Assembly: GCA_964595645.1 (NCBI GenBank)
Contig: CAZQQT010000003.1
Location: 128,001 to 192,000 of the forward strand
Length of the DNA: 64,000 bases
Origin: an uncultured Thermococci archaeon
GTDB lineage: Archaea; Methanobacteriota_B; Thermococci; Methanofastidiosales; B48-G16
Direction of reading: 5' to 3'
The notes under the pieces were generated by a model. The model ran no database searches. It was not told where the DNA came from and saw nothing but the letters and a program-made list of their open reading frames with translations. The position numbers and the translations under genes were made by a program. The stretch's first letter is position 1, and every line of letters begins with the position of its first letter. Below, in pieces: positions 1 to 64,000 of this stretch.

Positions 1-2316
<2,316 letters not shown>

Positions 2317-2320
<4 letters not shown>

Positions 2321-2640
2321 TCCGCTGCAGGACTCTCCTCTGAGGCAACGGCGTCCGAGTACTGATCGATAACCATTACATCCTCCTCGTGATCATCCAA
2401 TTTTTCTTTCGAATAGATCACTGTTCGGCATGTAATACAGTATATCCATCCTCTTGTGTCCAGAATTTTTTCGATTTCCTCCCTCTTCAATTCTTTGAAC
2501 TTATCACAAGCTTCTTTTCGCACGATTAATTTATTGCTCTTTTTGCATATGCCCACGTAAGAGTACACATCGTGTGGAACAAAATACACGCAGGTTGTAC
2601 ACTCTGAGCGTGATCTACCACCTGTAACCATATGTATCAT
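2317..2640 (-). CDS. Cys-rich small metal-binding protein, first gene of the kor operon
   Basis: CxxC..GxC..C plus a second CxxC..H; overlaps the korA start. Confidence 0.7.
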
Positions 2641-2782
2641 TTTCTATTTAAGCTTTAATACTTTTGGGTCACATATTTCTGAAAAAAACAATATTCAGAA
2701 TAATTCTCTAACCGATTCTGCAATGGTGCATAATTCTACTTCTCACAGTATTATATGGCCGTAAGGAGGCAGTAGGCTGAAC

Positions 2783-4384
2783 TCACCATACGCCAATATG
2801 TCCATCGGTCCGTGGTTCAGTAGCGCCTCCATACCCTTCTCTGTTTTTAAGAATAATTTGGCCTCTTCCGAATCCCCCTGCATGAAGCGCGTAAGTAATC
2901 TCATGTCCCCTTCTACCTAATGCTCTCCCGATATGTTTTGGGAAGGAATCTTCTAGCACAACGTGTTTACCTCTCTCCCATCGCCAGCGTGGTGCATCTA
3001 AACACGCCTGGGGATTCAAACCGAAATCTAATAGGTTCATTACTACTTGAAGATGTCCTTGAGGCTGCATGTACCCCCCCATTACCCCAAAGGGACCAAT
3101 TGGTTCGTCCTCTAACGTGATAAAGCCTGGTATTATCGTATGATAGGTTCTCTTCCTCGGTTCTAGACAGTTTATGTGCGAGGGGTCTAAGGAGAATGTG
3201 TTTCCGCGATTATGTAAAGCGATTCCCGTTTCGGGCACCACTAATCCAGAACCGAACCCCATGTAATTACTCTGTATGTACGATACCATATTTCCCTCTT
3301 CGTCCGCTGTAGCGAGATATACTGTCCCTCCTCCACCACGAGCTCCTTTATCTGGCTCTATAGCTTTATTTTGTATTAACGAACGTTTTTCTTTCGCATA
3401 CTCTTCCGATACTAACTTTTCAGATCTAATATCCATGTAGTTCGGGTCAGTAATGTACTCCTTTCCGTCGCTAAAGGCAAGTTTAAGGGCATCTATCTGT
3501 TTATGGTACGTATCAACACTGTCCTTGTTGCTGAATTGGAGTCCTTTGAGTATATTCAGAGCCATCAGGGTGATTATCCCCTGCCCATTCGGCGGTAATT
3601 CCCACACATCATACCCTCTGTAATTGACGCTCAGCGGTTCTACCCATTCAGGCGAAAATTCCTTCAGGTCCTTCAATGACAGATATCCTCCATGATCTTG
3701 AGAAAACTCATCTATTTTCTCTGCAAGTTCGCCACTATAAAATGATCTCCCTTTCGATTTAGCGATCTGCGTCAATGTTTCAGCGTGACGATCCGATCTC
3801 CACATTTCACCAATCGCTGGTGCCCGTCCATTGGGAGCGAAAATATCGAACCACGTCTTAAACTCTTCACCTTCTAACTCTTTGTATCGCTCGTATGCGT
3901 ATTTCCAATATTTGCCTACCGTAGGATACACGAGGTGCCCATTTTTTGCTTGTTCTATGGCCGGCTGAAAGAGTTCTTCAAACTCGAGACACCCAAATTT
4001 CTCCGAGAGTTCGGACCATGCGGCGGGTGCTCCAGGTACTGTGACGGGGACCCACCCGAATGTGGGCATACTAGTGTATCCCCTTGCTTTAACGGTATCC
4101 ATGGAGATGGACGCAGGGGCAGGCCCACTGGAGTTCAACCCGTGAAGTTTATTTCCCTGCCAGAAGAGTGCAAATGCGTCTCCTCCTATCCCATTAGAGG
4201 TTGGCTCCACTACTGTCAGTGTGATCGCAGTTGCAACAGCTGCATCTACCGCATTCCCTCCCTTTTTCAATATCTCTAGTCCAGCTTGTGCAGCGAGGGG
4301 GTGCGAACTACAGACCATCCCCCTCCTTCCGTATACAATAGTTCTTCGTGAGGGGTACGGATAATAAAGTGGATCATATTTCAT
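2783..4384 (-). CDS. ggt: gamma-glutamyltransferase family protein (YwrD-like, no signal peptide)
   Basis: GGNAVDAAVA, VVEPTSNGIGGD, nucleophile GGT(VY), SNYMGFGSG, GVMGG..QPQGH. Confidence 0.92.
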   Translation of the reverse strand: MKYDPLYYPYPSRRTIVYGRRGMVCSSHPLAAQAGLEILKKGGNAVDAAVATAITLTVVEPTSNGIGGDAFALFWQGNKLHGLNSSGPAPASISMDTVKARGYTSMPTFGWVPVTVPGAPAAWSELSEKFGCLEFEELFQPAIEQAKNGHLVYPTVGKYWKYAYERYKELEGEEFKTWFDIFAPNGRAPAIGEMWRSDRHAETLTQIAKSKGRSFYSGELAEKIDEFSQDHGGYLSLKDLKEFSPEWVEPLSVNYRGYDVWELPPNGQGIITLMALNILKGLQFSNKDSVDTYHKQIDALKLAFSDGKEYITDPNYMDIRSEKLVSEEYAKEKRSLIQNKAIEPDKGARGGGGTVYLATADEEGNMVSYIQSNYMGFGSGLVVPETGIALHNRGNTFSLDPSHINCLEPRKRTYHTIIPGFITLEDEPIGPFGVMGGYMQPQGHLQVVMNLLDFGLNPQACLDAPRWRWERGKHVVLEDSFPKHIGRALGRRGHEITYALHAGGFGRGQIILKNREGYGGATEPRTDGHIGVW

Positions 4385-4684
4385 ATAGACGCCTCCAATT
4401 TGAGTCTTTAATTAATACTAATTATATATGTTTTTCGAAGACTTTTTATTATTTTCGATGAAGGTTTGCAGGAAAGAACAGCCCTATACGCAGTGCAAAA
4501 AGAAAGATGCAGTAATTTTCTAACATTTTTTGACAAATGATTAATTTCTTTACCGTGTATATCTGTCATTTTCCAAGACGAACCGATCCAAAACATTTAT
4601 AAAGAAATAGTTCACTTTATTTAATAAGAATTAGAAAAGAAGTATAATATACCAGTATAGGAACATAATAAAATAGGTGAAAGG

Positions 4685-5956
4685 ATGAAGAGATTAAAAG
4701 GAGGAATACTTGCAGCAACGTTTTTGGTCTCTTTGTTAGCAGTGATTCATCCGGTAAGTGCAACAACATACCATGTCTATTCTGGAGACTCAATTTAAAA
4801 CGCAATAAACAGTGCCTCCAGTGGGGACACGATCCACGTCCACGCAGGAACGTATAACGAAACTCTTTTGCTCCACGGGAAGTCCTTATCACTAATTGGA
4901 GATGGAGCTTCCGTGACAACAATCAATGGAGGCGGCGGAGCGGATGTAATAAGCGTTAAAGATGCAACAGTCACCATCAGCGGTTTTACAGTAAAAAATG
5001 CTTCTTCTCATGGAATCGAATATTATAACAACGCTTCAGGGACAATAACACAGAATAGACTCACAGGAAATGTTCAAGGTATTCATGTTTCTGGAAGCAG
5101 TGTTACAATAGTACACAATACAATAGATAATAATACTGCAGAGGGCATTTGGCTTATTAACTCTAGCAATTGTGTCATTTATAACAATATTATTCACGAC
5201 AATGACGTAGTCCATGCAGGTATCTTTCTCACGACGTGCTCTAACAATGAAATGATAAATAACGATATTTACAATGAGGCATTCGGTATCCTTCTGTACG
5301 ATTCAACTGATAATACTATCTCCAACAACAGTATTCACGACAACGGCCACGGTATCTGGATTGCAGGAACATCACTCAACAATACCATCCTCAAAAATGA
5401 TATCCGAAATAATACCGCATCAGCAGATTCAGGTATTCACATAGCGCTTGGTAGTGATCCTTCTGGAACAGAGATCCACTACAACACTATACTGGACAAC
5501 ACGCGCTATGATAGCAGCTACGTTGTATCCTTCGGTGTGTTCAACAATACCGCCCATACCGTCGATGCAACGATGAACTGGTGGGGTGATAATTCAGGAC
5601 CGTACGATCCTTTTCCCGGAGCACCAGATTACAACCCAACTGGCGAAGGAGACGCTGTTTCAGATTACGTGATATATCGGCCATGGATAACTCGAGCAGC
5701 AATCACCCCTGTCGTCGCCTTCATGCCGGTGAAGAACTACCATTTAGCGCAGGTGACAGCGTGTCAAGAATGCATCGAAAAGAATCTTCCAGACGATGTA
5801 CCAAGCGGTGTGCAAGCGTTGTTAGATACGATGCAGCTACATATCGACAACGCGAACACGACGGGGAACAGCATCTACGCGAACAGTGAACTGCTGAAAG
5901 CTCTGGAGTGTTGCGAAGAGATCCAAGAAAAACTGGGTATTACATGCCCACATTAA
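4685..5956 (+). pseudogene. secreted right-handed beta-helix (NosD/pectin-lyase-like) protein interrupted by an in-frame TAA at 4796-4798
   Basis: ATG 4685 gives a signal peptide MKRLKGGILAATFLVSLLAVIHPVSA, then GDSI*NAINSASSGDTIHVHAGTY in the same frame as ORF 4868-5956. Beta-helix repeats and an NWWG motif follow. Confidence 0.8.
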
Positions 5957-5964
5957 CTCTTTTT

Positions 5965-6210
5965 TTATTCTTCTTCCAAAATTTTCCTCATTTCAAAGAG
6001 AAAGATATCATTCTCCTCTGGCGCACTGATTGAGACTCTCATAAACGAGGATAGCCAGTATGCCGAGAGATCGAGAATGAGTATTCCTCGGTCCTTTAGT
6101 TTTCTTCCGAGATCCGGTACTGTCGTTTTTATCAGCAAGAAATTTGTAGTGCTCGGATACACCTCAACATTTATTTTTCTTAGTTTCTCTCCTACTCCTC
6201 TCTTTTCCAG
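5965..6210 (-). pseudogene. C-terminal remnant of a class I/II PLP aminotransferase (HisC/CobD-like)
   Basis: VYPSTTNFLLI..LKDRGILI..RVSI..EEND matches the HisC C-terminus pattern; an in-frame stop at 6211-6213 leaves no N-terminal domain. Confidence 0.7.
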
Positions 6211-6296
6211 CTATTTTCTCAAAAGTATATTAATTCAAAACACCCCTATATAATAACCAAAACCTTTAAATAAGCCTGGGACACATCTCTTCTCTT

Positions 6297-6400
6297 GTTG
6301 GCATTGACTCTCAGAGAGGAGAGTTCCTCCGAGGCTTCCTCGGTACCATATCCATGGGACACCACAACTCCATTCTCTCCTCTCTGCATGCCATCACTAC
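6297..6400 (+). ncRNA. candidate structured RNA (sRNA or 5' leader)
   Basis: TATA-like TTTAAATA at 6265; 12-bp perfect stem 6312-6323/6375-6386; outer stem TGGCAT/ATGCCA; inner hairpin CCGAGG/CCTCGG; T6 run at 6401. Confidence 0.45.
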
Positions 6401-6414
6401 TTTTTTAACAGTAG

Positions 6415-6861
6415 TTGATGAGATATAGTATGGACACAGATGAGCAGGAGTTTTCCCCGCGCTCTTCGGTATGGCAGTGGATACCCTGGCTAGCATGTGC
6501 TGTCCTTATCATTGTGTTCTGTTGGTTTTTTGCGGTGAAGATCTCGTTCCCTCTGATTCAGAAAGATGCGTACTTACAGCTTGCCAGCAGCATAGGCGGA
6601 GTGCTACTCAGTTTACTCGGACTTATCTGTCTCCTTAAAGGAACATACGATCTTCTCGAAAAGAGTACACGTCTTGAGGACACTGACATTATGAGGAGGG
6701 AAATTGCACCTCGCAATGCGTCTCATCTTGCCGTGTTAGAAACAGTGGAGAGAGATATGCGTGCCGGTCTTCCTACTTTAAAACTTCCAATATTCTGGAT
6801 ACTTATTGGATTTGTACTGCTCTCTATCGGTGCGTACTTATGTAAAAATTTCGTAGAATAG
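6415..6861 (+). CDS. hypothetical membrane protein (about 3 TM)
   Basis: ORF with three hydrophobic segments. Confidence 0.6.
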   Translation: MMRYSMDTDEQEFSPRSSVWQWIPWLACAVLIIVFCWFFAVKISFPLIQKDAYLQLASSIGGVLLSLLGLICLLKGTYDLLEKSTRLEDTDIMRREIAPRNASHLAVLETVERDMRAGLPTLKLPIFWILIGFVLLSIGAYLCKNFVE

Positions 6862-6864
6862 TAA

Positions 6865-7092
6865 TTACTCCATGCTTTCCATAATAAGTTTTAACCAGTT
6901 CATGTACGAGTTGAACGTACCGCGCAGTGCAGAGAGATCTTCAGACGTTATTTCCAAATAGAGGAAATCATCTCTATTCTCGAAAACGGTGGAAGTCTTC
7001 GTATATGGCGCCGAGTCTATCTCCATTTTCAGTGCTTTGTACACGGTGTCTTTGTGAGGGGTGTAGACCTTAAACGTCATCGTTCGTTTCAT
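6865..7092 (-). CDS. pcc1: KEOPS complex subunit Pcc1
   Basis: LEITSEDLSALRGTFNSYMNWL motif; position in the superoperon. Confidence 0.9.
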   Translation of the reverse strand: MKRTMTFKVYTPHKDTVYKALKMEIDSAPYTKTSTVFENRDDFLYLEITSEDLSALRGTFNSYMNWLKLIMESME

Positions 7093-7570
7093 TCACATCG
7101 TACCTGCAGAGGTCTTCAATTGTCATTTGAGGACCCACCGGTGTAGTATACAGGTCTTTTCTATAAAAAGTTATCGTGTTTTCTTTTAAATGAAGTACAG
7201 AATAACTCTCTTCAGTGGACGCATTAAAGAAGTGGATGATATCATCTCTGTATTTTCCCTTTCCTTTTACACAGAGATCCACATCCTCCTCAATCGATGG
7301 AGCGGTTCTCCCGAGACGTACAGTCACATCCATGTGGCCCATCCACTGCCAGTCCAGATCAACGTTGATAAATGCGAGTCTATGAGGAATTTCTCCCTTA
7401 TTTTCTACCACACACAACCTATCCATTCCCTTCTCATAAGCAGTATCAAGGAGTGTGCGCAGTGTTTTAGCTCCTCGAGGTGTATAAAAAGAGAATGGAA
7501 GAACTCCCTCCATATCCTTACAGAACAGCTTTGTTGCAGGGGGTGTCCTTCTCGATGTGGTGAGAAGCAT
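7070..7570 (-). CDS. Brix-domain ribosome biogenesis protein
   Basis: MLLTTSRR..RGAK..GP motifs; conserved position after rpoP. Confidence 0.85.
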   Translation of the reverse strand: MLLTTSRRTPPATKLFCKDMEGVLPFSFYTPRGAKTLRTLLDTAYEKGMDRLCVVENKGEIPHRLAFINVDLDWQWMGHMDVTVRLGRTAPSIEEDVDLCVKGKGKYRDDIIHFFNASTEESYSVLHLKENTITFYRKDLYTTPVGPQMTIEDLCRYDVNETNDDV

Positions 7571-7711
7571 CTACTCTGCCTTTACTTTTTTGGATACTGA
7601 GGGTCGTATCTTAATTAACACTCTTCCGCTACAAAAAGGACATTTCACGCTCTGGGAAAAGTCTAACGACTCTTTTTCCAGCTCTTTACCACAGTTAATA
7701 CACTTATACAT
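7571..7711 (-). CDS. rpoP: RNA polymerase subunit P (Rpo12)
   Basis: Manual translation (missed by the ORF track): MYKCINCGKE..VKCPFCSGRVLIKIRPSVSKKVKAE. Confidence 0.92.
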   Translation of the reverse strand: MYKCINCGKELEKESLDFSQSVKCPFCSGRVLIKIRPSVSKKVKAE

Positions 7712-7952
7712 TTTGCTCCTCTTTTACAACCTCTTTTACGAGTTTTCCTGTATCCGTTTTGGGGATGTACGCTCCTCCAGCAAACTTTAGTCCACATTTT
7801 GTACATTTCCAGATGCCTGTGGAAACTCTTTTCACTGTTTTTCGGTCACATTGAGGACACTTATGTGTATCTTTCACTTGTTTTTCTATTTTATCTACTT
7901 TATCTCTCACTCGTTTTCCAGCCCGTGTTCCAAATCTTTTCGCAGTCCCCAT
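7704..7952 (-). CDS. rpl37ae: 50S ribosomal protein eL43 (L37Ae)
   Basis: RFGTRAG, CPQC..KRVSTGIWKCTKC..FAGGAY. Confidence 0.95.
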   Translation of the reverse strand: MGTAKRFGTRAGKRVRDKVDKIEKQVKDTHKCPQCDRKTVKRVSTGIWKCTKCGLKFAGGAYIPKTDTGKLVKEVVKEEQNV

Positions 7953-7983
7953 GAAAATCACTTTTTCCTTCTCTTTATAAAGC

Positions 7984-8793
7984 TTACTCTTTCAGAGATT
8001 CTTTTATTTTTTTCCTGATTTCCTTCCCCATTGTAAGCGACTTATGTATGCAGTCCATGATTTCATCTATTGTGAGTTGACCGCTTTCTCCTTTCTGCAT
8101 TGCACAAATATAGTCATTATCCTCTGTCGTGACCGTTAACCGTGCATCAAGTACTCGCTCTTCATTGCGGCTCGGGTCCACAAGCATGTTATTTCCTATT
8201 TTTGCAAAGGTGCAGGATACTGGTGTTTTTTTCACAGGAAGCGGAATAGTTTCTTCGGTTGGTTTCCCATCGTCATCGAGCACTGGCATTGTTGCGGTGT
8301 GGAGAGCTGTCACTGCAGCCCAGCTCGCAGCATCGAACAGATTCCCGTCACTGTCCAGTACATGAATGTCAATGAATACAAGTCTCACGAGTTCTCCCTC
8401 TTCTATCATCAGTTTCGATGTATCGAGCATGGGAGCTTCCCGTATCCCTCTATCGACGACTCGTGCAAGCTCTGTGGCATCTTCACCTGGTGGTCCAGAC
8501 TCAAACAGTGGGCTCGCCATTGGGATTAACTCGACGTTTGTTATGAGTACACCTTCATCCGGTGTGTCAGGGTAGGGTTCTCCTGTGTCTATCTTTATTC
8601 CTGCAATCACCTTCGTATCTCCGAGCGTGACCATACATGAACCTTCAGCCTTCGTGAAAATATCAGGCTCCAAAATAAGTTTTCTGTGCTCATCAAAATC
8701 TCTTCCATCTTCTCTCTTTCCATTTTTCGTGAGATCGAGGATGTGATCTCGCTCTATATGAGATAAAAGATCTACTTCAGTCATTGTTCTCAC
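7984..8793 (-). CDS. rrp42: exosome complex component Rrp42
   Basis: [33 protein letters not shown]. Confidence 0.96.
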
Positions 8794-9490
8794 CTCGCTC
8801 GTATTTCTCTCTCAACGCCTTCTTTTGTAGTTCGTACACAGTTTCACATCCTTTCTTTGCGAGATCTAACGCTTCTTCCATCTCCTCATCTGTCATAAGT
8901 CCGTCCATCTGCAGAAGACTGATTCCTCCTGTTCGCGGTACAAGTGCTATCGGTACATCACTCTGACCGTAGTTATCTTCTTCTTTGGAGAGATCGAGGA
9001 CAACCTCTCCACCGATCTTCCCTGCGGCACAGGCAGGCACGAGGTCCTTCATTGGGATACCTGCGTCCGCCAGTGCGACACTGGCGCAGGTAATACCCGC
9101 ACAACGTGTGCCTGCTTCCGCTTGCACTATCTCTATATGAACTTCTATCACAGATTCGGGGAAATTTTTTAAGAGCACAACGGGTTCAAGCGCACCTCGT
9201 GCGACCTTTGAAATTTCGGTACTTCTCCTATCAGGCCCCGGTCTCTTTCTATCATCGACAGAGAAGGGTGCCATATTGTATTTGCACTGCAGCACAGCTC
9301 GATCAGATTGTCTCAAAAATCGAGGATAGAGCTCTTTGGGCCCATATATTGCTGCATATACCCTGTTCTCGCCCCATTCTAGATACGCAGACCCATCTGC
9401 TCTCTTCAGGACATCTGCCTTTATTTTAATATCTCTCAAATCTTCTTTTCCTCTACCATCTATCCTTTTACCATCTTTTATGAGTTCCAT
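8777..9490 (-). CDS. rrp41: exosome complex exonuclease Rrp41
   Basis: [36 protein letters not shown]. Confidence 0.97.
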
Positions 9491-9494
9491 TGGA

Positions 9495-10166
9495 TCACCT
9501 TTCTTCCTTCAAAAAATTTGTAATTTTTTCTGTCAATCCAGATTTGTGACTCTCGGCACTAATAATCCTTATTGCTTCGAGAACACGATCCGCTTTTTCA
9601 CCCTTTACCCAGATTCTTCCGTTTTGTCCCACTTGAATTCTACAGTTGGTGTATTTTTTCATGACCGATATCATCGATCCTTTTCTTCCGATTACTCGTG
9701 GAACCTTCGCGGAGGGAATTGTTATCAGTCTTCCCCCATGAAGTTTTCCGTACCTTCGAGGTTTCGCGTACAGACGAACCGATTCTGAGGTATCATCTAC
9801 TTTTGCGTATACTGCATCTCCTACTGAGAATATATCCTCTATTTCGGCGTTGCGGTCAGAGGTGGTATCTCTTACATCCAAAATTCCTTTATACGCAGAA
9901 TTAATATCCAATATAGCCTTTCTAAATGCGAGTTCTTCTACTACACCTACTATCGTATCATTCTTTTGGGGGATATAATATTTCCGTTCCAACGGGACTA
10001 CTTTTACATACTTATTTTTTGAATTTACGTATGTAATTCCCACGACGGTGGCGTAGATGTTTTCACCATCTTTTTCAGCTCCCTCTCGAGGACGAAAATC
10101 TCCTGTTGCAACAAGCTCTCCTGGTACAACGATCTCTTTGTTCTCTACATGAATCATTCTGATCAC
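9495..10166 (-). CDS. rrp4: exosome RNA-binding protein Rrp4
   Basis: VVPGE, S1 domain, KH motif [19 protein letters not shown]. Confidence 0.95.
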
Positions 10167-10855
10167 TTCCTTTTCATGAGCTTTGTTTCTGCCTCTCCTT
10201 TGGTCAGCGAGTTCACATCATTATATAGCTCTTCCTGCGATCCCGCCGAAATCGAAATGAGCATGTATAGACTTCCATTGTTTCTCCATTTCTCGTCTAT
10301 CACGTCGTAGCGTTCCTTCAATATGCCGTATACCTTTGGAGCGTACTGTGCGGGTATTCCTACAGCTATCTCTCTCTCCTCGAATTTTATTGGGATAATT
10401 GGGCGTATTTCCTTTAGTATTTCCTTCACCTGTTTTTCTGCAGATTTCGAGGGGTCGATGTGTATATTTGCTTTTTTCAACGCATTTTCTATTCGTTTTG
10501 GAGGGTGGGGACGGCCTGTTCGTGGATCTATCCCCTGGGAAAGGCGTGAAATTACGTCCTTTCTTTTATCTTCGCGCATCTTTTTTCTTTGTTCCGCTGT
10601 GTATAATAGCTCTCCTTTTTTCACGATCTTTTTAGCCACTTCATTGACTTCCGTTGTACTAAAAATGTTTTGCAAAAGATCCTGTGGTGCCTTTTTTGCC
10701 TTTTCAGCATCGGTGAAAATGTAGTTTGTAACCAAAAAATTTTCGTATTCTTCGCCCTTCTTAAATTTTAGAGCTTCATCGGGGTCTACAAGTATTTCAA
10801 ATCGTTCCCCATGTGTTTTCAACCGCGCAACAGTTGCTTCATCTATACTAACCAT
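10163..10855 (-). CDS. ribosome maturation factor SBDS
   Basis: ARLKTHGERFEILVDPD, DPRTGRPHPPKRIE. Confidence 0.96.
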   Translation of the reverse strand: MVSIDEATVARLKTHGERFEILVDPDEALKFKKGEEYENFLVTNYIFTDAEKAKKAPQDLLQNIFSTTEVNEVAKKIVKKGELLYTAEQRKKMREDKRKDVISRLSQGIDPRTGRPHPPKRIENALKKANIHIDPSKSAEKQVKEILKEIRPIIPIKFEEREIAVGIPAQYAPKVYGILKERYDVIDEKWRNNGSLYMLISISAGSQEELYNDVNSLTKGEAETKLMKRK

Positions 10856-10953
10856 CTTGTCTCACTTCCTTTTCAATTCTCTTGGATGACTCGGGCACAT
10901 ATTCGTGAGATATGTTTTGGAGGGTGGTACTTCAGTATAGTCTTCCCTCCCGT

Positions 10954-11292
10954 TCAAATAGTATACATCTCTCTCCATTTGTCCAATCCATTCATCGTGC
11001 CTGAGACGCCTAATACGAGTATTCCTTTGTTTTCATGTCGTACTAACGAAAGAGCACATATTACTTCATCTACATTCTTGGTATTACATTTCACAATACC
11101 AGTTCTTTCTTTTTCGTCAATATCAAGTACCCATAAACTCACAGTTGCAGTTCCGAGTTCGCCCAGAAACTCCAACACCGAGTTCCATATCATCCTAATG
11201 ATATCCTTCCTTTTAAAGGTATCTCTCCACAGGGGTTTAAAGAGAATGTACCGTTTTTTCTCCTTGAAACTCTTTTTGTTTTTTAATCTCAT
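10954..11292 (-). CDS. rnp2: RNase P protein Pop5/Rpp14
   Basis: KKRYILF, LGELG, VLGVSGT. Confidence 0.9.
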   Translation of the reverse strand: MRLKNKKSFKEKKRYILFKPLWRDTFKRKDIIRMIWNSVLEFLGELGTATVSLWVLDIDEKERTGIVKCNTKNVDEVICALSLVRHENKGILVLGVSGTMNGLDKWREMYTI

Positions 11293-11852
11293 TTTTTTTC
11301 CTTCTGAAGAATCATTTTTGGGATATCGTAGATCGCAGCCTTTGACTCGTAGTATTCTAGGCCGAGGACCTTCCCAAAGGCCACCAACGTCCGTGGGGAT
11401 TTTACAGTGTACTCATCCAGCGATCCAGAGGTGATTACCAGAGGGGTGTGGCACATTTTCGCGATTCGTATAGTATCTCTTAATTTCTGCATATGTCTCG
11501 CTCTTCTATATCCATGTCTTCGGACTATCTCTTCTACGTTGATCTCAAATGCGATATTATTCTCTGCTGCCTCCCTCGCTGTGATATTATCGATGGGATA
11601 CGGTTCACTAAGTACGTTCACTTTTTTTTGTCGCACTATATATTTGTTACGTTTTATATTCCCCCCTTTCACAAAAATAAGTGCTGAATTATTTATTTTT
11701 CTTACAGTATCTCTAATATCGGATGATTTTTTTAGACAGACTTCAACAGCCTTTTCGTTTGTAGGAGAAATGATTTGTTTTGGTGTGTACACTTCCTCGT
11801 ACATTTCGTTAGGATAGCCTCGAAGGTCAATCGCCAAGTATCTCTTTGACAT
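11289..11852 (-). CDS. rnp3: RNase P protein Rpp30
   Basis: AAENNIAFEI, PLVITSG..KSPR; synteny. Confidence 0.88.
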   Translation of the reverse strand: MSKRYLAIDLRGYPNEMYEEVYTPKQIISPTNEKAVEVCLKKSSDIRDTVRKINNSALIFVKGGNIKRNKYIVRQKKVNVLSEPYPIDNITAREAAENNIAFEINVEEIVRRHGYRRARHMQKLRDTIRIAKMCHTPLVITSGSLDEYTVKSPRTLVAFGKVLGLEYYESKAAIYDIPKMILQKEKK

Positions 11853-12231
11853 TCTTGATCACTTTTTTCCTTTTCAACGGGTACGTGACAATTTTTATGG
11901 TGATATGTACATCTCCTTCACTGTCCACCACGTACTCTCCGGCGTACAATCGCTGCTTATTGATCCTCAGATGAAATCTGCCCTTCTCGTCAACTCTCTC
12001 TTCAATGGATTCTAATGTATTCCTCTCTATTCTATCGAACAATGATAAAAAATTTTCTATGGCCCCATCGTCTTCGATATGCGCTTTGTACATTTTAATG
12101 GGATTCCCATAGTGGCCTTCAAGTTTCTTCTCCTCAAACTCCAAATCCGGAAGGCACGCTAAGGCATCTAACACTTTTTCATCGTCTTCAGTAGCGTGAG
12201 AAAAACTCTCTACCTCAATCCACTCGATCAT
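11827..12231 (-). CDS. DUF54/COG1325 predicted RNA-binding protein
   Basis: HATEDDEKV, EGHYGNPI, LRINKQ. Confidence 0.88.
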   Translation of the reverse strand: MIEWIEVESFSHATEDDEKVLDALACLPDLEFEEKKLEGHYGNPIKMYKAHIEDDGAIENFLSLFDRIERNTLESIEERVDEKGRFHLRINKQRLYAGEYVVDSEGDVHITIKIVTYPLKRKKVIKNVKEILGD

Positions 12232-12233
12232 CT

Positions 12234-12815
12234 CTACTTTCCTCTATTCTTTTTCGCAGAGAGACTTGGTCGTACCTTTTCTGCGCCCTTTCCTTTGTTT
12301 CGGAGACCTCGAGCTTTTTTTCCTGCCGAGGTAAGTCCTCTGTGCACTCTTCCCTTATGCTGCTTCTCACAGATCCAGTTAATTCTTGGATCGTTCTTTA
12401 TCTGGGGATGGTGCGGATCGACTAGAATGACTTCGAAATACTTGTGTTTTCCTGTCTTCCCCACCCAGTATGAGTTTAATACCTCTAAGTTTGGATATCG
12501 TTTTGCTGTTCTTTCTTCTGCAATTTCCTGAAGATTTTTTCTAGCTGTGATGCGGGTAACACCCATCCTCTTGGGTCTTCTCCCCGCTTTGAACCGTGAT
12601 TTTTTTCTTCCGCCTTTCTTAATTCGTGCTCGTACAATCACGTATCCCTTCTTCGCTTTGTAGCCCAGTTGGCGTGCCTTATCGATCCTTGTCGGCCGCT
12701 CTACTCTCACAAATGATCCTTCCTTGTTCCAGCGGGTCAGTCTCTCCTTATATATCTTCCTTATATGTTTTTCTGGATCTTTCCATGCTTTACGAACATA
12801 CTTATAAAAATTCAT
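12234..12815 (-). CDS. rpl15e: 50S ribosomal protein eL15
   Basis: [30 protein letters not shown]. Confidence 0.98.
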
Positions 12816-12920
12816 GAGTATCTCCTCCTTGTAACGATCACAACAGCCGGGTTGTGATCTTACTACACAACCTACTTGTATAGTTATTCAGCATACGCTA
12901 CATCTTGCGGAGTTCTGATC
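12816..12920 (-). promoter_or_regulatory. structured 5' leader of rpl15e
   Basis: 9-bp hairpin GATCACAAC/GTTGTGATC (12836-12859) just upstream of a GGAGG RBS; TATA-like sequence at 12937-12944. Confidence 0.45.
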
Positions 12921-13052
12921 AGTGTATCACAGAAGCTTTTTAAAGGTTTTGGTGTGTACTTAAATACTACTAATGAAAAGGATATATAACGAATGAAATT
13001 AATTAGAATTCTTTTTTTTCATTAAGAATTAGAAATAGTTCATAAGTTTATC

Positions 13053-14990
13053 TCACAAACTAAAAAATACGTCCAGCGTCCTCCGTAGATTCCCCTCTTT
13101 ATCTCTGAGCACTCTCAGTCGTTCCTTCATCCATCGAGAGAGATTTCTCTTTACAAAAGGTTGAGCGACTCTGTAATCGAGGAAAACGATGGATGCTCTA
13201 TCCTCCAACAGTCGGTGTGCTCTTCCCGCGGCCTGATTGAGCTTTCTGTGAGCGGGAAGGTAATACCCATAGTATTTTCCCCTTCCTGGAAATACTCCTG
13301 CATAATACTGTATCTGCGCCTTCACACGGGCTGTGGGACGGGCATAGGGCACGCCAACAAGCACGACGGTATTCATTTCGTCTCCAGGGTAGTCCTCGCC
13401 CTCAGCGTTTCTCCCGCCCATCACCCCAAGAAGTACGGCTCCTCCTTTATCAGCATGTGCTTTGAACTCTCGAACGAGGACATCGTTTTCACTCGATCGG
13501 GAGCCCCTATCCTCAACAAAAAGAGGTTTCTCGATCACCTGCTGCAGACCAGCAGATAGAATCCCCTCCAAGACGTTATATGACACGGTGAACACCCCCA
13601 CATTTTTTGGTACGGCATCCGCTACCTCCAGTATTCTTTTTACGTACTTTCGGTACATCTCTTGATCTCTGTATGGGCCCTTTGTCGTTACTCCCTTTGC
13701 TATGAGTGTGAGAATATTCGATCGCTTGAATGGTGAGCTGAAGACCTTCGATTCATAGTTTTTTAACCCAATTACATCACAGAATGCGTCTAACGGTGTT
13801 AAAGTACCGGACATACATATTACAGAATACGCAGCCGAAAACACCTGGTTTGTGATATTTCGGGGATCGAGATCGAGGATATTTAGTCGTAGCGAGGATG
13901 CTCCCCCGCGCGTGGTGTAACGTTCTATCAGGTAGCAGTAGTCGTCCCTCTCCCTTACCTTTATCCAGTTAGAGACGAACACACCTGCGCTGTGAATGAA
14001 GGATCGGGGCGGCTTCCCCTGGTTGAGTTTATCCTTCTGTATCTCTCCTCCGCGCTTGATCAGATACTGTGAAAAATCGTCGATTGCCTTCTCTGTGGAA
14101 ACATCCACAAACTGCGATCGCCTTCCGGTAAGTCGAGAGATGAGATCCTGGTAGGTGAGCAGTGTCTCATCTTCAAGTTGAATATCGTCCGGAAGAGAGA
14201 GGATCACCTCGTACAGTGTTTCTAGAAATGCGAGTATCTCATCCTCTTCGTAATCCGTCGCCTCATTAATACCTGCTTTTAATGACGGCAACGAGAGTCT
14301 ATCTGTACCGAGATCTGCCGCCATTTCAGGTAAATTGTGGGCTTCATCCAGTACCACGATAATATCGTCCAGCTGGCAACCTATCGTCTCCAGAAAGTTA
14401 TCCCGGATACCTGGATGGAACAGATAGTAATACGAGCAAGAAATAAGATCCGCTTCTCTCAGGATCTCCTTTGTGACCTCATATGGGCACAGCATATCAT
14501 CCCTGCATACCTCCTTCACCTCGAGGGAGTTCATGGCTTTCTTTGAAAATCGTAACGCCAGCTCAAAAATAAGATCTTCTTTCTCTGCTAAATTGGTAAA
14601 GAATTTACATTTTTCTTCTTTTTTTAGTAGACGACAGACGTAGAGTGCTGATGCCATATCACCAGAGAAATCTGTTACCAATGGGTTCAAACACATCTCT
14701 TTCCTCCCACGGAGTGACATCCCAGATACTGGCCAATTCTTTCCTATCTCCTTCAGTTCTTCAATGACACGATCCATCTGTTTGTGTGTTCTACAACAGT
14801 ATACGATCTTCTTCGCCTGTTCATCTGCTATCGGGAGGATAGATGCAAGCACACCAGGAGTTTTTCCAAATCCTGTCGCAGCTTCTATCGCCACGTTTTT
14901 TCCCATTTTTACGTTTTTGTATATCATTCTCATGAACTCTTCTTGGCCTTTTCTAAAGGTGGGATAGGGAAAGTACTCCTCGGGCTCCAT
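13053..14990 (-). CDS. xpd: XPD/Rad3/DinG-family Fe-S DNA helicase
   Basis: EAATGFGKT, four Fe-S Cys ending in CPY, DEAH, SGTL, QAAGRAHR. Confidence 0.92.
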   Translation of the reverse strand: MEPEEYFPYPTFRKGQEEFMRMIYKNVKMGKNVAIEAATGFGKTPGVLASILPIADEQAKKIVYCCRTHKQMDRVIEELKEIGKNWPVSGMSLRGRKEMCLNPLVTDFSGDMASALYVCRLLKKEEKCKFFTNLAEKEDLIFELALRFSKKAMNSLEVKEVCRDDMLCPYEVTKEILREADLISCSYYYLFHPGIRDNFLETIGCQLDDIIVVLDEAHNLPEMAADLGTDRLSLPSLKAGINEATDYEEDEILAFLETLYEVILSLPDDIQLEDETLLTYQDLISRLTGRRSQFVDVSTEKAIDDFSQYLIKRGGEIQKDKLNQGKPPRSFIHSAGVFVSNWIKVRERDDYCYLIERYTTRGGASSLRLNILDLDPRNITNQVFSAAYSVICMSGTLTPLDAFCDVIGLKNYESKVFSSPFKRSNILTLIAKGVTTKGPYRDQEMYRKYVKRILEVADAVPKNVGVFTVSYNVLEGILSAGLQQVIEKPLFVEDRGSRSSENDVLVREFKAHADKGGAVLLGVMGGRNAEGEDYPGDEMNTVVLVGVPYARPTARVKAQIQYYAGVFPGRGKYYGYYLPAHRKLNQAAGRAHRLLEDRASIVFLDYRVAQPFVKRNLSRWMKERLRVLRDKEGNLRRTLDVFFSL

Positions 14991-15041
14991 ACGGAGAATT
15001 AACCATATACATTAATAAACTCTCCTCTCATAGATCATGCC

Positions 15042-16007
15042 ATGAAAAAGCTCGCGGTAATTACCTTCATTTTGATGGCTGGTCTGGTGGTCGGCACAGT
15101 GAGAGCAGACACGTATGATGCCATTGTAGTGAGAAGCAGCAGTGATGTGATAATAGATCAGGTGATCGCTGAGACTTACTCTCACAAAGCCGGTGTCCCC
15201 GTAATCCTTACGGAGCCTGAAACGCTGAGCACCACAGCACGGCGAGCTCTTGAAGGACTCAAGGCGCAGGATGCAGAGAGAATTCTAGTTATCGGGGGAT
15301 CTCAGGCTGTATCAGATACCGTAGAGAGTGAGATACGGAGTATGGGGTATGATGTTGATAGAAAATGGGGCACAGATAGAAATGTCACGGCTGCAATTGT
15401 TGCCATCGATCTCTGGAAATCTGCCGAAAATATCATTCTGATTAATGGTAGCGTGCCTGAGAGTTTTTTAATCGCGCTGGAAACATCATACAAACTTAAA
15501 GCACCAATTCTCCTTTTAGAAGAAAATGAAATTCCTGAAGCTACTCTAGAAGCTATTGATCAGCTCAATCCAAAAATTATATACGTAGTAGGCCCAAAAA
15601 TACCCGATATCTCAACGCTTCCCGGAGAAAAAAGGTACGTGGGGACAGATATTGAAGCAAAAGAAATCCCAGAACAGGGGGAAGAAATGAGTTTCGATCT
15701 TTTATCCCTTCTGATAGGGTCTGTAATTGGTGGCATAATAATATTTTTAGTCTACAGAGTATACAAAAGGAGAATCAGCGTGGAAGTACCGCTATTCGTT
15801 CTTACCGAAGATGAACGGAAGATTATAGATGCGATAAAAACTGCAGACGATGAAATGAAACAGGAGGATCTCCCAGAGAAAACGGGATTCTCACGACCCA
15901 AAGTAACAAAAATTATCCAAGATCTGGAAAATAAAAAGATAATCTCCAGAGCGAAGTATGGAAAAACTTATAAAGTAACGCTTGAGAAAAAATTTGTTAA
16001 AACATAA
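15042..16007 (+). CDS. membrane-anchored protein: signal peptide, CWB2-like repeats, TM, C-terminal winged HTH
   Basis: PVILT..IGG..AVS..R.WG.DR..T repeat; TM LLSLLIGSVIGGIIIFLVY; LTEDERKII..QEDL..TGFSRPKVTKIIQDLE. Confidence 0.8.
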   Translation: MKKLAVITFILMAGLVVGTVRADTYDAIVVRSSSDVIIDQVIAETYSHKAGVPVILTEPETLSTTARRALEGLKAQDAERILVIGGSQAVSDTVESEIRSMGYDVDRKWGTDRNVTAAIVAIDLWKSAENIILINGSVPESFLIALETSYKLKAPILLLEENEIPEATLEAIDQLNPKIIYVVGPKIPDISTLPGEKRYVGTDIEAKEIPEQGEEMSFDLLSLLIGSVIGGIIIFLVYRVYKRRISVEVPLFVLTEDERKIIDAIKTADDEMKQEDLPEKTGFSRPKVTKIIQDLENKKIISRAKYGKTYKVTLEKKFVKT

Positions 16008-16019
16008 AAGGTGAATCGA

Positions 16020-16172
16020 ATGAAATGTACATCATGTCATCGGGAGATAGCCCCGGATGAAAAAAGTGTAAAGTTTCCATGTCCTACATGTGATAGAATC
16101 ATCGTGAGATGTGAGAAATGCAGAGTGCTAGCGAATCCCTATAAATGCGAATGTGGATTTGAGGGACCGTGA
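16020..16172 (+). CDS. Zn-finger protein, HVO_2753/DUF1610 family
   Basis: Manual translation [28 protein letters not shown]; conserved position upstream of EF-1beta. Confidence 0.9.
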
Positions 16173-16176
16173 TACC

Positions 16177-16452
16177 ATGACAGACTATAACGTTGTCGCA
16201 ACACTGCGGGTCACGCCAAAATCACCTGAAGTGGACAAAGACGCATTGAAAAAGGGAATTGAACAGTGTATACCATCTACTATGAAACTCCACAAAATAG
16301 AAGAGGAGCCGATAGCCTTTGGACTAGTGGCCTTCAACGTCTTCGTTCTTCTCAATGAGAACGAGGGTGGAGTTGAAGGTGTAGAAAAGAAAATCAAGGA
16401 GATAAAGGACGTCAGCCAGGCTGATGTGACCGACGCGAGGAAGTTACTTTAA
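16177..16452 (+). CDS. ef1b: translation elongation factor 1-beta
   Basis: P.SPEVD, EEEPIAFGLVA. Confidence 0.95.
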   Translation: MTDYNVVATLRVTPKSPEVDKDALKKGIEQCIPSTMKLHKIEEEPIAFGLVAFNVFVLLNENEGGVEGVEKKIKEIKDVSQADVTDARKLL

Positions 16453-17157
16453 CTTTTCAATATATTCTCCCACTTTTTCTCCTGTAAGTTTTTTAAATTC
16501 TTTTGTTTTTCTGTCTATTAACGCCATTTCAATGGTGCTTTTATCGATTTCGCCTTCTATAGAAGTCTTCAAAGCTTTCAATGCGAGCATTATTGCTTCA
16601 TCCGTTTTCATATTGTTTTGATACTCTTCTTCAAAAACCTTCATTGCGGTATCTTTTCCTTCACCTATCGCTGTGGCTTTCCATGCCAGGTAAGCACCTG
16701 ATGGCTCCGTAACGAAGAGCTCCGGTTCATCGTTGATTCCTGCTATAATCAGCGAGACTCCAAAGGGTCGTAGTCCGCCGTACTGCGTGTACTGCTGTTT
16801 GAGATCTCCTATCTTTTTTGCCAATGTGGAGGTCATTATCGGTTCTCCATATGACAGTCTGTTTATCTGTGCTTCCAGACGAGCTCTGTCCACCAAGACC
16901 CGTGCATCGCTGATGATCCCTGAAGTTGCCACACCAATATGCTTGTCGACCTTGAATATCTTTTCGAATGATTCCGGCTCAACAAGTTTTGAAGGGATTC
17001 GTTTATCCACAGCTAGGACAATTCCGCCTTTATACTGTAAACCTAGCGCTGTGGCGCCTTTTTTTACAGCTTCGCTTGCATAAGAAACCTGGTATAGACT
17101 TCCATCGGGGCTGAATACTGTGATAGCTCTATCATACCCCATTCCTTTTGGCATCAT
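16444..17157 (-). CDS. psmA: proteasome subunit alpha
   Basis: GYDRAITVFSPDG.LYQV.YA, RPFGVSL. Confidence 0.98.
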   Translation of the reverse strand: MMPKGMGYDRAITVFSPDGSLYQVSYASEAVKKGATALGLQYKGGIVLAVDKRIPSKLVEPESFEKIFKVDKHIGVATSGIISDARVLVDRARLEAQINRLSYGEPIMTSTLAKKIGDLKQQYTQYGGLRPFGVSLIIAGINDEPELFVTEPSGAYLAWKATAIGEGKDTAMKVFEEEYQNNMKTDEAIMLALKALKTSIEGEIDKSTIEMALIDRKTKEFKKLTGEKVGEYIEKLK

Positions 17158-17781
17158 TTATTTCACCTTCTCGAGTATTTTCTCTATGTCTTCTGATGAG
17201 AGTTCATTGTATCCAGATTTATCGAGGACGGCAACAGCGATTCCATCTCCTGTGGCTAAATCCCGCTGAATGGCAGCATTTATTGCACGTATACTAAGTT
17301 CTATTCCTTCTTCGATGGTCATACCTTCCTTAAACCTATCTTCGAGGAGACCGTATGCCACAGTAGATCCAGAACCGGTAGAGATCATATTATCTTTATT
17401 GACCCCCCCCAGAGGATCGACGGAGTATGCTTCGGCCTCGGAATCATAACCACCAATGATGAGCCATGCAATGAGCGGGAAATATCGTTGACCCTGAAGG
17501 ATATTGGATGTTAACTGTGCCAGCGCACTGGTAGAAATTTTTTTTCCGTTTTTCATTTCATATAAATTGGCTTCAGCTTGTAGTATTTTCATGAGGTTTT
17601 GTATATCTCCCACTTGACCAGCGCAGGCAGCTCCTATCCTATCTGTTATTTTGAAGAGCTTTTGCGCATTTTTGTGGGCTATTAGATATCCTGCTGACGC
17701 TCTTTTGTCTGTAGCCAGCACCACTCCTTTATCACATGTAATGGCCACAGTAGTTGTACCTTTCTTGAGTTTTTCTTCCAT
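17158..17781 (-). CDS. psmB: proteasome subunit beta
   Basis: 8-aa propeptide then TTTV; DKRAS; STGSGS; RDLATG. Confidence 0.97.
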   Translation of the reverse strand: MEEKLKKGTTTVAITCDKGVVLATDKRASAGYLIAHKNAQKLFKITDRIGAACAGQVGDIQNLMKILQAEANLYEMKNGKKISTSALAQLTSNILQGQRYFPLIAWLIIGGYDSEAEAYSVDPLGGVNKDNMISTGSGSTVAYGLLEDRFKEGMTIEEGIELSIRAINAAIQRDLATGDGIAVAVLDKSGYNELSSEDIEKILEKVK

Positions 17782-17830
17782 TTTTTCACCTATGTTGTAT
17801 AAAAAAGAAAAAATATTTAGATTTTATGTA

Positions 17831-19498
17831 TTACATTGCTCCCGGTGGCATTCCGCCTGGTGCTCCACCTGGGCCTCCTGGTCCACCAGGTGCTCCACCC
17901 GGTGCTCCAGCGCCGCCTTTAAGCTCACTTGCAGCGATTACATCATCGATCCGCAGGATCATGATAGCCGCTTCGGAGGAGGACTTCACAGCCTGAGATT
18001 TGATTCTCAGAGGCTCGACGACACCGTTTTTCATTACATCTTCCGCTTCACCATCAAAGATGTTAAGTCCCATGTTGTTGCCATCCTTTTCATGGGAGGA
18101 TCGCAGTTTCACGAGTATGTCGATCGGATCCATTCCTGCATTCTCTGCGAGTGTTCGCGGAATAATGTCCATGGCTTCGGCGAAGGCCTTTATTGCAAGT
18201 TGTTCTCTGCCACCTACCTTGCTAGCGAAATCTGAAAGTCGTTTTCCGAGTTCTATCTCTGCAGCACCGCCACCTGCAACAATTCTACCGTCTTTAATGA
18301 TTGTAGCGACGACACCTATTGCATCTTCCAGCGCTCTCTCTACAGAGTCCACAAAATGCTCTGTACCTCCTCTCAAGAGGAGAGAGACAGCCTTTGGATG
18401 TTTACAGTCCTCAATAAATGTCATTTTGTCCTTACCTACTCTTTTCTCTTCAACAAGGCCCGCCTTGCCGAGGTCATCTTTGGACAGATCTTCTATTTTG
18501 GTCACTATCTTTCCGCCTGTTGCCTTTGACAATCTCTTCATATCAGACTTTTTGACTCGTCGGATCGCGAAGATTCCCTTCTGGGCCAAGTAATGCTGAG
18601 CCAGATCATCAATTCCTTTCTGGCAGAAGATTACATTTATGCCCTTTGATTCTATGTCTTCTACCATTTTCTTAAGGCTTTTTTCCTCTTCATCGATGAA
18701 CGCCTGCATCTGATCCGGCGAGGTAATTCGTATTTCTGCGTCTGTTTCGGTCTTGTGTACTTCCATGGAGGAGTTCAGGAGTGCTATCTTTGCATTCTTT
18801 ATTTTCCGCGGCATTCCTGAGTGAACTCTTTCCTTGTCAACGAGAATACCTTGGATAAGTGCGGAGTCTTCTACACTGCCTCCTTCTTTTTTCTCTACCT
18901 TAATATTGTCTGTGTTGACAAAGTAGGTATCGTTTTCCTTCTCGGCTATCTGTTTCACAGCTTGAACGGCCAGTTTTGTCAGTGTGCCCTTTGCCTTCTC
19001 GGCACCTTTTCCAGTCATCGCTGTTTCAGCAGCCTGCATCAGGACTTCCTCGTTGTTGGGATCCACCGTGGTAGCCATCTCCTCTAAAATCTCTTCCGCC
19101 TTCTCGGCAGCAGTCTTGTATCCGGATGTGATAATCGTAGGGTGGACGTTCTGGTCCAACAGTGACTGTGCATTTTTCAGTAGTTCACCTGCCAATACTA
19201 CAGCTGTTGTTGTACCATCTCCAATTTCATCATCCTGCGTCTTTGCGACTTCAACTATCATTTTGGCGGCGGGATGTGCAATATCCATCTCATCGAGAAT
19301 TGTTGCACCGTCGTTGGTAATGACAACGTCCCCCAACGAGTCCACGAGCATTTTATCCATTCCCCGTGGCCCAAGAGTAGTTTTCACTGTTTCTGCAACA
19401 ATTCTACCAGCCAATATGTTCATTCTTTGAGCATCTCTTCCCAGAAATCTCTGGGTGTCCTCATCAGTTACCTGCATGGGTTGTTTCATTTTTGCCAT
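17831..19498 (-). CDS. ths: thermosome (group II chaperonin) subunit
   Basis: [30 protein letters not shown]. Confidence 0.98.
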
Positions 19499-19610
19499 AT
19501 AAACACCTCATAAGTCTTGTAATAAAAAGTGGATTAGTAGTGATATAAAAAGCTTTGGGTAAAATTTTTTGTAAACATTTCTGAAAGGAGAAAGATGTTA
19601 ATAACCCTAT

Positions 19611-20309
19611 TTATATATAAGTAAGATCCTTTGTGAAGTAGAGGTAATCTTTTCCTTTAAATCGTATTACACCCTTACAGACATAATGTTGATCCATAAG
19701 TCGCCGTATCTCTGCCGGCGCATCTGGATTTGCCAGCATTCTGTTATCGGATAAAGCATCTTTTTTTTCACTTTTTATATAGAACCTCTTCTCCTTTCCT
19801 CTTCTAAACGTCATTCTATCTAAATCGAGATCTAACAGTAAGCGATGCTTACCTTTCCCTTCTTCATTGAGTAAGAAAGTTCTACCATTGAATCCATAAT
19901 GGTTGCAGAGGATCTGTATTGCGGCGAGGTTTTGGGGTTCAACCTTTGTTTTAATCCTCGAGAACTTCTCTTGTTTTAGTATTTTTAAGAGCTCACCTAT
20001 CAATTCATTGCCGTATTCTTTATCCTGTTTTCCTTCTTTTATTAGAAATCTCATTAGATAAACGTTTTTCTCGTCTGCCCACTCTCTCATGCAGTATGCA
20101 GTACCTATAAGCTCATTCTTTTCTTTGAGAGTATATATTTTCCCGTATCGTAAGAGAACTCTCAAAATCCACGGAGATAAAGCTTTTTCTCCGAAGATCT
20201 CAGTGTCTATTTTTATAAGTTCATCCAGTTCTGCCTGAGTCGCTTCCTCTACAATAGTCAACCTTTTTTCCTCCTTGCATATTGTACTACTATAGTAAGT
20301 TACAAACAT
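19611..20309 (-). CDS. GNAT-family N-acetyltransferase with C-terminal extension (start uncertain)
   Basis: QDKEYG acetyl-CoA-like loop, V.P.N.AA motif, YGF. Confidence 0.7.
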   Translation of the reverse strand: MFVTYYSSTICKEEKRLTIVEEATQAELDELIKIDTEIFGEKALSPWILRVLLRYGKIYTLKEKNELIGTAYCMREWADEKNVYLMRFLIKEGKQDKEYGNELIGELLKILKQEKFSRIKTKVEPQNLAAIQILCNHYGFNGRTFLLNEEGKGKHRLLLDLDLDRMTFRRGKEKRFYIKSEKKDALSDNRMLANPDAPAEIRRLMDQHYVCKGVIRFKGKDYLYFTKDLTYI

Positions 20310-20349
20310 TTAAATAAGTTACTCAGCAAAATTATAGCTGAGGGTCATT

Positions 20350-21549
20350 ATGTTTTTCTGGTCACGTGAGAAAGTAAAGAAGGCTGAGATCGAGAACTGG
20401 ATCGAAAACAAATACTCCTCTAAAATTGAAGATATTTTAAATTCCTCAGGTAAATATATGGAAAAAATAGAAAAAGAAAAACAAGAAATTAAGAAAAATC
20501 TCGAAAAAATCAAGTTTAAGGAACCTAACAAAAATGTCTTCAAAAAAATATACAAAAGTGCAATGAGCAGCCGTGATAAGTTCATTAAAAGTCTCAGTAT
20601 GACTATCGAAAAAGCTGAAACAGAGTATAACGATATAGAATCTTTGAAGAAAACGCATCAAGAACTCGTCGAATGTGTCAATTCGATGCAGAAGTATATG
20701 AAAATGCATGGGAAGTATCTCAACATGGTGTATGAAGACGAAATGAAAGAGATAAATAAGTCTTTGCGGGGTTTTGTCAGTAGTGTAGAAAATATTGGTG
20801 AAGAATTGAGAGAAACCGAGTTTATCAAACTTGAGGGACTCATGGGGCTTATTCGCGAAAAAAAATCTAAAAAAGAAGAAATAAAAAATAATGAAAGCAG
20901 TATAAAAGAACTCGAAAATAAAATAGAGAATGCAGATAAAAAAATACAAGATAAAGAGAAAGAACTCTCAAATGTAAAAGGAAAGATAAAAAAGGAGAAG
21001 AAAAAGTCTCAAGAAGAAAAAAATCTAAAAAAGAAGTTTAAAAATGTAGAAAACAAAATTTATAGTAAAATTGCACCATTAAAACGAGAAATGAGAAAAT
21101 TGGATAGGATAGTTGCGGAGAAAAAATTAAAAAAACAGATCCAGGACTACAGAGACTCCCCAGTAACAACATTTCTGCAGGATTCTGATCTTACTGTGTT
21201 CAAAAAAATTGTCCCCCATATCGAGGAAATGGAAACGGATGAGCATAAAAGAGAAAAAACATTAAACTTATTGAATTACATCTTAGAAGGTAATTTAGAA
21301 AATGAAAAAAGGAAATATAAAGAATTAAAAGAAAAAATAGATTCTTTTGAAGTTCCACACAAAGCAAGAGACAAGAGAAATTCTATAAAAAGAGAGATTA
21401 AAAAGTTACGGTCAAGAATAGTACGGTATGAGAAAAAAATCGAGGAAATCGAGGAAAGAAATGATCTTCTCCGAGAAGAAATTGATAGTTCAAAGGAGGA
21501 AATAATAGATGACCTGGAGGAACATTTTGACGTAAAGGTGCAGGAATGA
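20350..21549 (+). CDS. Lys/Glu-rich coiled-coil hypothetical protein
   Basis: Long heptad-rich ORF, translationally coupled to the next gene. Confidence 0.7.
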   Translation: MFFWSREKVKKAEIENWIENKYSSKIEDILNSSGKYMEKIEKEKQEIKKNLEKIKFKEPNKNVFKKIYKSAMSSRDKFIKSLSMTIEKAETEYNDIESLKKTHQELVECVNSMQKYMKMHGKYLNMVYEDEMKEINKSLRGFVSSVENIGEELRETEFIKLEGLMGLIREKKSKKEEIKNNESSIKELENKIENADKKIQDKEKELSNVKGKIKKEKKKSQEEKNLKKKFKNVENKIYSKIAPLKREMRKLDRIVAEKKLKKQIQDYRDSPVTTFLQDSDLTVFKKIVPHIEEMETDEHKREKTLNLLNYILEGNLENEKRKYKELKEKIDSFEVPHKARDKRNSIKREIKKLRSRIVRYEKKIEEIEERNDLLREEIDSSKEEIIDDLEEHFDVKVQE

Positions 21550-22304
21550 AGGAAAAGGTTTTCATCGTTTTTAATTTTCTCGCTGTACAGTTCTTAGGAA
21601 TTTTTGTGGCAGAAAAATTTTTTAAAAAAGATATTGTCGTAATTCAAGGCGGTTCAAATCCATCAACGTCTCTTTATCTGTTTCTCGCGATACTAGTAGC
21701 ATCGGGAATTGTACTTACACTGATAAAGTTCAATCTCAGTAAATTCTTGTACTATTTCGTAGATTATGGGGGGTTATTTCTCATGAACTACTATGTGTTC
21801 ACGTTCTTTATCGGTACCTATCTCTCGCTGGCATCGTCAATTGCTGTTGTAGCTATACGGTATAAAGTGCGGAAATGGTACGTGCTTAACTACTGCACGA
21901 TCATCCTTTCTGTTGGTGTAGTTTCCTTTCTCAGTACCTCACTGAAACCGCTTGTGATAGCAATCCTCATGGTGCTTCTCTCTGTGTACGATGTTATTTC
22001 TGTGTACAAAACAAAACATATGCTCACGCTTGCCGATGACGTGATGGAACAAGGAGGAAGTCAGGTTTTCCGTGGAGAGATAGAGGATGAAACAATAATA
22101 ATAGGGGCGGCAGACATTATCTTTCCGAATCTACTTATCGTTTCCATGTACTACAACTATGGGATACCGCTGTATCTCGTGACGGCTTCACTCTCACTTT
22201 TTGGACTTCTGCTTGCCACGCGTTTCTACAGAGAAGAAGGGCTCCCTATGATGCCCTTTGTTTCGTTGGGTGTGGTTGGAGTGGTGATAGCATCGATTTT
22301 ATGA
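21546..22304 (+). CDS. presenilin/SPP-family intramembrane aspartyl protease
   Basis: Multi-TM; YD..SVYKTKHM; GAAD (GxGD-like); GLPMMP (PAL-like). Confidence 0.85.
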   Translation: MKEKVFIVFNFLAVQFLGIFVAEKFFKKDIVVIQGGSNPSTSLYLFLAILVASGIVLTLIKFNLSKFLYYFVDYGGLFLMNYYVFTFFIGTYLSLASSIAVVAIRYKVRKWYVLNYCTIILSVGVVSFLSTSLKPLVIAILMVLLSVYDVISVYKTKHMLTLADDVMEQGGSQVFRGEIEDETIIIGAADIIFPNLLIVSMYYNYGIPLYLVTASLSLFGLLLATRFYREEGLPMMPFVSLGVVGVVIASIL

Positions 22305-22927
22305 AGGCATTAAAGGACATGTACTATCTGGTGAATCGGGGGTATAGTCAAGACTCAGCTGTACGTATTGTTGGTGATCATTATCAGCTTGAAAAGGAAG
22401 AACGATACAAATTGAAGCGAATAGTGTTTCCGGAAAGAGAAATATCACGTACAGAGAAGAAAAAACGCGAAATTACCTATATTAAAGATAAAAAAATGGC
22501 TGTGGATGGATACAATGTACTTATTACCACAGAATCGGTGCTCAAAAATGATGTATTCCTCTGTTTTGATGGAGTGGTGCGAGATGTGCAGGGAATATTT
22601 AAAAAATATAAGTTTGATGAAGAAGGTGAGAGAGCACTGGAAGAGATATTCTCCGTGCTCACGAAGTATCCACCGAAGGATACGCAATTTTTTTTCGATG
22701 TGCAGATAAGTAAAAGCGGAGAACTCTGTTCCCGCGTTCGGCGGATGCTTAGAACCCGTGGATTAGAGGGGGATGCACAAACGACGAAGAGCGTTGATTA
22801 CGCGCTAAAAAATCGTAAAATGCTCACAGCAACAAATGATTCAGTGATTATCCAGGAGCTAGATGAATTTGTAGATATTCCCCACGCCATATGGCGTCGA
22901 AAATACCTTCCCAAACATTATAAATAA
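22301..22927 (+). CDS. DUF434-domain (PIN-like) protein
   Basis: YLVNRGY..VGDHYQL, VDGYNVLIT, DGVVRD, SKSGEL. Confidence 0.85.
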   Translation: MKALKDMYYLVNRGYSQDSAVRIVGDHYQLEKEERYKLKRIVFPEREISRTEKKKREITYIKDKKMAVDGYNVLITTESVLKNDVFLCFDGVVRDVQGIFKKYKFDEEGERALEEIFSVLTKYPPKDTQFFFDVQISKSGELCSRVRRMLRTRGLEGDAQTTKSVDYALKNRKMLTATNDSVIIQELDEFVDIPHAIWRRKYLPKHYK

Positions 22928-22950
22928 GAACAGTACATATAACTATACAT

Positions 22951-23199
22951 ATGGCGAAACTCCCAAATCTCGAGAAGATGATACGCGAGAGAAAGGAAAC
23001 TATTGAAAAAGAAAAGAAAAGGAAAGAAAAAATACTCGAGAAAATCAACAAACCGCTTTCGGGCAACGAGGAGAAAAAATGCATGCTGTGTACGTACTAC
23101 GAGAAAGAGACGGAAACACACGGGCACTGTAAAAAACATGACAAAAAGGTGCTGGCATACTACTTCTGTGAGGATTTTGTGCCTAAATCCGAAGAGTGA
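22951..23199 (+). CDS. small Cys-rich protein
   Basis: CxxC..GxC..C.xF motif after a coiled-coil N-terminus. Confidence 0.65.
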   Translation: MAKLPNLEKMIRERKETIEKEKKRKEKILEKINKPLSGNEEKKCMLCTYYEKETETHGHCKKHDKKVLAYYFCEDFVPKSEE

Positions 23200-23280
23200 G
23201 TGTTTTGAGACAGCTCCTTTACGCGGTTGAACAAAACATTTATATTGTATCGCATTACATACAATTGTAACGGTGAAAGA

Positions 23281-23568
23281 ATGAAAGTGGTAACTTCACG
23301 CATCCCAGAAAAGTACATGAAAGATCTCGAAGAAATCCAAAAAGAAGAGAAAATTGATAGAGCAGAAGCTGTACGTCGGCTTCTCACTGGGGCTATAGCT
23401 GAATGGAAAAAGAAAAAGGCGTTAAAACTTCTTAAAGATCATAAAGTTACGATACGAAAAGCTGCATCGATTGCCGACATAACCTATGTGGAGATGCTGG
23501 AGCTAGCAGAAAAGTGTGATATTGGATACGATTTGGAGGAATTGGAGAAGGACCTGGAGCGGTTCTGA
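23281..23568 (+). CDS. antitoxin (RHH + UPF0175)
   Basis: RHH N-terminus (VVTSRIP..DRAEAVRRLL), VTIRKAASIA; coupled to a PIN gene. Confidence 0.85.
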   Translation: MKVVTSRIPEKYMKDLEEIQKEEKIDRAEAVRRLLTGAIAEWKKKKALKLLKDHKVTIRKAASIADITYVEMLELAEKCDIGYDLEELEKDLERF

Positions 23569-24053
23569 TGCTCGTTGTGGATTCCTGTGTGCTCATCTGC
23601 CTCTCACGAATCGGAAAACTCGATCTCCTGAGAAACGCAGATGAATGTTGCACTACAGAAGAGGTATGTCGGGAGACTGTAATAGAAGGCAAACGAGGGA
23701 GTTCTCAAATTGCTGAGGCGTTTGAACAGTGGCTCGTGAAAAAATCAGTAGATCGTGAGAAGGCAACGGCAATTGCAGAAAAGGAAGGAATTGAACCCGC
23801 AGATGGGACATTGCTCCTATTGGCGGAAAAAATGAAGAGTCCACTCCTCACCAACGATAAAGCGCTGATAACGCTCGCACGATCGAGAGATATAAAAGCA
23901 GTATGGATAACCTCGCTCCTTATAATGCTCTGTAAAGAAGGGGCATATTCGAAGGAGGAAACACTGGAAATGCTGTATAAACTTGTCCAGTCGGGGCTGC
24001 ACATTAGGACAGATGTCTACGCGAGGTTAGAGAGGAAAATTAGAGAATTTTGA
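23568..24053 (+). CDS. PIN-domain toxin (DUF3368/VapC-like)
   Basis: VVDSCVLI.LSRIGKLDLL, EV.RE, LLTNDK. Confidence 0.85.
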   Translation: MLVVDSCVLICLSRIGKLDLLRNADECCTTEEVCRETVIEGKRGSSQIAEAFEQWLVKKSVDREKATAIAEKEGIEPADGTLLLLAEKMKSPLLTNDKALITLARSRDIKAVWITSLLIMLCKEGAYSKEETLEMLYKLVQSGLHIRTDVYARLERKIREF

Positions 24054-24266
24054 GACCAAATCGTTTGTTTTAGTTCTTCAAGTACCAATAATAACAGGCA
24101 AGAACCAAAATTATCAATAATCCAAAAATATAATGCCTTGTTGATTTTCTTGCATTAATCTTTTTGTCAAAGTTTATTGTATCAGACATAAATACCTAGT
24201 AAATAATTAATTAAAACGAAATATAAAGGTTTTTATTTAAATTAGTTTTAATAAATAAAAATATAA

Positions 24267-25785
24267 TTATTTAAGTTCGTTTTCAAAGAATTTCATAAAA
24301 TCCATGAAATTATTGACTTTGTCTGTGAAATAGTGGGCTGTCATAGCTTTTCTAGTAACAACATCCTCATCCTTGTATGGATTGAATCCTATTGCTGCTG
24401 ATATGTAACCGTCGTCTCGAATGCCAATTGTGCTATCGCAGACAAAAAAATATCCATTTTTTTTAGGGTAATATAAATCATCTGTTTGATAAAGTGAAGA
24501 GGGACTAGTATATATATATATTAGCCTTTTCTTTTCTCCATTCTCCATTTCCTAAAGATATTTTTACTAACGTTCTATCGTCCTTTGGAATACCAACAAA
24601 CCAGGAATCGTAATATTTACTGTTTTCCAATTCATCTAAATGTAATTCTATTCTTGGAGTAAGTACACAACCCCAATTGACTTCAACCGTGTCATTCTTT
24701 GTGACTGGTGTTGCATTGTACCATGTTTCTTCCCAAGGGAAACTCCACTCTTTAATACACCAGGTTCCATTTTTTAATGCGTTTAAATATTTTGTCCAGG
24801 CTGAGTCTTTATTACTCCCTGCGTTACATTCTGCAGTTTCTGGCTAATGTGGATAATACTTATCCCTCATTTCCTGAGTGTCCTCTAAGAGATCGAGGAA
24901 ATAGACCTGTGTGCCGTCTTCTGTTATCCTTACTATATCGCCTGGAAGGTAGAATGCCACAGGATTTGTTCTCATAGATATTAATTTTCTTGAATTTTCT
25001 TTAACAAATAATTTATCATACACAGTTCCATAGAATTCATTGTCCTTTTCATTGTAAAGCAATTTGTAAATGTCTAATTTTTCTTCAGGTTTTAGATTAA
25101 ACCTTTCTATTTGTCTGTTTTCAGAAAGTCTTTCAACCAAATCATCTTCATAATTTTCAACTGACCTATCTTTGAAAATTGCATTGAAAAGTTGATGATC
25201 TATGTTTCCCGTTACAAATTCATCTTTACTGTTTATCTTGTTATCTTGGGTAAGGTAGTCAAGAATTAATTCTCCTTTCTCTTCTTGTTCTAAAGTATTT
25301 AAAATGTTTAAAGCAGAATCCTTTCCAGTTATCTTCCTTAAATTAACTAGACCTCTAAGAGAAAAGTTATCATCGTATTTATCCATAAATGCTCCTACTT
25401 TAAACTCGTCGGAATTTTCAAACATGTATTCTTTATGTTCTTCTATGTTAGGATTTTTAGTGTGGAAAGACCAATAAGTGTTTAAATTTTCTAAATTTTC
25501 ATCTGATATTGTTTTTGCAAATTCAAATAAAGAAGGATCTTTGTTTAACAATTCAGCATATTTTAATTCTTTTTCATTTAATTCTCCGTTTTCATCATAA
25601 TTTTGTATAATTTTTACTATTTCTGGTGTTAAATTATTATATTCTGACAAATTTTCTTTTAGTGGTTGTGTAGTTGTTGGTGGAGCTGTTGTAGTTGGCT
25701 CTGGTGTGGTAGTTGGTGTCTCCTCCTGCGAGATGCAGAGGGAGGTGAGTACCAGTGAGAGAACAATGAAGGCTTTCAGCTTCAT
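24267..25785 (-). pseudogene. disrupted AT-rich lipoprotein gene (about 505 codons) with an in-frame TAG at 24844-24846 and a frameshift in the (TA)n tract at about 24509-24521
   Basis: Lipoprotein-like leader MKLKAFIVLSLVLTSLC plus a T/P linker. The frame stays open about 112 codons past the TAG, then continues in ORF 24267-24548. Confidence 0.7.
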
Positions 25786-25826
25786 ACCAAAAGCATCGAT
25801 TTTTTGGTTTAAATAGGTTGGGGTCA

Positions 25827-28529
25827 CTATCCTGTCACCGAATTCCACAGCTGCCCTACTACCAATGGGAAAACGCTAAATCCAAAAACGAGCATCCACC
25901 CAGTCATCCCCGGATCCACTGTCTTGAGCACCATGGAGAGGCCGGGAAGGTAGGTGGCAAGCAGGAGTAGTACACCACAGAGAAGAAGGGCCCCCCATAC
26001 ATATGGGTTCGTCGTAATCTCATTTTTTAGGAGGGGTGAGCCTCTGTTCCGCATGTTGAACACATGCCATAATTGTGAGAAGGCCAGTGTCAAAAATGAA
26101 ATGGTCACAACCTGTGTCTCCGGCATCTTGTACCAGAATAGTGCTATGGAGAATGCACTCAGCACTGCTATTGTGATGATCATTCCGTAGACACCTATTC
26201 TCTCCCAGTGGTTCCGGGTAAGAATGGACTCCTTGGGATCCCGGGGAGGAACGTTCATGATGTTTGGACTACCTTTCCCACCGCTGAGGGCAAATGCAGG
26301 GAATATATCGGTGACTACATTCAGGAAGAGGATTTGAAGCGGAAGAATCGGTAACGGTACACCCATAAGCGATGCCAAGAATATCACAAGTATCTCGCTG
26401 ATATTGCATGAGAGCAAATAAAATACGAACTTTCGAATATTGTTGAAGATAATTCGCCCCTGTTCTACTGCCATCTCAATGGTGGAAAAGTTGTCATCCC
26501 GGAGAATGATGTCAGCGGCTTCCCGTGCTACCTGTGTACCCCGTTGCCCCATGGCTACGCCAATATCTGCCTTGTTGAGGGCTGGAGCATCGTTCACACC
26601 GTCCCCTGTCATTGCTACGATGGAGCCGGCTGTTTGATGGATATCAATGAGATTGAGCTTTTGTGCTGGACTCACTCTGGCGAATATTGGTGCACGGAGG
26701 ATTTCCCCTTGTTCTTCTTCTGTTAGTGACTTTATCTCTTCCAGTACCCTCCCGTCCAACACCTCGATCTCTTCCGTTTCAATGAGTCCTACCTCACGAC
26801 CGATGGTGCGTGCAGTCGCGGCGTGGTCGCCGGTTACCATGACCACACGGATACCTGCTGCTTGACACGCATCTATCGCTGGACGGACCTCTCTTCGGGG
26901 CGGATCTAACAGCCCTATAAGCCCTATAAATGTAAGATCGTGGTAGGGATCCTCATCGATATTATTTATGTCTTTTCTTGCTACTGCTAGAACTCTTAGT
27001 CCATCAGATGCCAGCTCTTCATTTATACTTTCCCAACGTGTTTTTTCTTTGTCGGTCAGCTTCTTCTTCTCGTTATCAGTATGAATTTGCGTACACACTT
27101 CAAGCACGGCCTCAGGTGCACCCTTCACGGCAACGATATGCTGTTCATCTGCCTTGTGGAAGGTCGCCATCATTTTTACAGCGGGATCAAAGGACTCTTC
27201 TCTCACTTCTGGGTACGTCGTCACTATGGTATCTCTCTTAATACCGGCCTTTTCACCCGCAACGAGCAGTGCCACCTCCATGGGATCTCCCACAGCCTGA
27301 AGTTCATCAGCGTGGGACAATGAAGCGTTGTTGCACAACACGCCATTGATCAGTATCTCATAAAGTGCAGTATTAGTTTCCGGGTCTATCTCTTGTTCTT
27401 CCAATGTAAAGACGCCTTCGAGCTCCAGTCCTGTTCCACTCACTGAGATTCTACCTTCATCAACGACAATGTCCGTCACGGTCATTTTATTCTCGGTGAG
27501 TGTACCTGTTTTGTCTGTACAGATGACGCTGGTTGATCCGAGTGTTTCCACCGCTGAAAGTCTGTTCACCAGCGCATTCTGATTGGCCATCTTCCACATT
27601 CCTCGTGCGAGTGCCATGGTGGCGACAATAGGAAGTCCTTCCGGTACAGTGGCCACAGCAAGGGCTATTGCTGTCTCAATCATTTGAAAGATATCCTTTC
27701 CTTGAACTATCCCACTCACAGCAACAACGCCGGCAATGGCAAGGGTGACCCAGACCAGTTTCTGCCCCAGTGTTTCCAGCCGCTTTTCAAGTGGGGTTTT
27801 TTCCTCTTTTTGTGCCTCTTCTACCAGCGATGAGATCTTTCCTAGCTCAGTATCCATCCCTGTCGCAACGACGACTCCTTCCGCGGTACCCCGGGTAAGC
27901 GCCGTGCCCTTGTAAAGCATATTATGCCGATCAGCCAGCGGTACGTCCTCTGCAATTGGTTCTACCTGTTTGCTCACGGGGACAGACTCACCGGTGAGCG
28001 AAGACTCGTCTACTTGGAGTTTTGATGTCTCTATCAACCGCATATCTGCGGTGATAACATCTCCTGCTTCCAATACAACGATATCGCCGGGCACAATATC
28101 TTCTGCAGACACTTTTTTGACCGTTCCTTCCCTTCTCACTTCATCCGTTATCTCAGTGAGTGTGTAAAGTGCCTCCATCGATTTAATCGCTCTGTACTCA
28201 GTATAAAAACCTATTATTGAGTTGATCACAATCACTATGGCAATGGCAATGCCCTCTATCCACTCTCCAAAAAGGAAAGAGACCCCGGTAGCAACTGTAA
28301 GTAAGATCACCAGTATACTCTTAAACTGGTTGATCAGGATTTCCACAGCACTCTTTTTTTCTGCTTTTCTGAGTGTGTTAGGTCCAAACTGCTGCTTTCT
28401 GCGTTCGATTTCTTTTTGTTCCAGTCCTTTTTCTCTATCCACATCTAAAATATGTAGTACTTTGTCGGGTGGGAGTTTCCAGAATTCCTTTGAAGGAACG
28501 TCTCGAGGGATACCTGCAGCTCTTTCCAT
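25827..28529 (-). CDS. cation-transporting P-type ATPase (type IIA, Ca2+-like)
   Basis: LTGES, PEGL, DKTGTLT, KGAPE, TGDGVND. Confidence 0.96.
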   Translation of the reverse strand: MERAAGIPRDVPSKEFWKLPPDKVLHILDVDREKGLEQKEIERRKQQFGPNTLRKAEKKSAVEILINQFKSILVILLTVATGVSFLFGEWIEGIAIAIVIVINSIIGFYTEYRAIKSMEALYTLTEITDEVRREGTVKKVSAEDIVPGDIVVLEAGDVITADMRLIETSKLQVDESSLTGESVPVSKQVEPIAEDVPLADRHNMLYKGTALTRGTAEGVVVATGMDTELGKISSLVEEAQKEEKTPLEKRLETLGQKLVWVTLAIAGVVAVSGIVQGKDIFQMIETAIALAVATVPEGLPIVATMALARGMWKMANQNALVNRLSAVETLGSTSVICTDKTGTLTENKMTVTDIVVDEGRISVSGTGLELEGVFTLEEQEIDPETNTALYEILINGVLCNNASLSHADELQAVGDPMEVALLVAGEKAGIKRDTIVTTYPEVREESFDPAVKMMATFHKADEQHIVAVKGAPEAVLEVCTQIHTDNEKKKLTDKEKTRWESINEELASDGLRVLAVARKDINNIDEDPYHDLTFIGLIGLLDPPRREVRPAIDACQAAGIRVVMVTGDHAATARTIGREVGLIETEEIEVLDGRVLEEIKSLTEEEQGEILRAPIFARVSPAQKLNLIDIHQTAGSIVAMTGDGVNDAPALNKADIGVAMGQRGTQVAREAADIILRDDNFSTIEMAVEQGRIIFNNIRKFVFYLLSCNISEILVIFLASLMGVPLPILPLQILFLNVVTDIFPAFALSGGKGSPNIMNVPPRDPKESILTRNHWERIGVYGMIITIAVLSAFSIALFWYKMPETQVVTISFLTLAFSQLWHVFNMRNRGSPLLKNEITTNPYVWGALLLCGVLLLLATYLPGLSMVLKTVDPGMTGWMLVFGFSVFPLVVGQLWNSVTG

Positions 28530-28657
28530 GGAGATTACCTGTAGTGTATGAGAAATCGTGGAGTAAAGTACTTAAATATTATGGGGGTCATGCTCGATAT
28601 ACTACAGCCATCACGGGCTGTCCAAACCAATATAAATCTGATTGCATATGAGGAAGT

Positions 28658-29308
28658 ATGATACAAGCTGTGCTCTTCGATCTGGACGATACACTTCACA
28701 ACTCGACAGCGCTCTCCGCTCGTGCACGAAAGGCCGCACTGCGAGCTATGAGAGGAGAAGGACTTGATATTAATGTGGAAAAAGGCTACATGGAGCTCAT
28801 GGAGATCGTAAGAAAATACGGAAGCAATTACCCTCACCACCTCGATCGTTTTCTCGAAAGGAAGCTGGGACACGTGGACCACAAACTTCTCGCCTCGGCG
28901 GTGATAGCATACCACAATACAAAATTTGCGTATATACGCCCCTTTGACGACGCTGTTCCCACACTCATAGAACTTGCTCGATGGGGGAAAACCATGGGCA
29001 TTGTGACTAACGGCGTCGCAATCAAACAGTGGGAGAAGATCTTGAGACTCGGGCTTGAGCATTTCTTTGCATCCGTAGTAGTGTCCTCTGAGGTACAGTG
29101 CGAGAAACCCTCGCCAAAAATCTATAAGACAGCACTGGAGCAGCTGGATGTTCCTCCAGAGGAGGCAATGATGGTTGACAACAATCCTCGTGATCTACAA
29201 GGTGCAGAGAAGATAGGCATGCACACGGTACTCATGGCCAGAGTAAAAGATGCAGAGTTCTCGCCCAAAATTAAAACACTGAGCGAACTGTTAGATCTCA
29301 TCGATTAA
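28658..29308 (+). CDS. HAD-superfamily hydrolase (TIGR02253-like)
   Basis: FDLDDTL, VTNG..KQWEKILRL, KP..IY. Confidence 0.9.
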   Translation: MIQAVLFDLDDTLHNSTALSARARKAALRAMRGEGLDINVEKGYMELMEIVRKYGSNYPHHLDRFLERKLGHVDHKLLASAVIAYHNTKFAYIRPFDDAVPTLIELARWGKTMGIVTNGVAIKQWEKILRLGLEHFFASVVVSSEVQCEKPSPKIYKTALEQLDVPPEEAMMVDNNPRDLQGAEKIGMHTVLMARVKDAEFSPKIKTLSELLDLID

Positions 29309-29628
29309 TCCTGCAGAATACCCTCTTTTCGGATTTTTTTACATAAACTACAGAGTGATTCTTGGTAATCTCCCCCTTCAGCTATTTTTTTGGCTATTTC
29401 TTGCGATCTTTTCTTTATACGCGGGAATCGATCGATAATTTCTCTTTTTTTCCCTCGAGTTTTTTGGATATACTGGCTTACCGAAGCCTGCGTCACTCCT
29501 ATTTTTTCGGCTATCTCTGTCTGGGTAAAGTTATACTTATTGTACAGAATGTACACTATTTCAGATTTTACCGAGGGCACGATTTCTTTGATCACTACTT
29601 CGCACGGAAGTTTTGTAGGTTCACTCAT
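29305..29628 (-). CDS. HTH transcriptional regulator (COG2522-like)
   Basis: PCE..P, TQTEIAEKIGVTQASVSQY..RG, CxxC. Confidence 0.85.
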   Translation of the reverse strand: MSEPTKLPCEVVIKEIVPSVKSEIVYILYNKYNFTQTEIAEKIGVTQASVSQYIQKTRGKKREIIDRFPRIKKRSQEIAKKIAEGGDYQESLCSLCKKIRKEGILQD

Positions 29629-29681
29629 ATAACAATGTTATATCTCGAAAGCTTAATAAAGGTTTCTTTTGAAATGTGATT

Positions 29682-30578
29682 ATGATCCGGGATAATATTC
29701 TGGAGCTGAAGGAAACAGAAGACCTTGTAATTCTCGCTCACAACTACCAAATACCAGAAATTCAGGAAGTAGCTGATTTTATCGGTGATTCATTGGAGCT
29801 ATGCCGAACTTCTCAGAATACAGACGCTAAACATATCGTATTTTGCGGTGTTGATTTCATGGCGGAGACGGCTGCAATCCTGAATCCGGACAAAACTGTG
29901 CTTATGCCGGACATTACATCGAAATGCCCCATGGCTCAAATGCTTCCGGGCAAAAGAATAGAGGAGGCACGGGAAAAATATCCTGACGCAGCGGTAGCCG
30001 TTTACGTCAACACGCTGGCAGAAGCTAAGGCGGAAGCTGATATCACATTCACCTCTGCAAACTCCGTGAAAGTTGTCAATTCGCTAGAAGAAGACGAGGT
30101 ACTTTTTGGACCGGATAAGAACATTGCGTGGTACGTTCAGCATCATACAGAAAAGAAAATAATCCCACTTCCCAAGTTCGGACACTGTAGAGTTCACGAA
30201 CATAAAATCTCCAAAAAAAATATACTAGATCTAAAGGAACAACATCCTGACGCGCTTATTCTGGCACATCCAGAGTGCAATCCCGAAGTACAGAAGATAG
30301 CCGACCATCTCTGCTCAACATCACAGATGCTTGAAAAGGCAGGTCTCGATAATAACGAGTTTATTATAGGAACAGAGAAAGAAATGTGCTACCGGTTAAG
30401 AAAGGAACACCCTGATAAGGAGTTCTACTGTATTGAAAATGCTGTGTGTACCAATATGAAAAAACATACGCTTCCAAAGTTGTACAAGGTAATGAAAAAC
30501 AAGAACAACATTGTAACAGTAGATCCGAAGATAGCTAGAAGGGCGAAGAAGGCGATAGAACGAATGCTGGCGTTATGA
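29682..30578 (+). CDS. nadA: quinolinate synthase
   Basis: ILAHNYQ, GDSLEL, FCGVDFMAE, CPMA, YVNT, HPEC. Confidence 0.97.
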   Translation: MIRDNILELKETEDLVILAHNYQIPEIQEVADFIGDSLELCRTSQNTDAKHIVFCGVDFMAETAAILNPDKTVLMPDITSKCPMAQMLPGKRIEEAREKYPDAAVAVYVNTLAEAKAEADITFTSANSVKVVNSLEEDEVLFGPDKNIAWYVQHHTEKKIIPLPKFGHCRVHEHKISKKNILDLKEQHPDALILAHPECNPEVQKIADHLCSTSQMLEKAGLDNNEFIIGTEKEMCYRLRKEHPDKEFYCIENAVCTNMKKHTLPKLYKVMKNKNNIVTVDPKIARRAKKAIERMLAL

Positions 30579-31862
30579 GCTCTTTTTTCTGCGCATGTAG
30601 TACACAAGTGGATTTGCTATTCCTCTGTAACGCACTATCTTATTGTTGGTGAGGATACGCAGCTGTTTTTTAATCTCATTTTTCGAATGATCCAGCTGAG
30701 AATCCAGCTCCTCGAGGGTATCACACTCCTGCAGAGCCTTGAGAATTTCCTCGCCCAGACTTGTTCCCTCTCTTTTTTTTGCTGCTTCAATAAGATTAGA
30801 AGCCTTTTCTCTATCTGCAATTTGATAGAATTTTGTTCTGCAGAAGCTATCCGGCTTACATAGTGAAGGTGCGTTCTCCTGTATTTTTGCACAGTTTGGA
30901 GGAAGGTACCACTTAGATTTTCCAAAGTCGTTCATGGTGGGAGACGACGTGAGTCCAAATCCCAGATGATAAAACACGTTCTGTTTCTCTATCGGTTGAT
31001 CCTTAAAAAGAGGAGGATCGCATCTCCCCCCGGCCTCGAGTATCATAGGAATTACCTCATTAAGGAGAATCTCTATCTCCTTTTCTCGAAGTTCTACATT
31101 GAAATTCCTATCAAAGATCTTTGTTGAAGGGAAAATACGTGCATAAGAGAGGAAAGACGTCAGGAGGACTGTGATTGCGTAGTTTCGTGTCCCTGACGAT
31201 ACACCGTTGAGTGCTCTATTGACGCATGGGGGGAACTTATTCGATGAAAGCTCTTCCGTAATTTTCACAGGCGCAGAGTAAAACTGAATGGCATTGAATA
31301 TTTTTTTATGAAGGGGGTGATCCGCCTTTTTTATTGCTTCTGAAATATCGACCATATACCTCTTTATCTTCTTGCCCAGTACATCGACGTAGACTCTCGC
31401 AAGATCGTACTTTGAAAGATGAATCTTCCCATTGTAGATATATTCCTCCACTGGATCGATTACATCATATACTTCATGCCAATCCAGCATGTACTCCGGT
31501 TCTGCATTTTTTAGTGATCGCAATCGATATCTGTCCTCACCGCTGAGGTTAGAGGGCTCTATGTCGATAAGTTCTCTCATGGCGGCTATATCAGGAGTTA
31601 TCTCAAGGCGCTTTTTGATGGTCTGCTTGAGGATATTTATTGATTGAAATGCTTTTTGTGAGTGGGGGGAGAGTGCGAGACTCTGGCATACTAAAAAGAA
31701 TGAGACAATATCTTCCTCGTCATCGAGGGTAATATAAGGATCTGGATTTTTCTTGAATTTCATGATTCTATCAATGGACAGCCTCACGGTTTTTTGGGGG
31801 ATGGTACCAAGATCGACATCCAAATACTGCTGATACTCTTCTCTAAAGGGATTGATGATCAT
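30573..31862 (-). CDS. priL: DNA primase large subunit
   Basis: FPPC..G.RNYAITVLLTSFLSYAR, YLPPNC..LCKPD..C, NPL.YY. Confidence 0.88.
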   Translation of the reverse strand: MIINPFREEYQQYLDVDLGTIPQKTVRLSIDRIMKFKKNPDPYITLDDEEDIVSFFLVCQSLALSPHSQKAFQSINILKQTIKKRLEITPDIAAMRELIDIEPSNLSGEDRYRLRSLKNAEPEYMLDWHEVYDVIDPVEEYIYNGKIHLSKYDLARVYVDVLGKKIKRYMVDISEAIKKADHPLHKKIFNAIQFYSAPVKITEELSSNKFPPCVNRALNGVSSGTRNYAITVLLTSFLSYARIFPSTKIFDRNFNVELREKEIEILLNEVIPMILEAGGRCDPPLFKDQPIEKQNVFYHLGFGLTSSPTMNDFGKSKWYLPPNCAKIQENAPSLCKPDSFCRTKFYQIADREKASNLIEAAKKREGTSLGEEILKALQECDTLEELDSQLDHSKNEIKKQLRILTNNKIVRYRGIANPLVYYMRRKKSS

Positions 31863-32734
31863 CCGCTCATCTCCTCGATTATCGAGAGGTTCGCATAAGC
31901 GAGACTATCCAGATCGTAGCCTCCTTCCAGTACTGCACCAAGAGGATACTCATTGATCTTCTCAATGAATGTTCCATACACTTCTGTTGAGAGGTTCAGT
32001 CCTGATAAGGGATCCTTTCTATGAGCATCTTGGCCTGCGGAGATTAATATGCAGTCAGGATCGTATTCCTCTATCTCCCGCACCACAATGTTATCAAAGA
32101 TCCGAAGATACTCGCTGTCTCCTGTTCCGTCGGGTACGGGGATGTTCAGTGTAAATCCCTCTCCTTTTCCTTTTCCTCTCTCAACTTCATAGCCTGTCAG
32201 AGGGTAAATACTTTTTTGATGAATTGAAAGGTAATAGACCCAATCAATGTCGTAAAAGGCTTCCTGCGTTCCGTCCCCATGATGACAATCCCAGTCCAGA
32301 ATGAATACTCTCTCCATTCCATGTTTCTTGAGGTGCCAGGCTGTAATCGCAACATTGTTGAGATAACAGAACCCCCCTCCATGTGTTCTACACGTGTGAT
32401 GCCCAGGAGGCCTGTTCAGTGCGAATGCGTTCTCCCCATGTAACAGTGCATCGCCTACACTCAACGCGCAGAAGGCGGATAGAACAGCGATCTCATAGGT
32501 GTTGTCCTGTACCACTGTATCAGCAGTCATGTAGCCTCTTGAGCATCTCAACCGATGTAGATACCCTTCATCGTGTACCTTCTGGAATATCTGCTCATCA
32601 AATCGTTTTGGTACTTCTGTAGGTACTCCATGCTCATCCAGGACTTCTTTCGATCGTTCGACCCTCTCCTTCCGTTCTGCATGGGAGCCCTCAGGTATGT
32701 GATTGCGCATCCCCTCATCGTAAAAAACCCTCAT
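31859..32734 (-). CDS. Zn-dependent histone-deacetylase-family amidohydrolase
   Basis: RPPGHH, GFCYLNN, DWDCHHGDGTQ, SAG.D, EGGY. Confidence 0.93.
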   Translation of the reverse strand: MRVFYDEGMRNHIPEGSHAERKERVERSKEVLDEHGVPTEVPKRFDEQIFQKVHDEGYLHRLRCSRGYMTADTVVQDNTYEIAVLSAFCALSVGDALLHGENAFALNRPPGHHTCRTHGGGFCYLNNVAITAWHLKKHGMERVFILDWDCHHGDGTQEAFYDIDWVYYLSIHQKSIYPLTGYEVERGKGKGEGFTLNIPVPDGTGDSEYLRIFDNIVVREIEEYDPDCILISAGQDAHRKDPLSGLNLSTEVYGTFIEKINEYPLGAVLEGGYDLDSLAYANLSIIEEMSG

Positions 32735-32806
32735 ACTATCAATATTCCTTTTTCTGTTAAAATAAGTGTTGGAAACTATTTCTAGCAATCTTCTCTAATA
32801 AAATTG

Positions 32807-33328
32807 CTATACATACCCCCCAAACTCTTGATGCATTTTCAAAAAGCGTTTTATAGACTTTTCATTATCTATCCTGTCTTTAAAATGCTCCAAAGCTTGT
32901 TCAAAGGAGACAATTTTGCTGTCCATTACTAAATTATCTACATAAGCAATAAGTTTTTCTTCTTTAGTTTGGGGAAGATAGTTCCCCCTTGGGAGTCCAA
33001 GTTTTTCAGCCTCTTTTTTGTCGATTCCAGCGCCTAAATGATTTTTGCATACACGAATGTATATTGGATCTACATTGTACCTTTCCAAAATTTTCGCCCC
33101 TTCAATACCGTGGAATACAGAGTTTGTTTCACATCGGCCGATATCATGGAGTAATGCCCCAATTTTGACGGCATGTTCATCTATATTGCCAGCATTTTCA
33201 TTCATACGTCGGGCTATTCGTACCGCGTGAACACTGACGGTCTGTACATGCCTAATCACATCCTCAGAACAGCCTTCTCTCTCCAGTAGTTCCAGTGCGT
33301 CCTTCTTTCGCATCTTATTTTTCCCCAT
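32807..33328 (-). CDS. HD-domain protein (TIGR00295-like)
   Basis: ALLHDIGR, H.GAGI; conserved position downstream of tfe. Confidence 0.88.
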   Translation of the reverse strand: MGKNKMRKKDALELLEREGCSEDVIRHVQTVSVHAVRIARRMNENAGNIDEHAVKIGALLHDIGRCETNSVFHGIEGAKILERYNVDPIYIRVCKNHLGAGIDKKEAEKLGLPRGNYLPQTKEEKLIAYVDNLVMDSKIVSFEQALEHFKDRIDNEKSIKRFLKMHQEFGGYV

Positions 33329-33851
33329 TGTTTTCTTTTTTTCTTTCTTCGAGTTCCTCTATCTGCAATTTCAATGTTTTTATTAATTCGGAGTTGTCAT
33401 AATACTCAAGATCTTCGTCACAGTCGGGACATGTAAATTCAAGCTCTTCTGCCTCTGAAAACGTGTATCTGTTACAGGAGTTCTTACAGGAAAAGAACAT
33501 ATTTTCTTCTTCGTACTCAAGTGTCTCCTTCAGATGTTGAATATAATCGCTCTCAATGGAGTTCAGGATCTTTGGTGCGTTTTCCAGATTGAGTTTCCAA
33601 TGGTACACGTACCACCCGGTATTTTCATCCCGGGTCCGTTTGTATGTGGCCAGTCTGTTATCATAAAGTCTATACAGAACTCTTCTCACAACATTCACTC
33701 GTAAATCTAACTCTTCCGCGATCTCCTCATCTGTCGCTTCTTTATTTGCAATGTAGGACGCAATTTCTACACCGCCTTTTCCTAAAAGATCCTCTAAGAA
33801 CTCCCGTATCGCTGGATCTTGATCTTTCATTGTGGTCACCTTGGATTGCAT
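33315..33851 (-). CDS. tfe: transcription factor E alpha
   Basis: TDEEIAE..VRRVLYRL..TGWY.Y.W, Zn ribbon CPDC. Confidence 0.95.
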   Translation of the reverse strand: MQSKVTTMKDQDPAIREFLEDLLGKGGVEIASYIANKEATDEEIAEELDLRVNVVRRVLYRLYDNRLATYKRTRDENTGWYVYHWKLNLENAPKILNSIESDYIQHLKETLEYEEENMFFSCKNSCNRYTFSEAEELEFTCPDCDEDLEYYDNSELIKTLKLQIEELEERKKENNGEK

Positions 33852-33880
33852 CTTATTTACTATATTTCTTTTTATTAGTT

Positions 33881-34990
33881 TTAAACTTTTCGAAGGATAC
33901 GTATCGGATCGTCAATAGATCCACCGTGACACTTCAGCAGTCTGTGTCTCATGGCAATAATCCGTTCAGTTGTACTTCCATACCGTCTAGAACATTCTCC
34001 ACAGATGCATATATCATACTGGGGGCAAATGATATACATTGCTTCATCTCGTGCAATTCCCATCTTCCTTATACTTTTCTCAGCTCTTTCTTGTTCTTTA
34101 GCGTCAACATGGAATCGTTCTCCAAAATGATAGATATTCTCAAAGCATAATGTAATATAAGGAGAGAAGAGTACGTGGTTTCTAAGAGATTTCCTCTGTA
34201 CGGCCTTCTGTTCACTGTAGGGTATACCGCGATCGGTGAGCGCGATTGTTCGTTCTTCTCGTCTCGAAAGATCCCGTAGTCCTTCATTCCTTTTGGAAGC
34301 TATTGTTCCCGCTCTTCTTCTCCTGTGGGGTGTCGTACCGCCGATGTAGAATCCGGCTTCTAAGAGGCCTGCCCTCATAGAGGAAGAGGAGGAGTACGTC
34401 AGTAGTACACCATGCTCGTCCATTACGTTGTATAGCTTCTCAAAAAATCCAACAGAGTACGGTCTCCAATCATGTTTTGGTGAGTACGCATCGTGAAACA
34501 CAACATCGACTGTGCCTGAATATTCATGAGTCAGTGCATCTACCATTGAAAGATGTACATTCTCTGGCCGCTCATAAACTTTGTTCTGTACAATCCCATT
34601 TTTATACAGCGAATCCTCAATCGCACTCTTGATCGTTCTGTGAGCCCCACAGAGATCGGGTATCAACAGCGCCATGGCCAATATCTCCGAACCCTTCTCG
34701 ATCATCTCTATATGCAAGTTTGGGTTACGTTCCAAGGCCGCAGTGGCGTTGTATCCGAATCCAGAAAAAAGATCCAACAGGGCTGTTCTTTTTTCAATGT
34801 TTGCAGGCTTACAGAACTTATGGACACTCTCATCGTAGGCACCGGTGATAGAGTGCATTGTCTCCCGAAGAACGGGATCTTCGTAGGTATACGTAGCGTC
34901 TCCTGTTTTTACAAAAAGATGGCTAATTTTTTTAAAAAACTGTTTCCTTTCTTTCTTAGTTCGCTTCTTTGAGAAAAACTCTTTGATCAT
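33881..34990 (-). CDS. MnmC-like SAM-dependent methyltransferase with Cys-rich C-terminus
   Basis: TGD..T..ETMHS.GA..ES, GFGYN, FHDAYSP, ICPQ..CICG.C. Confidence 0.8.
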   Translation of the reverse strand: MIKEFFSKKRTKKERKQFFKKISHLFVKTGDATYTYEDPVLRETMHSITGAYDESVHKFCKPANIEKRTALLDLFSGFGYNATAALERNPNLHIEMIEKGSEILAMALLIPDLCGAHRTIKSAIEDSLYKNGIVQNKVYERPENVHLSMVDALTHEYSGTVDVVFHDAYSPKHDWRPYSVGFFEKLYNVMDEHGVLLTYSSSSSMRAGLLEAGFYIGGTTPHRRRRAGTIASKRNEGLRDLSRREERTIALTDRGIPYSEQKAVQRKSLRNHVLFSPYITLCFENIYHFGERFHVDAKEQERAEKSIRKMGIARDEAMYIICPQYDICICGECSRRYGSTTERIIAMRHRLLKCHGGSIDDPIRILRKV

Positions 34991-35859
34991 AACTCAATCA
35001 TCATCCTGTCCTCTGCAATTACCACGTTGTCCGTGTATTTTTTTACCTCGTTCTCAATTTCTTCGGTGTTATACCGCTGACTAATGTGTGTCAACGCAAG
35101 TTTTTTTGCACCTATTTTCTGCGCGGCTTCGCATGCTTCTTGTATCGTGGAGTGGTATGTATCACCTCTATCTTCTTCTTTGAGGAAGGTGCTCTCGTGG
35201 ATGAGAAGATCGGCCTCCTCCCATGAGATAGGAGTAGGGAGTGTATCCCCAGTGTACACAACGGATCTCCCAATGTTTTTTGGGCCTGTTACTTCATCCA
35301 ATGTTATTTTTCTACCATTCACAATAATTTCACCATTTTTCTCTAGTTGAGAAAACATTCTTCCTTCTATCCCAAGTTTTTTTGCCTTTTCCTCGATGAA
35401 ATTTCCTCGTTTGTCCTTTTCCTTGAAAATGTATCCTAAGGATGGAACACTATGATCTGTCTCAAATACCCGAATGTAAAAATCTTCAAAGTCTATGGTA
35501 TCTCCATCTTCTAACTCGTGTACATCCACATTGAAGGTAATACCAAAATGGCCAGATTTGAACAGATTTTGGAGGAAATAAATAGTGTTTTTGGGCCCAT
35601 AAATACTTAGTGGATCCGTTCTTTCCTCCAGTGACATTGTCATCAACAAACCTGGTATCCCCAACACGTGATCCCCATGGAAGTGCGTGAGGAAGATTGA
35701 AGATACCTTCGAGGGTTTCACCAGCGAGATCATCTGTCGCTGTGTGTTCTCTCCACAGTCAAACAGTACAACGTTGCCCTGGTACTGAATAGCGATGGAA
35801 GAGAGTCCCCGTTCCTTCGTCGGTTTCGATGCCGCTGTCCCTAAAAACACAACTTTCAT
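34987..35859 (-). CDS. rnz: ribonuclease Z
   Basis: FLGT, DCGE, THFHGDH, TGDT, HEST, THISQRY. Confidence 0.97.
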   Translation of the reverse strand: MKVVFLGTAASKPTKERGLSSIAIQYQGNVVLFDCGENTQRQMISLVKPSKVSSIFLTHFHGDHVLGIPGLLMTMSLEERTDPLSIYGPKNTIYFLQNLFKSGHFGITFNVDVHELEDGDTIDFEDFYIRVFETDHSVPSLGYIFKEKDKRGNFIEEKAKKLGIEGRMFSQLEKNGEIIVNGRKITLDEVTGPKNIGRSVVYTGDTLPTPISWEEADLLIHESTFLKEEDRGDTYHSTIQEACEAAQKIGAKKLALTHISQRYNTEEIENEVKKYTDNVVIAEDRMMIEL

Positions 35860-35945
35860 GATGCACCTCTCTCGTGACTGCTAAAAAATGTTGTGATCAT
35901 ACCCACATTCTGACTCCGTAAACACTCTTCTTTATATTCCTTCGC

Positions 35946-36815
35946 TCATTCAGCCTTTGGAACACTGGAAAATCTACTTATGAGCAGAAGCACACCTGCA
36001 CCTATAGCCCCAAAAAAGAGCAATGAGAAAATATCTCCATTAATTTTCTTTATCGGTGTTCCCAGTCCACCGATCATCAACCCGATTAAAAATGTTATTG
36101 TTTGATCGTGGTATTTTTTCAGCAGCCAGTTCAAAAATTTAGACATTGCACACAACCCCATCAGTACTCCTGTGGTAAACACAGTGATTACAGAAATGTT
36201 CACCTCACTCACTTCTCCTACAAGGTACTGGTACTGGTTTAACATTAAAAGGACATATGAACCAGAAATTCCGGGTAGTATCATGGCAGAAAACGCGAAA
36301 AATCCAGAAATAAAAATTATAGGAGCTGAATGATCTATTGCAACTGTATTCACTGACGAGATTATACCACCGGTCAGGATCCCCATACCGATGAAGAGCA
36401 GACATCCTGAGAGAATCGATCTGTTCTGTGTGGAGAGCATGTAGATGCTCATTGCAATTAACCCCACGAAAAACGAAAAGACCTGTGCTTGATAGTTATT
36501 AATCAGGTTGTTCATAAGCTCTATCACTAAGAAAAGGGCAAAAAAAACGCCAAGATATAGGTTTACTAAAAATTTTAATTCTTGGCTTTTTAATAGATCC
36601 AAAGGACTTTGCATTGTTGAAAGTACATAGGAAATACTCTTTATGAGTTTTTCGTATATTCCAAGGATCAGCGCTATCGTGGCACCAGAGACTCCGGGAA
36701 TCGCATCGGAAATCCCCATTAGGCATCCATAAAAAAAAATTCTTATTTTATCAGCAAATGGGGTGTTTTCTTTCAGCCGTACGAAAAAAGTGAGCAACAA
36801 GCTCCATTCTACCAT
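35946..36815 (-). CDS. DUF368 polyprenyl-phosphate translocase family
   Basis: MG..D.IPGVSGATIA..GIYE, AMILPGISGS..L. Confidence 0.9.
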   Translation of the reverse strand: MVEWSLLLTFFVRLKENTPFADKIRIFFYGCLMGISDAIPGVSGATIALILGIYEKLIKSISYVLSTMQSPLDLLKSQELKFLVNLYLGVFFALFLVIELMNNLINNYQAQVFSFFVGLIAMSIYMLSTQNRSILSGCLLFIGMGILTGGIISSVNTVAIDHSAPIIFISGFFAFSAMILPGISGSYVLLMLNQYQYLVGEVSEVNISVITVFTTGVLMGLCAMSKFLNWLLKKYHDQTITFLIGLMIGGLGTPIKKINGDIFSLLFFGAIGAGVLLLISRFSSVPKAE

Positions 36816-37540
36816 AGCACCACCAGTGTGAGTACCCCAAAAGCAATACAGAATATATCAAATGACACTTTTTTTGCCACCTTTAATAACAAATCCACGG
36901 TTAGATACCCTGTAATAAATGCAAATATTATCCCAATAACAATATTTTTAGAGTGGAGTACAAGCAGTTCTGGATTTCTTACTGCATCCAAGACTATACC
37001 GCCGATGACAGCAGGAACGCTCATCAGAAAAGAGATTTTCAGAGCTTCTTCCTGGGTAAATCCTCGAAAAAGGAGAGATGACACAGTGACTCCCGATCGT
37101 GAGATCCCTGGAAGAATAGAAAACCCCTGAAAAAGTCCTGCAATGGTGCTGTCTTTCGGCGTACTTTTTTCATAACGTTTGGTACCAAACTCCCGCTGTG
37201 AGAATCGAAGAATCAGGCCGGTGAGTATCAATGACACGCCAATTACCACACTGAGAATCTCCCCGGAGTACTGTACGAAGAAATAGAGAGGTGCTCCAAC
37301 AACTCCTGTAACAACAGTAGCAATTATAATAAATCTTGTGAGATAGAGTTTAATATCTCTAAACTTTGCTAACACTGCCATTACTGTTCCAAAATGAAGA
37401 AAGAGCGCAAAAGAAAATGCCTCCTGTGTTGTCATCTCTGTGAGTGATCCTGCAATTGTGACTTGGGCAGAACTACTCACCGGTAACCACTCCGTGATCC
37501 CTTGGATTACACCGAGAATCACAGCCTGTAAAAAATTCAT
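36809..37540 (-). CDS. uppP: UppP/BacA polyprenyl-diphosphatase
   Basis: QGITEWLPVSSS, H.GT, PGISRSG.T, SFLMS.P. Confidence 0.92.
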   Translation of the reverse strand: MNFLQAVILGVIQGITEWLPVSSSAQVTIAGSLTEMTTQEAFSFALFLHFGTVMAVLAKFRDIKLYLTRFIIIATVVTGVVGAPLYFFVQYSGEILSVVIGVSLILTGLILRFSQREFGTKRYEKSTPKDSTIAGLFQGFSILPGISRSGVTVSSLLFRGFTQEEALKISFLMSVPAVIGGIVLDAVRNPELLVLHSKNIVIGIIFAFITGYLTVDLLLKVAKKVSFDIFCIAFGVLTLVVLW

Positions 37541-37599
37541 AACGTTACACACATGAAAAACTTTATATTAGTTTTGGTATAGGAAGATTGGGTGATCCC

Positions 37600-38727
37600 A
37601 TGAGACTTAAACTTCATGAATGGCACAAAAAACATGCGAAAAAAGTAGCTAACTTTGCAGGGTTTGAGATGCCGATTTGGTATTCAGGAATTAACGATGA
37701 ACATGAAACTGTACGAAACAGTGTAGGAATATTCGATCTCTCGCACATGGGCGAAATAATCGTAGAGGGGGAGGAGAGGCTGGATTTTCTCCAGTACCTC
37801 ACCACAAACGATATCTCAAAACCTCCTCCTATCTCCGCGACCTATGCACTCATCCTCAATGAGCGAGGCGCAATCAAGGATGAGTGTCTCGTCTACAACA
37901 GGGGAGACTCGTACATGATCGTGTATGATGCGGTGGCTATAGATAAAATATATGCATGGCTTTCTGTTTTCGCCAAGTTCTACGACGTTGCTGTCACGAA
38001 CAAAACTGCCGATATCCAACTCTACTCGGTACAGGGACCACAGGCAGCGAATCTGTGTCAAGAAATGTTTGAGATCGATATTGGTGAGATGTGGTGGTTC
38101 CAAGGAAAAGAAATAGAGTATAATGAAGAAACCCTACTCCTCTCCAAGTCAGGTTACACCGGTGAGAATGGATTTGAGCTGTTTTTCGAAGCGGACAAAG
38201 AGTACTCCTACAATCTATGGGAAAAAATACTGGATGAAGGGGAGAAATACGGCATAAAGCCGTGCGGTCTAGGAGCGAGAGACACATTAAGAGTGGAAGC
38301 AGGATACACACTTTATGGTAAAGATACAAAGGAAGAACAGCGATTAAGTACGGATATAGACAGTATAACCCCACTGGAAGGGGGATTTGACTTTGCAGTA
38401 TCTTTTGAAAAAGATTTCATTGGAAAAGAGGCTCTTAAAAAACAAAAAAAACAAGGAATTAAAAAGAAATTGCATCATTTTAAACTCGTGGAGCGAGGAA
38501 TACCACGAGAGGGACAAAAAGTGCGTGTCGACGGAAAAGATATTGGTGAGGTTACTAGTGGATCCCAATCCATGGATAAAGAAGGAATAGGATTGTGTTA
38601 TGCAGACGCCGAATTAGGTCCAGGAGATAAGATTTATATAGCAATACGAGGAAAAGAAAAGCGAGGAGAAATCGTGAAACCTCCCTTTTACGATGAGAGA
38701 AAGTATGGAGCATCACGAAAGAGGTGA
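37600..38727 (+). CDS. gcvT: glycine cleavage aminomethyltransferase T
   Basis: FAGFEMPIWY, FDLSHMGE, SGYTGENGFE, GLGARDTLRVEAG. Confidence 0.96.
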   Translation: MRLKLHEWHKKHAKKVANFAGFEMPIWYSGINDEHETVRNSVGIFDLSHMGEIIVEGEERLDFLQYLTTNDISKPPPISATYALILNERGAIKDECLVYNRGDSYMIVYDAVAIDKIYAWLSVFAKFYDVAVTNKTADIQLYSVQGPQAANLCQEMFEIDIGEMWWFQGKEIEYNEETLLLSKSGYTGENGFELFFEADKEYSYNLWEKILDEGEKYGIKPCGLGARDTLRVEAGYTLYGKDTKEEQRLSTDIDSITPLEGGFDFAVSFEKDFIGKEALKKQKKQGIKKKLHHFKLVERGIPREGQKVRVDGKDIGEVTSGSQSMDKEGIGLCYADAELGPGDKIYIAIRGKEKRGEIVKPPFYDERKYGASRKR

Positions 38728-39113
38728 TAGGAATGGATGTGAAGGAAGGTCTTTACTACACAGAAAAGCATGAGTGGCTTGAAGTAAATGATGATATTGG
38801 TGCTGTCGGCATCAGCGATTACGCACAAGAAGAACTGGGACCTGTGGCATATGTGGATCTACCTGAAAAGGGAAATTCTGTTAAAAAAGGAGAAGAGCTT
38901 TGTGAAATAGAGTCTGTAAAAGCCGTAAGTGAGATATACGCTCCTGTTAGCGGAGAAATCGCAGAAGTAAATTCAAATTTGGAAGATTATCCGGAAGATA
39001 TAAATGAAGATCCCTATAGTACGTGGGTAGTAAAGATCAGAATAGAAAACAAAGATGAAATAAAAGGGCTTATGAACGCTGAAGAGTATAAAGAATACTT
39101 GGATTCTCTCTAA
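38724..39113 (+). CDS. gcvH: glycine cleavage H protein
   Basis: HEW, GISDYAQ..LG, ESVKA (lipoyl Lys), NEDPY. Confidence 0.96.
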   Translation: MIGMDVKEGLYYTEKHEWLEVNDDIGAVGISDYAQEELGPVAYVDLPEKGNSVKKGEELCEIESVKAVSEIYAPVSGEIAEVNSNLEDYPEDINEDPYSTWVVKIRIENKDEIKGLMNAEEYKEYLDSL

Positions 39114-39160
39114 TTTATTTTATTTTTTTTATTAACACCAGCAGAAAGAGGGGGGGGAGT

Positions 39161-39739
39161 ATGCAAGAATATATACGGAAAAAGTTCCTTGAAATGATTT
39201 CTGATAGGATAACAATGCTTCTATTATTAATTGGGGCGTTAGAGCTCATGCTCTACAGATCTGTAATGTATACAGGATTTGAGAGCAAACTAGAACCACA
39301 CATACTTCCCGCAACATCCACGCTCCTCTTACAGGATCTTATTGGAACTAGAGGACCTTTTGCCATATTTGCGTCGTATTATTATGTTTATGGACACATA
39401 TTCTCACTCATACTTCTCGGAGCAGTAATATTTTTCTCAAAGAATCAAAAAACGAACTTATTCGCTCTTGTCTTATGTTTCGCTACAGAGTCTCTGATCT
39501 ATTTTCTCTTTCCCCTCGCGCCACCCGTGCGAACCCGGGCCGCAGTACCTATCCGGGTACTTATATTTCCCACTTCAGAAACGCTGATCTCCATAAAGTA
39601 CTCGGCATTTCCAAGTGGCCATATAATCAAGTCTGCTCTTGGATACCTTACAATTATCGTTGCCTTTGTCGGGTTTAAAATAGCATACTATATAGATAAC
39701 AACTATTGGAACGAGGATAAAGAAAGTATATTTCAATGA
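39161..39739 (+). CDS. PAP2/Aur1-like membrane protein, apparently C-terminally deleted
   Basis: YFLFPLAPP and FPSGH present; the third motif HxxxD is absent. Confidence 0.6.
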   Translation: MQEYIRKKFLEMISDRITMLLLLIGALELMLYRSVMYTGFESKLEPHILPATSTLLLQDLIGTRGPFAIFASYYYVYGHIFSLILLGAVIFFSKNQKTNLFALVLCFATESLIYFLFPLAPPVRTRAAVPIRVLIFPTSETLISIKYSAFPSGHIIKSALGYLTIIVAFVGFKIAYYIDNNYWNEDKESIFQ

Positions 39740-39832
39740 CTACCCCGCTGCCATAAATGTCGCAATACTCAGCACTATCGCCGCTACCACCATTGCGATC
39801 AACAACGCATAGAACTTACTTTCTCCATTCAT
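39740..39832 (-). CDS. 30-aa single-TM micro-protein
   Basis: MNGESKFYALLIAMVVAAIVLSIATFMAAG; fills the gap tail-to-tail with the previous gene. Confidence 0.5.
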   Translation of the reverse strand: MNGESKFYALLIAMVVAAIVLSIATFMAAG

Positions 39833-39954
39833 TTGAACCACTGCTATTTCTAGTAGTAGTTATATTTATAGTTTTTTTAACTCGAAAACTGAATAAATTA
39901 GTTATTCTAACTTTCCAGTTGGAAAGAAATTTTATTTTTGTGGAAAATTAACAA

Positions 39955-40119
39955 CTACAGAATGCCTACCAAAATAAGCAATAATCCTATCACTACAGTA
40001 GCTGTAGCCTTTACATTCTTGCTCCCAGGGAAGTTTATCACTCGCGTGAGCTGTGGAACAAAGAACGACGCAACTCCTAGTACAACTAAAAGAATGCCAA
40101 TGATCGTTATCGGTTCCAT
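39955..40119 (-). CDS. 54-aa two-TM small protein
   Basis: MEPITIIGILLVVLGVASFF..VVIGLLLILVGIL; GGTGA RBS upstream. Confidence 0.65.
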   Translation of the reverse strand: MEPITIIGILLVVLGVASFFVPQLTRVINFPGSKNVKATATVVIGLLLILVGIL

Positions 40120-40497
40120 TTTTTTCACCGTTGCTTATGTTAGAAACGATGTAATAAAAATGTTTTTTCTAGAAAACTATGTTATAATAGGAAGTCTAGT
40201 TCCATGAATGAAAATTCCATATTGTCTTAGTATGCAAAAAAGAAAGGCTTAAGAATTTCATGTAACATTTTAAAGCTAAAGATAATGTAACCGTGAAGTA
40301 TCATCCAAAGAAGGAGGAATCGACGATAACTACGAACGAAGGAAGTGGAAGGAGATGAACATGTACTGATCGCACTGAGAACAAAAAAAGGTACTTTAAA
40401 GTAAGACCTATGTCAATTTCTGAGGTATTGAATAGCCATACATCAGAGAGAAAAATTTAAGAAGATTCCCTCCTACAACTACATAGGAGGAAATGCC

Positions 40498-40896
40498 ATG
40501 ATTGGAACTCTACCTGAAGATATTCTGGAAGCAGTTTTGGAGACGATACCAGTCGAATTTTCTGTTCTTGATAAGAACGATAAAGTGCTGGCATGGAACA
40601 AGCATAAAACACGTATATTTACGCGGCCAAAAAGCGTTGTCGGGAGAGATGTACGTGACTGCCATCCAAAGGAAAGTCTCCACAAAGTAGAGCGAATTTT
40701 GGAGGAGATGAAAGAGAGAAAAAGGGACAAAGCTAGATTCTGGATTGATTTGAACATTAACGACGAAACTCACAAGATTCTCATCGAGTACTACGCACTA
40801 CGAGATGAAAATGGCGAGTACCTAGGCTGCCTGGAAGCGAGCAGAGACATTACCGATATCCAGTCGCTTACCGGTGAAAAGCGGCTGCTGGAGTAG
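40498..40896 (+). CDS. stand-alone PAS-domain protein (PAS_10/DUF438-type)
   Basis: ILETIP..D, GRDVRDCHP.ES, FWI, RDE.GEYLG.LE..DIT. Confidence 0.85.
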   Translation: MIGTLPEDILEAVLETIPVEFSVLDKNDKVLAWNKHKTRIFTRPKSVVGRDVRDCHPKESLHKVERILEEMKERKRDKARFWIDLNINDETHKILIEYYALRDENGEYLGCLEASRDITDIQSLTGEKRLLE

Positions 40897-41904
40897 GTGT
40901 CGCAGGTGACGCAACTACGTCAAACTAAGGAGAAAGAGGTAAAAATCACAGTGATAGACTACGATGAAAATCAATCCAAGGAGAAAGAGATAGCGAACAT
41001 CAAAGAATGTTTCCCGTTCAAAGAGACTCCTACAGTTACGTGGATAAATATTGATGGGATTGCTCCCTCTATCATTGAAACATTAGGGAGTCATTTTGAA
41101 CTTCATCCGCTCATTCTTGAGGATATCACAACCTCTCAACGTCCGAAGATAGAAGAGTCGGAAAACTACATTTTTATCATCGTGAAAATGCTTCATGAAG
41201 AGGACAGTGAGCTACAAATAGAACAAGTGAGTATCATTCTCGGTCCAACTTTTGTCATTTCTTTTCAAGAGGGAGAAGGGGATATCTTCGATGGAATAAG
41301 AGAGAGAATTACGCATAAAAAGGGCCGTATACGGAGTAGAGGTGCAGATTATCTCGCATACAGCTTAGTAGATGCTATCGTAGATAACTATTTCGTGCTC
41401 CTGGAACATGTGGGAGAGAAAATAGAGGATTTAGAGGAAGAGTTGGTAGGGGATCCATCACCCAAAACGCTTCACCGTATCCACGCTCTAAAACGTGAGA
41501 TACTTTTCCTCCGAAAATCAGTATGGCCTCTACGAGAAGTTATCAGTAGATTGGAGCGGATAGAATCATCCCTTATCCAGGAATCAACAGAGATATACTT
41601 TAGAGACGTGTATGAACATACCATCCAGGTCATTGACACAGTAGAAACGCACAGGGACATGCTTTCTGGAATGCTTGATATCTATCTTTCCAGCGTGAGC
41701 AATAAGATGAACGAAGTTATGAAAGTACTCACTATTTTCGCGTCGATATTCATCCCTCTGACATTCATTGCTGGTATTTATGGAATGAACTTCCAGTATA
41801 TGCCTGAATTAGCGTGGCGCTGGGGATATTACGTCGTGCTCTTGGGGATGGGAATAGTTATTGCGGTAATGCTCGTATATTTCTGGCGGAAGGACTGGTT
41901 GTGA
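40897..41904 (+). CDS. corA: Mg2+/Co2+ transporter CorA (N-terminus possibly shortened)
   Basis: LHPL.LEDI..QRPK, MNEVMKVLT, YGMNF.YMPEL. Confidence 0.93.
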   Translation: MSQVTQLRQTKEKEVKITVIDYDENQSKEKEIANIKECFPFKETPTVTWINIDGIAPSIIETLGSHFELHPLILEDITTSQRPKIEESENYIFIIVKMLHEEDSELQIEQVSIILGPTFVISFQEGEGDIFDGIRERITHKKGRIRSRGADYLAYSLVDAIVDNYFVLLEHVGEKIEDLEEELVGDPSPKTLHRIHALKREILFLRKSVWPLREVISRLERIESSLIQESTEIYFRDVYEHTIQVIDTVETHRDMLSGMLDIYLSSVSNKMNEVMKVLTIFASIFIPLTFIAGIYGMNFQYMPELAWRWGYYVVLLGMGIVIAVMLVYFWRKDWL

Positions 41905-41910
41905 ACACTA

Positions 41911-42127
41911 TTACCATTGAAGCTCAATCGCATCCACGGGGCAGCTCTCGGCAGCCTTCTCCACACACTCTGATTCGTCGGGCACTTCTCCCGTATGAGC
42001 GTTCTCCTGCTGATACTCTTCAACTAATACTGATTTCCCTTCAGCATTCTCTTCAAATACGTAGGGACACAGTCTGTAACATACCACATGCAATACACGT
42101 ATCCTCATCTATCATTACTTTTACCAT
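41911..42127 (-). pseudogene. monocluster ferredoxin, frameshifted at about 42078-42083
   Basis: MVKVMIDEDTCIACG in one frame continues as CYRLCPYVF..AAESCPVDAI in another; total length 217 nt. Confidence 0.8.
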
Positions 42128-42150
42128 CTTTTCACCTTTTACAATTTAAT

Positions 42151-43061
42151 TTAATGTTTCCAATCCACGTATTTTTCCCCTCGTAACTCAGCGATGAGAT
42201 TTAACGCTGCCTTTGCTCCTTCTCCCACCGCAGCACCGATTTGTCTCACCTTGCCGGTACAATCGCCGGCCGCGTACACCCGTGGCACCTGCGTGTATTG
42301 GGTCTCGTCAACGACGAGTCGTCCGTCACGAATTGTGATTCCGAGAGCCCGAGCGAAATCCAACGAGCCACTCGTCCCCTCTGCAATAATCAATCCTTCC
42401 ATTTCTTTTACCCCTTCGTCAAACTTTACTCCCTGAAACATCTCATCGCCATATATACCTTTTATTCTATTTTTGTTTATGGGAATATTCCGTTTTTCTA
42501 ACTGTTTTTGTAGGATTCCACTCACGTCTAAATCCTTACCATTCGTGTAAATTGTCACGCCCTGTGTGTATTCGTACAGTTCTATCGCTTCTTTTACAAC
42601 AAGATCTTCAGAACCAAGTACTCCCACGGTTCTATCTCGGAAGAGAGGAGCATCACAGGTCACACAGTAACTTACACCTTTTCCTTCATATGCTTCTATT
42701 TCATCTATTTGTGGTTTTTGTGTTGGATCCCCGGTGAGAGTATTAACGATCTGGCAATATACGCGTTCGTAGCAGTTTCAACTCTGTAATTCCCATTATC
42801 TATTTTAATTAAAAGTACCTTTTCTCTTTTTACTTCTGCACCAAATTTTTCTGCCTGTCTTTTTCCGCGTTGAAGTATCTCTTTCCCGGAAATTCCTTCT
42901 GGAAATCCAAAATAATTTTCTATCACCCTCACCTTTTCCAAAAGTTTATCCGGCTCATCCAATACCAGTGTATCAAAATCTGCTCTCGATGTATATATCG
43001 CTGCAGATAGACCTGCCGGGCCGCCTCCAATTATCACTACATCGTATTTATTCTCACTCAT
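42151..43061 (-). pseudogene. trxB: thioredoxin reductase-like flavoprotein, frameshifted in an A5 run (42715-42719)
   Basis: GGGPAGLSAA in the first part. One extra A gives KPQIDEIEAYEGKGVSYCVTCD joining the second ORF, which carries YAAGD..QI..AVGEG. Confidence 0.85.
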
Positions 43062-43105
43062 CTCTATCGCTTTTTATTTTCAATACGTAGTTTGGGGCAC
43101 AATGT

Positions 43106-43744
43106 TCATTCTTCCTCAAATATCACTACGACCTTTTCCACATCCCCCCGATGCTCGATTTTCTCGTGTATATCTTCTTTAATCGCATTGGCAAACTGGT
43201 GATCCTCGACAATGTCGATAGTAATCGTTACCGTTCCATCATCCACCGTTACCTCTTTGATCAGTTCTGTTCGAACGACATCCAGTCCTGTCATGGGGTT
43301 CATGACATGTCTGAGACGCTTTTTTACTACCTCCTCTGTTGTAGGCTCTCGTTCCGTTACGAGTCCATGTCGTTCCTCGTAATCCCGTATTGCCTCACGT
43401 AGCCCTTCCACCGCGAGTACAGAACAGTGTGCCTTTATTGACGGTAGACCTCCAAGTTCCTCAGATGCGTCCTGCCACGTGATCTTTTTTGCCTCGTCAA
43501 TGGTCTTTCCCTTCGCCATTTCTGTGATGATTGATCCTGTGGCAATATTCGACGCACAACCGTAGGACTCAAACTTGATATCTGTGATTTTATGTGTCTC
43601 CTCATCTACCTTAATGTACACAGATACCATATCACCGCATGCAGGACTGCCTTCTTGGGCCTTTCCGTCAGGATCCTCCATTTTTCCTACATTTTTTGGA
43701 TTTTTGAAATGCTCTATTACCGTCTCACTATATGGTGTCTTCAT
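43106..43744 (-). CDS. iscU: IscU/NifU-N scaffold fused to a C-terminal DUF59-like domain
   Basis: HF.NP.NVG, PACGD, YGCAS, KAHCS; C-terminal L..V.NP.TG.DVV. Confidence 0.88.
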   Translation of the reverse strand: MKTPYSETVIEHFKNPKNVGKMEDPDGKAQEGSPACGDMVSVYIKVDEETHKITDIKFESYGCASNIATGSIITEMAKGKTIDEAKKITWQDASEELGGLPSIKAHCSVLAVEGLREAIRDYEERHGLVTEREPTTEEVVKKRLRHVMNPMTGLDVVRTELIKEVTVDDGTVTITIDIVEDHQFANAIKEDIHEKIEHRGDVEKVVVIFEEE

Positions 43745-43748
43745 ATAT

Positions 43749-44918
43749 TTATTCCTCCTTTCCTAATGGACTTATCTCCCTCAATCTCTCCACGATATCG
43801 GATACAGTGGTAACAACGATATCAACTTCATTCATGGTGTTGAACCGCCCTAGCGTAAACCGTACCGAGCCATGAGCCCGTTCATGGTTCCCCCCGATGC
43901 CCATTATTACATGGCTCGCCTCAAGCGAGCGACTGAAACATGCTGAGCCGGTGCTGACCGCGACGCCTCGCATATCCATGTGAAGCGTAATAGATTCGCC
44001 TTCTACGTAATGGAACGTGATGTTCGCATTGTGCGGTACTCTCTGCTCTCTGGAACCGTTCAAGGTTACATCGGGGATCTCTGAGAGAATACGATCAATG
44101 AGATGATTCCTCATTTTCTCCAGTTTAGTGTTCTCTTTAGGTGTGACCAGCTCTACTGCTTTTGCGAACCCGATGGCGCCGGGAATATTCTCGAGTCCTC
44201 CCCGCGTATTGAACTCCTGGAATCCACCATCCATTATCTTGGTGAGAGGCGCCCCTTCACGTACGTAGAGGCCTCCAATCCCCTTGGGGCCATGAATCGT
44301 ATGTGCCGATACTGTTATCATATCTACTGGTATCTCCTGAACGTCTATAGGCACTCGTGTGAAGGTATGGGTCGCGTCCGTGTGGAACAACACGTTGTTT
44401 TCCTTGCATATCTCCGCGATCGTTTTGATATCCTGCAGCGTTCCTATTTCTTGGTTCGAGTGTTGTATAGACACGAGAATTGTCCTCTCCGTTATTGCAT
44501 CATCCAGTTGATCGAGGTCCACGAACCCGTCACTGTCAACATTGAGCTGTGTCACCTCAAACCCTTCTTTCTCTAGTGTTTTCGCACTGTGGAGCACGGG
44601 GAAATCTTCTATTTTTGAGGTAATAATATGGGTTCCCTTTCTCTCTCCGAGTTTCTTAGCGACTCCTTTAAGTGCGAGGTTGCTGGATTCTGCAGAACCC
44701 GAGGTGAAGATGATCTCGTTCGGATCGGCACCGAGTGTTGTGGCAATTGTTCCCCGTGCACTGTCAAGACTTTCCTTGGCTTCGACACCCAACGAGTATC
44801 CAAACTCGGAGGTAGGTACCGTGTATGTATTGAAAAAGTACGGTTTCATCGCCTCGAGCACTCGTTCGTCCATTCTTGTGCTGGATGCATTGTCCATGTA
44901 AATAAAGTTGTCATCCAT
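43749..44918 (-). CDS. iscS: IscS/NifS-like protein with a degenerate PLP site
   Basis: YMDNAS, FTSG..ES.N, GPKG, STGSAC retained; SAHT replaces SAHK and IEDFPV replaces EHxAV. Confidence 0.85.
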   Translation of the reverse strand: MDDNFIYMDNASSTRMDERVLEAMKPYFFNTYTVPTSEFGYSLGVEAKESLDSARGTIATTLGADPNEIIFTSGSAESSNLALKGVAKKLGERKGTHIITSKIEDFPVLHSAKTLEKEGFEVTQLNVDSDGFVDLDQLDDAITERTILVSIQHSNQEIGTLQDIKTIAEICKENNVLFHTDATHTFTRVPIDVQEIPVDMITVSAHTIHGPKGIGGLYVREGAPLTKIMDGGFQEFNTRGGLENIPGAIGFAKAVELVTPKENTKLEKMRNHLIDRILSEIPDVTLNGSREQRVPHNANITFHYVEGESITLHMDMRGVAVSTGSACFSRSLEASHVIMGIGGNHERAHGSVRFTLGRFNTMNEVDIVVTTVSDIVERLREISPLGKEE

Positions 44919-44926
44919 CGTACCAC

Positions 44927-45349
44927 CTATGAGATAAACAAGGTAATTTTAGACTCTCTCGCTTCTTTAATGTAGGTTCCTACTGCACAGTACTCGGTGA
45001 TTATGTCATCACGCAGATCGTCCTTCTCAAGCCCCATAATGTCCATGGTCATATCGCAGGCAAGTATCTTACCACCTAACTCTACGTAATCCTGTAACAT
45101 CTCCTCCAGCGATCGCACATTCGCCTTCTTCATCCTCCGATTCAGTAGCCATTTTCCAAGGCCGAGGAAGTGCATTCGAGAGAGGGGTCCTTGCTCCAGC
45201 TGCCCCTTTTTGAGCCTTTCAAGTCCCCAGAATGTGAAGTACATCGATACATCCATGCCCATGGCAAGCGCACCATTGCCGATGATGAGGGCACTGTAGA
45301 GTTTGTCCATCTCACCACTCTGTACGATCAGCGTGACCTTCTCTGTCAT
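44927..45349 (-). CDS. DsrE2/DrsH-like sulfur carrier
   Basis: SG.MDK..A.AMG..V.MYFTFWGL, AC.MTMDIMG. Confidence 0.9.
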   Translation of the reverse strand: MTEKVTLIVQSGEMDKLYSALIIGNGALAMGMDVSMYFTFWGLERLKKGQLEQGPLSRMHFLGLGKWLLNRRMKKANVRSLEEMLQDYVELGGKILACDMTMDIMGLEKDDLRDDIITEYCAVGTYIKEARESKITLFIS

Positions 45350-45350
45350 C

Positions 45351-45590
45351 TTACTCCTCCTCGGGAATCTTGATTGTGATTATCCACGTACCATTCTTCT
45401 CCTCGACGCTTACAAGCTCTAACCCAAGAGACTCCACTGCCATAGGGATCTCCTTTTTGGATGCAGGGTGATCGCCGATGATCTCGACGATATCGCCAGG
45501 ATTAGCCTTCCTCACAGCCTTCCGGGTTTCTACCAGCGGAACTGGACATGTCTCTCCTACCACTGTTATCTTTTTTTTCACAATTTTCAC
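45351..45590 (-). CDS. tusA: TusA-family sulfurtransferase
   Basis: GETCPVP, G..VE...DHP. Confidence 0.9.
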   Translation of the reverse strand: MKIVKKKITVVGETCPVPLVETRKAVRKANPGDIVEIIGDHPASKKEIPMAVESLGLELVSVEEKNGTWIITIKIPEEE

Positions 45591-45697
45591 CTATTCCTCT
45601 TCTATATTTATGTGCGTGCAATCTATATAAATTTTATTCGTCGCTAAGTTAACTGATAAAAGAATAAGTTTTATATGCGTAGAAAAGAAGCTCCACT

Positions 45698-46024
45698 ATG
45701 TCATTCAAAAATCTCAATGAGATGGATGCGACTGAGGTCGTTCCTGGGTTCCACGGGAAGTTTGTGCACTCAGATCACGTGACCTTTGCACACTGGCATA
45801 TCGAAAAAAACGCGACACTCCCTGAGCACTCTCACGAACATGAACAGATCACCAGCGTGCAGGAAGGGAAACTGAAGCTTACGATACAGGGAGAGACAAA
45901 AACGATGGGGTCCGGCGAGATCGCGGTAATTCCACCGAATGTGACACACTCAGGGAAGGCACTCGCTGCGTGCAAGGTCATCGATGTGTTCTACCCTGTA
46001 CGAGAAGAGTACATACAGGAATAA
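45698..46024 (+). CDS. cupin-domain protein
   Basis: PEHSH.HEQ, IPPNVTH, DVFYPVRE. Confidence 0.88.
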   Translation: MSFKNLNEMDATEVVPGFHGKFVHSDHVTFAHWHIEKNATLPEHSHEHEQITSVQEGKLKLTIQGETKTMGSGEIAVIPPNVTHSGKALAACKVIDVFYPVREEYIQE

Positions 46025-46061
46025 GAGAACATCGAAGATGCAATCGTGAATATCGTGTCTA

Positions 46062-47255
46062 CTATGTCGTGAGTGCGCTCTCTACTGTTTCTTTTGTAAA
46101 AAACATTACTAGTAGTACTGTTGTCACCATGAGTAACGAAAGCAAATACAATGGCGATTCATGTGAGACGTCCTGATACAAGATCCCTAGTAACATTAAT
46201 CCCAAGATACGTCCCGATCCCATAATGACCTGGAGACTTCCAAGAATTTTTCCTCGCAGCTCTGGCAACGTAACATCTGCAGTAAGTGCTTGTATCGCTG
46301 GGTTGTTCATCGCGATTCCAGCGCCGATAAATGCACCGGTAAGGTATACTTGGAGGTGTGTGTGAGCCCACGTGTAGATGTAGACGCCCACAGCAATAAT
46401 TATCCCGCCTGTGATGATCAGCGGCTTCCGCCCCACTCGATCTGAGACTCTCCCGAAGAGATACGTGAACGAAATAATGGTAATTCCCTGTGCGAGAGAA
46501 ATTATCCCAAGCTGAAAACTGGAAAATCCAAGCTTGTCGGAAAAATAAAGAACAATAATGAGAGAAAAAACTCCTTGCATCATCCCTATGGCAAATGCAC
46601 GGAAAGAGATTACCTTTAAAGTGTCATTTTGAGCGATATTCTCTTTCAAAGCAGAAAAAACACCCTTGTACTGTCTTCCACTCGTCGTCTTCTTCGCCTC
46701 GTGAAGGGGGAAAATGACCACTGCAGCTACCACGGCGATGAGCGCAGTGAAATAAAATGGTGTTTCCAATGTGTACATATCTGCAAGAAAGCCTCCAACC
46801 GATGGACCGACAAAGGCACCGATCATCTGCACAGTTGACACGAAGCCGAGAATCTCACCTCGTCTCCTTTCATGGGCAAGATCCATGGTGAGTGCGAGGA
46901 CTGCTGGAGTAATAATCGCTGACCCAACTCCTTCAAGCACGCGCAACACCCCGAACTGGAAAGGTGTCGCTATCACAGCCATGAGTGCAGTAGAAAAACC
47001 GAAAAGAAGGAGACCACCAGAAACAAGTTTCGCTCGAGGATACTTATCAGCTAAAATACCAGTATAAAAGACTGCAATCACGTATGACACATTGTATAGG
47101 GAGTAGACACTGCCTAAAATTTTCGCGTCCATGCCTAGTAACTCAGCATAGAGTGGCATCACGGTGGAAAGAAATGAAAAACCAAGACTGCTGATAAATA
47201 ATCCTACTGCGAGAATGAGGATAGTTCGTGAGATTCCCTTTCCATGATTACTCAT
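46062..47255 (-). CDS. MFS transporter
   Basis: 12-TM pattern, GRVSDRVGRK motif A, RVLEGVG. Confidence 0.92.
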   Translation of the reverse strand: MSNHGKGISRTILILAVGLFISSLGFSFLSTVMPLYAELLGMDAKILGSVYSLYNVSYVIAVFYTGILADKYPRAKLVSGGLLLFGFSTALMAVIATPFQFGVLRVLEGVGSAIITPAVLALTMDLAHERRRGEILGFVSTVQMIGAFVGPSVGGFLADMYTLETPFYFTALIAVVAAVVIFPLHEAKKTTSGRQYKGVFSALKENIAQNDTLKVISFRAFAIGMMQGVFSLIIVLYFSDKLGFSSFQLGIISLAQGITIISFTYLFGRVSDRVGRKPLIITGGIIIAVGVYIYTWAHTHLQVYLTGAFIGAGIAMNNPAIQALTADVTLPELRGKILGSLQVIMGSGRILGLMLLGILYQDVSHESPLYLLSLLMVTTVLLVMFFTKETVESALTT

Positions 47256-47330
47256 GCACTGTGTACACATTGCACCTTAAATATATACGCCCTTATGCTA
47301 TGAAAGATGTAAAAGGTAACGTGAGGGAAA

Positions 47331-48383
47331 TTAACAATAATGTTCTGTGAGCAGATACACGGCAAAAGATGTTAGCCAGTGAGATCCTCCATAATCTTCC
47401 GAAAAAGTCTGTGTCAATCCTTCTCTCTCATGATTTTTTGCGCTTGTCATGAAGAGATCTTTGTACCTATGGCTTTCGGGGAGATCGGAGGCTATCCCCT
47501 TGAAACACCATGCCCTTGAGAGGTTTAATCCCACAAGATGAAATTTCATGAGTTCATTGAGTTCTACATTCAATGGATCGAGAATAGAATTAAATGGCGA
47601 TCGACGGAGATCGGGGAGGAAGTTTTCCAGCCATTCCACGTATTGGTTTAGACGCAGGACCCGACGCATTAAATCTGCCTCAACGAGGGAGGGAGAAAGA
47701 AAATCCCACCCAAAGGGTTCATACGCCACAGGAGCATGGGTATCTGCAAGGAAGTACTCTTTTGATCTTTCTATTAGTCGACTCTCTAACTTCTTGTGGG
47801 ACCCTAACCGAGCATACTCAAGAAAATGGAGAAGAGCAAAGGCAGTGTTTCCATGGGTGCCAACTCTCATTGGTTTTTTCTCCTTTAAAAAGCGCTCCTG
47901 AACTAACTGACGTAATAGTTCCTCCAAAGGATGCAATGCGTCCCTCCACAGCACTGCACGTTTATGATTCCAAAGATGGAGTTCCGATACCAGCCGTAGG
48001 AACCATGCCCACCCATACGGCTTTTCAAAGTTTTTGTGCTGTTCAAAGTACGTGACTTCCTTTCTTATTTTCTCGTGATTAAAATGCTCATCTAATCGGT
48101 TTGTAATCTTCTCTCTTAAGGGATGATCCTCATAGACCCGTAGCTGCCGAACTAAGCTCCAATAACTATGAACGGCAGAATGCCAGTCGTAACATCCGTA
48201 AAATACTGGGTGTTCTTCTTTAGGCCTTGTAATTTCATTCATTGAAGAAATTGATGCGATGTAATGCGGAAATTCCTTCTGTATACATTGTAGAGGAGGT
48301 TCTGATAGCTTCCGCAACATCTCCTGAGTCAATGTAGATTCATTTTCATAAATGGTTTCATCGATATTTTCGATAGGAATCAC
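47331..48383 (-). CDS. DUF2891-family protein
   Basis: HPVFYGCYDWHSAVH, FEKPYGWAW, HLVGLNLSRAW, YGGSHWL. Confidence 0.85.
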   Translation of the reverse strand: MIPIENIDETIYENESTLTQEMLRKLSEPPLQCIQKEFPHYIASISSMNEITRPKEEHPVFYGCYDWHSAVHSYWSLVRQLRVYEDHPLREKITNRLDEHFNHEKIRKEVTYFEQHKNFEKPYGWAWFLRLVSELHLWNHKRAVLWRDALHPLEELLRQLVQERFLKEKKPMRVGTHGNTAFALLHFLEYARLGSHKKLESRLIERSKEYFLADTHAPVAYEPFGWDFLSPSLVEADLMRRVLRLNQYVEWLENFLPDLRRSPFNSILDPLNVELNELMKFHLVGLNLSRAWCFKGIASDLPESHRYKDLFMTSAKNHEREGLTQTFSEDYGGSHWLTSFAVYLLTEHYC

Positions 48384-48761
48384 CTGACGTAGTTATTTGA
48401 TACGCAATATTTATGGACTATTTGGTTATTGATATATTTAAAGGTTGTCTAAAAATTGAGGAAATCGTCAAACGAGCAATCTTGGATTCCTAGTGCTGTT
48501 TTTCTCTATTTCTCAATATTCAACACCCTATCTCCTCTCAATAGATACATGCAAAGAGGAAATTCTAGATTACAGATATAAAAACACTTAGAAGAATAGA
48601 AATTAGTTTTTCTATAATATCATTTTCTATTATTCTTTTTAACAAAGATGTATCAGCAATTTGCTCTAAATATTCTATTCCTGGTTTACCTTTGTTTTCA
48701 ACTATATCAAAAAGATCAGCTACCGTATTTGCTGATATATTTCATAACTAAAAGTATAAGA

Positions 48762-48845
48762 CGCCGGGGAAGGGATTTGAACCCCCGTGTTCGAATGAAC
48801 AGTAGATCTCGAGTCTACCGCCTTTCCTGGCTCGGCTACCCCGGC
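48762..48845 (-). tRNA. tRNA-Ser(CGA)
   Basis: GCCGGGG acceptor stem, GTAGA-CTCGAGA-TCTAC anticodon arm, long variable arm, GGTTCAAATCC; no intron, no encoded CCA. Confidence 0.96.
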
Positions 48846-48899
48846 CTATAGAGATGTAAGAAGGCAAGATATATAAAAGTGTTACCGAAAGAAGAAGGT

Positions 48900-49448
48900 A
48901 TGAATTCACATGTATTTCGTCCAGAGAAAGAACTAAAAAAATACTACAGACTCATTGCAGGAATTGTGTATGGAATTCTCTTTATTCCCGCAATCATCAT
49001 TCTGCCGTTTTCTATTTTGGGTGCGGTGATCTACGCTGTGCCAATTGTGATCCTTTTGTGGTTCACCCTGTACTGGATCTCCCGATTTTACGATACATTG
49101 GAGTATCGTGTCACTGATGAACATGTAACGGTAAAGAAAGGTGTCTGGTGGGAGAAAGAGACCACGGTACCTATGGAGATGATTACCAACGTCGACAAGA
49201 CACAGAATCCTTTTGAGCGGTGGTATGGGATTGGAAAAGTCCATGTACAGACTGCAGGGGCCGGCGGCACCCAAGCAACGCGTGCAGAGGCTGTATTCCT
49301 CGGCGTAAAGAGCATGGACGAGATTAAAGAAGAGGTCGCCCTGCGAGCAAAAGGTGTAAAGAGCCCCACAGAACTGAAAAGTGAAGAATCACTGTTAAAT
49401 GAGATTCGTGAAGAACTTGTAGAAATAAAAGAAATACTAAAAAAATAA
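48900..49448 (+). CDS. bPH_2/YdbS-like membrane protein
   Basis: Two TMs, then Y.V....V..KGV, QNP.ER.YGIG.V.VQTAG. Confidence 0.85.
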   Translation: MNSHVFRPEKELKKYYRLIAGIVYGILFIPAIIILPFSILGAVIYAVPIVILLWFTLYWISRFYDTLEYRVTDEHVTVKKGVWWEKETTVPMEMITNVDKTQNPFERWYGIGKVHVQTAGAGGTQATRAEAVFLGVKSMDEIKEEVALRAKGVKSPTELKSEESLLNEIREELVEIKEILKK

Positions 49449-49459
49449 AGAAAGGAAAA

Positions 49460-50830
49460 TTACCACTCTGTTCGCAGTGTGTAGGTAAGTATTGCTTCGT
49501 CATCTGCTGGGACATCCACGTGCCATACGAGTGTTTGCGCGTCCTCTTTTTTCCAGTTATGAGAAGATGACACTACTTCCCAGTCGCCCCACGCGTGTTC
49601 GAGGACCGTGATGGTTACGTCTTCATCTTTGTGGTTCCGTAGTGAGACCTCGTAGCTCACTTCGAGGACATCGTCACCGATTCTGTTGTATTTTGTCTGT
49701 TTCTTCTCTCCAACAAGATCAAAAGCGTCTCCGAGATATATTCGTATTTTCTCATCCTTCGGAGTATGGTCGATGCTATCTTCACCAATGAACTGCATTT
49801 GTCCTTCCGAATCTTTTTTGTAGACACGTACCGTTCCTTTTGGAAGTGGCATACCCATGTTATTCTTTTCAGTGTTCTCTAGGCTCAACATCGTCTTTAT
49901 ATCGGTGGTACTCGTCCCGCTGTAGAAGTAGCCTGTGTCAAAAACATACTCCTTGTCCACCGATACATTATCTGTCTCGAACAGTGTCAGCTGTTTCTGC
50001 TGGTTATTTAGAATGTCTGTGGTGCGATCGAGGGTGTACATGTGGTATTCAAAGAGTTCCTCCTCTACAAACTGAGGACCGGCCTCTTGAGCTTTTTCTA
50101 CCTCGTATACTGGCACTGGCGGTTGTTCCTCTACTCTGTGGACCTCACCAGCCACGAGTTTGAGCTTCGCATTCTTGTATGTGGCACCACTTGTATTGTC
50201 GATAGTTACCCAGCTCGAGAGATCAACGTTGGTATCCTCATAGTTGACTACTGCAACGTAGTCTGCCTTCCAGTTCAAACCAGACGTCATGTACGAGAGC
50301 TGCATGGTATGAGTACCGCCTTTCTCCGTGTCAAGAAGCCATTTCAGTGTCGGTTTTGTGATAAGCCCTTCAGGAAGCGTAGGGAGTGATACTTCCTCCG
50401 GTTTGAGAATGTGAATACCTTTCTCATTCTGTAGTATTAGCTCACTGCCCGAGTAACTCAGTAGTGTACCCTTCGTTGTTTTTCCATTTTTGTCCACAAG
50501 TGTGATCTCCTTGCCGATGTACTTTTCGTAGATCTTCTCCTTGCTGACAATATCGTAGAGATAGTTCTGCTCTAGCACAGATGTGTCAGCAGTCATATCT
50601 TTGATACTCACCGACGTGGGATCGATCTGCTCTGCCACATCCTGGATCATGACTGTGGTTGTTCCACGCTGAAGATCTATCTCTCTGGTCTCTTTCACCA
50701 CACCAAAGTTTTGGTTGTATACGGTGACCTCTGTCTGTTGCGCCACATCCTCTCCTGTGACGCATGCGGACACTGCGAGTATTCCGATAAGTCCTGCCAG
50801 CAACAATATTTTATGGTTCATATTAATCAC
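49460..50830 (-). CDS. DUF4139-family lipoprotein
   Basis: Lipobox AVSAC; VTVYN..GVVKE.R, LEQNY.YD, SY.T.GL.W.ADY, G.PLPKG.VRVY. Confidence 0.85.
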   Translation of the reverse strand: MINMNHKILLLAGLIGILAVSACVTGEDVAQQTEVTVYNQNFGVVKETREIDLQRGTTTVMIQDVAEQIDPTSVSIKDMTADTSVLEQNYLYDIVSKEKIYEKYIGKEITLVDKNGKTTKGTLLSYSGSELILQNEKGIHILKPEEVSLPTLPEGLITKPTLKWLLDTEKGGTHTMQLSYMTSGLNWKADYVAVVNYEDTNVDLSSWVTIDNTSGATYKNAKLKLVAGEVHRVEEQPPVPVYEVEKAQEAGPQFVEEELFEYHMYTLDRTTDILNNQQKQLTLFETDNVSVDKEYVFDTGYFYSGTSTTDIKTMLSLENTEKNNMGMPLPKGTVRVYKKDSEGQMQFIGEDSIDHTPKDEKIRIYLGDAFDLVGEKKQTKYNRIGDDVLEVSYEVSLRNHKDEDVTITVLEHAWGDWEVVSSSHNWKKEDAQTLVWHVDVPADDEAILTYTLRTEW

Positions 50831-50892
50831 CGCTTTCCTCTGAAGATTTGTGGATATTTAAAGTTTTGCTTATACTTCAATAATTATTGAAC

Positions 50893-52098
50893 TTATAAAA
50901 GATAGTATAAAATTACCGGGAAGAGAATGACACCCATACAATGTGACTTTTTCACGCCGAAGAGATGGGGAAGCACGCCGATGCAAAGGGCAGTGACGAG
51001 AACGATCAGTCCTGCGAGTCCGGTAAGTGCCACAACAGCCACGGTAAGAAACGCGACAATGACAACGGAAAGTTGTGTATAAGGTAATTTCTGAACAAGA
51101 TAGACCATTCCCCTTCCCATCTGCAACGTAAGTACCACGGCAATGCCTGAGCTAAATAGTACGACGGCGAGAAAGAGGAGGAGTTCGTTTTTACCGAGAT
51201 CTATAATGTGTTGAATCGCGATCACAGCACCGGATCGTGGTTTCTGTATGGTGTAGAGCGCAAGAAGAGAAAAAAGCGCGTTGCTTGTATTCACACCGGA
51301 ACAGGCAATAATGAATCCTCTGCTCCCATAGAGTTTCTTTTTTACCTTGCCCATTTGTACCAGTACCGTGGCCTGTGCATTGCCGAGTCCTGGAAAAAAT
51401 GCCACAAACATCCCTGCTAACGATCCTTTGCATATATTTTTGAGTATCTCCTTTTTGGGAATGAGAAGACGGAAGTCTATTGGCTGAATAGGGATACTGC
51501 TGTCATTTTTCACGCTGAACAAGAGGAGACTAAGACCGAAAAGTCCCGTAAACACAGGAAATAACTTTTGATCTTCAGGAAGAAAATGGCCATTGAGCAC
51601 GAGATATCCAAGTATCCCTGAAAGAAGATATACCAACAGTGCGTAGAGTCTTTTAATTCCATCTTCCGTGAAAATGAGTACGCCGCTAATGCCAACCAAA
51701 AAATATCCCATATATGGGGATATTGTCTTGTAAAGAACTGGCATGAGTAGATACACAGGATAGAGTATCAAGAAAGCAACGAGCATCGAGCCCATGCTCC
51801 CCAACGCTGTGAGTTTTATCGCTTCTAGTCCTCGTCCCTCAAGAAGCATTCTATGGGCAGGCAACACACTGAGGGCTGTCGTCTCGTCAGGTACCCCCAG
51901 AAGAGTAGAGGGAATGAAATTAAGGAAAGTGTGAGTCATCATTAAGGCAACGATCATCACGCAAGTCACAAGAGAAGGATTAAGAAGATAAAAAAAGGGA
52001 ATAAGTGTGTTCACATGAATTCCCGGAATTAATCCAGTAATCGTTCCTAACCCTATGCCCATAAGGGCATAGAGAATATACTCTCCACCACCTACCAT
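50893..52098 (-). CDS. TctA-like permease (archaeal COG1784)
   Basis: TGLIPGIHVNT, FIPSTLLGVPD..ALSVLPAH, PRSG. Confidence 0.85.
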   Translation of the reverse strand: MVGGGEYILYALMGIGLGTITGLIPGIHVNTLIPFFYLLNPSLVTCVMIVALMMTHTFLNFIPSTLLGVPDETTALSVLPAHRMLLEGRGLEAIKLTALGSMGSMLVAFLILYPVYLLMPVLYKTISPYMGYFLVGISGVLIFTEDGIKRLYALLVYLLSGILGYLVLNGHFLPEDQKLFPVFTGLFGLSLLLFSVKNDSSIPIQPIDFRLLIPKKEILKNICKGSLAGMFVAFFPGLGNAQATVLVQMGKVKKKLYGSRGFIIACSGVNTSNALFSLLALYTIQKPRSGAVIAIQHIIDLGKNELLLFLAVVLFSSGIAVVLTLQMGRGMVYLVQKLPYTQLSVVIVAFLTVAVVALTGLAGLIVLVTALCIGVLPHLFGVKKSHCMGVILFPVILYYLL

Positions 52099-52146
52099 TC
52101 CTCCTATATACGTTTCCTTGTTTATAAATATTACGTTTTGTGTTGC

Positions 52147-52959
52147 TCAGACATCATCAGTATCGATCTCATTCAGTGAATGGAGCACTCGTCCTTCCAT
52201 TCCTCCGCTGACTGTGATGATCTCACCTGAAATATGGCCTGCAAGCGTATCTGACGAAAGGAAAAGAATCGTTCTCGCAATATCCTCGGGACGAGCAACT
52301 TTTTTGAGTGCGACAGTTTGAAGTGCTTTTTTCACCAGTGTTTCATTTTGCATGGAGTTCTCTGTCATCCCCGTGATAGTCCATCCGGGACAGACTGCAT
52401 TCACCCTTCCAGACGAAACAATATGTACAATTTCATTTTTGAGTGAGCGTGTAAGCCCATGGGTAATCCCTGCCTTTGCTGTTGCGTAATCACTATGACC
52501 CGCTTCTCCAAATATTGCTGCTGTAGAACCAACTACAATAAGTGATGCTGTTTCCGGCCGGGTACGTGCCAACATTCGGAAAAATTCTCTGCTACAGAGA
52601 AATACAGATGTTGCATCCGTTGTGATTGTGCGGTTCCAATGGTCCAGAGACATCTCGTGAATGGGAATGTCCTCTTCTGGCCAGATACCCGCATTAGCAA
52701 TGAGAATATCGATGCCTCCGAACGCCTCATAGGCTTTTTCAAACATCTGCTGTACGTCGTCTTCATTCGTCACGTCCGCCTGCACACCGAGTGTCTCAAC
52801 AGGAAGTTCCTCTTGAAGCTCTCTTATCTTCATCATACTACTTCTCCCTTGAAGCACAAGTTTTGCACCCTCCTGTGCAAACTCTCTGGCAGTTGCAGCT
52901 CCGATACCACCTGATGCACCCGTAATAAGAACAACTTTATCTGCAAGACCTGTTTCCAT
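52147..52959 (-). CDS. SDR-family oxidoreductase
   Basis: TGASGGIG, ANAG, YATAK, VNAVCPG. Confidence 0.93.
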   Translation of the reverse strand: METGLADKVVLITGASGGIGAATAREFAQEGAKLVLQGRSSMMKIRELQEELPVETLGVQADVTNEDDVQQMFEKAYEAFGGIDILIANAGIWPEEDIPIHEMSLDHWNRTITTDATSVFLCSREFFRMLARTRPETASLIVVGSTAAIFGEAGHSDYATAKAGITHGLTRSLKNEIVHIVSSGRVNAVCPGWTITGMTENSMQNETLVKKALQTVALKKVARPEDIARTILFLSSDTLAGHISGEIITVSGGMEGRVLHSLNEIDTDDV

Positions 52960-53205
52960 ATCTATCTCCTCTCGTGTATACCGGGAGTACCTTCTTTTTT
53001 AAAGTTTGCATTATTAATCAATACGAATAGTCTTTTTCATTGATAAGATTTATAGGAAAAAAATTCTTAAAAATAGACATTATAAGGAAAAAGTTTAAAT
53101 AGTAGTAACTATAACAAAGATTGTACGGCCGTATGAGAGGAGATCTATGCCCCTCCTTTATCTCCTCTCTTCCTTTTTTATACAAGTTAGAAAAGAAAAG
53201 AGAGA

Positions 53206-53574
53206 TTATTCAACAATTTCCATATGAGGTTCATCTTTTTTCGGAATCATGCAGAGGAATACCGCGTCCTCATCGCCTTCGTTTTCGTACCAGTGAGGTG
53301 TGTTTTCAGGGATATATACCACATCACCAGCTTCTACCACAGTAACTTCATCGCCCACATACAGTTTCAGTTTTCCCTTCAGGACGTACTGTTCATGCTC
53401 ATAGTTGTTATGGTAGTGTTTTGGCATGGAGCCCCCGGGGTGCATGGTGAATCTTCGCATATAAAAGTTCTTTCCTGCATTCTTTCCTATCATCCACTGA
53501 ATTTCTGTTTTCTCTGCGATCTCTACATCTTCCCTTTTTATCTCATCAGCCTTTTTCACGTACATACGGATCAC
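53206..53574 (-). CDS. cupin-domain protein
   Basis: F.MRRF..PGG.MPKH.H..EHEQYVL.G, PHWY.N. Confidence 0.88.
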   Translation of the reverse strand: MIRMYVKKADEIKREDVEIAEKTEIQWMIGKNAGKNFYMRRFTMHPGGSMPKHYHNNYEHEQYVLKGKLKLYVGDEVTVVEAGDVVYIPENTPHWYENEGDEDAVFLCMIPKKDEPHMEIVE

Positions 53575-53610
53575 CTACATCGTATTCATAGGCGCGTGTA
53601 ATAAATGTTT

Positions 53611-54258
53611 CTAATGCAACATCCGGTATATCATTTTTGCCCTTTTTTCTCCGATACCCTCCACTTCTTGCAACTCCTTTTTCGAGGCAGTGGCAATAGA
53701 AGCGATAGACTCGAAGTGGGCAAAAAGATTTTTCGCTAAGGTATTCCCGATATATGGCAATGACGCCAGAATGTATATTTTTTTATCTTTTTCAGGGAGA
53801 TCGCCCCGTAACCGTTTTCGATACCACCGTTCCTGCGGTATCTTTTCATTGGACTCTTTCCGTTCTCGTTGGACAAGCACCCTAAAAAACTCTTTAAATT
53901 CACTGTCATTTTTCACGGTCACAATAGGAATTTCATAGACAAACAGGATCTCCATAAACGCACCAAAAATCTGTGCCCGTTCGATGAATGGATCGAACTC
54001 TCCATGGATCACGAGCATTCGTCGAGTTATTTTGTACAGACCGACTGTATCATTTTTTATCATTTTCAAAAGCTGTTCCCATAATCGGTTGCTTCGTATT
54101 GAGGAAACAAAATCTGAAGGAGATTTTCTCTCTATCAGTACCCCCTTATTCCCCTTGAGAACGAGTATATCACCCACAGAGAGCTGGGCCATCTCCGGAT
54201 CGTACTCCAGTAGAAGATCCACAATACATGACTCTCTGTTGTCGAGTACAATATCCAT
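53611..54258 (-). CDS. short ERCC4/XPF-type endonuclease with HhH
   Basis: D.RE, GD, IERK..DF..SI, LP.IG..LA, VEGIG. Confidence 0.88.
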   Translation of the reverse strand: MDIVLDNRESCIVDLLLEYDPEMAQLSVGDILVLKGNKGVLIERKSPSDFVSSIRSNRLWEQLLKMIKNDTVGLYKITRRMLVIHGEFDPFIERAQIFGAFMEILFVYEIPIVTVKNDSEFKEFFRVLVQRERKESNEKIPQERWYRKRLRGDLPEKDKKIYILASLPYIGNTLAKNLFAHFESIASIATASKKELQEVEGIGEKRAKMIYRMLH

Positions 54259-54307
54259 GGAGAATATATCTCCAGTATATTTTTAAATTCTTGGGAGCAT
54301 ACAGACC

Positions 54308-54727
54308 ATGGACAAAATTACCGTGAAAAGGCTGAAATCCGACGAGGAACGTAAAAAAATATACGATGATATTGCATTTCTCATCTATAATGAAAAAAAT
54401 GAAGAAAAAATAAAGGAACTTTCCAATTATTTCTATGAAAAGTCTGCTATATACTCTGACAAGGAGTATTCATACTATTCCTTTGGTTTTTACATTTTAT
54501 TAAACAGTTTTTTTGTTGAGAAAGAGGAATATAGTCCATTAAAGGCTTTAAAGTACGCAAAAGAGAACAAAGAGGAGAAAATGATAGACTCTCTTTCCCA
54601 ATTTGCGCGGTACGCTGTACGGGTGCGGAATGTCCAACACTACTCCATTGAACCAGAAAGCTCCCTCGAGACATTGTGGTTGTACAGTCTCACGGTAATA
54701 AAACATGTGGTAGAGTCGTACAAGTGA
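54308..54727 (+). CDS. hypothetical protein
   Basis: ORF in an operon with the downstream kinase-like gene. Confidence 0.65.
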   Translation: MDKITVKRLKSDEERKKIYDDIAFLIYNEKNEEKIKELSNYFYEKSAIYSDKEYSYYSFGFYILLNSFFVEKEEYSPLKALKYAKENKEEKMIDSLSQFARYAVRVRNVQHYSIEPESSLETLWLYSLTVIKHVVESYK

Positions 54728-54731
54728 TACC

Positions 54732-55796
54732 ATGGTCTGTGAGTACCGGTATGGGCCAGAGGCAATGGAATACCTCAAAAAGATGCCAGATATTTCCTAT
54801 TCTGAATGGCGAAATTTTGTGAGAGAAAAATTCAGAAAAAAGAATGGAGAAGAACTGGCACATGCTGGGAAAGTGGCATACTATGCGTGGAGAAATCTTG
54901 GTAGGGATCTAACACTTTCGCTCGAAGAAAAAAATGATGTATCTTTTGAATTCGAAGCGCCTCAGTTTGAGGATCTTGAACAAATCGATGAAACATCCGC
55001 GGAAGAGGCGAAAAAGATAGGGGAAGAGGTCTATGGTAAGGCACCCAAGGAGGTCATGCAGTTTAACACGTCAAGAAAACCCTTTTTAATGGTATTTGAG
55101 GAAGATTATCACGCCCCTCGAATGGTAATAGTAAAAAAAAGTGGATTGTTTTCCCGAGAGGAAATGCTAGCATCGAAGATTTATCGCTATCTCGGTGCAA
55201 GGGTGTTTGATATTACCAAGGAGAATGGGAGACTTTTTATTGAATGGCTGGACGGGGTGGACTGTCATGCAATGGAACGCATATCAACAGAGAAAGTAGC
55301 CTTTAATTTCGTGTACTACCTTGGAAAAGCTGCTGCAGACGCCCACTGCATTGGTCTGGGAGATAGATTCCACAATGAACGTGCGAATCTCTCAATTTTG
55401 AAGAGTGAAATCGTGGAAGAGTTCAGGGATGACGTGTTTAACCCCATATACAACATAGATTATGAGTTTGCCTTTCTGAGAGAGCGGTTGAGGAGAACAC
55501 CGGAGGAAGATCTCATTACTGTCTGGATGACATTCAAAAAAATAGGGCTTGAAAACATTGCTGATGAGATAACCGAGTCCCAACTGGAGCATCTCATTGC
55601 AAAGTATATAGAAGGGTTCCACAAACGATATCGGGAAATACAGGAAAGTTATCAGATAAACAAGGGGAAAGTAGATGAACTTCTCAGGACATATGATGAA
55701 GAGGTACTCCATCTCTGTAAAACACGGTTTGAAACAAACGTGGACGAACTTGTTGAAAGATTAGAGGAGATACTCGCCTCCACATTTTTTGATTAG
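54732..55796 (+). CDS. atypical HipA/PI3-PI4K-fold kinase-like protein
   Basis: VIVKK..EEMLASKIY..LG, IEWLDG, D..IGLGDR.HN, IDYE.AF. Confidence 0.6.
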   Translation: MVCEYRYGPEAMEYLKKMPDISYSEWRNFVREKFRKKNGEELAHAGKVAYYAWRNLGRDLTLSLEEKNDVSFEFEAPQFEDLEQIDETSAEEAKKIGEEVYGKAPKEVMQFNTSRKPFLMVFEEDYHAPRMVIVKKSGLFSREEMLASKIYRYLGARVFDITKENGRLFIEWLDGVDCHAMERISTEKVAFNFVYYLGKAAADAHCIGLGDRFHNERANLSILKSEIVEEFRDDVFNPIYNIDYEFAFLRERLRRTPEEDLITVWMTFKKIGLENIADEITESQLEHLIAKYIEGFHKRYREIQESYQINKGKVDELLRTYDEEVLHLCKTRFETNVDELVERLEEILASTFFD

Positions 55797-55830
55797 AAAG
55801 ATATATAAGATTCAATTATACGATGTATAT

Positions 55831-56844
55831 ATGAATCTCTCGGATAAAGACAAGGCGATAGTTGCATTAATAGCTATGGTACTAATCACCCTTCTTGTAA
55901 GTTACTCTGCAAGCTTCCATATTTTGAGGCTCAAAACAGAAAAAAGCAACTATATAATAATTACGCGTAATATCGATAGTAGTGGAGAGTTGAAAGAGCT
56001 CTTAACAGAAAAAGATAGTACAATTAGTAATTTAGAGCACGAGGTAGAAAAACTGAACAGTGAAAAAAACAACTTAATGTCAAAGGTTGAAGAAAAAAAT
56101 GAGACGATTGAAGAAAAAGAACAAGAAATTGACGAAATGAAAAAAAATGTTGAAGAACTTCATAAGGAAAATGAGCTCTATACCGCATCAGCGAAAAGGT
56201 TGTCGAATGTACTGCGGAGATACAACTATAAACTAAAAGAGACTATTGAGGAATATCAAAAAGATCCGAGAAAGTTTATAAAAGAATCTAAGGAACTCGA
56301 AACCATGGTTGAAGATATAGAAAAAGAGAATTTTTTGGAAGATCTATATGAATATATCGTAACCAATTTCTATTACTACTACGATCCTTTTACCGTCACA
56401 TCCGAAGGTGTGCAGGAGTGGAACTTCTTTTTAGCGTATGATCTAAAGGAGAAAATATGGATAAAAGTGCCCCTTGACAGGGAAGAACTTCTCCTGAGCT
56501 CTCTTCCCGAAACAATATTCTATCCCAAAGAAACAATAGAGTTGGGAGGTGGAGATTGTGAGGATCTCACAATTCTCTATGCTGCTGCGTGTATTTCTCA
56601 GGGATATGATGCAAAAATCTATGTCATTGATATCACCTCGAAGAACTCACTACTTCAGCCCATTTCTCACACCCTTGTTATTGTCGATAACACACTTGTA
56701 GACATTACCATGGATCAATATATCACAGGAAAAAATCTATTTCAACAGTATGGAAATTCCATCAATGCAGAAAAAATCACGCTCGCAAAAATATACGATA
56801 ATAAAACTATAGAAGACAAAAATACAGTCGTTTATTCTACGTAA
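55831..56844 (+). CDS. membrane-anchored coiled-coil + transglutaminase-like Cys-protease protein
   Basis: N-terminal TM, coiled coil, YP.ETI..GGDCED..IL, H, D triad. Confidence 0.75.
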   Translation: MNLSDKDKAIVALIAMVLITLLVSYSASFHILRLKTEKSNYIIITRNIDSSGELKELLTEKDSTISNLEHEVEKLNSEKNNLMSKVEEKNETIEEKEQEIDEMKKNVEELHKENELYTASAKRLSNVLRRYNYKLKETIEEYQKDPRKFIKESKELETMVEDIEKENFLEDLYEYIVTNFYYYYDPFTVTSEGVQEWNFFLAYDLKEKIWIKVPLDREELLLSSLPETIFYPKETIELGGGDCEDLTILYAAACISQGYDAKIYVIDITSKNSLLQPISHTLVIVDNTLVDITMDQYITGKNLFQQYGNSINAEKITLAKIYDNKTIEDKNTVVYST

Positions 56845-58250
56845 ATCGTGAGAAGAAGCGTATCGTGGGCAAAGGGGGCCTCGGCGTTCAGTGTAAGAGT
56901 ATACTCTCCATCTTCAATGGTATCTGAAATTTTCAGTGTGATTGTAAAAGCCTCTACGGATAATCGCTCTATATCTGTACTTTTTGGCGATACATCTATG
57001 CTCATGCCCTCCGGTGTTTCTATTGTGAGGATGACATCATGCGCTGTTAATATACCTGTGTTCGACACGCCTATTTCCAAGGTATGGGTACCCTCTTCGA
57101 GGGAAAGTGTTCCTATTCTCTTTCCATCTTGTACAGCATAGGTTCCTCCAGAAGCAACGTGTGCAATGGTAATATCGAAGATCCGCTCTATAGGGGGATA
57201 TACAGTCGACACTTCCTCCTCTCGGAGATGTGGAGGCGGTGTTTCAGTCCAGGGATAGAAATGTACATTTACAGAAATCCTATCTCCCGCCCCATCAGCT
57301 TTCATGCCTGTTATCGGATCAGTGACACCGCCGCTAGGACCATTGGTATCGCCCCACCAGTTGTGAGTCGCATCCACAAAGGCTTGAGAGTGCACGCCGT
57401 AGTCTGCGTTTTCATAAATATAGTTGTGATGAATTTCATTATTTGTATCATCTGTGTTCTGAATGTCTATACCATCATCGGTATTATATTTAATTGTATT
57501 TTCGGTGATGGTGTTATTCTTACTCCCGCCCCAGCTGGTACTAATACCATCAGTGTTATACGAAATCTCGTTACGTGAAACTGTATGATTATTACTACCG
57601 AACATGAAACTTATACCAGTGATCTTACTGTGGTAGATACTATTATCAGAAATAACATAGTTATGACCGCCGTAAATCCACACGCCACCATCGTTGTATG
57701 ACATCGTGTTTCCGATAATAATGTTATTATTGCTCGTACCGGTGCACCATACAGCGGAACCTCCAGGACCATTGTGGGAGATAATATTGTCAGAAATAGT
57801 AATGTTGCTGGCGCTACTGAGATGTATTGGATAACTACTGTGGGTGATAATATTATCAGAGATCGTGCAGTCTTCGTTGTTTCTCAGTTGCACAGCTTTA
57901 CTCTTACAGTTTTGGATAGTGAAGCCTGTAATTGTCACTGAATCTACGGTAACGTAAAATCCCTTTCCATTTCCCGGCTCAAGCACTGTCGTATCTTTAT
58001 CTTTGCCAAGGAGATCAATTGACTTATTAATCAAAACATTTTCGGCGTATGTTCCTGCTGCCACGTGAACAGTGCCGCCGATTGCAACAGCATCGATACC
58101 TTCTTGGATCGTATTGAAGTGATCGTGTCCATTATCTGGACCATCGTCATCCACCCATACTTCCAAAGGTTGTGCCTGGGATGGAACTACTACCATCATC
58201 AAAGAAATTAAAACTACAATTACCACAAATTTTTTTGCGATGTTTTTCAT
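56832..58250 (-). CDS. secreted beta-helix (NosD-like) protein with C-terminal Ig-like/NEW3 domain
   Basis: Signal peptide, VWVDD..TIQEGID..GTY.ENV, beta-helix repeats, NWWG. Confidence 0.82.
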   Translation of the reverse strand: MKNIAKKFVVIVVLISLMMVVVPSQAQPLEVWVDDDGPDNGHDHFNTIQEGIDAVAIGGTVHVAAGTYAENVLINKSIDLLGKDKDTTVLEPGNGKGFYVTVDSVTITGFTIQNCKSKAVQLRNNEDCTISDNIITHSSYPIHLSSASNITISDNIISHNGPGGSAVWCTGTSNNNIIIGNTMSYNDGGVWIYGGHNYVISDNSIYHSKITGISFMFGSNNHTVSRNEISYNTDGISTSWGGSKNNTITENTIKYNTDDGIDIQNTDDTNNEIHHNYIYENADYGVHSQAFVDATHNWWGDTNGPSGGVTDPITGMKADGAGDRISVNVHFYPWTETPPPHLREEEVSTVYPPIERIFDITIAHVASGGTYAVQDGKRIGTLSLEEGTHTLEIGVSNTGILTAHDVILTIETPEGMSIDVSPKSTDIERLSVEAFTITLKISDTIEDGEYTLTLNAEAPFAHDTLLLTIYVE

Positions 58251-58451
58251 TGTTTCCTCTCTCTCCTATAAAGGAATACGTCAAATATGTTTAAAAAGCT
58301 TTTTATTTTCGTTAAAATGGTCTAAGATAATTTAAGTTATAAAAAAATGCAATATGCTATAAAAATTGCGATATGTTTTTATGTATCAATTCGTTATATT
58401 TCCAAAACAGTACAGATGGAACGAGATAATATCAGGATAATATGTGATACC

Positions 58452-58883
58452 ATGAAAGTTGTTGTTGCAGGTACATTCGATATCCTCCATCCAGGCCATA
58501 TCTATTTCCTAAAAGAAGCGAGTAGTCATGGAGACCTACATGTAATAATAGCAAGAGACGAAAATGTAAAGAAAATCAAAGGAAAAAAACCTATATTCAA
58601 TGAAAATGAAAGAAAACTGATCATTGAGAGTATAAAATTTGTGAAAAAAGCATATTTAGGAGATAAAAAGGATTTTTTTAAAGTTATAGAAAAAATAGAA
58701 CCTGACATTATTTTTTTAGGTCCCGATCAAGATAAAGAGTGGGTAGAACTTGAACTCCAAAAAAGATCGCTGGAGGGTACGGTTATGCAATTAGAATATC
58801 GAGAGAACTACAGCTCCTCCGGAACACTCGAAGTAGTACGAAGACGCTACGAGAGAGCAAATAAGGAGGGGGAAGGAGGCTGA
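58452..58883 (+). CDS. ribL: FAD synthase (cytidylyltransferase family)
   Basis: GTFDILHPGH, ARD, KGKKP, PDII.LGPDQ, SSS. Confidence 0.85.
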   Translation: MKVVVAGTFDILHPGHIYFLKEASSHGDLHVIIARDENVKKIKGKKPIFNENERKLIIESIKFVKKAYLGDKKDFFKVIEKIEPDIIFLGPDQDKEWVELELQKRSLEGTVMQLEYRENYSSSGTLEVVRRRYERANKEGEGG

Positions 58884-58898
58884 GGAACCCCTCCTTAA

Positions 58899-60008
58899 TT
58901 AGATTGAATCTAATCCAAAACTGGGCCAATAGGCTGCTTTCTTCCTTCTCTTTCGACTGAACTGCTTGAAAGAAAGTTCTTTATTAACAGGTCCGTCGTT
59001 ATTTTTTTTACCACTGATCCATGGCGATTCCACACCGGTCATAATAATCATGACTCTCATGGATTCTTTCAGATTTTCATCGACTCTTGCACCCCAGAGC
59101 ACCTGTCCATCTTCTTCATCCACCATCTTCTTCACTAACTCTCCGACTTGGTTCGCTTCACACAACTTCATATTGGAACCACCGGAACAGTGGACTAGGG
59201 CTCCTTTAGCCTCGGAGTAGTCAACATCCAGTAGTTTGTTTCTTAGTGCTTCACCAACCGCTTCTTCTGCTCTATTTGTGGAATTGGACTCGCCTACACC
59301 TATCATAGCCACACCGCCATCTTCCATTACAGCACGTACGTCCGCAAAATCGAGATTCACAAGACTCGGTTGTGTGATTGTCTCCGAGAGCCCCTTGACC
59401 ATCTCTGCGAGTACTTCATCGGCGACACTAAATGCATAACTTACAGGCTGTTCTGGGACCAACGCCATTAATTTATTGTTATCGAGAGCAACAACGGTAT
59501 CACAGTTATCCTGTAACATTCTAAGTCCTGCACGCCCCTTTTTCAGCCTGACATCTCCTTCCATCTCAAAGGGAAGAGTCACCACGCCGACAGTAAGAAT
59601 CCCCATCTCTTTTGCAATTTGTGCGATAAGAGGAGACGCACCAGTACCTGTACCGCCCCCCATGCCTGCGGTAAGAAACAGAAGTTGTATATCTTCCAAC
59701 AACTCTTTTATTTTGCGTTTGTCTTCCTGTGCAGCTCGTAATCCCACATCGGGATCACCACCAGCGCCAAGCCCCTCAGTAAGATCCCTGCCAAGGAGCA
59801 TTTTTCTATCTGCGTCGATGGTGTCTAGGTGTTGTCTATCCGTGTTCATAGCAATTGTTTCTGCTCCGAGAACACCCATCGTGTGTAGTCGGTTAACTGT
59901 ATTGTTTCCTGCGCCACCTACGCCTATTACGGCAATTCGAGCTCTCCCAAAATCTTCCTCTTCGGTATAGTTAACATGTTGTCCTGCATTCTCCAAAATA
60001 CTCTTCAT
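58899..60008 (-). CDS. ftsZ: cell division protein FtsZ (FtsZ2 context)
   Basis: GVGGAGNN, GAGG.P, GMGGGTGTG, NLDFAD. Confidence 0.97.
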   Translation of the reverse strand: MKSILENAGQHVNYTEEEDFGRARIAVIGVGGAGNNTVNRLHTMGVLGAETIAMNTDRQHLDTIDADRKMLLGRDLTEGLGAGGDPDVGLRAAQEDKRKIKELLEDIQLLFLTAGMGGGTGTGASPLIAQIAKEMGILTVGVVTLPFEMEGDVRLKKGRAGLRMLQDNCDTVVALDNNKLMALVPEQPVSYAFSVADEVLAEMVKGLSETITQPSLVNLDFADVRAVMEDGGVAMIGVGESNSTNRAEEAVGEALRNKLLDVDYSEAKGALVHCSGGSNMKLCEANQVGELVKKMVDEEDGQVLWGARVDENLKESMRVMIIMTGVESPWISGKKNNDGPVNKELSFKQFSRKRRKKAAYWPSFGLDSI

Positions 60009-60018
60009 TGTCTCACCT

Positions 60019-60228
60019 TCATTCTTCTTCCTCTCCCTCCTCTCTCTGGGAGGATCGTAATACTGATCTTCTCTTCTCTATCTCCTGAAAACCCCCTACT
60101 TCTTCGACAATCATATCGCGTACTGCTACCCTGATAGCTTCGCTCCTGTTCGCGTAATATCCAGAGTTCACCATCATGTCTATCCCTTCCAGATAGAGTT
60201 CGGGAATTTGTACTGAAATCAGTTTCAT
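60019..60228 (-). CDS. cdrS: RHH regulator, CdrS-like
   Basis: ISVQIP..YLE.ID.MV..GYY.NRSEAIR.AVR; directly upstream of ftsZ. Confidence 0.85.
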   Translation of the reverse strand: MKLISVQIPELYLEGIDMMVNSGYYANRSEAIRVAVRDMIVEEVGGFQEIEKRRSVLRSSQREEGEEEE

Positions 60229-60246
60229 GATTCTTCACTTCGGGAA

Positions 60247-60297
60247 ATAATATCCTCATATGCATCTAGATATTATCTGCATAATATCCTTTAAATA
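60247..60297 (-). promoter_or_regulatory. cdrS-ftsZ promoter with three ATAATATC boxes
   Basis: Perfect palindrome GATATTAT-N4-ATAATATC (60269-60288), a third copy at 60247, TATA-like TATTTAAA at 60290-60297. Confidence 0.55.
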
Positions 60298-60394
60298 CCT
60301 TTCGGTTATACTGCTTTGTAAAAGTGGAGGATGTTGATTATCAACACTAATAACCTACCGTGCAACATAAAAAGTTTTCTATTGATGGAAGAAT

Positions 60395-60778
60395 ATGAAG
60401 ATCTTTGTGGTAGAAATTACTATGACAAAAGAGGAAATACTCGCGTCTTATGATGGATACATTTTCGATCCTGAATATATAGTGGACGAGGAACAAGTAA
60501 TGTTTGCATACTATCTCATGAAAAAAGCTTTCGAAAGAGGAAAAAACATTGCTGACGATCCCAAAATAGAGTTTCTCGTGAGACTCTCAGGGAGGAATCA
60601 GATATCAGAGGCAATGGAACTCGGACTTAAAGACAAGATGAAGAAAATAGGTGTTTTAATGCCCAAGGCCCAGGGTATCACGGCCATAAACGGGAAAGAA
60701 GAGAAAATAAAAAAATTCTTTGGTACCACTGACAAGAGAGAGATATTTGAGAAAATGGCTATGGTAGAGATACTCTAG
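60395..60778 (+). CDS. cgi121: KEOPS subunit Cgi121
   Basis: KAFERGKNIA..IEFL..LSG.NQISEA..LG, EKMA. Confidence 0.88.
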   Translation: MKIFVVEITMTKEEILASYDGYIFDPEYIVDEEQVMFAYYLMKKAFERGKNIADDPKIEFLVRLSGRNQISEAMELGLKDKMKKIGVLMPKAQGITAINGKEEKIKKFFGTTDKREIFEKMAMVEIL

Positions 60779-61751
60779 CAAACTGCTCGTATATATCAGC
60801 AGCTCTCTCCACATCCTTTATCTTTATATACTCATCAATCTGGTGCGCAAATGATGGATCTCCCGGACCTAAAATGACCGTGGGCATATATTTGCTAAAT
60901 TTCACTGCTTCTGTAGCAAAATAACTTATTGTTGTTTCTCCTACGATCTCTAAAAACTCCTTAGGGGGAGTTAACACCAATGGTTCTATCTGAAGCATTG
61001 TTTTTTCTTCATCTGCGTCGAAAGAGAACAAGCTACGTACATCTTCCACAGTATACCTTGGAGGATATCGGATATCTATTTTTAAATCCACAGCGTCAGG
61101 AACAACATTCGCTTTTTCACCGCCCTGTATCTTGCCCAAGTTAACTGTAATACCATCTCGATCATTTTCAAAAGATTTAAGTGCTTCTATCGTGTTTAAT
61201 GATTTATATATGGCATTTTCCCCCTCCCAAACTCGTGCAGAATGACATGAATGTCCATAATACCTCAGTAATATCCGGAGTATACCCTTCTCCTGGGTGC
61301 TTAGTTTAAGATCGGTGGGCTCACAAACCACACAGTGGGACCCTTTCATGATTTGGCTTAGCTTTTCGGCCCCCTCCATCGTCGTTTCCTCATCAGTGGT
61401 CAGCACTACTGAGAAGGAGGTATCCATCTCTAACAGTCTCTCAGCTGCTGCAAGAGCCGCTACTACTCCCCCTTTCATATCACATGCCCCTCTCCCAAAG
61501 ACCTTTCCGTTTTTTATCTCTCCCTGGGCAGCACTCCATTTTTTACCGATCGGCACAGTATCTATGTGTCCAGAAAAAACAAGTCCATCCTTTCCATTGC
61601 TGGCTACTATGGAGGGACTTTTAGAGCCATAGATGTCATACTCCATTCCCATCTCCTGAAACACAGTCTCCATATACGATACGATCGCTGTTTTATCCTG
61701 TCCTGCGGAGTTTATTTTTACCATCTCTACCAGTGTTTTTTCTACATCCAT
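60759..61751 (-). CDS. M20/ArgE/DapE-family metallopeptidase
   Basis: GHIDTV, GRGACDMKGG, DEE, CEPT, GPG..AH..DE. Confidence 0.9.
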   Translation of the reverse strand: MDVEKTLVEMVKINSAGQDKTAIVSYMETVFQEMGMEYDIYGSKSPSIVASNGKDGLVFSGHIDTVPIGKKWSAAQGEIKNGKVFGRGACDMKGGVVAALAAAERLLEMDTSFSVVLTTDEETTMEGAEKLSQIMKGSHCVVCEPTDLKLSTQEKGILRILLRYYGHSCHSARVWEGENAIYKSLNTIEALKSFENDRDGITVNLGKIQGGEKANVVPDAVDLKIDIRYPPRYTVEDVRSLFSFDADEEKTMLQIEPLVLTPPKEFLEIVGETTISYFATEAVKFSKYMPTVILGPGDPSFAHQIDEYIKIKDVERAADIYEQFARVSLP

Positions 61752-61843
61752 GCCAAAAAAATGATGGATGAGTATATATAGGCTTGGAAGAATACGGCTC
61801 TAGAAAGATAAAGTTTTATAATGTTAATACCATAATACATTGT

Positions 61844-62449
61844 ATGTCAAAGATGCATTTCTATCTCAGAGAACGTGCTGATGAAATCAAAGAGAAAGTT
61901 GAAACAGAGCTAAAGTACAGGAAAACTCTGAGCAAACGTCAAAAAATAATGCTGACATGCGGGGTATTATTTCTATACTGGATCATTCTCTCTTCAAGTT
62001 TTGAAATACCCTCGCTCTTAATAGGACTGATCCTTTCCCTCGGTGTCTCACTCTTCACCTACGAACTTTTCACAAAAGATATACGAGGCAAGGGAAATTT
62101 AGTAGAAAGAATATTAATGTTCTTGTTGATCTACGTTCCGGAACTGATTTTTATCTATGTATTCCGGCTTATTGAAGCGAATGCTAATGTGGCAAGGCAT
62201 GTATTACTCATGGATATAAGACCAGGAATAGTGAAAATCAAGACAGATCTTCGATCGGACATGGGGATTACCGCACTGGCAAATCTTATCACGCTCACTC
62301 CTGGGACACTTACAGTAGATGTAAAGGAAACCCTTGAGGGAAATACGTTGTATGTACACTGGATAGATGTTAAAACATTTAGCTCAAAAAGAGCAGGAGA
62401 TATAATAAAAGGAGGTTTGGATAAATGGTTGGAGAAGATATTCTGGTAG
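61844..62449 (+). CDS. mnhE: Mrp/Mnh Na+/H+ antiporter subunit E
   Basis: PGIVK..T, LAN.ITLTPGTL, YVHWI. Confidence 0.9.
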   Translation: MSKMHFYLRERADEIKEKVETELKYRKTLSKRQKIMLTCGVLFLYWIILSSSFEIPSLLIGLILSLGVSLFTYELFTKDIRGKGNLVERILMFLLIYVPELIFIYVFRLIEANANVARHVLLMDIRPGIVKIKTDLRSDMGITALANLITLTPGTLTVDVKETLEGNTLYVHWIDVKTFSSKRAGDIIKGGLDKWLEKIFW

Positions 62450-62700
62450 ATCCCCTGACAATTGTAGTCATTGTTCTCATTGCTACCTCTCTACTCTGCA
62501 TGGTGAGAGTTCTCTGTGGCCCAACGGCAATTGATAGAATGATAGGATTCAATACTATAGGAACAAAAATGATCGTTCTTTTTGTCCTGCTTTCAGTACT
62601 CTATGAAAAAACGATCTTTTTGGATCTCGCGATAGCGTATTCACTGATCAATTTCTTAGGCCCATTGATTCTTACAAAATCAATACTACTGGAGGCATAA
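62425..62700 (+). CDS. mnhF: Mrp/Mnh subunit F
   Basis: GPT..DR, D.A..Y..I.F. Confidence 0.88.
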   Translation: MVGEDILVDPLTIVVIVLIATSLLCMVRVLCGPTAIDRMIGFNTIGTKMIVLFVLLSVLYEKTIFLDLAIAYSLINFLGPLILTKSILLEA

Positions 62701-62701
62701 C

Positions 62702-63019
62702 ATGCTTGAACTTCTACTATTCCTCATCGGATGCGCAGTAATGACCTTTGGAGCCATTGGAGTAGTACGGTTTCCTGATGTCTACACACGACTCCATGCA
62801 TCGACAAAATGCGATACAGGAGGCGCTTTATCGATACTTTTGGCACTGACGTTCTATACAGGGTTCACACTAACCACACTCAAGATTCTGACAATTGTTG
62901 TACTGATCTTTCTCCTTAATCCTGTTGTTTCCCATATCTTAGCGAAAACTGCGCATGATCGTGGGATTGAACCTGATGAAATCACGGTGGTGGACATGTA
63001 TGCATGGGATCATTCATGA
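62702..63019 (+). CDS. mnhG: Mrp/Mnh subunit G
   Basis: RFPDVYTRLHA.TK.DT, P..SH. Confidence 0.9.
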   Translation: MLELLLFLIGCAVMTFGAIGVVRFPDVYTRLHASTKCDTGGALSILLALTFYTGFTLTTLKILTIVVLIFLLNPVVSHILAKTAHDRGIEPDEITVVDMYAWDHS

Positions 63020-63248
63020 GATCCTCCTAGTTGTACTCATAGGCGTAGCCATTGGAATACTCGAAAGTAAAGACTTTATTAGGGCAATCATCCTTTATGG
63101 AGTTCTCAGTGCGATTTTTGCCGTCGTACTATTTCAGCTTCAGGCTCCGGATGTCGCACTTTCATCGATAGTGGCGGGAGGAGCGCTCTTCGGGATCTTT
63201 ATTTTTATAATATACAAAACAGAGAGGTATGAACAATGCGAAGAATAG
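63000..63248 (+). CDS. Mrp/Mnh B-related subunit (MbhD/DUF4040-like)
   Basis: L.APDVAL motif. Confidence 0.82.
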   Translation: MHGIIHEILLVVLIGVAIGILESKDFIRAIILYGVLSAIFAVVLFQLQAPDVALSSIVAGGALFGIFIFIIYKTERYEQCEE

Positions 63249-63493
63249 TAGGAATCATCGTTGTGGCAATTTTTGGAGTAATTATACTCTCCACTCTGCA
63301 GGTAGAGTTCGGAAACGACGTTGGTACTGCGGCGGAGATGTATATCGAAGAAGGAGATGCTGAAACGGGGGCAGTGAATTTAGTCACGGCTATCCTTGCA
63401 GACTATCGGGTATATGATACACTTGGAGAGACTGTTGTCCTCTTTACAGCAATCCTCGGAGTTTCTATAATACTAAGAGGTGATACGAAGTGA
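63236..63493 (+). CDS. Mrp/Mnh B-related subunit (MbhE-like)
   Basis: N.VTAIL.DYR.YDTLGE. Confidence 0.85.
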   Translation: MRRIVGIIVVAIFGVIILSTLQVEFGNDVGTAAEMYIEEGDAETGAVNLVTAILADYRVYDTLGETVVLFTAILGVSIILRGDTK

Positions 63494-63900
63494 GTTCTAG
63501 AATCGTTGAAACGGCAACTAACATTGTCATCCCATTTATGATCCTTTTTGGAATATATATGATAGTCCATGGACATCTCACGCCTGGAGGTGGATTTCAG
63601 GGGGGCGTGATACTCGGGACATGTGTTCTGTTAATGTATATAGTGTTTGGAATCAAAAAGCAAAAAAGAATTCTTTCCATATTTGAAAATGTGGGTGCAT
63701 TGATCTTTCTGTTGATAGGACTCGTAGGAATTCTCTTCGGAGGAGTTCTTTTTTCAAATTTTGTTTCCAAAGGAACTACTGGTACAATACTCAGTGGTGG
63801 AACAATACCGTTTATAAACATTGCAATTGGAATAAAGGTCGCAGGAGGATTCGCTATCCTCTTTTTCACTGTGTTACACTATATTGAAAGGAGGGAGTAG
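63490..63900 (+). CDS. mnhB: Mrp/Mnh subunit B
   Basis: GHLTPGGGFQGG, N.AIG.KV. Confidence 0.88.
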   Translation: MSSRIVETATNIVIPFMILFGIYMIVHGHLTPGGGFQGGVILGTCVLLMYIVFGIKKQKRILSIFENVGALIFLLIGLVGILFGGVLFSNFVSKGTTGTILSGGTIPFINIAIGIKVAGGFAILFFTVLHYIERRE

Positions 63901-64000
63901 ATGGTTATACATGGGATATATGTAGGCATTATTTTGATACTTATTGGGTTGTATGGAATGACAACGAAAAAACATATCTTCAAGATACTCTTTGGGCTAA
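63901..64000 (+). CDS. mnhC: Mrp/Mnh subunit C (5' part)
   Basis: MVIHGIYVGIILILIGLYGMTTKKHIFKILFGL; operon order. Confidence 0.75.
   Translation, partial: MVIHGIYVGIILILIGLYGMTTKKHIFKILFGL

Follow-up and report, generated by a model that had tools for sequence, protein, structure and literature searches.

A four-gene tusA-dsrE2-iscS*-iscU::DUF59 module built around a Lys-less IscS homologue in strict anaerobes

In the window, the 64,000-nt stretch of DNA from an uncultured Thermococci archaeon analysed here, we find a four-gene module, tusA-dsrE2-iscS*-iscU::DUF59, which is widespread and horizontally mobile in strict anaerobes. It joins IscS*, an IscS homologue with a remodelled PLP pocket, to the constant partners of that protein: an IscU scaffold that retains every cluster ligand, and two one-cysteine sulfur carriers. 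Judged from sequence, the best reading is a relay in which sulfur would pass from DsrE2/TusA to the IscS* Cys and from there to IscU. The cassette may thus offer a testable route to Fe-S clusters without cysteine breakdown. We put the chances of the full model, a four-gene module whose PLP-less IscS* docks or ligates IscU and is supplied in this way, at about even.

Organization and distribution of the module

The initial annotation described six tightly spaced, co-oriented genes. Their orientation and positions on the minus strand (41911–45590, Table 1) are as it stated. The last two genes call for a correction: trxB and the ferredoxin gene are each frameshifted, so that in the present assembly the locus consists of four intact genes and two broken ones. 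The real unit is the four genes tusA, dsrE2, iscS* and iscU::DUF59, which are separated by 1–8 nt. Gaps of 44 nt and 23 nt follow between iscU::DUF59 and trxB and between trxB and the ferredoxin gene, respectively, and reading of the sequence between iscU and trxB revealed no oligo-T terminator. A putative ribosome-binding site, GAGG, lies 5–8 nt ahead of the tusA start, and a promoter-like element ~34 nt 5′ of the GTG codon is a candidate archaeal promoter.

Table 1. Features of the module and its flanks in the window.
Feature	Coordinates	Strand	Basis
Archaeal promoter-like element: A-rich BRE-like stretch and TTTATATA	45624..45640	-	read from sequence
tusA, 79 aa, GTG start	45351..45590	-	Pfam TusA, E 5.5e-21
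dsrE2, 140 aa	44927..45349	-	Pfam DrsE_2, E 2.1e-36
iscS*, 389 aa	43749..44918	-	Pfam Aminotran_5 (PF00266), E 8.4e-70
iscU::DUF59, 212 aa	43106..43744	-	Pfam NifU_N, E 5.6e-44; FeS_assembly_P, E 3e-10
trxB-like flavoprotein gene, frameshifted	42151..43061	-	two ORFs match TIGR01292
Single-cluster 4Fe-4S ferredoxin gene, frameshifted	41911..42127	-	Pfam Fer4_15, Fer4_13

The cassette occurs in at least 69 genomes of strict anaerobes, at 63–77% identity and in two gene orders, both of which keep the pairs tusA-dsrE2 and iscS*-iscU. Carriers include Methanosarcina, Methanomassiliicoccales, Dehalococcoidia, Anaerolineae, Syntrophales and Acetobacterium, and all are anaerobes of sulfidic habitats. 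Within the taxonomic order of the window genome, TusA, DsrE2 and IscU::DUF59 accompany IscS* at 14/14 complete loci; a fifteenth locus, L055, is cut by a contig end and stands outside this count. Among GTDB species, at least TusA is found within 6 kb at 51 of the 55 IscS* loci, and the prediction that homologues with the EDF/SAH(not K) signature keep tusA, dsrE2 and iscU as neighbours was thus borne out. At two IscS* loci, those of Methanococcoides and a Halobacteriota MAG, neither carrier gene lies within 6 kb; IscU is missing from one locus in Methanobacteriaceae. Around canonical IscS genes, TusA or DsrE2 was found within 6 kb at 0/25 loci; the partner of these 25 relatives is plain IscU.

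The module corresponds to isc1 of Methanosarcina acetivorans, which was drawn in a 2020 supplement and is uncharacterised: MA0810 (SirA-like), MA0809 (DrsE superfamily), MA0808 (IscS1) and MA0807 (IscU1) (Deere et al. 2020, BMC Microbiol, PMC7585200, Fig. S1, Table 1). The same four genes stand in the same order, and IscU1, a protein of ~24 kDa (PMC7585200), is likewise IscU with an extension. IscS1 has the loop STGSACFS and lacks PLP residues including the Lys; no function was given for the carrier genes MA0810 and MA0809, and IscS1 was suggested to resemble Archaeoglobus fulgidus IscS (PMC7585200). The window protein carries the MA0808-type signature (EDF / NQEIG / DATH / SAH(T) / STGSACFS). 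At loci of other Methanosarcina genomes, M. acetivorans not being among them, IscS* is 67–69% and IscU 69–74% identical to the window proteins; a HIT-family gene lies upstream there, whereas the window has the broken trxB and ferredoxin genes downstream.

Frameshifts in 2 of the 6 genes, the absence of the module segment from a same-genus genome and the insolubility of recombinant M. acetivorans IscS1 (PMC7585200) would all be expected if the cluster were a functionless, decaying remnant and IscS* a dead enzyme en route to loss. However, the four core ORFs are intact and 63–77% identical across phyla, their functional residues are invariant, and Table 1 of PMC7585200 marks IscS1 as a detected protein of the M. 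acetivorans proteome. Conservation brings the remnant reading close to refutation, and we regard it as extremely improbable.

The PLP pocket of IscS*

IscS* has an aminotransferase class V fold, as seen from both the Pfam match (PF00266) and the model fold match; its AlphaFold model (pLDDT 86) superimposes on NFS1, E. coli IscS and A. fulgidus IscS with TM 0.88–0.91, and its sequence is 41–42% identical to each of them. Every NCBIfam desulfurase model falls below its cut-off; the top-scoring one, FeS_nifS, reaches 452.1 bits where 530.75 are required. The motifs STGSAC(FS), corresponding to SSGSAC of the catalytic loop, and GSVRF are retained, as are Cys327 of the mobile loop, the substrate-binding Arg353 (E. 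coli Arg354), the C-terminal LRxISPL motif and the C-terminal region for IscU binding. EDFPV stands in place of EH.. and SAHT in place of S.HK, and five PLP contacts of the E. coli enzyme (Lys206, His104, Asn155, Gln183 and Thr243) are missing; in window numbering the pocket reads Asp105, Gln156, His184, Thr207 and Leu242. The initial description of an IscS homologue that keeps the fold and the persulfide-loop Cys with altered PLP residues therefore holds, the PLP Lys and four further contacts being gone.

In E. coli numbering, position 206 is T, L, S, V or N and never K across 71 IscS* proteins, and position 243 drifts among L, V, I, M and others across the 71 orthologues. Position 104 is D in 70/70, position 155 is Q in 71/71 and position 183 is H in 70/71; Cys of the loop and Arg354 both occur in 70/70. 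Every residue of the canonical PLP set is present in 25/25 canonical relatives. Fixation of these substitutions across 71 orthologues shows that the signature is not a chance one, and because the replacement residues are fixed, the pocket is repurposed rather than merely decayed. From these residues we infer that IscS* cannot desulfurate cysteine.

The window IscS* is at least 63% identical to members of its clade and at most 54% identical to every Lys-containing IscS; to an intermediate form in which Lys is changed to Leu (L053) it is also at most 54% identical. In a neighbour-joining tree without support values, the clade is monophyletic with a long stem. A. fulgidus IscS, from which the PLP Lys is missing, is inactive as a desulfurase and supplies a Cys that ligates the IscU cluster, a precedent invoked by the initial annotation and confirmed by the literature (PMC7585200, PMC13066941). 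Structures are available for A. fulgidus IscS2-IscU (PDB 4EB5, 4EB7 and 4HVK) and for a D199K mutant (4R5F). IscS2 resembles IscS* in its fold and in being Lys-less, and its loop Cys ligates the IscU [2Fe-2S] cluster; the Lys is replaced by Asp in IscS2 and by Thr in the window protein. Placement of IscS* in the IscS2 lineage was considered and rejected, as the match (330.7 bits, 41–42% identity) is no closer than that of E. coli IscS. Since its identity to IscS* equals that of E. coli IscS/NFS1, IscS2 lies outside the clade, and the A. fulgidus Lys loss was, by sequence comparison, probably independent of that in IscS*.

Invariance of D, Q and H in the pocket (70/70, 71/71 and 70/71), whereas positions 206 and 243 drift, could also mean that the pocket has become a new metal (Fe2+/Zn2+) or small-ligand site and that IscS* gives iron to IscU or serves as its sulfide-activating centre. 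The candidate residues are Asp105, Asp181, His184 and His206, with Glu104, His179 and His209 nearby; the candidate positions line one pocket in solved IscS structures. A ferritin gene lies inside the operon, between iscS* and iscU, at four Anaerolineales loci, and this insertion links the module to iron. On the other hand, a polar network that just fills an empty pocket would show the same conservation, and we hold a metal or ligand site to be quite improbable.

Carriers, scaffold and the source of sulfur

TusA belongs to the TusA/SirA/YeeD family (74.6 bits against a Pfam cut-off of 28.6) and is encoded by the sole TusA-family gene of the genome. Cys15, Pro16 and Pro18 of its CPxP motif are invariant in 25 orthologues. 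It scores below all NCBIfam TusA, YedF and YeeD equivalog cut-offs, and its closest solved relative is S. thermophila YeeD/TsuB (57 bits; E. coli TusA, 31.6 bits). The product of dsrE2, the sole DrsE_2 gene of the genome, is a member of the DsrE/DrsE_2 family (Pfam, 125.7 bits; PDB relatives 2qs7 and 3pnx) and not the dissimilatory DsrE2 equivalog, reaching 69.5 bits against the NCBIfam SulfCarrDsrE2 cut-off of 210. Its Cys98 is invariant in 31 orthologues; a second Cys is not conserved. In the IscU domain (NifU_N, 149.8 bits; best PDB match A. fulgidus IscU, 4eb5_C), the cluster ligands Cys36, Asp38, Cys63 and Cys107 are conserved in 70 orthologues. The FeS_assembly_P (DUF59) domain that follows (residues 138–205; 40.7 bits against a cut-off of 23.5) is weakly conserved across the 70. 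SufT/CIA2-type DUF59 proteins have a conserved Cys; residues 130–212 of the window protein contain no Cys.

In the relay that we favour, IscS* would be a docking and cluster-ligating partner of IscU, like the Lys-less A. fulgidus IscS. TusA would pass sulfane sulfur, as persulfide or thiosulfonate, to the IscS* loop Cys, and DsrE2 would load or buffer TusA; sulfur would then move on to IscU, where cellular ferredoxin would reduce it to cluster sulfide. In E. coli, sulfur flows from IscS to TusA, opposite to the proposed direction. E. coli IscS, solved with TusA and IscU (PDB 3LVJ and 3LVL), has the fold (TM 0.88–0.90), partner families and mobile Cys loop of IscS*; unlike IscS*, it is PLP-dependent, makes persulfide from cysteine and hands that persulfide to TusA. 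As IscS* is without the five PLP contacts, any sulfur flow must start elsewhere.

A DsrE-type protein and TusA acting through single cysteines, as in the window, form a known relay format. One such pair, DsrE3A-TusA of Metallosphaera cuprina, was reportedly described by Liu et al. in J Biol Chem in 2014. That pair and YeeE-YeeD (TsuA-TsuB; PDB 8K1R, PMC11073785), whose YeeD is nearer to the window TusA than E. coli TusA is, function in uptake or in dissimilatory sulfur oxidation, whereas the window carriers accompany an IscU scaffold.

Modelling of the TusA-IscS* complex gave a score of 0.32, and the highest-scoring of 3 controls reached 0.00; runs agreed in at least 85% of contacts, and partner pLDDT was at least 84. 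This prediction passes a mark that also admits 58 of 80 solved complexes and rejects all but 2 of 110 mismatched pairs; scores of 0.60 or less among those passing are found for only 7 of the 80 solved complexes and for both passing mismatches. The pairing put forward in the initial annotation scores above its controls; because E. coli IscS-TusA is already solved (3LVJ), the pass may reflect only that likeness. The predicted complex lends weak support to the relay.

Two minimal Fe-S systems of archaea are MIS (IscS-IscU only) and SMS (SufBC), and the review of such systems makes no mention of the tusA-dsrE2-iscS*-iscU::DUF59 module (PMC13066941). MIS is like the module in its two-component IscS/IscU core, free of chaperones and A-type carriers, and for both it is at issue whether the sulfur comes from sulfide or from cysteine; MIS differs in having an active desulfurase and in being described without TusA, DsrE2 or the DUF59 fusion (PMC13066941). 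Reviews describe the minimal systems of archaea as able to take up sulfur directly as sulfide (PMC13066941), and in the module, too, sulfur may enter as free sulfide, with IscS* only structural or cluster-ligating and TusA/DsrE2 engaged in other sulfur handling, such as buffering reactive sulfane sulfur or onward transfer to thio-cofactors. The sulfidic habitats of the carriers, all anaerobes, the action of A. fulgidus IscS as a ligand that gives no sulfur and the weak IscS*-TusA prediction point the same way. We nevertheless consider sulfide entry doubtful: it leaves unexplained the invariance of both carrier cysteines and the presence of TusA/DsrE2 with the Lys-less form (51/55, in two gene orders and many phyla) versus 0/25 canonical loci.

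The genome also holds a canonical, Lys-containing IscS-IscU pair, whose IscS scores 540.7 bits, above the NifS equivalog cut-off (530.75). The module is therefore not needed here for cysteine-based assembly, and cysteine independence, if extended to the whole organism, is contradicted. The 17 species of a sister genus all have SufB; in its module carriers, save one (G015), IscS* is the sole IscS/NifS/SufS-type homologue, the other PF00266 protein being a PhnW/AGXT-like aminotransferase. That IscS* stands alone in these carriers argues against dependence on a true desulfurase.

At locus L054 of genome G007, a module-type DsrE2 (69% identical) sits immediately 5′ of an IscS that is fully canonical and contains the Lys, so the carriers can accompany an active-type enzyme and could be acceptors, not donors. 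Together with the established IscS-to-TusA direction in E. coli (PMC2854127, PMC11302665) and the canonical IscS elsewhere in the window genome, this arrangement would suit an outward flow, in which IscS* is persulfidated by a canonical desulfurase or rhodanese and passes sulfur to TusA/DsrE2, the module acting as a distribution hub. Such a flow seems to us to have little probability: in the sister-genus carriers, G015 aside, there is no canonical IscS, NifS or SufS that could load IscS*, and a hub lacking a catalytic entry step would be redundant next to IscU.

Beyond the relay, the module might be a self-contained Fe-S synthase that works without cysteine or a desulfurase, with metal or sulfide bound in the Asp105, Asp181, His184 and His206 pocket and inorganic sulfur (polysulfide or thiosulfate) imported by TusA and DsrE2. 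This we judge unlikely; if it were true, IscS*-IscU would bring iron and sulfur together by chemistry undescribed for ISC-type systems. A YeeE/YedE transporter, which could feed the YeeD-like TusA, is encoded by this genome only among 34 of the order; the other 33, 14 of which carry the module, are without it.

The trxB-like and ferredoxin genes

TrxB and ferredoxin, which the initial annotation had counted as members of the system, are not conserved neighbours of the module: no TrxR gene lies beside it in other genomes, save a copy 3 kb off at L068, and a ferredoxin gene is not conserved at the loci of other genomes. Frameshifted as they are here, the two genes are a local, decaying add-on outside the module.

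The trxB-like gene is split into ORFs at 42705–43061 and 42151–42663, and the break fits a one-base loss in an A5 run (42715–42719). The ORFs cover TIGR01292 positions 1–114 and 133–297 and score 89.9 and 89.4 bits, below the cut-off of 343. A redox motif, CVTC, is present. Thioredoxin reductases have the NADPH motifs GGGxxA and HRRxxxR; in their places the gene has LGSEDLV and YTNGKDL, and the motifs are unrecognisable. A second, intact TrxR is encoded elsewhere in the genome (C6:10738-11643).

In the ferredoxin gene, the frame switches at ~42076–42082, within the CxxCxxCxxxCP motif (CIACG before the switch, CYRLCP after it), as expected if two bases were lost from a TGTGT run. The Fer4_15 and Fer4_13 matches begin at profile position 11. 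When the three frames are read, one contains the start, MVKVMIDEDTCIACG, and the next contains CYRLCPYVFEE.

Gene layout and the frameshifted distal genes

Six co-oriented genes lie on the minus strand between 41911 and 45590, with a spacing of 1–8 nt among the first four, tusA to iscU::DUF59, and a TATA-like element about 34 nt upstream of the tusA start. No oligo-T terminator was seen in the sequence after iscU.

Genes of the candidate Fe-S assembly locus (window positions)
Gene	Position	Strand	Pfam match
tusA	45351-45590	-	TusA, E 5.5e-21
dsrE2	44927-45349	-	DrsE_2, E 2.1e-36
iscS* (IscS/NifS homologue)	43749-44918	-	Aminotran_5, E 8.4e-70
iscU fused to a DUF59 (FeS_assembly_P) domain	43106-43744	-	
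thioredoxin-reductase-like gene, broken	42151-43061	-	
small 4Fe-4S ferredoxin gene, broken	41911-42127	-	

The thioredoxin reductase (TrxR)-like gene changes frame at an A5 run (42715-42719), which fits a single-base loss in the homopolymer, and the GKGVSYCVTCD motif expected of such a protein is found in the downstream frame. The ferredoxin gene changes frame at about 42076-42082, midway through its CxxCxxCxxxCP motif; loss of two bases from a TGTGT run would account for this. Both frameshifts are given as read in the assembly, and assembly error may be their cause, above all at the homopolymer. Recoding of a stop as selenocysteine or pyrrolysine is ruled out for trxB, because the gene continues in a different frame and not beyond an in-frame stop. 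The TrxR-like protein contains CVTC, its NADPH motifs are not recognisable, and we take it to resemble the pyridine-nucleotide-independent, ferredoxin-linked TrxR-like flavoenzymes.

Residue signature and descent of IscS*

We aligned IscS*, the window's IscS homologue, with an active PDB homologue and with the genome's own canonical paralogue, assigning E. coli numbering from conserved motifs. The fold, the mobile-loop STGSACFS, the Arg of GSVRF and the C-terminal LRxISPL are retained, and the substitutions are His104 to Asp, Asn155 to Gln, Gln183 to His, Lys206 to Thr and Thr243 to Leu. IscS* falls under all curated NCBIfam desulfurase cut-offs (452 bits vs 530.75 for NifS), and the canonical paralogue on contig 4 lies above the NifS cut-off at 540.7 bits. 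The AlphaFold model of IscS* (pLDDT 86) superimposes on human NFS1, E. coli IscS and A. fulgidus IscS with TM scores of 0.88-0.91, at 41-42% sequence identity to each.

Residues were counted in 71 IscS* orthologues, from relatives and GTDB species genomes, and in 25 canonical sequences that came out of the same search. In the IscS* sequences Asp stands at position 104 in 70/70, Gln at 155 in 71/71 and His at 183 in 70/71; Lys never occurs at position 206 (T 63, L 5, S 1, V 1, N 1), and position 243 is variable (L, V, I, M and others). The loop Cys is retained in 70/70, as is Arg354, and every canonical residue is present in all 25 canonical sequences. Alignment and orthologues thus bear out the initial annotation's description of an IscS homologue that keeps its loop Cys with altered PLP residues. 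The fixed replacements argue that the pocket was rebuilt and then kept under selection, rather than simply decaying, and IscS* appears from its residues to be a PLP-less yet selected IscS paralogue.

In a neighbour-joining tree, built without support values, a single long stem unites all IscS* sequences, and their sister is a form from the related genome G007 that has lost the Lys alone (to Leu) and already lies beside IscU::DUF59. This form is encoded at L053 (G007:C30, 5929-8350), where its remaining PLP contacts are intact and IscU::DUF59 and another IscU come after it. At a second locus of that genome, L054 (G007:C143, 51-1613), the gene immediately upstream of a fully canonical IscS encodes a DsrE2 of the module type; the two are possible transitional forms. 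The best PDB sequence matches were to some nine recent structures (9wep-9wfy), all variants of one Lys-containing cysteine desulfurase of 406 aa, with IscU also present in 9wfy and 9wg1; we found no paper describing the series.

A. fulgidus IscS was compared via scores, identities and the published paper. Its Lys is replaced by Asp199 (PDB 4R5F is the D199K mutant), unlike the Thr of the window protein. As it is no nearer IscS* than E. coli IscS is, A. fulgidus IscS is, on these comparisons, best regarded as a functional analogue of separate lineage, outside the IscS* clade.

A conserved four-gene core in strict anaerobes

TusA, DsrE2 and IscU::DUF59 (59-75% identity) accompany IscS* at 14 of 14 complete loci of the same order; a fifteenth, L055, ends with its contig after iscS* and is outside this count. 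The best 80 loci from 185,579 GTDB species comprised 55 with IscS* (63-71% identical) and 25 with canonical, Lys-containing IscS (45-52% identical). At 51 of these 55, TusA at least is present, and most have DsrE2 and IscU::DUF59 as well; within 6 kb, three IscS* loci are without one partner. No TusA or DsrE2 occurs within 6 kb at the 25 canonical loci, where IscU is plain. Two gene orders were found, tusA-dsrE2-iscS*-iscU and iscS*-iscU-tusA-dsrE2, and TusA Cys15 and DsrE2 Cys98 are invariant among orthologues. IscS*, the IscU::DUF59 scaffold and two one-cysteine carriers therefore form a fixed partnership.

The neighbourhood proposed in the initial annotation is conserved for this four-gene core and not for trxB and ferredoxin, which had been assigned to the system. 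We reject both as module parts: they are missing near the module at the 14 same-order loci and at 54 of the 55 GTDB loci, both are frameshifted in the window, and an intact TrxR is encoded elsewhere in the genome. Clustering of the flanking ORFs revealed no further universal neighbour. Insertions are confined to lineages and include ferritin, Asp/Glu racemases, 2-oxoacid:ferredoxin oxidoreductases, a HIT protein and PAS proteins. In four Anaerolineales loci (L063, at 3421-3912; L086; L098; L106) a ferritin gene separates iscS* from iscU::DUF59, and at three Dehalococcoidia/Chloroflexia loci the insertion there consists of one or two Asp/Glu-racemase-family genes.

Module hosts are strict anaerobes of both domains. 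Archaeal hosts are Methanosarcina, Methanococcoides, Methanomassiliicoccales and Methanobacteriaceae; bacterial hosts are Dehalococcoidia, Anaerolineae, Syntrophales, Acetobacterium paludosum, one Eubacteriaceae isolate and Actinomycetota. Methanosarcina is genetically tractable. The protein database holds many more IscS* copies, the best 120 clusters listed all having at least 70% identity. The initial finding is thus genuine and part of a widespread, conserved module, common among methanogens, organohalide respirers, syntrophs and acetogens, in which an IscS predicted to be non-catalytic is joined with sulfur carriers of its own. The module is missing from recent reviews of minimal Fe-S systems, and we found no functional study of it in the literature, including under SirA/DsrE/NifS/NifU and MisS/MisU names and for pyrite-grown Methanosarcina.

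The Methanosarcina loci compared here have the same arrangement as isc1 of M. acetivorans, which comprises MA0811 (HIT), MA0810 (SirA-like), MA0809 (DrsE), MA0808 (IscS1) and MA0807 (IscU1, 24 kDa) (Deere et al. 2020, PMC7585200). IscS1 keeps STGSACFS but not the PLP residues, the Lys among them; in E. coli it went into inclusion bodies, and it was suggested to possibly act like A. fulgidus IscS; it is marked as proteome-detected in Table 1 of that paper, whose text reports consistent detection for IscS2 and IscU2 alone, and no role was assigned to the carrier genes (PMC7585200).

Sulfur supply and origin of the window copy

Species tallies (133 species of the phylum in the genome set, 97 of them in one family) and the absence of McrA from the genome (1.97 Mb, 99.96% complete) lead us to infer that the host is a non-methanogenic member of the Thermococci/Methanofastidiosales-Theionarchaea lineage. 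SufB/SufD were found neither in this genome and its same-genus relative nor in families f3 and f4 of the order; SufB occurs in 17/17 genomes of the sister genus g3, which has 17 species. An archaeon with IscS/IscU-type systems alone is unusual. The genome has one canonical IscU-IscS pair, and the module TusA and DsrE2 are the sole members of their families. With a normal pair alongside, the window contributes one more module copy and is of smaller value in itself.

Many strict anaerobes are without cysteine desulfurase, and to our knowledge direct sulfide use is the sole answer offered so far to how strict anaerobes obtain sulfur for Fe-S clusters. Full-length IscS* is present in 11 g3 genomes (E 1e-150 or better), with contig-cut fragments in two more. 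Except in G015, these carriers have no IscS/NifS/SufS-type protein besides IscS*, their other class V protein being a PhnW/AGXT-like aminotransferase. Nearly every carrier of this genus is thus independent of canonical desulfurases, and the module therefore needs no true cysteine desulfurase in the same cell.

We give about even chances to a relay in which sulfane sulfur from DsrE2/TusA would pass to IscS* Cys327 and on to IscU, and a cellular ferredoxin would provide the electrons. Such a relay, if it operates, would add a third route of sulfur supply to the IscU scaffold. The predicted IscS*-TusA complex gives weak support, scoring 0.32 vs 0.00 for the best of 3 controls; the mark was reached by 58/80 solved complexes and 2/110 mismatched pairs, and 7 of the 80 solved complexes reached it with scores at or under 0.60, as did both passing mismatches. 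Contacts agreed by at least 85% between runs, with partner pLDDT of at least 84. Because the E. coli IscS-TusA structure is already solved, the pass may reflect mere likeness to it.

Sulfur may instead flow outward, from IscS* toward the carriers, as it does in E. coli from IscS to TusA; the module-type DsrE2 (69% identical) beside the Lys-containing IscS at L054 also favours this. Alternatively, the cluster sulfur may be plain free sulfide. L054, the E. coli direction and the three partner-lacking loci keep both readings in consideration alongside the inward relay. The closest solved structure to the module TusA is YeeD/TsuB, the thiosulfate-uptake partner (57 bits; E. coli TusA, 31.6 bits). 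A split YeeE/YedE sulfur-compound transporter pair is encoded in the window's genome (G000:C1:85205-86290; L146, L147), where the module TusA is the sole TusA/YeeD-family protein available as its partner. YeeE/YedE is absent from the other 33 genomes of the order, 14 module carriers among them, so thiosulfate import by this route was rejected as a general sulfur entry.

IscS* occurs in 15 of the 133 phylum species, every one in this order, and is absent from the five other genomes of the window genome's family. The same-genus genome lacks about 6 kb at this place (window about 39800-45650), comprising the PAS_10 gene, corA, the ferredoxin and trxB genes and the four-gene core; there the cupin gene, inverted, comes straight after gcvT-gcvH-PAP2. 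The neighbour-joining tree, again without support values, places the window IscS* apart from copies of its own order, and core-gene GC (0.455-0.488, against a genome mean of 0.432) is suggestive only. Taken together, this gap, the absence from the rest of the family, the tree placement and GC indicate that the module was apparently acquired horizontally in this genome; the module has spread horizontally. Flanking repeats were considered as a mobile-island mark and dismissed, the matches being short and at chance level.

Beside the module, corA is translationally coupled to the gene of a small PAS_10 protein (window 40498-41904), and in g3 a 279-aa PAS protein follows iscU::DUF59 at 10 loci (e.g. 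L041, 7927-8766). These PAS genes may be coincidence or a common sensor theme.

What the first reader, a model, noticed from the sequence alone, without database searches (positions are those of the whole stretch)
43749..44918. IscS homologue with coordinated loss of catalytic residues in an otherwise intact ORF
Seen, relative to the E. coli IscS consensus: EHKAV to EDFPV (His104), NNE to NQE, DATQ to DATH, SGHK to SAHT (Lys206; codon ACG at 44298-44300), RSGT to RGGL, and NPAS to VPTS. The Cys loop and C-terminal Arg (SVRF) are retained and there are no stops or frameshifts. Several changes clustered at one site argue for a repurposed pseudo-enzyme rather than a sequencing error, although the K to T change alone is a single base.
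Basis: partly seen in the sequence, partly recalled or inferred. Interest (0 to 1): 0.75.

Follow-up and report, generated by a model that had tools for sequence, protein, structure and literature searches.

The report
Lysine-less IscS in sulfur-relay operon
This archaeal gene encodes a well-conserved look-alike of the cysteine desulfurase IscS that has lost the residues needed to hold its vitamin-B6 cofactor but keeps its sulfur-carrying cysteine. It sits in a four-gene cassette (TusA, DsrE-like, IscS-like, IscU-DUF59) shared by many anaerobes, so it is a repurposed protein rather than a broken one.

Summary
ORF 43749-44918 (-) is an intact 389-aa IscS/NifS-fold protein with His104->Asp, Asn155->Gln, Gln183->His, Lys206->Thr (ACG at 44298-44300) and Thr243->Leu. 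The Cys loop and the C-terminal Arg are kept.

It is neither an error nor private decay:
- All 120 nearest database homologues and 55 genome loci from bacteria and archaea share the signature.
- dN/dS is about 0.05-0.15 in the least saturated pairs.
- The clade is one strongly supported branch.
- The genome also has a canonical IscS-IscU pair.

The gene is the orthologue of Methanosarcina acetivorans IscS1 (MA0808), noted in 2020 as lysine-less but never studied. It lies in the conserved cassette tusA-dsrE-iscS*-iscU::DUF59. This scan has already met the cassette in at least 10 other genomes.

New here:
- The clade is nested in a wider IscS subfamily with Cys-Phe in the loop, an IscU::DUF59 partner and a TusA neighbour. 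Most members keep the lysine; it was lost at least 3 and probably about 7 times.
- One lysine-bearing relative has the full cassette, so the sulfur carriers predate the loss.
- Four near-complete relatives have this protein as their only IscS/NifS/SufS-like gene.

Likely role: a non-catalytic Cys-loop partner of IscU in Fe-S assembly linked to a persulfide relay. The direction of sulfur flow is unresolved.

The parts
43749..44918 (-). iscS* : 389-aa IscS/NifS-fold protein lacking the PLP lysine and four other PLP contacts; Cys loop intact
   Evidence: ORF and translation. Pfam Aminotran_5. AF2 model with pLDDT 89.6 and TM 0.93 to NFS1/IscS. Scores below every NCBIfam equivalog cut-off.
44298..44300 (-). 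codon ACG = Thr207, at the position of the Schiff-base Lys206 of E. coli IscS
   Evidence: This position is T/L/S/N/V/I across the clade and K in all canonical sequences.
44604..44606 (-). codon GAT = Asp105 (E. coli His104, which stacks on the PLP ring); followed by invariant Phe106
   Evidence: Asp in 55/55 clade members, His in 26/26 canonical sequences.
44367..44369 (-). codon CAT = His184 (E. coli Gln183, PLP O3' contact)
44193..44195 (-). Leu242 (E. coli Thr243, phosphate contact from the other subunit)
   Evidence: L/V/I/M and others in the clade, T in 26/26 canonical sequences.
43938..43940 (-). Cys327, the persulfide/cluster-ligand cysteine of the mobile loop (STGSACFS), followed by clade-specific Phe328
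   Evidence: Invariant in all sequences. Phe328 marks the wider subfamily.
43106..43744 (-). iscU* : IscU scaffold (Cys36, Asp38, Cys63, Cys107, LPSIK) fused to a C-terminal DUF59/FeS_assembly_P domain
   Evidence: Pfam NifU_N plus FeS_assembly_P. Conservation. The long form accompanies every clade member, whereas canonical loci have a short IscU.
44927..45349 (-). dsrE-like (Pfam DrsE_2) small sulfur-carrier protein with invariant Cys98 (ACxMTM)
   Evidence: Pfam. Weak NCBIfam DsrE2 match. Alignment A3 has 80% mean column identity.
45351..45590 (-). tusA-like sulfur carrier with invariant Cys15 in a CPxP motif
   Evidence: Pfam TusA. Alignment A2. Arg23 and Arg/Lys27 match the E. coli TusA residues that bind IscS.
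41911..43061 (-). trxB-like flavoprotein and small ferredoxin directly downstream, each interrupted by a frameshift in this assembly; not a conserved part of the cassette
   Evidence: Pfam on the two halves. Three-frame reading. Not found beside the cassette in the other loci.

Best explanation
The gene encodes a functional but non-catalytic IscS paralogue (IscS*).

What is shown or nearly so:
- It cannot bind PLP covalently. It has lost the ring-stacking His, the O3' Gln and the phosphate Thr, so it does not itself desulfurate cysteine.
- Selection instead keeps its fold, its mobile Cys327 loop and a re-lined former cofactor pocket.

What is inferred:
- It works as the partner of the adjacent IscU::DUF59 scaffold. 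Cys327 either carries a persulfide to the scaffold or serves as the fourth ligand of the nascent cluster, as in Archaeoglobus fulgidus IscS-IscU.
- It is coupled to the TusA and DsrE-like cysteine carriers encoded upstream. TusA probably docks on helix alpha-2 next to the Cys loop, as in E. coli IscS-TusA.
- In this clade sulfur therefore reaches the Cys loop or scaffold from sulfide or sulfane sulfur, probably through TusA/DsrE, and not from PLP chemistry on this protein.
- The whole set is a cysteine-desulfurase-independent, ISC/MIS-type Fe-S assembly and sulfur-trafficking module of anaerobes. This genome probably acquired it horizontally and runs it beside a canonical IscS-IscU.
For: Loss of PLP chemistry:
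- Lys206, His104, Gln183 and Thr243 equivalents are replaced in all clade members.
- The protein scores below all NCBIfam cysteine-desulfurase equivalog cut-offs, while the genome's canonical paralogue passes the NifS model.

Still functional:
- dN/dS is 0.05-0.15.
- Identity is 64-76% across bacteria and archaea, and the clade has SH-aLRT 100.
- Of 17 clade-discriminating columns, all but the former Lys position are essentially invariant: D105, F106, Q152, Q156, T183, H184, R188, F233, F328.
- Cys327 and Arg353 are invariant. The fold is intact.

Partnership with the neighbours:
- tusA-dsrE-iscS*-iscU::DUF59 (or iscS*-iscU*-tusA-dsrE) occurs in most of the 55 loci and in all 5 relatives fetched.
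- The carrier cysteines of TusA and DsrE and the three Cys plus Asp of IscU are invariant.
- The E. coli TusA-docking network (IscS Trp45, Glu49, Asp52; TusA Arg27, Arg31; PMC2854127) has counterparts here. Position 45 is hydrophobic in 55/55 aligned members. Position 49 is acidic in 53/55 clade members, against 3/26 canonical sequences. Position 52 is acidic. TusA Arg23 is invariant and position 27 is always Arg or Lys.

Independence from cysteine desulfurase:
- Four relatives that are 96-98% complete have IscS* as their only IscS/NifS/SufS-like gene and IscU* as their only IscU. Their other Aminotran_5 hits read as an SQK-type aminotransferase and a SepCysS-like protein, judged from motifs.

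Precedent:
- A. fulgidus IscS lacks Lys and PLP and gives a Cys ligand to the [2Fe-2S] cluster on IscU (PMC7585200; bioRxiv 10.1101/2024.03.20.586028).
- Lys loss recurs at least 3 and probably about 7 times in this subfamily, and in 0 of 39 non-subfamily sequences sampled. PLP chemistry therefore appears dispensable in this subfamily.
Against: - Nothing biochemical was tested. PLP absence, persulfide carriage and Fe-S assembly are all inferred.
- The relay genes are not a compensation for the lost chemistry. Lysine-bearing relatives with apparently intact PLP sites have the same partners. P0133, P0152 and P0167 have iscS-iscU::DUF59-tusA, and P0185 has the full four-gene cassette. Sulfur could therefore flow outward, from IscS to TusA/DsrE as in E. 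coli, and the source in the lysine-less clade would remain unexplained.
- Some clade members lack detectable TusA/DsrE within 5 kb (Methanococcoides L033, L043).
- Retention of Arg353, which binds the substrate carboxylate in canonical enzymes, is unexplained.
- A. fulgidus iscSU did not complement an E. coli isc/suf mutant even with sulfide (bioRxiv 10.1101/2024.03.20.586028).
Confidence: 0.6

Rival explanations
1. Purely structural, A. fulgidus-type partner. IscS* only stabilises IscU* and lends Cys327 as a cluster ligand, and free sulfide enters the scaffold directly. TusA and DsrE are downstream acceptors, or serve other thiolation pathways, and do not feed IscS*.
For: - The A. fulgidus precedent (PMC7585200).
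- TusA and DsrE also accompany lysine-bearing relatives, as expected if they are acceptors.
- ThiF/ThiS/JAB and ThiI genes lie beside related loci.
- SMS/MIS systems can use sulfide directly (PMC13066941).
Against: - In the lysine-less clade there is then no source for anything TusA/DsrE could accept.
- Even so, both carriers are among the most conserved proteins of the cassette (DsrE 80% mean column identity).
- The TusA-docking residues on IscS* are also kept.
Confidence: 0.22
2. The former PLP pocket has become a new ligand site, for example for Fe(II), another metal or a persulfide. IscS* would then supply or gate a second substrate of cluster assembly.
For: - The replacements are not random. 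His->Asp105 and Gln->His184 join the retained Asp181 and His206, all metal-ligand types and all invariant.
- The former Lys position itself is free to vary.
- Gln152, Gln156, Thr183 and Arg188 are newly fixed.
Against: - Three newly fixed aromatic residues (Phe106, Phe233, Phe328) look more like hydrophobic filling of an empty cavity.
- No known precedent.
Confidence: 0.1
3. It is still an enzyme, using non-covalently bound PLP, another lysine or another cofactor, possibly on a substrate other than cysteine or in selenium trafficking.
For: - Asp181, Ser204, His206 and Arg353 are retained.
- The N-terminal substrate loop is remodelled in the whole subfamily.
- The best NCBIfam hit of the TusA-like protein is the selenium-linked YedF, though below its cut-off.
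Against: - Five PLP contacts are lost together.
- No new invariant lysine appears. The GPKG Lys is often Arg.
- The adjacent scaffold and DUF59 domain point to Fe-S assembly.
Confidence: 0.05
4. Sequencing error or a decaying pseudogene private to this genome.
For: The K->T change is a single base. Two genes just downstream carry frameshifts in this assembly.
Against: About 175 homologues share the same signature, the gene is under purifying selection and the frame is intact.
Confidence: 0.01

Closest known systems
Methanosarcina acetivorans IscS1 (MA0808) in the isc1 cluster: MA0811 HIT, MA0810 SirA/TusA-like, MA0809 DrsE-superfamily, MA0808 IscS1, MA0807 IscU1 of 24 kDa (Deere et al. 2020, PMC7585200)
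   Same: - Same clade. Methanosarcina loci are 67-69% identical to the window protein.
- Same motifs in the paper's Fig. S2: EDFPV, NQE, DATH, SAHT, RAGV, GSACFS.
- Same neighbours and the same long IscU.
   Different: - The window's cassette lacks the HIT gene and is followed by frameshifted trxB-like and ferredoxin genes.
- The host is a non-methanogenic archaeon (no mcrA) whose own family otherwise lacks the cassette.
- IscS1 was only noted as lysine-less and insoluble when expressed; it has never been characterised.
Archaeoglobus fulgidus IscS-IscU (PDB 4EB5, 4EB7, 4HVK, 4R5F)
   Same: - IscS-fold protein without the Schiff-base lysine and without desulfurase activity.
- Keeps the Cys loop, which ligates the [2Fe-2S] cluster on IscU.
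- Fold match TM 0.89-0.91 when normalised to the model, 0.93-0.95 when normalised to the chain.
   Different: - Only 40-42% identical, no closer than E. coli IscS.
- A different and smaller substitution set: GNPSS, EH and NNE are kept; Q->A, HK->ND and T->S (Fig. S2 of PMC7585200; machine-read). This looks like an independent loss.
E. coli IscS-TusA-TusBCD sulfur relay and the IscS-IscU complex (PDB 3LVJ, 3LVL; PMC2854127)
   Same: - The same three protein types in a relay: IscS fold, TusA, and a DsrE/TusD-family protein.
- The TusA-docking residues on helix alpha-2 and on TusA have counterparts.
- The IscU scaffold residues are kept.
   Different: - E. coli IscS makes the persulfide from cysteine with PLP and passes it outward. 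IscS* cannot make it.
- There are no HscBA, Fdx, CyaY or IscX genes in the cassette.
- IscU carries a DUF59 domain.
Minimal iron-sulfur system MIS (MisS-MisU) of archaea and anaerobic bacteria (reviewed in PMC13066941)
   Same: A two-component IscS/IscU-like core without chaperones, found in anaerobes. M. acetivorans isc1 is counted as one of its three MIS copies.
   Different: MIS is defined with a cysteine desulfurase MisS. This clade lacks the catalytic residues and adds TusA, DsrE and a DUF59 fusion. None of these features is mentioned in the sections of that review read here.

Membership tests
Type I PLP-dependent cysteine desulfurase (IscS/NifS) | Class-V aminotransferase fold of IscS/NFS1 | tested here: met
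   Pfam Aminotran_5 covers residues 6-367. AF2 model has TM 0.93 to NFS1 and E. coli IscS.
Type I PLP-dependent cysteine desulfurase (IscS/NifS) | Schiff-base lysine in the S-x-H-K motif | tested here: not met
   Thr207 (SAHT). The position is T/L/S/N/V/I in the clade and K in 26/26 canonical sequences.
Type I PLP-dependent cysteine desulfurase (IscS/NifS) | Other PLP contacts: His104 stacking, Gln183, Thr243' (roles recalled from the E. coli IscS structure) | tested here: not met
   Asp105, His184 and Leu242. Asp181, Ser204 and His206 are retained.
Type I PLP-dependent cysteine desulfurase (IscS/NifS) | Catalytic Cys on the mobile loop and C-terminal substrate Arg | tested here: met
   Cys327 and Arg353 are invariant.
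Type I PLP-dependent cysteine desulfurase (IscS/NifS) | Score above the curated NCBIfam equivalog cut-offs | tested here: not met
   NifS 452 < 530.75; IscS 403.5 < 548 and 398.8 < 643.2. The genome's canonical paralogue passes NifS with 540.6.
Type I PLP-dependent cysteine desulfurase (IscS/NifS) | PLP absorbance and cysteine desulfurase activity | not testable with these tools
   Needs purified protein.
Lysine-less IscS1 (MA0808) clade | Signature V34, D105-F106, Q152, Q156, T183-H184, R188, non-Lys207, F233, non-Thr242, C327-F328 | tested here: met
   All are present in the window protein. They fully discriminate 55 clade members from 26 canonical sequences.
Lysine-less IscS1 (MA0808) clade | Falls inside the clade on a tree | tested here: met
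   The clade is one side of a branch with SH-aLRT 100. Identity is at least 63% within the clade and at most 54% to anything outside it.
Lysine-less IscS1 (MA0808) clade | Adjacent IscU::DUF59, TusA and DrsE_2 genes | tested here: met
A. fulgidus-type PLP-free IscS | Same lineage and same substitutions (Lys->Asp199, His->Asn) | tested here: not met
   40-42% identity and a different substitution set.
A. fulgidus-type PLP-free IscS | Cys-loop cysteine ligates the [2Fe-2S] cluster on IscU | not testable with these tools
   Needs a structure or spectroscopy of the IscS*-IscU* complex.

The most novel reading that the evidence does not exclude
The emptied cofactor pocket was not merely filled in. 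It was rebuilt into a new binding site: invariant Asp105, Asp181, His184 and His206, plus newly fixed Gln152, Gln156 and Arg188. This site would hold iron or a sulfur species. IscS* would then be an active donor or gate in a cysteine-independent Fe-S assembly line, fed by TusA/DsrE in the reverse direction to the E. coli relay.
Probability: 0.1. Interest if true: 0.85.

Novelty: new variant of a known kind. Interest (0 to 1): 0.58.

Why it matters
How strict anaerobes, methanogens among them, put sulfur into iron-sulfur clusters without a cysteine desulfurase is an open question. [quoted passage not shown]

This family offers a concrete handle on that question:
- It is a widespread, strongly conserved cassette.
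- In it the desulfurase has demonstrably given up PLP chemistry while keeping its cysteine loop, its scaffold partner and two persulfide carriers.
- In some near-complete genomes it is the only IscS/IscU-type system.

The wider subfamily found here contains natural series of lysine-bearing, half-eroded and fully remodelled forms with the same partners. That gives ready-made comparison material for biochemistry. It also warns against the simple idea that the carriers were recruited to replace the lost enzyme activity.

Tried and rejected
The verdict was 'no answer', score 0.00. This is no evidence either way.
- Printing the A. fulgidus alignment from the PDB search: engineered 9WE*/9WF* variants filled the five alignment slots and the two requested. 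The comparison was taken instead from Fig. S2 of PMC7585200, which is machine-read, so its letters are approximate.
- The Pagnier 2015 BBA paper is not held.
- Model coordinates were not delivered to the script box, so the distances between Asp105, Asp181, His184 and His206 could not be measured.
- Mapping of E. coli IscS Arg220 and Arg237 onto IscS*: dropped, because the local offset makes the equivalence unsafe (Arg220 aligns with Glu221, Arg237 with Phe236).
- Paper searches for the cassette found only Deere et al. 2020. Absence from the held library does not prove that nothing is published.
- trxB-like and ferredoxin genes as part of the cassette: rejected, because they are not conserved beside it.
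- Sequencing error or pseudogene: rejected.
Full report
**1. The observation**

Window 43749-44918 (minus strand) is an uninterrupted 389-codon ORF. Its product matches Pfam Aminotran_5 over its whole length. Its best solved relatives are cysteine desulfurases: IscS, NFS1, NifS and A. fulgidus IscS.

- EDFPV (Asp105 for E. coli His104)
- NQE (Gln156 for Asn155)
- DATH (His184 for Gln183)
- SAHT (Thr207 for Lys206; codon ACG at 44298-44300)
- RGGL (Leu242 for Thr243)
- VPTS (Val34 for Asn35)

GSACFS (Cys327) and GSVRF (Arg353) are kept.

An AlphaFold2 model built on a 53-row alignment is confident (mean pLDDT 89.6). It superposes on NFS1 and IscS at TM 0.93. The only poorly defined stretches are loops 37-40, 234-240 and the Cys loop 326-331.

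**2. Not an error, not private decay**

- The 120 nearest proteins in the 5.8-billion-protein collection are 70-76% identical. All have Asp at 105 and His at 184. Position 207 is Thr (115) or Ile (5).
- A genome scan brought in 55 loci of the same clade at 63-71% identity and 26 canonical IscS loci at 45-52%.
- Seventeen alignment columns separate the two groups without overlap: G33A, N34V, S36T, H105D, x106F, C112A, M152Q, N156Q, V183T, Q184H, x188R, K207(T/L/S/N/V), x233F, I248A, T328F, L338I, L343G.
- Only the former lysine position is variable inside the clade. The others are newly fixed. That is the mark of a re-lined pocket, not of drift.
- Pairwise dN/dS for the least saturated pairs is 0.05-0.15.
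- The clade is one side of a branch with SH-aLRT 100.
- The lysine of GPKG is Arg in a quarter of members, so it cannot be a general replacement Schiff-base residue.
- NCBIfam places the protein below every cysteine-desulfurase equivalog cut-off. The genome's other copy passes the NifS model.

**3. The rest of the genome**

- The assembly is 1.97 Mb in 14 contigs and 99.96% complete.
- It has a canonical IscS (EH, NNE, DAVQ, SSHK, RSGT, GSACSS) followed by a plain IscU on another contig.
- No SufB/D family gene was found, and no mcrA.
- The five other genomes of its own family show only the canonical type, or no match at all in one 89%-complete genome.
- 16 of 28 other genomes of the same order carry the lysine-less type. 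None of 7 from a further family of the class do.
- On the tree the clade's backbone is short and poorly resolved. Archaea sit in at least four places among Chloroflexota, Syntrophales, Bacillota and Actinomycetota. The cassette therefore moves horizontally, and this genome probably acquired it.

**4. The cassette**

The gene is the third of four tightly packed minus-strand genes:
- tusA-like (45351-45590; Cys15 in CPxP)
- dsrE-like of Pfam DrsE_2 (44927-45349; Cys98)
- iscS* (43749-44918)
- iscU fused to DUF59/FeS_assembly_P (43106-43744; Cys36, Asp38, Cys63, Cys107, LPSIK)

The same four genes, in this order or as iscS*-iscU*-tusA-dsrE, accompany most of the 55 loci at 50-77% identity each. 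Canonical loci have only a short IscU. Five relatives fetched from the same order all have the full cassette.

In this window the next two genes, a trxB-like flavoprotein and a small ferredoxin, are each broken by a frameshift. They are not conserved beside the cassette elsewhere.

**5. What is known**

- Deere et al. [quoted passage not shown] They note that IscS1 (MA0808) lacks the catalytic lysine and other PLP residues, that IscU1 is 24 kDa, and that four neighbouring genes have no known function.
- Their supplement names MA0809 a DrsE-superfamily protein and MA0810 SirA-like.
- Their Fig. S2 shows IscS1 with the same motifs as the window protein.
- The same figure shows that A. fulgidus IscS keeps GNPSS, EH and NNE, and changes Q->A, HK->ND and T->S. 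It is only 40-42% identical to my model. It is therefore a separate loss of the lysine.
- A 2026 review calls MIS the least studied system, with unknown electron donors. In the sections read here it does not mention these features.
- Other agents of this scan have met the same cassette in at least ten other genomes and read it much as I do.

One genome of the same order has a 54%-identical protein (P0121) with Lys->Leu but with His105, Gln184 and Thr242 intact. It is followed by IscU::DUF59, a ferredoxin and a second IscU.

I searched with that protein and aligned the resulting sequences (121 including P0001). This showed a broad 'Cys-Phe' subfamily with these marks:
- Phe after the catalytic Cys
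- Gln152 and Gln156
- an aromatic residue at 233
- Asn34 lost
- a two-residue insertion in the N-terminal loop

Members come from Bathyarchaeota, Aerophobetes, Acetothermia/Bipolaricaulia and others.

Of 82 such proteins, 65 keep the lysine and 17 lack it (Leu 12, Met 2, Val 1, Thr 2). None of the 39 proteins outside the subfamily lacks it. On FastTree and IQ-TREE trees the lysine state needs 7 changes, of which at least 3-4 are forced by strongly supported branches.

The nearest relatives of the window's clade are two groups:
- A group with Gln184->Leu, and in part His105->Gln, that still has the lysine.
- An Aerophobetes group with all PLP residues in place.

Gene contexts:
- Lysine-bearing P0133, P0152 and P0167 have iscS-iscU::DUF59-tusA.
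- Lysine-bearing P0185 has the full iscS-iscU::DUF59-tusA-dsrE cassette. Its proteins are 56-64% identical to those of the window.
- Half-eroded P0207 has the cassette with a MarR gene inserted.

The IscU::DUF59, TusA and DsrE partners therefore predate the loss of PLP chemistry. Asn->Gln at 156 is a subfamily trait, not a sign of inactivation.

**7. TusA docking**

In E. coli, IscS Trp45, Glu49 and Asp52 on helix alpha-2 pair with TusA Phe58, Arg27 and Arg31, right beside Cys328 (PMC2854127). Numbering is identical over residues 44-55.

| Position | Lysine-less clade | Wider Cys-Phe subfamily | Outside the subfamily |
|---|---|---|---|
| IscS 45 | hydrophobic in all 55 aligned | hydrophobic in all 82 | Arg or Gln in most |
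| IscS 49 | acidic in 53/55 | acidic in 80/82 | acidic in 3/26 canonical loci |
| IscS 52 | acidic in 48/55 | acidic in 82/82 | often acidic as well |
| TusA 23 | Arg, invariant | not tallied | not tallied |
| TusA 27 | always Arg or Lys | not tallied | not tallied |

They are indirect support for an E. coli-like TusA site next to the Cys loop.

**8. Independence from cysteine desulfurase**

In four 96-98% complete genomes of the same order, the Aminotran_5 family search finds three proteins:
- IscS*
- a protein with an SQK lysine motif that reads as an aminotransferase
- a protein with a CSGHKS motif that reads as SepCysS-like

The last two assignments rest on motifs only. These genomes have SufB, but IscU* is their only IscU. 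In them the cassette cannot be fed by a canonical desulfurase.

**9. Interpretation**

Shown:
- The substitutions are real.
- The family is conserved and under selection.
- The cassette and the wider subfamily exist.
- The lysine was lost repeatedly.

Inferred:
- The protein neither binds PLP nor desulfurates cysteine.
- Cys327 works with IscU::DUF59 as a persulfide carrier and/or cluster ligand.
- TusA docks beside Cys327.
- Sulfur comes from sulfide or sulfane sulfur, probably through TusA/DsrE.

The main uncertainty is the direction of sulfur flow, since the carriers also accompany lysine-bearing forms. The recurrent loss of the lysine in just this subfamily argues that PLP chemistry is dispensable in it. 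That fits a second sulfur entry route better than a purely outward relay.

**10. Verdict**

- The protein is a member of an already noticed but uncharacterised clade.
- It is a variant distinct from the one characterised PLP-free IscS, that of A. fulgidus.
- It is of moderate to good interest for Fe-S biogenesis in anaerobes.

Noticed in passing
window 42151-43061 (-) and 41911-42149 (-): The trxB-like flavoprotein right after the cassette is split by a frameshift. The shift lies in a run of A at about 42712-42720, just before GVSYCVTCD. The small ferredoxin after it is frameshifted inside its CIACGxC motif, at about 42080. Either both are pseudogenes or the assembly has homopolymer errors.
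   Followed up: partly
G000 whole genome: No SufB/SufD family (PF01458) gene was found in a 99.96% complete genome. The two IscS/IscU-type sets therefore appear to be its only recognisable Fe-S assembly systems. Relatives in genus g3 show the opposite pattern: SufB plus only the lysine-less set.
   Followed up: partly
L105 3012-5364 (G007 contig C30): A same-order genome carries an intermediate IscS (Lys->Leu, with His, Gln and Thr kept). It is followed by IscU::DUF59, a 65-aa ferredoxin and a second, plain IscU, with no TusA/DsrE nearby.
   Followed up: yes
L106 2-1480 and L107 3008-3868: Sulfite/nitrite-reductase-like genes (NIR_SIR, one with Fer4 domains) lie directly upstream and divergent from lysine-bearing iscS-iscU::DUF59-tusA sets in two Bathyarchaeota-type contigs. 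ThiF/ThiS/JAB genes (L106), a ThiF gene (L113) and a ThiI gene with a second Aminotran_5 gene (L110) also lie nearby.
   Followed up: no
L015 6148-7616 (also L019, L031, L032): In several Dehalococcoidia/Chloroflexia loci there is about 0.8-1.6 kb between iscS* and iscU*. In L015 the gap holds two Asp/Glu-racemase-family genes of about 245 aa. The other three loci were not examined.
   Followed up: no
PDB entries 9WEP-9WFY (search output): A recent series of variants of one 406-aa cysteine desulfurase is the closest solved relative by sequence. One variant (9WFY) itself reads AHL, NRE and DAAP at the lysine, Asn and Gln positions. It looks like an engineered PLP-site mutant.
   Followed up: no
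L033 and L043 (Methanococcoides and a Halobacteriota MAG): These clade members have no TusA/DsrE within 5 kb. A Thi4-family gene lies upstream, and a TBP-like fragment, FmdE and a polyferredoxin lie downstream.
   Followed up: no
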